Part shown: piece by piece, positions 1 to 20,000 of the stretch | Position numbering within the stretch: position 1 is the stretch's first letter | Layout: every line of letters begins with the position of its first letter | Virus record (IMG/VR): IMGVR_UViG_3300032295_003161 | Origin: an uncultured virus (IMG/VR IMGVR_UViG_3300032295_003161) | Taxonomy: Duplodnaviria > Heunggongvirae > Uroviricota > Caudoviricetes | Reading direction: 5' to 3' (one strand) | Length of the DNA stretch: 20,000 nt | Notes under the pieces: generated by a model | Databases searched by the model: none | Seen by the model: only the letters and a program-made list of their open reading frames with translations | Told to the model about the DNA's origin: nothing | Translations under genes and position numbers: made by a program

Positions 1-1760
1 AATCTAAAAGAAATATGAAATGTTGTTGTATTAGCATATTTTATAGCTGTTTTGGTATATTGCAATAATTTAAAAACATCTACTAAATAAGGAGTACCTG
101 CATCTTGTTTTTTAGGTATTACGTTTTCATATTGTGCATATTTTTCATTAATCAAAAGCGATTCATTTGAATTTGATTTTTTTACCTTATTTATATCATA
201 AACACCATTATACTTTTCGTTTGGATAAGGCAAAGTAATTAAAATATGTGCATTAGTAGCAGTAATACCATTTTCGTCAAAATTAACACCAGTTAAATTT
301 AATCTTTCGCTATCTGGATTTTTATCTAAAAATGGCTCAAGAATACTACCTAATCCCTTATCAATAGGATTATTAATAAAAGGAACTTTTTTTGTATTTG
401 TTATGTTTTTAAAAATACTTGGCACTTTGCTCCATTCGTAAACTTGAGGACTTAATGTTTGACCATAATTTTTATTTGTTGTTAAATTCATTTTTTCGTA
501 GTTTTCTTCAACGTATTTTTTTGCTTTTTCAACCGAATCAAAATATTCTGTAATAACATCTGAATAGGTACGATTAAAACTTTCTCCATGAATAGAACTT
601 AATACAATTACAGTTAAAGATACTTCTCCACGTTTGTTTTTAAGTATTTCGTAACTATATTTTTCGTCTATTTTTTTATAAATTTCTTTACCATCCCTAT
701 ATCTACTAACTTTCCAACCATCTTCAGTAGTTGTTACAACGCTTGGTTGTTCGATTGAACTTTTTATTCCTCCTCCACCAGCATACAATCCACTTTCAGC
801 ACCTACCATACCATCGGCTTCCATATCTAAAACATCATTGTAGTTGTTCAAATCCCTTGAAGGGTGGTCGCCTTTTTTAGATTCTTCAACTAAATTAAGT
901 TGACCGCCATTATCAAATATATTTGAATTTTGCTCTTTGTAATCAAACACATAAGCCATTACTTCTTTTTCGTCTTTTAGAATAGCATTAGTAATCCTAT
1001 GGTGTCCATCTAAAACGTAATATTTATCATTTAGCTTGAACAAAATAGGGTATGATTCAACATCTTTTGTAGATTCAATATTAGGAATAGTTACATTTCT
1101 TTGAGAAGGAACTATGCTTTTTAAATCAACCATTTCAGTTGGCAATTTAGTTTCATTTTCTAAATAAGGGTCGGCAGTAGAAACAACACTCGCTGGTAAA
1201 ACCTCTACTTGATTAAAGAAAATTTTATTAGTAGGCACTTTTGGGAACGTACTTTTATTTTCTCTTTTTAAATCAGCAATTTTTTGTTGGTATTCGTTTA
1301 AGCTACCACCATTTTTGTATTCTTCATCGCAACCGCAACTATTCATAGATTGCATAATTTCATAATCAGTCATAGTCTTGCCACCGTAATTGTATGAACT
1401 ACCATTGAAGTATAATTCACTTGGCACATCGCCACCTTGCTCAAAAGAAACTCCACCGCCAGAAACATTGATTTTAGACAATATTTCTCTATTGGTAAGC
1501 ATTTCCCCTTGAAATTCTTTTTTAGTTTGGTCTGCAACCGCTGGAGCTGTAATAATAACTTCACTTGATTGAACTTCAATAGGTTGCCCAGTAGATTTAT
1601 TAATCCCTTTTATACCTCCCTCTTTATGTAATTTACCAACAAAATAACCGCCAACAGTAGCATCATCGTAAATCATAGTTTGACCTTCTCTTTTGCCAAC
1701 TAAAACTCCGCCTGCTGGTGTTTTTTTTGCTTCATCTAATGTTATTGTGTCTTTTTTCAT
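1..1760 (-). CDS. Large multidomain (polyvalent-type) phage protein, 3'-truncated by the window edge (>586 aa): virion-protein-like N-terminal domain, ParB/Srx-like domain, unknown domain, beta-clamp-like domain
   Basis: Manual translation from ATG 1760 (MKKDTITLDEAKKTPAGG...) has no stop before position 1, which probably explains its absence from the track. Motifs: GGYFVGKLHKEGGI..EVQSSEVII..LSKINVSGGGVSFEQGG; PILFKLNDKYYVLDGHHR (ParB-like, DGHHR at 996-1010); RLNLTGVNFDENGITATNAHIL...NEKYAQYENVIP (resembles clamp motifs R..L.GV.F..ATDGHRL and YPDY..VIP). Confidence 0.85.
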   Translation of the reverse strand, partial: MKKDTITLDEAKKTPAGGVLVGKREGQTMIYDDATVGGYFVGKLHKEGGIKGINKSTGQPIEVQSSEVIITAPAVADQTKKEFQGEMLTNREILSKINVSGGGVSFEQGGDVPSELYFNGSSYNYGGKTMTDYEIMQSMNSCGCDEEYKNGGSLNEYQQKIADLKRENKSTFPKVPTNKIFFNQVEVLPASVVSTADPYLENETKLPTEMVDLKSIVPSQRNVTIPNIESTKDVESYPILFKLNDKYYVLDGHHRITNAILKDEKEVMAYVFDYKEQNSNIFDNGGQLNLVEESKKGDHPSRDLNNYNDVLDMEADGMVGAESGLYAGGGGIKSSIEQPSVVTTTEDGWKVSRYRDGKEIYKKIDEKYSYEILKNKRGEVSLTVIVLSSIHGESFNRTYSDVITEYFDSVEKAKKYVEENYEKMNLTTNKNYGQTLSPQVYEWSKVPSIFKNITNTKKVPFINNPIDKGLGSILEPFLDKNPDSERLNLTGVNFDENGITATNAHILITLPYPNEKYNGVYDINKVKKSNSNESLLINEKYAQYENVIPKKQDAGTPYLVDVFKLLQYTKTAIKYANTTTFHISFR

Positions 1761-1761
1761 A

Positions 1762-2397
1762 TTATCCTATTAAAAACTTTAAATAGTCTGGCGTACCGCT
1801 ATCGGCAATACCGCCTTTCTCAAATCTTATGTCGTTGTTTTTTTTATCAAATGTAGTGTTAGTGCCATCCGCAAGTTTTATTTGGTTAGAATTATTAACA
1901 ACGTATAAATTATCTTTTCTTGTTCCAAATATTATTATGCCATCAAGCATTTCATCAATAAATAATTCTCTAATGTAATCTCCTCTGTTAATATCATAAT
2001 TATCAGCAGGTGCATAATAATCACTATTTGTTCTTCTAATTAAAGGATTTTTTATATTCAAAAAACATTCGTAAACAAAACCTTTGCTTTTAAGTTCAGA
2101 ATGTAATTTAGCATAGTTTTCAGCAGATTGTTTTCTTTGAGTAAAGAAAAAACCTCCTTGCTCACTTTGAATATAATTTAAACCTATTTTTTTTCTATCA
2201 AAAACATTAAAATAGCTCCCTGTTCCATGATAAACCACCATTGGCTCTCCATTTTCATCAACAACCTTACTTGCGTTTTCTGGGTCGTTTTCCCAATCCC
2301 CAAACCATTTCTTAAATTCTGGTGTGCGGACTAACTTATATTGTTCAGTAGTTAAATTGCTTGGCTTACCATTAGGTGCTAATAACTCTTTTTTCAT
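1762..2397 (-). CDS. ADP-ribosyltransferase-fold protein (ART-PolyVal-like), array copy 3 in transcription order
   Basis: SKVVDENGEPMVVYHGT, GGFFFT...AENY, FLNIKNP, DGIII, NQIK...DIRF match ART-PolyVal motifs. The position of the catalytic Glu is occupied by Leu. Confidence 0.8.
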   Translation of the reverse strand: MKKELLAPNGKPSNLTTEQYKLVRTPEFKKWFGDWENDPENASKVVDENGEPMVVYHGTGSYFNVFDRKKIGLNYIQSEQGGFFFTQRKQSAENYAKLHSELKSKGFVYECFLNIKNPLIRRTNSDYYAPADNYDINRGDYIRELFIDEMLDGIIIFGTRKDNLYVVNNSNQIKLADGTNTTFDKKNNDIRFEKGGIADSGTPDYLKFLIG

Positions 2398-2398
2398 A

Positions 2399-2953
2399 TT
2401 ATCCTATTAAAAACTTTAAATAGTCTGGCGTACCGCTATCAGAAATACCGCCTTTATCAAATCTTATATCGTTGTTGTTTTTGTCAAATGTAGTATTAGT
2501 ACCATCGGCAAGTTTTATTTGGTTTGGATTATATACATTTATATTAAAAAATGGTTTTTTTTTCTGTAAAACATCATCCCACTCTCCATATTTATAAATA
2601 TAAGCATCAAAACCTTTTTCATCATAATCATCTCTAATTTTATCTGTTATTTTTCTTGCATTTATAAAATAGAGTTTACTTTTGCCATAATTATTTGCTA
2701 AATTTTTATTATCGGTAAACCAATGACCTACTCTTATATCATTAAATTTGTTTTTAAAAATATTAAACCTTTTATTTGTTCCATGATAAACCACTAACGG
2801 CTCTCCATTTTCATCAACAACCTTACTTGCATTAGCAGGGTCGTTTTCCCAATCCCCAAACCACTTTTTAAATTCTGGTGTGCGGACTAACTTGTATTGT
2901 TCAGCAGTTAAGTTGCTTGGCTTACCATTAGGTGCTAATAACTCTTTTTTCAT
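2399..2953 (-). CDS. ADP-ribosyltransferase-fold protein (ART-PolyVal-like), array copy 2
   Basis: VVYHGT, GHWFTDNKNLANNY, GFDAYI, NPNQIK. The position of the catalytic Glu is occupied by Asn. Confidence 0.78.
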   Translation of the reverse strand: MKKELLAPNGKPSNLTAEQYKLVRTPEFKKWFGDWENDPANASKVVDENGEPLVVYHGTNKRFNIFKNKFNDIRVGHWFTDNKNLANNYGKSKLYFINARKITDKIRDDYDEKGFDAYIYKYGEWDDVLQKKKPFFNINVYNPNQIKLADGTNTTFDKNNNDIRFDKGGISDSGTPDYLKFLIG

Positions 2954-2954
2954 T

Positions 2955-3530
2955 TTATCCTATTAAAAATTTTAAATAGTCTGGCGTACCGCTATCAGAA
3001 ATACCGCCTTTATCAAATCTTATATCGTTGTTGTTTTTATCAAATGTAGTGTTAGTACCATCGGCAAGTTTTATTTGGTTTGCTTGAAAAACTACAATTT
3101 CATTTTGAAGAATAACTCCATCATAACCATCTTTTTGTAATTTTTTTGTTAAGGTGGATTTATTTTTATTGTAATATTTTTCAGACCATTCTTTTAATGA
3201 ATTTTCATCTAAATAAAATGGCTCTTTAATAAAACAATATAAATTTAAAACAATATTCCCGTAATTAGATGCTGTTTTTTCATTTTGAGTAAAATAAAAT
3301 CCCTCCCCATAACTTCCTCTGTTTGATTTTTCAAACTTGTTAAATGTTTTAAATGTTCCATGATAAACCACTAACGGCTCTCCATTTTCATCAACAACCT
3401 TACTTGCATTAGCAGGGTCGTTTTCCCAATCCCCAAACCATTTTTTAAATTCTGGTGTGCGAACTAATTTATATTGTTCAGCAGTTAAATTGCTTGGCTT
3501 ACCATTAGGTGCTAATAACTCTTTTTTCAT
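2955..3530 (-). CDS. ADP-ribosyltransferase (ART-PolyVal-like), array copy 1
   Basis: VVYHGT, YGEGFYFT...ASNYG, GYDGVILQNEIVVF give a complete H-Y-E-type motif set. Confidence 0.85.
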   Translation of the reverse strand: MKKELLAPNGKPSNLTAEQYKLVRTPEFKKWFGDWENDPANASKVVDENGEPLVVYHGTFKTFNKFEKSNRGSYGEGFYFTQNEKTASNYGNIVLNLYCFIKEPFYLDENSLKEWSEKYYNKNKSTLTKKLQKDGYDGVILQNEIVVFQANQIKLADGTNTTFDKNNNDIRFDKGGISDSGTPDYLKFLIG

Positions 3531-3547
3531 ACTTCTATAATAATTTT

Positions 3548-3555
3548 CAAATGTA
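3548..3555 (-). promoter_or_regulatory. Bacteroidota-type -7 promoter box (TACATTTG) upstream of the ART array
   Basis: Matches TAnnTTTG and lies in the intergenic region 17 nt upstream of ATG 3530. Confidence 0.65.
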
Positions 3556-3640
3556 ATAAATTCTATTGTAACTTAAAAATCATATTATTTATAATAAATA
3601 ACATAATTTATTCAAAAGTAGGCATTTAATATTTTTTTAC

Positions 3641-3648
3641 TACATTTG
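3641..3648 (+). promoter_or_regulatory. Bacteroidota-type -7 promoter box (TACATTTG) for the small plus-strand ORF
   Basis: TAnnTTTG 36 nt upstream of ATG 3685, divergent from the 3548-3555 box. Confidence 0.6.
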
Positions 3649-3684
3649 TTTCTAATAAATTTATTAACTTAAAAAATTTTAATC

Positions 3685-3801
3685 ATGAAAACAGGAGTTT
3701 TTGACATTAACAGTTCTAACTTTCTTTTTGGCAATAATGTCCATAATTTAGTTCAGATTGCGTTATTAGGCTACATCGCTTACAAAATTTACAAAAAATA
3801 A
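3685..3801 (+). CDS. 38-aa small protein with C-terminal hydrophobic helix (not in ORF track)
   Basis: MKTGVFDINSSNFLFGNNVHNLVQIALLGYIAYKIYKK*; has its own promoter box, an A-rich leader and a downstream terminator. Confidence 0.7.
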   Translation: MKTGVFDINSSNFLFGNNVHNLVQIALLGYIAYKIYKK

Positions 3802-3817
3802 TTTGTAATTATTAGCT

Positions 3818-3851
3818 AAAAAAAACCCACCAATTCGGTGGGTATTTTTTT
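3818..3851. terminator. Bidirectional intrinsic terminator
   Basis: Stem ACCCACC/GGTGGGT (3825-3843) with loop AATTC, an A-tract on the left and a T-tract on the right, between convergent ORFs. Confidence 0.85.
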
Positions 3852-4356
3852 ATAAGTGTTTCCAAAATTTTCCTCTTATTATTCCTAAAACATTAGTTCT
3901 ACTTATTCCATACTTTTTTGACAAAGACATTCTGGTTTCAGAAAAACCAATTTTTCTTATTTCCAAAACTTGTTCTTCAGTAAGTTTGCATTTATGGTGC
4001 TTAATTCCTTTTTGGTCTTTTAATCCAGTTTCTATTGCATGGCTCATATTCTCGCTATTTGTATGCCATTCTAAATTTTCAACTCTATTATCGGTTTTTA
4101 TTCCGTTTTTATGATTTACAGTTGCCTTATTGTTTGGATTATCAATAAAAGCGATTGCTACTAATCTATGTTCCGTAAAAAAATACATTTTACCTTCTTT
4201 AGACAAAACTCTTTTAACGTAACCATACCTATCTATATTTCTTCCAATAAGTCTTTCCTCAAAAACCCTTTCGCTAATCAAACGCTTAACATTTCCTAAA
4301 TTAGATACTTGGTATAATCCTTCAAAACCAGCAATATCTTTCCAAATTTCTTCCAT
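3850..4356 (-). CDS. NUMOD4-HNH endonuclease with C-terminal HTH
   Basis: EEIWKDIAGFEGLYQVSNLGNVK (NUMOD4); HRLVAIAFI...VNHKNGIKTDNRVENLEW (HNH); KLTEEQVLEIR...LSKKYGISR (HTH). Confidence 0.93.
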   Translation of the reverse strand: MEEIWKDIAGFEGLYQVSNLGNVKRLISERVFEERLIGRNIDRYGYVKRVLSKEGKMYFFTEHRLVAIAFIDNPNNKATVNHKNGIKTDNRVENLEWHTNSENMSHAIETGLKDQKGIKHHKCKLTEEQVLEIRKIGFSETRMSLSKKYGISRTNVLGIIRGKFWKHL

Positions 4357-4465
4357 AATTTTATAAAAAAGTAAAGCTCCTACAAATCCAAACGCACTCG
4401 ACCTCGTTCTTCATTGTAAGAGCCAATATTTTTAAGTTACAAATTGTCGAGTGGTAACTACTTGA
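4357..4465 (-). ncRNA. Putative structured 5' leader RNA (two hairpins, 8-bp loop-loop pairing), copy A
   Basis: P1 AGUUAC/GUAACU with loop CACUCGAC (4446-4453); P2 GGCUCUUACAA/UUGUAGGAGCU plus AACG/CGUU with loop GUCGAGUG (4395-4402). Confidence 0.75.
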
Positions 4466-4473
4466 CAAATGTA
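4466..4473 (-). promoter_or_regulatory. -7 promoter box TACATTTG ahead of leader A
   Basis: TAnnTTTG a few nt 5' of hairpin P1. Confidence 0.7.
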
Positions 4474-4516
4474 GTAAAAAAAATTATTTGCAATCGGTTT
4501 CTTGGTTATTATTTAA

Positions 4517-4930
4517 TTAAGACAAATTATTACCTTGATTTTTTCTTCTCAAATAATCTTTTTTATATTTATTTTCGTGTTGTTTAATTTTACAAATTGA
4601 TATAGCCTTAACCGTTTTTTTAGCTATTTTTTCTGTTTTTTTTAAAATTTTTTGTTGAAATTCTTCACTACAACTATCAAATATAAATTTATTTAATTCA
4701 AAATGTAATTCTGGATTTTTGCTTGGTTTAGGTATTCTAAATTCTAAAGGGATTTTTATTTCATCTAAAACATCTTCAAAAAAATCTATATTAGAACAAT
4801 TAAAATAAACCCATCTTAAATATTTATTCTTTTTAAGATTTATTATTTCTTGAACTGATAAATCTGAATATTGTCCAAATTTAAGAGTTGACTTCCTTGT
4901 TAGTTTTCTTAATAAAGTAACATCGGACAT
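4517..4930 (-). CDS. Hypothetical protein with an N-terminal FG[KQ]Y...YL.W small domain (DUF3820/ExoX C-terminal-like)
   Basis: LKFGQYSDLSVQEII...KYLRWVY resembles the C-terminal NFGKY...KYVDWV segment of the exonuclease at 16654-17397. Confidence 0.55.
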   Translation of the reverse strand: MSDVTLLRKLTRKSTLKFGQYSDLSVQEIINLKKNKYLRWVYFNCSNIDFFEDVLDEIKIPLEFRIPKPSKNPELHFELNKFIFDSCSEEFQQKILKKTEKIAKKTVKAISICKIKQHENKYKKDYLRRKNQGNNLS

Positions 4931-4932
4931 TT

Positions 4933-6207
4933 TTATACAAGCTTTAAAATTATATTCTCAAACTTCTTGGTAATATCGTTCCATTTCCATTTTACAACGT
5001 GGTTGTATGCGTTTTCTACAATAGTGCTTACTTGACCTTTCACTTCATCTTCTTCGTTTTGTAGGTTGTAAACAATACCACATACTTGAGCCACTTCTTC
5101 TGGATTAGAAATAAATCTAATTTTTTCAAAGTCATTTACAAATACTGCTCTTTGGATAAACTTGAATAAAAACGCATTGTTACCATTATCAGTAATTTCT
5201 TGAATAGAAGTATGTCTTGGAGCAATTACCAGTTTTTTACAAGCCATTGCTTCAACTATTGATAATCCCCAACCTTCAGCCGTAGTGGTTGTAATAAAAC
5301 AATCAAAAGTATTGTAGATTTTATTTAATTCGGATTCGGAAATACCATTATTTTCATTAAAATCTTTTGGGAAGAAAATATCTTTACCAACATCTAAACC
5401 TAACCTTTCAGATAATCTATAACAATCAATTCCCATTCGGTCTTGAGGATTACAATGGATATATAAAACGGCATTAGCTTGACTTGTATGCTTGAACATA
5501 GCAAAACCAATCATAAGAGTTCCTAAATCCTTTCTTGCGGAATTACGGTTTACGCTACCAAACACAAAAACATCACTTTTGCCAAAAATAAGTTCTTTGG
5601 TTCTATTGTTTTCAAAAGAATTGTCTATTGGGTGGAACACTTCGGTATCTATTCCATGAGGAATGATTTTAATCTTTTTCCACTTGGATTCAGATATAAG
5701 CGGTTTTAAAACTGCTTTAGCATATTCAGTATAAGTAATAACTTCATCAAACAAGTCTAATACAGCACAATCGCTTGGTCTTGGCTCACTATCTATTGGA
5801 GTGTATAGGATATACTTCGTTTTCTTTTTATTGGCTTTTGTACGCTCTTTTTTAACGTTTGCCAAATGCTCGGTCATTGAGTTTAAAACTTCAATATCAT
5901 TTAATGCGAAAAACACATCAAAATCGTGTGAATAAAGTATTCTTAAAAGTTCTAATCTGGCGTAGCCATCTTTTTTTTCATCGACTGCCAAACAAGGAAT
6001 AACCATTACGTTTTCTTTGTAATTGTATGGCTTTTCAGTCAAGTCATTAATAGCTAATATCGTAATATTGAAGTTTTTGTTTTTGCTCCAATTCTCTATT
6101 AACTTTGTTGATACGTTACCGAATCCAGTTGTGCAATTAAAATCCCCATAAAATAGGATATTAACTGGTTGGTCTTTTTTAGTTTTCTTGGTGTGTACTA
6201 CTTTCAT
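4933..6207 (-). CDS. Glycosyltransferase, GT-B fold (GT4-like)
   Basis: TGFGNVS, IIPHGIDTEVFHP, VNRNSARKD, DCFITTTTAEGWGLSIVEAMAC (EX7E motif). Confidence 0.92.
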   Translation of the reverse strand: MKVVHTKKTKKDQPVNILFYGDFNCTTGFGNVSTKLIENWSKNKNFNITILAINDLTEKPYNYKENVMVIPCLAVDEKKDGYARLELLRILYSHDFDVFFALNDIEVLNSMTEHLANVKKERTKANKKKTKYILYTPIDSEPRPSDCAVLDLFDEVITYTEYAKAVLKPLISESKWKKIKIIPHGIDTEVFHPIDNSFENNRTKELIFGKSDVFVFGSVNRNSARKDLGTLMIGFAMFKHTSQANAVLYIHCNPQDRMGIDCYRLSERLGLDVGKDIFFPKDFNENNGISESELNKIYNTFDCFITTTTAEGWGLSIVEAMACKKLVIAPRHTSIQEITDNGNNAFLFKFIQRAVFVNDFEKIRFISNPEEVAQVCGIVYNLQNEEDEVKGQVSTIVENAYNHVVKWKWNDITKKFENIILKLV

Positions 6208-6457
6208 TTTTTGTTTTTTTTCCTACTATTAAAACTACTCTAATGTTTTCTTTTTTAAATTCTAATCTGTCTTTTTCATTTTTATACAAATATTCGTATT
6301 GTTCAAAACCATTCTCAATCAAATGCTTTTTTAATTTTAGCGAATAATTTCCTTGAAGTGCTGTATCATATTCAGTAAAGGTTAAAGAATAAAATAAATT
6401 CAAGTTTAAATTTAAACCTATCAAAAGACCTAATCTTTTTGAAATTTGATTTTCCAT
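6179..6457 (-). CDS. Hypothetical protein
   Basis: 92-aa ORF directly downstream of a repeated promoter/leader block. Confidence 0.7.
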   Translation of the reverse strand: MENQISKRLGLLIGLNLNLNLFYSLTFTEYDTALQGNYSLKLKKHLIENGFEQYEYLYKNEKDRLEFKKENIRVVLIVGKKTKNESSTHQEN

Positions 6458-6484
6458 TTTTTTTATATGTTTTAAAGTTCAAGT

Positions 6485-6515
6485 CAAAAGTATAAAATAT
6501 TATTTTAAATACAAA
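6485..6515 (-). promoter_or_regulatory. Consensus Bacteroidota promoter (TTTG-N19-TACTTTTG), repeated phage promoter copy 1
   Basis: -33 TTTG at 6512-6515, -7 box at 6485-6492; ~75-bp near-identical copy at 18409-18483. Confidence 0.85.
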
Positions 6516-6562
6516 ATATTATTTTAGATATATTTTATTATTTTAGATAATGTTTATTTTAT

Positions 6563-7084
6563 TTAATATTTACTGTTTATATTGTTTAGTCTTTTATACT
6601 CTAAATAACTTTCGTGTGCTTCTAATTCAGTATTAAAATATCCAGTATGAATCTTTTTTTTATTTATTTGTATTTGTCCTAACCATTTTTTATGCTTTTT
6701 ACAATAAGTTACACCAACATAAATACTGCTTTTATTTTTATTTAAAAACTTATGTATGTTATTTTCAGAATGTGAAACCCATTCTAAATTTTCAATTCTA
6801 TTGTCGTTTGGATTTGAGTTTATATGATTTATTTGAGGTTTATTATATGTGTTTTCAATAAAGTATTTAGCTATTATTCTATGAACTCTAAAAAGTTTGT
6901 CTTTTCCATTTATTTTCAAATTACATAAACAATAAAAATCTTTATCTAAATATTGTTTTATTATTTTATTTTCTAACTTAATTCTACCCATGTTACTAAA
7001 ATAGTAATCCAAGTCATATTCATTTGTTTTTACCCAAATTTCATTTTCTAAATCTTCAATAAAAGTGTTTTTGTAAATTTCCAT
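6563..7084 (-). CDS. NUMOD4-like HNH endonuclease with C-terminal AP2 domain
   Basis: EIW..YYFSNMGRIK; HRIIAKYFI..QINHINSNPNDNRIENLEW; SSIYVGVTY..KWLGQI..GYFNTELEAHESY (AP2). Start placed at ATG 7084 because the track's ATG 7099 lies within leader stem P2. Confidence 0.9.
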   Translation of the reverse strand: MEIYKNTFIEDLENEIWVKTNEYDLDYYFSNMGRIKLENKIIKQYLDKDFYCLCNLKINGKDKLFRVHRIIAKYFIENTYNKPQINHINSNPNDNRIENLEWVSHSENNIHKFLNKNKSSIYVGVTYCKKHKKWLGQIQINKKKIHTGYFNTELEAHESYLEYKRLNNINSKY

Positions 7085-7192
7085 AATAATAAAAAGCATC
7101 TAATTTCGTAAAATGGTGGATTTACTACTCTTAAATGCTTTTAAATTTATATTTTTATGATATACATTATTCCACCATAGATAATGTTATCA
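7085..7192 (-). ncRNA. Putative structured 5' leader RNA (two hairpins, 8-bp loop-loop pairing), copy B
   Basis: P1 UGAUA-ACAUUAU/AUAAUGU-UAUCA with loop AUGGUGGA (7171-7178); P2 AAAAGCAUUUAA/UUAGAUGCUUUU plus GUAAA/UUUAC with loop UCCACCAU (7113-7120). Confidence 0.72.
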
Positions 7193-7200
7193 CAAATGTA
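7193..7200 (-). promoter_or_regulatory. -7 promoter box TACATTTG ahead of leader B
   Basis: TAnnTTTG immediately 5' of P1. Confidence 0.7.
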
Positions 7201-7207
7201 ATAAAAA

Positions 7208-7834
7208 TTATTCAATTCCTTGCTCTCTATTGTCAGATAAACTCATAACGTGATAAGTTGGTGGGTGGTTAACTGCTTTAGCGTGTGTGCCAAACTTATT
7301 CATTGATTCTATTAGCCTCCAATCGTGGCTATAATCTGAATCATGCGTTGGCATTGTTTTTAAGAACTCGGTTCTAATAACTAATTCGCTATGACCAATC
7401 ATTCCATATTGAAGTTGAGCAACTCTGTTGGCTCGTCTTGGTGCTACATAACTATCAAAGTACATAAAATCGTAATTGGTGTTTTCAATAGCCGACAAAT
7501 AATTATCAAAATGGTTTGGTAGAATAATATCATCGTTGGCAAAAAAAGTAAAGTATTTACCTCTGGCAAGTTTTATGTTTTCATTAGTAATGAAGTAACC
7601 ATGACCGCCACGATTTTCTTTATTGTTTTTTATTATCAATTGGTTTCCTTTTGCGTTACAATCTTTTACAATATCAGCAAAGTAGTTGCTATCTACAAAA
7701 TCTTGCATTATAGGACAACCATCTCCAATTACAAGTGCTTCCCAATCGTTAGCTGTTTGGTTGGCAATACATTCAATTGCTCTTATAGTTCCTTTTCTTC
7801 TACCGAAGCAAGGCATTGAAACAGTTAATCTCAT
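7208..7834 (-). CDS. Glycosyltransferase family 2 (GT-A)
   Basis: LTVSMPCFGR, WEALVIGDG, ENRGG..NENIKLARGKYFTFFANDDII. Confidence 0.88.
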   Translation of the reverse strand: MRLTVSMPCFGRRKGTIRAIECIANQTANDWEALVIGDGCPIMQDFVDSNYFADIVKDCNAKGNQLIIKNNKENRGGHGYFITNENIKLARGKYFTFFANDDIILPNHFDNYLSAIENTNYDFMYFDSYVAPRRANRVAQLQYGMIGHSELVIRTEFLKTMPTHDSDYSHDWRLIESMNKFGTHAKAVNHPPTYHVMSLSDNREQGIE

Positions 7835-8097
7835 AGTTTTCTTATTTCTTTTTTAACTTTTTTAAAATATTCTTTTGTATCATATTCTTCAATTGGTTTA
7901 TTTGGAGAATATTTTATTATTTCATCAACTGAAATTAAAGCACATTTTTTTGCTACTTCCCAATCATCATATTCAAAAGAAGTACCATTAACTTCTGTTA
8001 AAACTTGACAAGTTAGTGGTAGTGGCATAAAAAACAAATCTACTAATTCATGTGCTTTTTCTTTTGGTGTTAATAATTCAAGTTTCCCTTTTTTCAT
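7831..8097 (-). CDS. Hypothetical phage protein (TPKEKA.EL...AK.CALI.VDEI type)
   Basis: 88-aa ORF with ATGA overlap into the GT2 gene. Confidence 0.75.
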   Translation of the reverse strand: MKKGKLELLTPKEKAHELVDLFFMPLPLTCQVLTEVNGTSFEYDDWEVAKKCALISVDEIIKYSPNKPIEEYDTKEYFKKVKKEIRKL

Positions 8098-8115
8098 AAC
8101 CCTTTTTCTTTTTTT

Positions 8116-8271
8116 TTATCCATTTCTTATTGATTTTAAACTATCATTTTTTCTATAAGGCATTACATCAAATGTAACACCTGATTCTGAATTATCTGTT
8201 CTGGTTTTATGAATAAGTTTGCCATTCATATAAATATAACATTCATTTCCTGATATTACAATGTGTGTCAT
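8116..8271 (-). CDS. 51-aa hypothetical protein (not in track)
   Basis: MTHIVISGNECYIYMNGKLIHKTRTDNSESGVTFDVMPYRKNDSLKSIRNG*; ATGA-coupled to the upstream ORF and fills the gap. Confidence 0.65.
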   Translation of the reverse strand: MTHIVISGNECYIYMNGKLIHKTRTDNSESGVTFDVMPYRKNDSLKSIRNG

Positions 8272-8480
8272 AGTCCTTTTTCCTTTTTGAAGATTTCTAA
8301 TAGTTCTTTTGACATTCTTTGTGTTATCTTAAATTGAGTAAATAGTCCATTTTTTAAACACCACTCCGCAAATTCAATAGCATAATCATCTGCTGTTTTT
8401 TCGCAATCAGTTAATAATGGTTCTTGCATACCACCAAATTCTTTTGGAACTAATGCGTTAAATTTTTCTTTTAGTGTCAT
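8268..8480 (-). CDS. Small paralogue family protein (MTL.EKF...AD.YAI.F..W...ELLEIFKKE)
   Basis: Shares motifs with 8616-8819, 8809-9081 and 19660-19881. Confidence 0.8.
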   Translation of the reverse strand: MTLKEKFNALVPKEFGGMQEPLLTDCEKTADDYAIEFAEWCLKNGLFTQFKITQRMSKELLEIFKKEKGL

Positions 8481-8619
8481 AGCTGTTTTTATTTTTTAAA
8501 TAATCTAATGTAGCTTTTTTTTCAGCCAACAAAAATTCAACTATAATTTTGTTGTCTTGATTTTCTATTAATGCATTATCAATTCTCATTAATTTTTCTA
8601 AAATTTCTTTTTTTGTCAT
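8458..8619 (-). CDS. 53-aa hypothetical protein (not in track)
   Basis: MTKKEILEKLMRIDNALIENQDNKIIVEFLLAEKKATLDYLKNKNSYDTKRKI*; ATGA-coupled to the upstream ORF. Confidence 0.6.
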   Translation of the reverse strand: MTKKEILEKLMRIDNALIENQDNKIIVEFLLAEKKATLDYLKNKNSYDTKRKI

Positions 8620-8819
8620 AGTTGTTTTTCCTTTTTGAATTTTTCTAACATTTCTCTTAATGTTTTTGTTTCATCTTTTTCAGTAAGTAGCCAAAAAGCA
8701 AACCCAATAGCATACTCATCTGCTAATTCTACTAACCGTTCTGCTGATTGATTTGTCAGTATAAAACTTTCTTGATATACAACAACTGGTTCTTCTTGGA
8801 ATTTTTCTTTAAGTGTCAT
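8616..8819 (-). CDS. Small paralogue family protein
   Basis: MTLKEKF...ADEYAIGFAFW...LEKFKKEKQL. Confidence 0.8.
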   Translation of the reverse strand: MTLKEKFQEEPVVVYQESFILTNQSAERLVELADEYAIGFAFWLLTEKDETKTLREMLEKFKKEKQL

Positions 8820-9081
8820 ATCCTTTTTCTTTTTTGAAGATTTGTAATAGTTCTTTATGCGTTTGACCTTTAGTGTATTTACTACTTGAATTTAACCAAT
8901 ACTCTTTTGCCATCCAGTCTGAAAACTGAATAGTAAATTCATCTCTCAATTCTTCGGTTTCTTCAATACCAACTAATATTCCTGCTTCAAATAATTCATC
9001 TTCGGTTTCTCTGCCATTTAGATTTTGCTTATTCAATAAAGAATACCATTCTACCTTTTCTTTAATTGTTTTTGGATTCAT
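8809..9081 (-). CDS. Small paralogue family protein (C-terminal half only, different N-terminus)
   Basis: DEFTIQFSDW...KELLQIFKKEKG. Confidence 0.75.
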   Translation of the reverse strand: MNPKTIKEKVEWYSLLNKQNLNGRETEDELFEAGILVGIEETEELRDEFTIQFSDWMAKEYWLNSSSKYTKGQTHKELLQIFKKEKGYDT

Positions 9082-9085
9082 AATT

Positions 9086-9160
9086 CTACTTTTTAATATA
9101 CCCTACTAATACAAATTTTCCGTAAACCCATTTGTAGTATGGGATTAAATCTTCTGTCAT
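9086..9160 (-). CDS. Possible 24-aa microprotein
   Basis: MTEDLIPYYKWVYGKFVLVGYIKK*; fills the gap between neighbouring genes with 4-nt spacing on each side. Confidence 0.4.
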   Translation of the reverse strand: MTEDLIPYYKWVYGKFVLVGYIKK

Positions 9161-9164
9161 TACT

Positions 9165-9881
9165 TTAGCTTTGTCTTCCATCGTAACTCTCTACCATTTT
9201 GTCAAATTCAGCACATATATCCAAAACCATTTCATAACTCCATTTTTGCTTCATATAATCGTTTTCTTTTATGTATTTAGCTGGATTACCTACATACGTT
9301 CCAAAACAATTTGGATTGATTTTTTTAGTAACTATTGCACCCATACCAATCATTGCATAAGAGCCTATTTTAGAGTACTGGTGGCAAATACTACCTAAAC
9401 CCATATTAACTCCTTTTCCAAGCAAAGAATGACCGCCAATTAGCACATTGCAACTAATAGTACAGCCATCGTTAATTTCGCAATCGTGTCCAACGTGAGA
9501 ACCTCTCAACATAGTGATATTATCTCCTAATTGTGTAGGCACATAACAACCTGCATTAACAGTTACATACTCTCTGAAAACATTATTATTACCAATGTTA
9601 GTTCCTTTGTTTTTCTTTCCAAAAAACTCTTTATGCTCTGGCTCGTTCCCTATTGAACAAAAAGGCTCAAATACATTATTGTTGCCAATAAATGTTTTTC
9701 CTTGAATTACCACATACGCACCGATTTTGTTACCCTTTCCAATTCTAACATTATTTCCAATTATAGCCGTTGGGTGTATATCGTTATCGTTTACAATTTG
9801 CAAAAACCTTTTTGATGGTTTTCTTCCTATTTCAGTAGTTGTGGTGTAATATTGTTTTTGAAATGGTGTTAAATCGTTCAT
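9165..9881 (-). CDS. LpxA-like left-handed beta-helix acyl/acetyltransferase
   Basis: Hexapeptide repeats IHPTAIIG...; LpxA-type motifs FREYVTVNAG, SHVGHDC, GGH, CHQY, GNPA; C-terminal helical region is short. Confidence 0.85.
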   Translation of the reverse strand: MNDLTPFQKQYYTTTTEIGRKPSKRFLQIVNDNDIHPTAIIGNNVRIGKGNKIGAYVVIQGKTFIGNNNVFEPFCSIGNEPEHKEFFGKKNKGTNIGNNNVFREYVTVNAGCYVPTQLGDNITMLRGSHVGHDCEINDGCTISCNVLIGGHSLLGKGVNMGLGSICHQYSKIGSYAMIGMGAIVTKKINPNCFGTYVGNPAKYIKENDYMKQKWSYEMVLDICAEFDKMVESYDGRQS

Positions 9882-9887
9882 GTCGCT

Positions 9888-9977
9888 TTATATTAAATGG
9901 ATTAATGTTACTATAAGTAAAATAAGCATCAGCCATGCAATTATTTCGTTTATAATATCCTGTTTGTTGTATTTCAT
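9888..9977 (-). CDS. 29-aa single-TM microprotein (not in track)
   Basis: MKYNKQDIINEIIAWLMLILLIVTLIHLI*; fills the intergenic gap on the coding strand. Confidence 0.55.
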   Translation of the reverse strand: MKYNKQDIINEIIAWLMLILLIVTLIHLI

Positions 9978-9980
9978 TAT

Positions 9981-10553
9981 TTATGAATATTTGTTAATTA
10001 TATTGTTTTCTAACTCAAATTGTTTTCTTGCTTTATATGCTTCTTCTTCAGTTTCAAAAAAACCTATCCTTATTTTTTTTGAATTATGACAAATATAAGA
10101 GATAAACCTACCTTCTTTATTAAGACAAACACCAACATATTTACTGGTTTTGGTTTTGTTTTTAGACATGTGAGATTGGTTTTCCCCTCTGTTAACCCAT
10201 TCTAAATTATCAAACCTATTGTTTGATTTGTCAGAATCTATATGGTTTATTTCTGTTTTATTTTCAATTGGCTCTAAAAAACATTCTGCAACAGCTCTAT
10301 GTAAACTTTTTCTTTTAAACTTATCAAAAACCCTTAAAAAAACTGAATTATAATTATTTTTATAATGTTTATTTATTGATAATATTTTAGGTTTAAAAGT
10401 CATTATTCTTCCATTGGATTTATGAATAACTCTATGTAAAGATTTTACTCTCCCCATATTAGAAACTTGATAATATCCTTCAAATTCTAAAATATCTTTC
10501 CAAATTTCTCCTTCTAAATCTTGTAGCGAATGATTTTCGTTGTTTTTTTGCAT
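9981..10553 (-). CDS. NUMOD4-HNH-AP2 endonuclease
   Basis: EIWKDILEFEGYYQVSNMGRVKS; HRAVAECFL..EINHIDSDKSNNRFDNLEW; TSKYVGV..IGFFETEEEAYKAR. Confidence 0.93.
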   Translation of the reverse strand: MQKNNENHSLQDLEGEIWKDILEFEGYYQVSNMGRVKSLHRVIHKSNGRIMTFKPKILSINKHYKNNYNSVFLRVFDKFKRKSLHRAVAECFLEPIENKTEINHIDSDKSNNRFDNLEWVNRGENQSHMSKNKTKTSKYVGVCLNKEGRFISYICHNSKKIRIGFFETEEEAYKARKQFELENNIINKYS

Positions 10554-10662
10554 AATTTTATAAAAAAGTAAAGCCTTTACATATCCAAACGCTCACTACT
10601 TCGTTTTTCAATGCAAAGGCAAATATTTTTAAGTTACTAAATGTAGTGAGGTAACTGATACA
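10554..10662 (-). ncRNA. Putative structured 5' leader RNA (two hairpins, 8-bp loop-loop pairing), copy C
   Basis: P1 AGUUAC/GUAACU with loop CUCACUAC (10643-10650); P2 GCCUUUGCAU/AUGUAAAGGC plus AACG/CGUU with loop GUAGUGAG (10592-10599). Homologous to copy A with compensatory changes. Confidence 0.78.
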
Positions 10663-10670
10663 CAAATATA
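10663..10670 (-). promoter_or_regulatory. -7 promoter box TATATTTG ahead of leader C
   Basis: TAnnTTTG at the same offset from P1 as in copy A. Confidence 0.7.
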
Positions 10671-10680
10671 TAACATTTTT

Positions 10681-11319
10681 TTATTTATTAAATGGTTTTG
10701 TAAATTTTTCTTCATTAGGTAATCCACCCCACATTTCAATATAGTTTTGTCTATATTTCATAAAATTACTATTCAAAGATGGGTCTTTCGCTATGGTCAT
10801 TGAATTTCTATATACTACTGGATTCAAAAAAGAGGTGTTAAGTCGCTCCATATTTAACAATCTCATTCGGTAGCAATAATCGTTATCATTGTAGTAATTT
10901 GGAAAATACTCTTGATTAAATTCGCCTATTTTTTTATATCCATCTACACTCAAAATAAACGAACACCAATTCATTAATGAATTTATAAAAGGCATTTCTA
11001 TATTTTGTTTTATCAGTAATTTAATTTCGTGTTCTGTACGCCCTAAATAAACATCATCATTAAGAACCAATACATGAGTTGCTCCTATTTTTTCTGAATA
11101 ATCAATAAGCATATTCCAACTGCCAGAAACATTAAGGTTTTCTTGCGGTCTATAAATCATAAAGTTTTCTTCACGAGTTATAATGTCTTGATTACCATTA
11201 TCGCAAATAGCAATATGCGTATCTTTAAAATCTTCAAAGTATTTAGCCAACGCATCGTTAAGAAGGTCGGCTCTATTGATAGTAGGAATTGCTACTACTA
11301 ATTTAATTTCTTTATCCAT
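10681..11319 (-). CDS. Glycosyltransferase family 2 (GT-A)
   Basis: VAIPTINR, ICDNG, NLNVSGSWN, VLVLNDDV, IGEFNQEYFPNYYNDNDYCYR. Confidence 0.9.
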   Translation of the reverse strand: MDKEIKLVVAIPTINRADLLNDALAKYFEDFKDTHIAICDNGNQDIITREENFMIYRPQENLNVSGSWNMLIDYSEKIGATHVLVLNDDVYLGRTEHEIKLLIKQNIEMPFINSLMNWCSFILSVDGYKKIGEFNQEYFPNYYNDNDYCYRMRLLNMERLNTSFLNPVVYRNSMTIAKDPSLNSNFMKYRQNYIEMWGGLPNEEKFTKPFNK

Positions 11320-11321
11320 TA

Positions 11322-11732
11322 CTATTTTAATTTATTCATTTGAACTCGTGAAACTTCCCAATCTTGTTCGGTGTATTTTACAAGTATTTTGTCAATTTCT
11401 TTATTTACTTTTTCATTTAATTCAAAAAGAGAAATTTTAAATTCTGATTCTGAAATATGTTCGTTATCTTTTAATAAAAATAAAGTTAATTTTGCTTTTT
11501 CTAAATCTTTTGAAAACTTATAAGGCAATAAAAATCCTTGATTAAAAAGGTGTTTTTGTAAGCATATTTTAGGATTAAAAACAACATTAACATCTATGTC
11601 AATATTTGAATTTGGTTTTTTTAAATCTTCTAATAATTCCAAAGAAACAATTCTACCTTTTTTAGTTTTAATCATTTGTAGCTTGTTAGCCTTGTACTGC
11701 TCTTGGTATGAGCCTAAAGTTAGTTTTTCCAT
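11322..11732 (-). CDS. Hypothetical protein
   Basis: 136-aa ORF in operon register. Confidence 0.7.
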   Translation of the reverse strand: MEKLTLGSYQEQYKANKLQMIKTKKGRIVSLELLEDLKKPNSNIDIDVNVVFNPKICLQKHLFNQGFLLPYKFSKDLEKAKLTLFLLKDNEHISESEFKISLFELNEKVNKEIDKILVKYTEQDWEVSRVQMNKLK

Positions 11733-11750
11733 TTTGTGTGTTTTTTGGTT

Positions 11751-12053
11751 CTATAATATTAATCCAGTTTCGAGGTCAACCATTAGTTGAGCATTTTTCT
11801 TTTGTGTTATTTTTATGAAATCAATTTGAGCCGTAGTGTAATATTTATCGTTGAATTTTTTTGAGTACAAATGATAATTTATCTTTACCACATCTCCGAC
11901 TTCTAAACCTATTTGATTAATAAGTCTTTTTTGTTCATCATAAGCAGAAAAGCATATAGGTAAATAAGCATTATTCCATTTTTTACGAATAACAACTTGA
12001 GTAGTCCAATCATTAGACTTAATAATACTTATTACTTTTCCACTTTCTACCAT
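11751..12053 (-). CDS. DUF3127-like OB-fold protein (possible single-stranded DNA-binding protein)
   Basis: M.SGKVI...ICF...LEVGDVVKINYHLYSKKFNDKYYT resembles DUF3127. ATG 12053 is preferred to the track's TTG start. Confidence 0.65.
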   Translation of the reverse strand: MVESGKVISIIKSNDWTTQVVIRKKWNNAYLPICFSAYDEQKRLINQIGLEVGDVVKINYHLYSKKFNDKYYTTAQIDFIKITQKKNAQLMVDLETGLIL

Positions 12054-12075
12054 AATATAATACAATTTATTATTT

Positions 12076-12083
12076 CAAATATA
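12076..12083 (-). promoter_or_regulatory. -7 promoter box TATATTTG with the same AATATTTTA upstream context as the repeated promoters
   Basis: Intergenic; partial match to the 6485, 14372 and 18444 promoters. Confidence 0.5.
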
Positions 12084-12094
12084 AAATATTTTAT

Positions 12095-12928
12095 TTAATA
12101 ATCAATCATTTGGTATGTTAATTTATCAACAATAGGTTGAATATCAACTTCTTTTAGCCAAAGATTAACAACATATTCCCTTGCGTATTTTTTTACTTTA
12201 TCTTCTTCTTCAAAGTTTAAATCAGACAATGTTTTATAAGAATGGTGTTTTATGGTTGCTTCCATATATCGTTTCTTTTTTTCATCTGAAAACCTTTTTT
12301 TACCATATTCTAAAGCATCGTTTTGAACGTGTTTAGGTATTGCAACTAATTTACTATTTCTTATAAATCCATAAACAATATCCCCAGCATCAATATAGTT
12401 TTCTTTTTTGGAGGTTTCTTTAGCGTACAATAGTAGCTTTTTGAAATTAGCCAACCTTTCGTCTTTATTAATTGGTTTTGGTTTTGTGCTTTCTATTTTT
12501 TGCAATTCTTCCCTTACCTTGAACAAAACCTTGAATTTATAATCTTGATAAGCGTGAAGTACTTTAGAGCAATACATTATACTCAAACTACCATACGCTT
12601 CCGCATCAGTTTCTAATCTACCATTTACCAAAAGAGTTATCAGTTCGTTTAAATCAACATCGTTGAAGTTTGGAAAACTCTCTCTAATGTAATTAGCAAT
12701 ACTGTTTAAATCAAGTGCTTCTGGTTGCTTTGCTCCAATGTACTTTGCCCATTTAGTAATCAAGGCGTTCATTAGTAACAAGTCTTTTTCAGTAGAGTAT
12801 TCTTTAAACTTTTTGTTAGATAAACTTGCGTTGTAAATACCAACTTGGCTTTGACTTACATTTTTTATTTGATTTGGATTAACCAGTTGTATTCCAACCG
12901 AGTTCTGTTGCTTTACTAACTTGTTCAT
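12095..12928 (-). CDS. Hypothetical protein adjacent to the replication initiator
   Basis: 277-aa ORF overlapping the initiator's 3' end; no recognised motif. Confidence 0.75.
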   Translation of the reverse strand: MNKLVKQQNSVGIQLVNPNQIKNVSQSQVGIYNASLSNKKFKEYSTEKDLLLMNALITKWAKYIGAKQPEALDLNSIANYIRESFPNFNDVDLNELITLLVNGRLETDAEAYGSLSIMYCSKVLHAYQDYKFKVLFKVREELQKIESTKPKPINKDERLANFKKLLLYAKETSKKENYIDAGDIVYGFIRNSKLVAIPKHVQNDALEYGKKRFSDEKKKRYMEATIKHHSYKTLSDLNFEEEDKVKKYAREYVVNLWLKEVDIQPIVDKLTYQMIDY

Positions 12929-13520
12929 AGGCTATATCTTGATTTGTTTTTATTGTAATAATTTGATTCAAATAACTATCGAATTTATTTCCAAAAAGTG
13001 TTTCTGGTCGAAGGAATTTTTGAAAATCTGTACCAATCCATTCTGTTGACTTATTATCAATTACTTTATAAAAATCTTCTATTTTGTAACCAGCTTTTAG
13101 CCTTGCATTTATAAAAGTTCTATAAGAATTAGTTTGTGATTTATAAGCCGTTCCTGCTTTCTGATTTAGATAAGAAATTATGCTATCATAAACCTCATCC
13201 ATATTAATTTCAGTTTCAACTTTTTCAACTTGTTTTTTTATAGTTTTTTCTGCTTTTGGCTTGGTTTCTTTTTTTACAATTTCTGTTCTACAAATAGTTA
13301 ATTTTCCGTAATTTAATTCAATAGATTCGCTTGGTATAATTTCATTCCATAATTTCATTCCAAAAGTTATAATTCGGTAATATTGGCTTTTAGATAAATC
13401 TAATCTCCTATGAAGCTCTATGGTGTTTTTTTCTTCCAGTCTAAAAAGAATTGACAACCAAACTTCATAATATATTTTACCTTTCTTTTGCAAGGCTTTT
13501 ATAAAACTAATATACTCCAT
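12879..13520 (-). CDS. Phage replication-initiator-like protein with Phg_2220_C C-terminal domain
   Basis: IISYLNQKAGTAYK...INARLKAGYKIEDFYKVIDNK..EW...FLRPETLFGNKFDSYLNQ. Confidence 0.85.
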   Translation of the reverse strand: MEYISFIKALQKKGKIYYEVWLSILFRLEEKNTIELHRRLDLSKSQYYRIITFGMKLWNEIIPSESIELNYGKLTICRTEIVKKETKPKAEKTIKKQVEKVETEINMDEVYDSIISYLNQKAGTAYKSQTNSYRTFINARLKAGYKIEDFYKVIDNKSTEWIGTDFQKFLRPETLFGNKFDSYLNQIITIKTNQDIAYEQVSKATELGWNTTG

Positions 13521-13521
13521 A

Positions 13522-13773
13522 TTAATCTACAATATCGTCAATTGGAACATCTAAAGCATTTGCTATTAATACTGCTGTATTAATGTGGTAATTTTTTCTT
13601 TTACCATTAATCATTTCGTTAAGGATATACATAGTAACTTTATTACCATCATTCTCTTTTATGATTAATTCGTACAAGTCTTTTTGCGACATTCCACGTT
13701 TAGCTAATATCTGATATAGCTTTGTTACTTTTTTTTCTATTATCGGCATGGTTTTATATTTTAAAGGTGTCAA
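13522..13773 (-). CDS. XRE/Cro-C1 family HTH regulator
   Basis: LYQILAKRGMSQKDL...LNEMINGKRKN...IANALDVPIDDI. Confidence 0.85.
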   Translation of the reverse strand: MTPLKYKTMPIIEKKVTKLYQILAKRGMSQKDLYELIIKENDGNKVTMYILNEMINGKRKNYHINTAVLIANALDVPIDDIVD

Positions 13774-14011
13774 GTGCTTTTATGTGGTTTTTAGTTTCTT
13801 GAAGTTCATTGTATGCTTCTAAAAACTTTTTTTCTCCATTGTTAACCAAAAAGTCAGCAACTTTTGTCTGAATTTGATAATATGTTTTTTGGTTCTGATT
13901 TCTGAATAATAATTCGGACATTGAACTTAAAGTGTCAAATGTTACTGCTGTAATTTTTTTATAAGCCATTTGGATAGTATTTATAAGATTTTGCTTTTTT
14001 GTCAAAAACAA
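13754..14011 (-). CDS. Hypothetical protein
   Basis: ORF in operon register; the true start may be the downstream Met (MAYKK). Confidence 0.6.
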   Translation of the reverse strand: MFLTKKQNLINTIQMAYKKITAVTFDTLSSMSELLFRNQNQKTYYQIQTKVADFLVNNGEKKFLEAYNELQETKNHIKALDTFKI

Positions 14012-14348
14012 TTTTCATGTTTTTTTTGTTTTTCAACATAAAAACTTTTTTAGCATAATATTGTCTTTCTTTTCTGGACATTTCTTTTGTTTCCAAAGTT
14101 CCATTAGCAACAAGCCATTTTTTTAATTCAGAAATTGTTAGTCTTGGGTCAATTACAAGTGGTTTTGGTCTTTTAGTGCAAACCTCTAACTTGTTAGAAA
14201 TTTCTTCGTGAATAACTTTGATTTCTTTTACTGAATTTTCAATTGATTGAAGTTGTTTAACTTCATCTTGAATGGTAACTTGTGTTTGTTCTACGTTTGG
14301 CGTTTCCTTACAAAACAGCCAATTAATAAATCTAAAAATTATTTTCAT
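13959..14348 (-). CDS. Hypothetical protein
   Basis: First gene after repeated promoter copy 2. Confidence 0.7.
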   Translation of the reverse strand: MKIIFRFINWLFCKETPNVEQTQVTIQDEVKQLQSIENSVKEIKVIHEEISNKLEVCTKRPKPLVIDPRLTISELKKWLVANGTLETKEMSRKERQYYAKKVFMLKNKKNMKIVFDKKAKSYKYYPNGL

Positions 14349-14371
14349 TTTTTTTGTTTTAGTTAATCCTT

Positions 14372-14402
14372 CAAAAGTATAAAATATTATATTAAATACA
14401 AA
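14372..14402 (-). promoter_or_regulatory. Repeated phage promoter copy 2 (TTTG-N19-TACTTTTG)
   Basis: caaaagtataaaatattatattaaatacaaaatattat differs from copies 1 and 3 at one position. Confidence 0.85.
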
Positions 14403-14424
14403 ATATTATATTTAATAAAACGTA

Positions 14425-15387
14425 TTATTTTAAAGATTTTAAAGTTGCTTCGATATTTTTTCTCAATTGGTCTGGAATAATAAAGTTTAATGCGGTTTCT
14501 AAAGTTGTTTTCATATTCGTATGTTCCGCTTTTAAAATATCTATTTCAGATTGATAAGACTTCACATTAGAAGATGCAATGGCTTCAAATTCTAAAGATT
14601 TTTTAGTTAATACCGTAACCTTTTTTTCTGTCTTTGCAACTTGTTTCTGCAACTCGGCATTTTGCTTTGCCAACAACTCTTTTTGATTGTCATCTTGTTG
14701 TTTACGGTCTTTTAATCTATTGAATATTTCTTGGAATTGTTCTTCAGTAGTATCAGAATAAATTACATCATCTTCGTTTACAATAAAAAAAGAATAGGGT
14801 GCTAATTTCATTTTTCTTTCAGCATACAACTTGGTTCTTTTTTCTGTTTCTTCTTGCTCCAGTCTTATTTTTTCTTGCTCTTTTTGATAATTTTCAAGCG
14901 ACATTTTTCCACCATTTAAAATAGTATTAAAAGCAACCTCCGACATAGTACTTAAATCAAAAGCATCTAAATCTAAAACTTGTAAATATGGTTTTAGTAA
15001 CTCTAATCGGTCTGCTTTAAGTTTTGCCTTTCTCAAATGCTCTTTTGTTTCAGCATACTTTTCTTGAATTTCTAAATGGTCTTCAGCTGGTTCTATAACA
15101 GCGAATAATCTTTTGGCAAGGCTATCAATAAATCTACCTTCTAACAAAGACTGCTCTTTAAGGCGTTTGCGTGTCTTTTCAATCTCAACTCGCTTTGCTT
15201 TTAAAAGAAGTCTGCCTTCTCTGGCTTGTTGCATTAAATCTACTTGACTTTCATCGCTAACGACAATATCGTATGCTTTTTTATTCCATTCGTTTGCTAT
15301 ATCCTCGTATTCTTTGAATTTAGCATCAATTGATAATACGACCTCTCTTGGTAATCCGTTTTCCATTAGTTCTTGTTCTTGGTTCAT
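14425..15387 (-). CDS. Coiled-coil phage protein
   Basis: 320 aa, E/K/Q-rich and helical (AREGRLLLKAKRVEIEKTRKRLKE). Confidence 0.75.
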   Translation of the reverse strand: MNQEQELMENGLPREVVLSIDAKFKEYEDIANEWNKKAYDIVVSDESQVDLMQQAREGRLLLKAKRVEIEKTRKRLKEQSLLEGRFIDSLAKRLFAVIEPAEDHLEIQEKYAETKEHLRKAKLKADRLELLKPYLQVLDLDAFDLSTMSEVAFNTILNGGKMSLENYQKEQEKIRLEQEETEKRTKLYAERKMKLAPYSFFIVNEDDVIYSDTTEEQFQEIFNRLKDRKQQDDNQKELLAKQNAELQKQVAKTEKKVTVLTKKSLEFEAIASSNVKSYQSEIDILKAEHTNMKTTLETALNFIIPDQLRKNIEATLKSLK

Positions 15388-15620
15388 TTTTTAGGTAATT
15401 TAAAGTGTGCATTAATATTAAATAATACTCTATTTTTTGTTTCTTGGTAACTTTTATTGTTTCGTATTTCTTGATGACTGTAAACTACTTCAACTTGTTT
15501 TTCTAAAAGACTTTTTAAAAGCTCTCTATTAGGGTTTAATTTTCTACCATCATCCATTGCTTCTAATAACAACTCGGAGCATACCGCTATTGTTTTTAAT
15601 CTCAATTCGTGTGTTATCAT
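15384..15620 (-). CDS. Hypothetical protein
   Basis: ATGA-coupled at both ends. Confidence 0.7.
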   Translation of the reverse strand: MITHELRLKTIAVCSELLLEAMDDGRKLNPNRELLKSLLEKQVEVVYSHQEIRNNKSYQETKNRVLFNINAHFKLPKK

Positions 15621-15787
15621 TTTACTTTATTTTTCAATTTTAAAATGTCTTTAATACTTGTTTGTCCTTTTTTCTTGTCAACAACCTCAATTACTGAAAT
15701 TACTTTTTCAAGCAAATCTTTATGAAGTTCTATGCTCAACAATTTTAAACCATAATTAACATACTGAATTTTTTCTTCTGGTGTCAT
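15617..15787 (-). CDS. 56-aa hypothetical protein (not in track)
   Basis: MTPEEKIQYVNYGLKLLSIELHKDLLEKVISVIEVVDKKKGQTSIKDILKLKNKVK*; fills the gap with an ATGA overlap. Confidence 0.7.
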   Translation of the reverse strand: MTPEEKIQYVNYGLKLLSIELHKDLLEKVISVIEVVDKKKGQTSIKDILKLKNKVK

Positions 15788-15788
15788 A

Positions 15789-15971
15789 CTAATTAATTTC
15801 TTGAATAAATCTTATTTTTGAACTTGGATTATTTCTTCTAAATCGCATATAAGCATCGTCAAAATCTCCTGCTTCAATTTCTTTTTCTACATCTTCCCAT
15901 TGGTCGTTTCTATACTTCCAATAACCGACAAGCCACTTTCTCATTTTAGTTTGTTTATTTGCTTGTTCCAC
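15789..15971 (-). CDS. Hypothetical protein
   Basis: Small ORF in operon register; the start may be MRKW. Confidence 0.65.
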   Translation of the reverse strand: MEQANKQTKMRKWLVGYWKYRNDQWEDVEKEIEAGDFDDAYMRFRRNNPSSKIRFIQEIN

Positions 15972-16213
15972 AATCTTTTTTCATCTAAATACACTTCCAT
16001 TAACGAATGAATATTAACTGGATTTTTTCTGCTTACTCCTATTCTGCTTTCGCCATAATAGTTGCCATCTTCGTCTTGCTGAACTTGGTACTCTTTCCAT
16101 AAAGCAAAGTCTTTTGCAAAGTCTTTTGCAACTTCTACCAATTCTTTTACTTTAGTCTTTTCTGAAGCATTGGCATTTACCCATGCTTGAATTTTATCTT
16201 CTATATTACTCAT
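15941..16213 (-). CDS. Hypothetical protein
   Basis: 90 aa, coupled overlaps. Confidence 0.7.
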   Translation of the reverse strand: MSNIEDKIQAWVNANASEKTKVKELVEVAKDFAKDFALWKEYQVQQDEDGNYYGESRIGVSRKNPVNIHSLMEVYLDEKRLWNKQINKLK

Positions 16214-16644
16214 TGTTTTAAAATTAAATCATCATAAGCTTTTTGTGTAAAATCATAAAATTTTTTTGTAAAATCATAATCATAATCTAACTTACCATTA
16301 TTTATTAAATCAATATAAATATTTGCAAGTGTAAAAAGTTTATTTGATTTATATTCTTCTAAATTATAACCAATTCGTATATAAATTTCTTCTTGAAAAG
16401 TACCTTTTAAAAAAATAGAATATTTTATATATAATTTCCCAAAAAGCAAATCATAATCCATAGAGAAATTAATTTCTAAATTTTCTTTTTTATCATTTTT
16501 TATGCAATAAAGTAATACTAAAAAATGGCTCATTTGAATACTTTGCTTTGTATAAAAAATATTATGTTTTTTTAAGTATTTTTTGGCTTCACAATTATCT
16601 TCTAATTTTTTAATTGATTCTGCAAATTCTTTAAAATCATCCAT
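16210..16644 (-). CDS. Hypothetical protein
   Basis: 144 aa, very AT-rich. Confidence 0.7.
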   Translation of the reverse strand: MDDFKEFAESIKKLEDNCEAKKYLKKHNIFYTKQSIQMSHFLVLLYCIKNDKKENLEINFSMDYDLLFGKLYIKYSIFLKGTFQEEIYIRIGYNLEEYKSNKLFTLANIYIDLINNGKLDYDYDFTKKFYDFTQKAYDDLILKQ

Positions 16645-16653
16645 AGTTTTATT

Positions 16654-17397
16654 TTATTTTTTTATAAAATTCAAATAGTCATTAATTTTACGTTTTGTTT
16701 CTTCAGAAAATGTTTTTTGTTGCAATACCCAATCCACATATTTCATATCGGTTTCTATTGGCTTATTAGCATATTTTCCAAAATTCCAATAAACCACACC
16801 TTGTTCATCTGTAAACATCTTATTAGATAAATCATATCTTTTTTTCAATCGATAAAAGTTTTCCATTTCTTCTGGCGTAACTTCATCTTTGCCTTCGTAT
16901 TGGTGGAATAAAATCTCAACTGTTGCATCTACATCTGCTATGGCGGAATGGGCATCTTCTAAAGTCTTTCCAGTATATCTTTTGTAAACATCAGAAAGCT
17001 TACTTGGGCGTAATAGTTTTTCAATTCGATAAACATCTACTGTATTCATTTCCCAATCCCCAAATACAATTCCACATCTTGAGAACTCCTCAACCAAAAT
17101 AGGTATGTCGTAGTTATCTGAATTAAAACCTCCAATATCGCAACCATAAAAGAAAGCATATAAGGATTTTGATAACTCAATGAATCTTGGTTTACCTTGT
17201 ACCTTATCATCTGTAATGCTATGCACATCACTTGCTTCTTTTGGTATTGGTATTGTTGGATTGATTAAAGAATGTTTTTCTGTTCGAGTTCCATCAATAT
17301 CAATTTTTACACAAGCTATTTCTACTACTCTTGCTGTTGAAACATCTAAACCAGTTGTTTCCAAATCAAAAAATATAATAGGTCTTTTAAGTATCAT
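16654..17397 (-). CDS. DEDDh 3'-5' exonuclease (DNA Pol III epsilon/ExoX-like)
   Basis: FFDLETTG (ExoI), GFNSDNYDIP (ExoII), AHSAIAD (ExoIII); C-terminal NFGKY domain. Confidence 0.93.
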   Translation of the reverse strand: MILKRPIIFFDLETTGLDVSTARVVEIACVKIDIDGTRTEKHSLINPTIPIPKEASDVHSITDDKVQGKPRFIELSKSLYAFFYGCDIGGFNSDNYDIPILVEEFSRCGIVFGDWEMNTVDVYRIEKLLRPSKLSDVYKRYTGKTLEDAHSAIADVDATVEILFHQYEGKDEVTPEEMENFYRLKKRYDLSNKMFTDEQGVVYWNFGKYANKPIETDMKYVDWVLQQKTFSEETKRKINDYLNFIKK

Positions 17398-17398
17398 A

Positions 17399-17797
17399 CT
17401 ATTTAATCTTTTTCATTTTTAATTCATAAGGAAAGCGAGATAAAACTACTGGTAATTGTGGAGTATATCTACCATCTTCTGTAAATTCTATTTCATCTCC
17501 GCTACTTTTAAAAATAACATATATTGTAATAAAAGAACTGTATTTAATTGTTTCTTCAACTATTCCTTCAATATTACCCCAATAAACAACATCGCCTACT
17601 TTAAACTTTTTGTTTTTTTTCTTTTTTTCTTTTTTACCGCAATCTGGATTATTCATACAATCTTCAATTGCTTTTGCAATTTCGTAATCTGACATTACTT
17701 GTGGCTTTTCTTTTGCTTTTTCTGTTTTTACAACATCAGTTAATTCTTCTAATTGTGTTGATAATAAGTTTTTAAATTCGTTTGTGAAAATTTCCAT
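17399..17797 (-). CDS. Hypothetical protein with a C-terminal KFKVGD.V (SH3-like) domain
   Basis: KFKVGDVVYW...FTEDGRY. Confidence 0.7.
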   Translation of the reverse strand: MEIFTNEFKNLLSTQLEELTDVVKTEKAKEKPQVMSDYEIAKAIEDCMNNPDCGKKEKKKKNKKFKVGDVVYWGNIEGIVEETIKYSSFITIYVIFKSSGDEIEFTEDGRYTPQLPVVLSRFPYELKMKKIK

Positions 17798-17799
17798 TT

Positions 17800-18114
17800 T
17801 TATTTGTTTTTAGTGTTTAAAAAATATAGTTCGTGATTAATTCCTTCTCTCTTTTGAATTTGGTTTTTTTCTTGTAAATATTCCAAAGCTTGTTCTATTT
17901 CTTCAAAAGAAAAAAGACTTCTCAATTGTATGATAGAAAGTCCATTATCTCCATTAGTTATTTTGTGGTTTTCTCTAACTTTTTTGAGAAGGTTTTTTTT
18001 GAGAAAATAAGAAGTTAGTTCTTGGTCTGGAACATAGTTTAATAGTTTTGTATAAAAAGCGTTTTCTTCTACTGAAATTACTTCTCCATCTGCTGTTATA
18101 AATTCTTGTATCAT
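17800..18114 (-). CDS. Hypothetical protein, possible C-terminal winged helix
   Basis: EEIEQALEYLQEKNQIQKREG pattern; weak. Confidence 0.65.
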   Translation of the reverse strand: MIQEFITADGEVISVEENAFYTKLLNYVPDQELTSYFLKKNLLKKVRENHKITNGDNGLSIIQLRSLFSFEEIEQALEYLQEKNQIQKREGINHELYFLNTKNK

Positions 18115-18206
18115 ATTTGAAAAATTATAGAAACTATAACTCTTAATAAAAAATAAAGTGCAACAAGCATTATAATTGCATTATATATTTTTTGTGTTTT
18201 TTTCAT
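18111..18206 (-). CDS. 31-aa single-TM microprotein (not in track)
   Basis: MKKTQKIYNAIIMLVALYFLLRVIVSIIFQI*; TAATG and ATGA coupling on the two sides. Confidence 0.65.
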   Translation of the reverse strand: MKKTQKIYNAIIMLVALYFLLRVIVSIIFQI

Positions 18207-18415
18207 TATGTCAACGCTATTATTTGTCCGTTAATCCATTGACTATAATTTTTTGGATTTCCATATTTTTCTAAATTATCTAAATTCCTTTTATAGTAAT
18301 CTTTATAACCTTCTTGACAATCTATAACAAAATTATCAAAAGACCCTTTTTCCCCACAAGCGATAAATAAACATTTTAAATCTTCGTTATCAATTTTAAA
18401 GATAATTTTTTCCAT
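18206..18415 (-). CDS. Hypothetical protein
   Basis: First gene after repeated promoter copy 3. Confidence 0.7.
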   Translation of the reverse strand: MEKIIFKIDNEDLKCLFIACGEKGSFDNFVIDCQEGYKDYYKRNLDNLEKYGNPKNYSQWINGQIIALT

Positions 18416-18443
18416 TTTTTTTTATATGTTTTAAAGTTCAAGT

Positions 18444-18474
18444 CAAAAGTATAAAATATTATTTTAAATACAAA
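18444..18474 (-). promoter_or_regulatory. Repeated phage promoter copy 3 (TTTG-N19-TACTTTTG)
   Basis: Identical to 6485-6515. Confidence 0.85.
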
Positions 18475-18496
18475 ATATTATTTATAATAATTTATA

Positions 18497-18877
18497 TTAT
18501 TTATAAAACTCTATCAACCAACCTTGTGCAATTATAATTCTTAACATTTCAGATTCGTCAAATAGTTGAATTAAAACTTCATCTCCAGAAGAAACATCTA
18601 CTGCTTTAATTAATTGTGTTTTATCTCCATCAGTTGTTTCAACTTTTTCAACACTACCATAAGGCTTGTATTTAATTGTTTTACCATCTTGGTAATACAA
18701 ACATATATATCCAGTATTCTTTTCATTAAAAACAACCAATAGGTCTGTTTTTTGTAATTCCATAATAACACCATCTTCTTTTGTGTTATATGACTTATAT
18801 GTTTTTGTAAAAGTTTCTTTTTGAGCATAGTTTGTAAACGATACAAACAACAATGCAATTAATAATAGTTTTTTCAT
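18497..18877 (-). CDS. Secreted/periplasmic protein with Sec signal peptide
   Basis: MKKLLLIALLFVSFTNYA|Q: predicted SPI cleavage before Gln, as is typical of Bacteroidota. Confidence 0.8.
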   Translation of the reverse strand: MKKLLLIALLFVSFTNYAQKETFTKTYKSYNTKEDGVIMELQKTDLLVVFNEKNTGYICLYYQDGKTIKYKPYGSVEKVETTDGDKTQLIKAVDVSSGDEVLIQLFDESEMLRIIIAQGWLIEFYK

Positions 18878-18882
18878 TTTAT

Positions 18883-19119
18883 TTATTTTTTAAATTGTTC
18901 TAAAGTTTCTTTTAATAAATCTAATTGTTCAATATTAGTATTCCCAAACTTATATTGCATAAGCATTGTTTGTGTAAAATTTAAAACTTCTTCCTCACTA
19001 TAACCTTTCTGTTGCTTTTCAATTTCTTTGGCTTGTTCAATAATTTCTATTTGATTTAAAGTTGGATTTCTTAATTCAAATAACTGTTCTACTAAAAACT
19101 CTACTGCTGTTTGTTTCAT
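18883..19119 (-). CDS. Hypothetical phage protein (MKQTAVE.L...YSEEEV type)
   Basis: Start placed at ATG 19119, just after the upstream stop; shares YSEE[ED] with its neighbour. Confidence 0.7.
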   Translation of the reverse strand: MKQTAVEFLVEQLFELRNPTLNQIEIIEQAKEIEKQQKGYSEEEVLNFTQTMLMQYKFGNTNIEQLDLLKETLEQFKK

Positions 19120-19120
19120 C

Positions 19121-19663
19121 TTATTTCTTTTTAATTTGTTTAACGAATACATCTAAACAAGATTTACTAAAGTTTTGCTCTTGTAGCATAAATTTTCTAA
19201 AAGCATCTAAATCTTCCTCACTATAACTTCTTTCTTGTTTAGGTTCTTCTTTTGGAATGATTATTTTGTAACCACTATGGTCAACAAAACCTTTATTGTT
19301 ATAATCCCAATTATTAACTATCTTAACCTCCTCACAATTTAGATTCTTAATGAACCATTCTAAAAACTCATCATCAATTGCTTGTACACCATCTTTGATT
19401 AAGTCTTTGTTATCTGTTAGGATTATCTTTTTAACATAACTGAAATTATTTAAGTCTTTATCTTCTTCAGATGCAAATGAAATAAAATTATTTGCAGTAT
19501 TAATAAACCAATCTCCTACTTTGATTTCTTCATCAGAAGTGATATAGATGTTTTGAGTTTCTCCTTTACTTCCAATTGCAATAGTGGATAAAATTAATTT
19601 TCCTTTTTGATTAATTCTTAACCTACTTGGATTTGGTGTTGGTAATACGTGTATGTTTTTCAT
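19121..19663 (-). CDS. Hypothetical phage protein
   Basis: 180 aa; MKNIHVLPT..PSRL...NIYITSDEEIKVGDW...DGVQAIDDEFLEWF. Confidence 0.8.
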   Translation of the reverse strand: MKNIHVLPTPNPSRLRINQKGKLILSTIAIGSKGETQNIYITSDEEIKVGDWFINTANNFISFASEEDKDLNNFSYVKKIILTDNKDLIKDGVQAIDDEFLEWFIKNLNCEEVKIVNNWDYNNKGFVDHSGYKIIIPKEEPKQERSYSEEDLDAFRKFMLQEQNFSKSCLDVFVKQIKKK

Positions 19664-19881
19664 AATTCTTTTTTAAATATTTCTAATAGTTCTTTTGAAG
19701 TTTTGCCGATATATTTTTTATCCATTATTGAACTTTTACTAATGTACCAATTTAAAAACTCAATAGCGTAATCATCTGCTATTTGTTCTAATTCTATTGC
19801 TGTATCTAAATCTATATTTAAAGTTGCAGTTGTGTTTTTTTGACTTATTTTAAGTCTTTTAAACTTTTCTATTAATGTCAT
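19660..19881 (-). CDS. Small paralogue family protein
   Basis: MTLIEKF...ADDYAIEFLNW...KELLEIFKKEL. Confidence 0.8.
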   Translation of the reverse strand: MTLIEKFKRLKISQKNTTATLNIDLDTAIELEQIADDYAIEFLNWYISKSSIMDKKYIGKTSKELLEIFKKEL

Positions 19882-19883
19882 AA

Positions 19884-20000
19884 CTAAAAATTAAAATATT
19901 TTAAAATTAAAACTCCGACTACTGAACCACAACCTGCACCAAAGGCATAAGTTAGTTTTTGATTTAAAGTAGATATAGCAACTCGGCTTACATTAAACGC
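19884..20000 (-). CDS. 3' end of a probable membrane protein (5'-truncated)
   Basis: ...AFNVSRVAISTLNQKLTYAFGAGCGSVVGVLILKYFNF*; open to the window edge, stop 2 nt before the next ATG. Confidence 0.6.
   Translation of the reverse strand, partial: AFNVSRVAISTLNQKLTYAFGAGCGSVVGVLILKYFNF

Follow-up and report, generated by a model that had tools for sequence, protein, structure and literature searches.

Evidence for the exchange of ADP-ribosyltransferase cores between constant coding frames in a variable slot of an uncultured virus

Three neighbouring genes of an uncultured virus have nearly identical ends around dissimilar centres, which raises the question of how such genes arise. The window analyzed here is a stretch of 20,000 nucleotides and is part of a 67-kb contig. 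On its minus strand, as described in the original prediction, three open reading frames lie head to tail and 1 nt apart: copy A (2955..3530, 191 aa), copy B (2399..2953, 184 aa) and copy C (1762..2397, 211 aa). All of them share a 59-aa N-terminus ending at YHGT and a 41-aa C-terminus starting at NQIK, hereafter the N-frame and the C-frame, and the cores between these frames measure 91 aa in A (3081..3353), 84 aa in B (2525..2776) and 111 aa in C (1888..2220). The N-frame of A, with the strand of the catalytic histidine, spans positions 3354..3530, and the C-frame of C runs from NQIK to the stop codon (1762..1887). The remaining frames form two junction repeats on the same strand, each composed of a C-frame, 1 nt and the N-frame of the next gene, which connect A to B (repeat 1, 2777..3080) and B to C (repeat 2, 2221..2524). 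The two repeats are 94.7% identical and differ at 16 of 304 nt. The 5' blocks had been estimated to be about 93-97% identical in DNA with mostly synonymous changes, and we measured 97.2, 93.8 and 93.2% for the three copy pairs (5/0, 6/3 and 7/3 synonymous/non-synonymous codon differences). The 3' frames gave 97.6, 93.7 and 92.9% (3/0, 4/3 and 5/3, respectively). No exact match between copies is longer than 87 nt. The identity of the three cores is 24-28% when counted over the alignment and 30-35% when counted over the shorter sequence.

The junction repeat continues for 11 nt into the start of the downstream gene (1750-1760), which begins like the three genes of the array, so that the same 11-nt gene start is found at 1750..1760, 2387..2397, 2943..2953 and 3520..3530 (minus strand). 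This downstream gene (1..1760, minus strand) encodes several modules with Gly-Gly motifs and continues past the window edge. Upstream of the array, on the same strand, we found a conserved motif with TAnnTTTG (3548..3559) and an intrinsic-terminator-like hairpin at the end of the upstream genes (3825..3843). We take TAnnTTTG to be the Bacteroidota -7 promoter element; a scan for sigma-70 promoters stayed at chance level (13 matches, 13.0 expected). The motif, a relative labelled Flavobacterium and a match in a Sediminibacterium record together point to a Bacteroidota host. The window also holds three HNH-type genes (3850-4356, 6563-7099 and 9981-10553), the first confirmed as NUMOD4/HNH by profile and the others recognized by eye. 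HNH genes lie beside the corresponding site in five related contigs as well (L001, L003, L139, L142 and L143), and those flanking it could start recombination there. An AT-rich repeat that recurs at dispersed intergenic sites (6450-6543, 14337-14430, 18409-18502 and 12061-12101), about 94 nt long and with an internal period of 19 nt, is a probable promoter or operator, and a cluster of glycosyltransferases with one acyltransferase (4933-11319) possibly serves the glycosylation of the particle or of the host surface.

A profile search confirmed that the genes encode ART-PolyVal domains. All three copies passed the gathering cut-off of PF18760 (31.2 bits), with scores of 89.6 bits for A (E 4e-25), 65.2 for B (E 1.4e-17) and 87.7 for C (E 1.6e-24). 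This domain (Tox-ART-HYD2 clade) is the one described by Iyer et al. (PMC5512222). The copies of the window are single-domain proteins, unlike the multi-domain polyvalent proteins, and the same cores occur elsewhere inside multi-module proteins. Copy A was modelled from a 55-row alignment and adopted a PARP-like fold (pLDDT 83), and PARPs and other ADP-ribosyltransferases (ARTs) filled the match lists of the fold searches. The top match was the cyanophage A4 ejection protein (Z 7.8, rmsd 2.6, 113 aligned residues, Foldseek E 5e-4), followed among PARPs by a best match with Z 6.9 and rmsd 4.5 over 112 residues. These Z-scores, all below 8, are middling yet agree with Pfam. A sequence search of the PDB with copy A returned nothing meaningful (one match, E 0.3). 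The region of the ejection protein that matches the model lies in PDB 9k3a chain B, and we found no mention of ADP-ribosyl or PARP in the accessible main text of the cyanophage A4 paper (PMC12002296).

The model of copy A places the strand of His57 in the N-frame, the strands of Tyr79, Asp137 and Glu144 in the core and the last strand in the C-frame. Model confidence is low for residues 173-191, which contain one short helix. Since three of these strands lie within it, the exchanged core holds most of the active site. The motif residues of copy A are H57, Y79, Y90, D137 and E144, to which we assign, by presumed analogy with PARP motifs, the roles of a full H-Y-E set. At the positions of Y79 and E144, copy B has W and N and copy C has F and L, so that both are without the PARP-type glutamate. 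Of the H-Y-D active-site pattern given by Iyer et al., judging from the motifs, the histidine and the aspartate of [YFL]D[GA] are present in all three copies and the strand-2 tyrosine only in A. Glutamate at the E144 position is found in 23 of the 81 related units described below. The active-site pattern of C is conserved among members of its subfamily from distant viruses and is therefore not the product of simple decay.

To what extent are frames and cores inherited together? A search with the N-frame returned 842 matches, of which the best 120, together with nine genes of the locus, gave 126 distinct sequences. We parsed 81 of these as full units and left out 45 as fragments or unparsed. 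The set is biased because selection was by N-frame likeness and the source database is clustered at 90%; this raises frame identity artificially and leaves fewer close pairs. Among the 81 units (from the best 120 of the 842 matches plus the locus genes) we counted 57 core families at 50% identity, and tails of four classes: 37 KFLIG, 16 MFLGK-type, 7 IGGL and 5 WFGIKF. The 37 units with the tail of the window carry 24 core families, and the same frame is thus combined with many different cores, as had been anticipated. In the 55 pairs of units with at least 95% identical frames, the cores are either 10-30% alike (48 pairs) or at least 90% alike (7 pairs), with none between, and this gap is not a product of the N-frame-based choice. 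Moreover, of the 33 units that have a core sibling, 30 are closer in frame to some unit whose core is unrelated.

The cores of the window recur in other frames, in fusions and in giant proteins, in line with the proposed pool of homologues that includes large polyvalent proteins. Core A is found at 87, 91, 86 and 97% identity in P0033, P0076, P0121 and P0271, respectively; P0076 has the MFLGK tail and therefore belongs to another tail class, and P0121 and P0271 are fused to other modules. Only one of 123 candidates was a longer protein with core A. P0021 and P0273 contain an identical copy of core B within other frame variants, and its identity to a core in L001 is 52%. Core C shares 81 of 108 residues (75%) with a domain of a 1590-aa protein punctuated by Gly-Gly motifs, and 77 of 108 with a domain of another such protein of 1169 aa. 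The original prediction held simple duplication and drift to be inadequate, and the comparison agrees: the cores are 75-100% identical to cores elsewhere and 24-35% to their neighbours. A tree of 34 core sequences also rejected a single origin of the three (p-AU 7e-51). Because each core is nearer to cores elsewhere and one origin is rejected, the sequences indicate that the cores are old, separately conserved subfamilies and not drifted duplicates. For the expected incongruence of frame and core trees, the short frame tree, with 74 columns and no starred branch, did not yield significant tests (p-AU 0.098 for the core-A carriers as a clade, 0.27 for the core-C carriers).

We then compared the site of the array, hereafter the slot, which is flanked by a glycosyltransferase gene and, as its fixed right-hand neighbour, by the multi-module gene, with 13 other syntenic slots. 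The same three cores in fixed order, which would have spoken against exchange, were found in none of them. The copy number varies, as predicted, from no ART gene to at most three. L001 has two ART genes, one with the B-like core (52%) and one with another core. L091 carries two genes with cores F and G, L096 has core F alone, and L097, whose upstream flank is short, has core G alone within an N-frame that is a patchwork of the F and G frames of L091. The frames of these last three are 90-96% alike to those of the window, as close as C is to A and B. Zeta-toxin-like genes followed by ART genes or ART fusions fill the slots of L002, L003, L006 and L008. In G001, the slot holds a zeta-toxin-like kinase gene with a similar tail (G001:C2 14383-15321, L088) and no antitoxin gene beside it, and the adjacent glycosyltransferase gene is 97.6% identical to that of the window. 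Further downstream in G001, a gene that follows the cargo gene (L088:18053-18382) contains a tandem GGDEQ repeat of about 13 copies. L139 and L141-L143 have no ART gene. The upstream motif is present in filled and empty slots, and in L139 it directly abuts the start of the downstream gene, as a crossover at the 11-nt gene start common to these genes would predict. Stand-alone ART tandems occur independently in L001, L091 and L008. The position of a core in the slot does not predict its family. Two DNA pattern searches based on the tail matched only the contig of L001.

We next compared substitution distances. The frames of the window copies show synonymous distances of 0.17-0.36 and dN of 0-0.03, and between strains the synonymous distance is 0.16-0.26 for the same gene and 0.11-0.45 for a neighbouring gene. 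Since the synonymous distance is similar to that between strains and dN is near 0, the frames are not recent duplicates in cis and selection keeps them alike. On sequence grounds, the array looks like alleles from different strains placed side by side. Frame dN is also lower than that of the neighbouring gene (0.044 and 0.107, window compared with L001), and selection alone therefore explains part of the frame likeness. The core families are themselves under purifying selection in the three close pairs tested (dN/dS 0.04, 0.19 and 0.15), and core F differs between L091 and L096 with a dS of 0.07, compared to 0.26 for its frames. The synonymous distances of unrelated cores (0.5-1.2) are saturated in this AT-rich DNA and hence provide no dating.

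The sharp boundaries of the cores had been taken to speak against simple duplication and drift, and this part of the original prediction needs qualification. Identity does change in steps, from 0.90 to 0.34 and from 0.56 to 1.00 per 9-nt bin (14 pairs). However, these steps coincide with the most conserved motifs of the ART family, where homology stops. The same contrast is seen between tandem domains in unrelated giant proteins, where N-frames are 70-89% identical in amino acids in five of six pairs and cores 15-25%. Because the boundaries mark the end of family-wide conservation, they need no special mechanism. The contrast between frames and cores is a habit of the whole family, of which the window is the clearest stand-alone case.

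Could the array have evolved in place? One possibility is that the slot was once full of old ART paralogs, whose frames were homogenized by conversion in cis while lineages lost different genes. The frames of A and B are indeed protein-identical and closest to each other (97% DNA), frames within a genome are more alike (median 0.89/0.91, 10 pairs) than between genomes (0.79/0.76, 266 pairs), and two fused domains of L006 have frames 94/92% alike around cores of 18%. We nevertheless consider this account rather unlikely. Within one frame class we counted no fewer than 24 core families, but never more than three genes in a slot. Position does not predict the core, and the L091, L096 and L097 frames are as near to those of the window as C is to A and B. 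Core A is near-identical across classes, at 91% in a protein with the MFLGK tail and at 97% in a fusion. Gene conversion in cis is a probable contributor, but cannot be the source of the core diversity. Far less credible still is a duplication in cis after which selection altered the cores very rapidly. Core B and its relative in L001 may hint at it, with a dN of 0.37 compared to 0.04 in the frames, and their difference could reflect fast vertical change. Such a process, however, conflicts with the close matches of the window cores elsewhere and with the missing intermediates among the 55 close-frame pairs, and the rejection of one clade refutes it for A, B and C.

Two further accounts concern the machinery and the assembly. 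A dedicated, programmed cassette system, in which a site-specific recombinase or a retroelement switches cores at fixed points, would fit the one-step drop of identity at both core ends. It appears very improbable, however: tyrosine integrases (PF00589) and reverse transcriptases (PF00078), the two families searched for, were found in none of the five complete relatives, none of the 25 longest inverted repeats listed falls on a boundary, the frames are internally mosaic, and the core ends fall on the most conserved motifs of the family. The triple A-B-C might instead be a chimera assembled from strains with one or two genes each, given that proteins A and B are recorded on one contig and C on two, and that the 13 other slots lack this combination. 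We regard a chimera as improbable in view of exact repeats that do not exceed 87 nt, the 16 differences within 304 nt of the junction repeats and the independent stand-alone tandems of the other contigs. The conclusion that cores are exchanged would in any case survive a chimera, since it rests on other genomes too.

The explanation that we consider probable is that cores are swapped and stacked by ordinary RecT-type recombination between co-infecting viruses, with the frames, conserved by selection, acting as arms. Core exchange itself is well supported by the sequence comparisons, ordinary machinery is most likely, and the use of the frames as recombination arms is the route that we infer. 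The variable slot would head a cargo operon of a Bacteroidota-type virus, and in each gene a constant chassis would enclose one old ART core out of dozens. The chassis would be made of the N-frame, with the catalytic histidine strand, and the C-frame, with the last strand, the Gly-Gly motif and the short tail, while the cores would carry the other active-site strands and presumably the choice of target. Purifying selection would keep the frames alike, which would allow them to serve as homology arms when relatives infect the same cell. A double crossover would then replace a core, and a crossover at the shared 11-nt gene start, a candidate point for stacking or loss, and then between junction repeats would add or remove whole genes. 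Four of the five complete relatives searched encode RecT, and in G002 a gene for a RecE-like nuclease adjoins it. RecT, or Lambda Red, is the likely type of enzyme. According to the text accessible to us, this recombination works efficiently on sequences that diverge by 22%, far more than the frames do here (3-12%), and it is a general mechanism rather than a locus (PMC2327257).

Known systems offer partial parallels, here as described in the available parts of the sources. In the displacement of Rhs C-termini, a constant body and a variable effector are likewise decoupled by homologous recombination with a large pool, but with one arm, a whole terminal domain and silent orphan tips (PMC2935791). 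Here a single enzyme domain contains both arms, and all copies are complete open genes. The layout of the Rhs polymorphic toxins is absent, as the variable part is internal, the genes are spaced by 1 nt with no other gene between them and all are full reading frames. In T4-type PeSL shuffling, conserved repeats are crossover points for the gain, loss and replacement of genes, but these arms are non-coding regulatory elements (PMC2839356), whereas the arms considered here are coding parts of an enzyme fold. Conserved motifs also flank exchangeable specificity segments in the gp38 adhesin mosaics; gp38, however, is a single-copy receptor-binding protein (PMC3157838) and the present genes encode enzymes. 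T4 Alt is an ART carried in the particle and injected with the DNA, but it belongs to the R-S-E clade and is a single large protein without core exchange (PMC5512222). By this analysis, the locus would resemble Rhs tip displacement or PeSL shuffling in the way it works, with the difference that both arms are coding and lie within a single enzyme domain. Iyer et al. report a multi-copy case with 12 ART-PolyVal copies in one Pseudomonas prophage protein, while the window has separate short genes with a common tail; in the part of that paper available to us we found no account of exchange within the catalytic domain (PMC5512222). Our literature search, which left most subscription journals aside, found no published account of this core exchange or of this virus family.

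What do these enzymes do for the virus? We propose that they are effectors borne by the particle, a reading suggested by three observations: they are the first genes of an operon of cargo-like proteins punctuated by Gly-Gly motifs, they share their tail with unrelated genes of the slot, and the model of copy A matches an ejection protein. It also follows the proposal of Iyer et al. (PMC5512222; PMC9503650), who, in the accessible text, acknowledge solo polyvalent domains and suggest a host-modifying role on entry (PMC5512222). Packed in the particle, the proteins would probably act early in infection, by ADP-ribosylating molecules of the host or by consuming NAD+. In the literature searched, the two papers that mention the Pfam family deal with a different family, and we found no target for ART-PolyVal. 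The 15-aa tail, which ends in PDYLKFLIG and follows an FxKGG module motif (2955..3017, 2399..2461 and 1762..1824, minus strand), is a candidate packaging or membrane tag. Similar tails also end slot genes that encode no ART, for instance the zeta-toxin-like ones, and C-terminal tails are specific to lineages on otherwise different cargo proteins (P0001-P0120; L002, L003, L006 and L008). The motif [FYM]xxGG marks module joints in the downstream gene of the window (1-1760) and in the cargo block of G002, which has 19 occurrences in 3314 aa (five ORFs), compared to six in 16444 aa (97 ORFs) elsewhere in this genome. The structural region of G002 also encodes a membrane-anchored protein of H-box/NC type (L130:9708-10220), with matches to Peptidase_C97 (E 9e-5) and LRAT (E 0.01) that are both under the cut-off, and an HExxH protein (L131:1170-1955). 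Both are candidates for a maturation protease. As the former could equally be a lipid enzyme, we claim no cleavage at Gly-Gly.

The type of virus was assessed from complete relatives rather than from the contig of the window. In G002, whose flanking gene is 83% identical to that of the window, the ATPase is of HerA/FtsK type (DUF87 HerA E 2e-5, above the cut-off), and among its Atlas neighbours at 0.99, Zot/DUF87 is present in 13-20% of the members. A sequence search of the PDB with this ATPase returned only weak ClpB matches. One G002 ATPase matches a PHROG named terminase large subunit (1.7e-7), but resembles HerA/Zot. The two terminase/portal families searched (PF03237 and PF04860) are absent from all five complete relatives, and neither a portal nor an HK97 capsid match was found among 62 ORFs of G002 and 60 of G003. 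Some lysozyme-like and adhesin-like ORFs match PHROGs filed under tail. A capsid candidate of 233 aa is conserved in 37 viral contigs, and its model (pLDDT 61) is a beta sandwich with jelly-rolls as best matches (Z no higher than 6.7); the Atlas search with it returned only scores below 0.9. Membrane-like segments occur in 12 of 53 ORFs of the structural region of G002 and in none of the 38 others, and inverted terminal repeats in two of 22 records of this virus family. Taken together, these sequence features make the relatives (G002, G003, G006, G020 and G025) look like tailless, membrane-containing viruses of the HerA/FtsK class, which is a lead of moderate strength. In the portion of Iyer et al. 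available to us, phages with polyvalent proteins are assigned to the terminase-portal class, without an inner membrane (PMC5512222), and the relatives described here would differ from this rule. We found no such virus group in the accessible text of Yutin et al. (PMC5894146).

Among the protein-modifying domains of phage cargo carried in the particle, ART-PolyVal is described as the most common (PMC5512222). The locus provides dozens of natural, short variants, each with a single domain and all on the same constant chassis, and thus permits a core-by-core comparison of activity and target. Coding frames that act as recombination arms would provide a concrete route by which polyvalent proteins renew their arsenal. 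The relatives also point to a possibly undescribed virus family that would break the stated rule on the carriers of polyvalent proteins. As a tentative extension, which we consider possible but not probable, this would be an undescribed Bacteroidota virus family of 60-100 kb, tailless and membrane-containing, with an effector-display slot in which a tag-loaded chassis receives swapped and stacked ART active sites, each directed against a different host defence or NAD+ pathway. If so, the slot would represent an exchange of specificity inside an enzyme domain and a case of polyvalent cargo outside the portal phages.

What the first reader, a model, noticed from the sequence alone, without database searches (positions are those of the whole stretch)
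4357..10670. All three HNH endonuclease genes carry a promoter plus a kissing-loop RNA leader, each with a different 8-nt pairing code
Seen: 4357-4473, 7085-7200 and 10554-10670 share one layout on the minus strand: TAnnTTTG box, hairpin P1, AAAAAUAU linker, interrupted hairpin P2, U-rich run, ATG. The P1 and P2 loops are perfectly complementary over 8 nt: CACUCGAC/GUCGAGUG (A), AUGGUGGA/UCCACCAU (B), CUCACUAC/GUAGUGAG (C). A and C are alignable and their stem and loop changes are compensatory. B has an unrelated sequence but the same structure and length. Every P2 contains G-U pairs that work only on the transcribed strand, which favours RNA structure over DNA palindromes. Known: phage homing endonuclease genes are often repressed by simple leader hairpins, and some HNH proteins (IscB) work with a cognate RNA. 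Inference: this is a conserved cis-regulatory or protein-partner RNA that travels with NUMOD4-HNH genes. The distinct 8-mers could insulate co-resident elements from each other. I do not recognise the motif but cannot exclude an existing Rfam entry.
Basis: partly seen in the sequence, partly recalled or inferred. Interest (0 to 1): 0.9.

Follow-up and report, generated by a model that had tools for sequence, protein, structure and literature searches.

The report
Self-pairing leader RNA of Flavobacterium phages
In front of each of three DNA-cutting genes of this phage sits a promoter and a folded RNA of about 95 bases whose front end pairs with the tip of a stop-signal hairpin; the same RNA also heads DNA-replication and antirepressor genes in related phages, so it is probably a general valve on transcription, not a partner of the nuclease.

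Summary
In detail: three promoter + two-hairpin leaders with perfect 8-nt loop-loop pairing. In 35 homologues picked for that pairing, all 8 loop-loop pairs covary, with no G-U; a scan blind to it gives a separate 7-9-nt peak. Rfam has no match. The HNH-specific reading fails: 31 of 57 leaders precede replication initiators, helicases, ERF, AntA, Rha or small unknown genes, and 24 of 37 near-identical leader pairs precede unrelated proteins. Hairpin 2 ends in a U-run in 52 of 57 (7% in controls). Best reading (0.55): a transcription attenuator in which the 5' 8-mer pairs with the terminator's loop and sets read-through; no expression data were available. Code-based insulation is unproven: no faster code change, no third target site. 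Leader and HNH gene C move as one 703-bp unit. This scan noted such leaders before in three other phages, and an unannotated published candidate (DNAVirus_8377) may be the same RNA. Cultured Flavobacterium phages carry it, so it is testable.

The parts
4466..4473 (-). Leader A: Bacteroidota sigmaA -7 box (TAnnTTTG); expected +1 near 4461
   Evidence: sequence; box lies at -12 to -5 of the start site per PMC9723704 passage; start not mapped
4435..4459 (-). Leader A: hairpin P1, 6 bp, 13-nt loop; 8-mer at 4453-4446
4424..4434 (-). Leader A: A-rich linker
   Evidence: UAAAA nearly invariant in alignment A3
4376..4423 (-). Leader A: hairpin P2 (10-11 bp, 4x4 internal loop, 5 bp, 10-nt loop); complementary 8-mer at 4402-4395
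4365..4375 (-). Leader A: interrupted U-run after P2
3850..4356 (-). NUMOD4-HNH endonuclease A, 168 aa; followed by a bidirectional terminator at 3843-3825
   Evidence: relative G001 has an unrelated 73-aa gene in place of promoter+leader+ORF
7193..7200 (-). Leader B: -7 box; expected +1 near 7188
7158..7192 (-). Leader B: hairpin P1, 10-nt loop; 8-mer at 7178-7171
7096..7142 (-). Leader B: hairpin P2; complementary 8-mer at 7120-7113; U-run follows at 7095-7085
   Evidence: identical in G001
6563..7084 (-). HNH_3-AP2 endonuclease B, 173 aa (an in-frame ATG at 7099 lies inside P2)
10663..10670 (-). Leader C: -7 box; expected +1 near 10658
10632..10656 (-). Leader C: hairpin P1, 6 bp, 13-nt loop; 8-mer at 10650-10643
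10573..10620 (-). Leader C: hairpin P2; complementary 8-mer at 10599-10592; U-run at 10572-10562
9981..10553 (-). NUMOD4-HNH endonuclease C, 190 aa
9978..10680 (-). Mobile unit C (promoter + leader + ORF, 703 bp), absent from relative G001 contig C2
   Evidence: one base stands in its place; 8 of 30 and 3 of 30 differences next to the junctions against 0-2 of 30 further out

Best explanation
A portable promoter-plus-attenuator of freshwater and brackish Bacteroidota (Flavobacterium-type) phages. Host sigmaA RNA polymerase starts about 5 nt after TAnnTTTG (inferred). The first 25 nt fold P1 and display an 8-mer. About 45 nt later the partner 8-mer appears at the tip of P2, the hairpin of an intrinsic terminator (long stem + U-run). 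If the two 8-mers pair before the lower stem of P2 zips, the 5' arm of P2 is closed into a ring while the 3' arm is still held by polymerase, which should hinder or delay the 1.5-2 turns of P2 and favour read-through; if P2 closes first, a ~95-nt RNA is released. The pairing thus sets what fraction of transcripts reach the gene or operon behind it. Shown: structure, covariation, fixed geometry, U-run, gene context, mobility. Inferred: transcription, termination, the direction of the effect. Small siphophages use it at the head of replication, recombination and antirepressor genes; free-standing HNH genes carry it as part of their cassette to get own, damped expression wherever they insert.
For: Covariation: 8 of 8 loop-loop pairs change on both sides, 279 of 280 cells paired, no G-U; P1 and P2 also covary (alignment of 35 chosen for >=7-nt complement). 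Blind check: of 1282 boxes in 22 contigs, 190 had two hairpins; complement length was 7-9 nt in 30, 5-6 in 9, <=4 in 151 (contigs were chosen for holding one leader, about 11 of the 30 were new). Of 10 model hits not in the training set, 8 pair perfectly, 1 is cut off, 1 pairs through a 5' segment outside a loop. Terminator signs: >=5 U in the 8 nt after P2's last G-C pair in 52 of 57 (5 misses are over-extended folds) against 7% of 589 control gene starts; the U-run stays with P2 in 7 cases where the ATG is 47-52 nt away. Fixed geometry: spacing of the two 8-mers 39-51 nt, 41 of 57 at 43-46; partner 8-mer abuts P2's 3' arm in 54 of 57. Variants without a P1 loop keep the same logic with 8, 11, ~12 and ~20 bp (L304, L323, L336, L371). 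Context: DUF6291 and HTH_36 replication initiators, helicase, ERF, AntA, Rha; heads of initiator-helicase operons. Precedent for a kissing loop onto a terminator loop causing read-through: guanidine-IV (PMC11611296 passages).
Against: The simple terminator scan does not call any of the three P2 hairpins (loops over 8 nt, interrupted stems), and the U-runs of A and C are interrupted. MFE folds pair the U-run with the A-rich linker, which could explain the U-run without termination. By rough model-building (my inference) the kiss may coexist with a complete P2, which would make it a stable fold rather than a switch. No signal (ligand, protein, RNA) that would tip the switch was identified. In most leaders P2 ends 10-27 nt from the ATG, close enough for an effect on ribosome loading.
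Confidence: 0.55

Rival explanations
1. Code-addressed RNA feedback or immunity (P4 CI / P1 c4 logic): released leader RNAs, or P2 cut free at the A/U linker, pair in trans with nascent leaders of the same code, block the cis pairing and enforce termination; different codes keep co-resident operons and heteroimmune phages apart. This extends the best explanation rather than replacing it.
For: 39 codes among 57 leaders; 0 of 19 co-resident pairs share >=5 nt; cognate 8-mers of the window pair at -10 to -12 kcal/mol, non-cognate at -3.7 or weaker; no single-sided change in the loop helix on close tree edges, 0 of 112 against 17 of 196 in P2 (partly built in by selection); leaders head replication and antirepressor genes, and no integrase or CI-type repressor was found among 78 of 139 ORFs scanned from three complete phages or in the annotation of hattifnatt9-1; P4 uses CI RNA to stop its replication genes (PMC4825925 passage).
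Against: No downstream seqC-like copy of the code (mean best match 4.0 vs 4.0 in controls); compensated changes per pair are no more frequent than in P2 (6 of 112 vs 9 of 196, P = 0.79); co-resident avoidance not significant (about P = 0.09); intramolecular pairing should outcompete trans pairing.
Confidence: 0.2
2. Stable fold without switching: the pairing caps the 5' end and compacts the leader, protecting the mRNA or making a long-lived ~95-nt small RNA; termination, if any, is constitutive.
For: P1 starts about 3 nt from the expected 5' end; tight spacing and an invariant A-rich linker suit a docked tertiary fold; loop order can be swapped between hairpins (L271:14333, L306:14683), so order is not essential.
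Against: Does not explain why the partner always sits at the tip of a hairpin followed by a U-run, nor the ~20-bp version (L371) that can hardly coexist with a closed hairpin.
Confidence: 0.12
3. Translational control: P2, extended by linker/U-run pairing, hides the initiation region, as for T-even homing endonuclease hairpins; the kiss opens it.
For: P2 core ends 10-27 nt from the ATG in most leaders; in B an in-frame ATG lies within P2; precedent in PMC2988022 passages.
Against: In 7 leaders the ATG is 47-52 nt beyond P2 and the U-run stays with P2; T-even hairpins are single stems bypassed by an internal late promoter, not found here.
Confidence: 0.06
4. Cognate RNA of the HNH protein (guide, antitoxin or scaffold, like IscB omega-RNA/HEARO).
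For: 18 of 24 NUMOD4/HNH hits in the phage contigs held carry the kissing leader and 2 more a variant (contigs biased); leader and ORF move together.
Against: 31 of 57 leaders precede non-nucleases; 24 of 37 pairs of >=85% identical leaders precede unrelated proteins; proteins are I-HmuI-like with AP2 or other own DNA-binding tails and no RuvC hit; only 6 of 80 protein-selected NUMOD4-HNH loci have it.
Confidence: 0.03
5. DNA-level element: P1 is an operator palindrome (autorepression as for I-TevI) and the rest a recombination or ssDNA signal.
For: P1 of class I is a strict inverted repeat next to the promoter; leaders are shared junctions where genes are swapped.
Against: 47 of 57 P2 stems hold G-U pairs valid only on the transcribed strand; P1 sequence differs between classes and is missing as a loop in some.
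Confidence: 0.04

Closest known systems
Guanidine-IV riboswitch (mepA motif)
   Same: 5' hairpin loop kisses the loop of a terminator hairpin with U-run; kiss competes with terminator closure during transcription (PMC11611296 passages).
   Different: No Rfam hit; loop helix is free to vary (39 codes) and loop order can swap, so no fixed ligand pocket is evident; phage replication and nuclease genes, not exporters.
Phage P4 seqA/CI/seqC and P1 c4 (Rfam RF01695) immunity RNAs
   Same: Leader RNA with complementary loops in front of phage replication or antirepressor genes, acting through premature termination (PMC4825925 passage; PMC2864571 table lists c4 for Proteobacteria and phages).
   Different: No second target downstream, no Rfam C4 match, single unbranched P2, Bacteroidota promoter; processing and trans action untested.
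Regulatory hairpins, operators and terminators of T-even homing endonuclease genes (I-TevI, segB, mobE)
   Same: Free-standing HNH/GIY-YIG genes damp their own expression with RNA structure (PMC2988022 passages).
   Different: Those are single hairpins over a Shine-Dalgarno site or intragenic terminators; no loop-loop pairing; not shared with replication genes.
Fremin et al. 2023 candidate DNAVirus_8377 (and DNAVirus_1203), PMC10690425 supplements
   Same: 8377: 105 nt, 88 sequences, mostly freshwater, predicted hosts Bacteroidetes, RNIE terminator 'yes', upstream of HNH_3, NUMOD4, AP2, GIY-YIG genes. 1203: 96 nt, upstream of NUMOD4/HNH.
   Different: Identity could not be checked: alignment and position files were too large to read. 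The main text has no mention of NUMOD4; no loop-loop pairing or mechanism seen in what I read.
IscB omega-RNA / HEARO (recalled)
   Same: Structured RNA directly upstream of an HNH-containing ORF.
   Different: No Rfam hit, no RuvC, ~95 nt, not tied to the protein.

Membership tests
Guanidine-IV riboswitch | Match to the Rfam model / conserved ligand-binding loop bases | tested here: not met
   No hit at E<=5 in the window or E<=2 in 14 loci; loop helix columns vary freely
Guanidine-IV riboswitch | Loop of a 5' hairpin pairs with the loop of a terminator hairpin followed by U-run | tested here: met
Guanidine-IV riboswitch | Ligand-dependent read-through | not testable with these tools
   needs transcription assay
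P4 CI / P1 c4 immunity RNA | Match to Rfam C4 family | tested here: not met
P4 CI / P1 c4 immunity RNA | Complementary target upstream of the antisense loop (seqA-like) | tested here: met
   loop 1 is complementary to loop 2
P4 CI / P1 c4 immunity RNA | Second target downstream (seqC / a2-b2) | tested here: not met
   best match in next 200 nt equals control, 57 leaders
P4 CI / P1 c4 immunity RNA | Placed before replication or antirepressor genes | tested here: met
   but only about 2 of 65 AntA upstream regions carry it
P4 CI / P1 c4 immunity RNA | Processed small RNA acting in trans | not testable with these tools
   no read data
IscB/HEARO RNA-guided nuclease | RuvC+HNH protein with cognate upstream RNA | tested here: not met
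   Pfam NUMOD4/HNH_3/AP2 only; PDB match 1u3e; leader uncoupled from protein
Cis-antisense attenuators (pT181, ColE1 type; recalled) | Counter-transcript from an opposing promoter | tested here: not met
   opposite-strand TAnHTTTG within 250 nt in 3 of 53
Intrinsic terminator | Hairpin followed by U-run | tested here: met
   52 of 57 vs 7% of 589 controls
Intrinsic terminator | Short G+C-rich stem with 3-8 nt loop | tested here: not met
   not called by the consensus scan
Known self-cleaving ribozymes | Conserved catalytic core / Rfam match | tested here: not met
   no bases shared across leader classes
Free-standing I-HmuI-type homing endonuclease (genes A, B, C) | NUMOD4/HNH domain, empty allele in a relative, polymorphism at the junction | tested here: met
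   (empty allele shown for C, replaced allele for A; B present in both)
Fremin 2023 DNAVirus_8377 | Match to its alignment or covariance model | not testable with these tools
   files not readable; metadata fit

The most novel reading that the evidence does not exclude
An RNA-only, sequence-addressed control circuit of Bacteroidota phages: each promoter makes a leader whose 8-nt code both drives its own read-through in cis and, once released, shuts same-code promoters in trans, giving a timer and superinfection immunity for DNA replication in phages with no recognisable repressor; homing endonucleases borrow it with private codes.
Probability: 0.2. Interest if true: 0.88.

Novelty: new variant of a known kind. 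Interest (0 to 1): 0.62.

Why it matters
How Bacteroidota phages time DNA replication and restrain homing endonucleases is little studied (my knowledge). This leader offers one compact, recurring device for both. If the pairing sets read-through it is a ligand-free counterpart of the guanidine-IV architecture with a freely changeable 7-9-nt helix, which would also be a tunable or orthogonal part for Bacteroidota genetics. It is testable now: 46 records of cultured Flavobacterium LMO6/LMO9 phages carry one class in two natural compensated alleles, and hattifnatt9-1 has three leaders with three codes.

Tried and rejected
Single-protein search with HNH C found no viral loci. Model R1 found nothing in 130 genomes of the family of G001; uninformative, as G001 may be no kin of the host and only 31 candidates per genome were scored. 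The genome-collection pattern gave 21 hits, 1 real (a Flavobacterium MAG contig). Accelerated change of the code: looked promising in single pairs, not borne out. Third target site and antisense promoter: not found. -33 element: none evident. Linker length vs P2 length correlation (rho -0.76) rejected as an artefact of where the helix boundary was drawn. Small proteins behind many leaders as a possible common regulator: only unnamed families; not pursued. AntA genes at large mostly lack the leader. The HNH genes of two other annotated phage records have no leader. Paper searches that found no description; main text of PMC5737381 has no HNH, NUMOD4 or kissing (its supplements not searched). No expression data could be obtained.


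Full report
Observation. The window is part of a large AT-rich phage of Bacteroidota type (glycosyltransferases, replication and recombination genes, tandem ART-PolyVal genes). The three leaders are as described. Chance is excluded: 5 of 1990 tiles reach a 7-nt loop-loop complement and 4 of them are the leaders. Rfam gives nothing above noise (14 further loci). The three proteins are NUMOD4/HNH_3 or HNH_3/AP2, 37% identical for A vs C, and match PDB 1u3e at E 2.5e-29 (that this is I-HmuI is recalled).

Mobility. No own genome is held. A 94-98% identical contig in G001 lacks exactly box + leader + ORF C (703 bp), with differences clustered at both junctions (8 of 30 and 3 of 30 nt against 0-2 further out), carries another 73-aa gene in place of unit A, and has leader B unchanged. 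In two other phages similarity to unit A begins at the box itself. Promoter, leader and ORF are thus one cassette.

Family. Three pattern scans, a protein-based scan and whole contigs gave 57 distinct leaders with 39 codes among 2141 boxes (one duplicate dropped) and three more with a looser rule; that looser rule fired at 4 of 3000 random places, 3 of them overlapping known leaders. In alignment A3 (35 rows, chosen for a complement of 7 nt or more) all 8 loop-loop pairs change on both sides, 279 of 280 cells pair, none by G-U, and slid controls fall to 34-49% paired. Because that set was filtered, I checked blind: among 190 two-hairpin boxes the complement length is bimodal, 30 at 7-9 nt and 151 at 4 or less, and 8 of 10 model hits outside the training set pair perfectly, one is truncated and one is the variant below. 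Of 80 NUMOD4-HNH loci chosen by protein, 29 have a box-like site upstream and 6 the full leader, with unrelated P1 sequences.

Classes. Most have a 13-14-nt loop 1 and a 10-nt loop 2; two have the loops swapped; seven have 8-nt loops with a 7-nt helix. In L304 the 5' 8-mer is not in a loop; in L323 and L336 an 11-12-bp helix, and in L371 a ~20-bp helix, joins the 5' end to the interior of the U-tailed hairpin. What is constant is a 5'-proximal segment that pairs with the top of a long hairpin followed by a U-run, at a set distance (39-51 nt) and directly against the hairpin's 3' arm (54 of 57).

Genes. 24 of 57 leaders precede a nuclease-type gene by family or profile hit, 2 more probably by eye, 31 do not, although the searches started from HNH leaders. 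The others include DUF6291 and HTH_36 initiators, a SNF2/DEAD helicase, ERF, AntA and Rha. In 12 small-phage loci examined most leaders open an operon of an optional 60-80-aa gene followed by an initiator-like and a helicase-like gene (families confirmed for G155 and G160). 24 of 37 leader pairs at 85% identity or more precede unrelated proteins. A cognate RNA-protein pair is therefore unlikely.

Mechanism. The box sits at -12 to -5 of the start (PMC9723704 passage), so P1 begins near +3. P2 is followed by 5 or more U in 8 nt in 52 of 57 leaders against 7% of 589 control starts, also where the ATG is ~50 nt away. The consensus terminator scan does not call these hairpins, so termination is inferred. 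In the guanidine-IV riboswitch a kissing loop onto the terminator loop promotes read-through and longer P2 weakens it (PMC11611296 passages). By inference, pairing here closes the 5' arm of P2 into a ring while the 3' arm is tied to polymerase, so the lower stem cannot wind up freely: kiss first gives read-through, P2 first gives a ~95-nt RNA. I put 0.55 on this attenuator; the direction of the effect and any input signal are not shown.

Codes. The window's three codes do not cross-pair, and none of 19 co-resident pairs shares 5 nt, but 11.8% of all pairs do, so P is about 0.09. On close tree edges the helix changes only by full compensation (0 single changes of 112) but no more often than P2. 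There is no downstream target and no opposing promoter. Distinct codes fit drift under strict pairing as well as insulation; the trans model keeps 0.2.

What is known. Nine paper searches found no description of this RNA; the library lacks most subscription papers. I read passages of PMC4825925, PMC11611296, PMC2988022, PMC9723704, PMC5737381, PMC2864571 and PMC10690425, and supplement rows of the last. Its candidate DNAVirus_8377 fits in length, habitat, host, terminator call and downstream domains and may be this motif, unnamed; its alignment could not be read. Three earlier notes of this scan describe such leaders before nucleases in other phages; I took the guanidine-IV lead from one and tested the architecture. 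New here: the reach beyond nucleases to replication and antirepressor genes, the swapped and loop-less variants, the empty allele, the tests against code diversification, and cultured phages with natural alleles.

Verdict. Real, conserved, not in Rfam, not HNH-specific; works most likely like a kissing-loop attenuator, member of no tested family. New variant of a known kind; interest 0.62.

Noticed in passing
window 1762-3530 (-): Three tandem ORFs (211, 184, 191 aa) with nearly identical N- and C-termini and variable middles; one hits ART-PolyVal; each is preceded by a TACATTTG box (1855 is internal; 2492, 3048 internal; 3555 upstream). The relative G001 has a single 312-aa ORF at this place.
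   Followed up: no
window 8268-9081 and 19660-19881 (-): Several small ORFs sharing an 'ADDYAIEF...KELLEIFKKEK' type motif, with different copies in G001: a small expanding gene family.
   Followed up: no
window 6451-6545 (-); L139 1-64, 3736-3827, 12181-12258: An AT-rich promoter-region repeat that recurs at 14342-14432 and 18404-18507 of the window and in G001, with a TAnnTTTG box but no structured leader.
   Followed up: no
window 4517-4930 (-): 137-aa ORF with weak ExoX-like_C hit, absent from G001: a further insertion next to unit A.
   Followed up: partly
L003, L125, L151, L166, L176, L178, L271:14333: Where a 60-80-aa gene follows the leader, a second small conserved hairpin lies between the U-run and the ATG. 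The proteins have only unnamed relatives.
   Followed up: partly
L371 ~324-500 (+): Before an AntA gene: 5' segment complementary over ~20 bp (-27 kcal/mol) to the loop of a U-tailed hairpin; long form of the same design.
   Followed up: partly
L431 ~321-430 (+): Same design with an 8-nt complement before an AntA gene in a 26% G+C contig that has a Shine-Dalgarno-like GGAG before the ATG, so possibly a non-Bacteroidota host.
   Followed up: no
L191 just before the ATG: The 7-nt code is repeated right before the start codon, the only such case of 57; may be chance.
   Followed up: no
L139 18163-18369: 68-aa ORF of MSKVA/MNKVE pentapeptide repeats in G001 contig C2.
   Followed up: no
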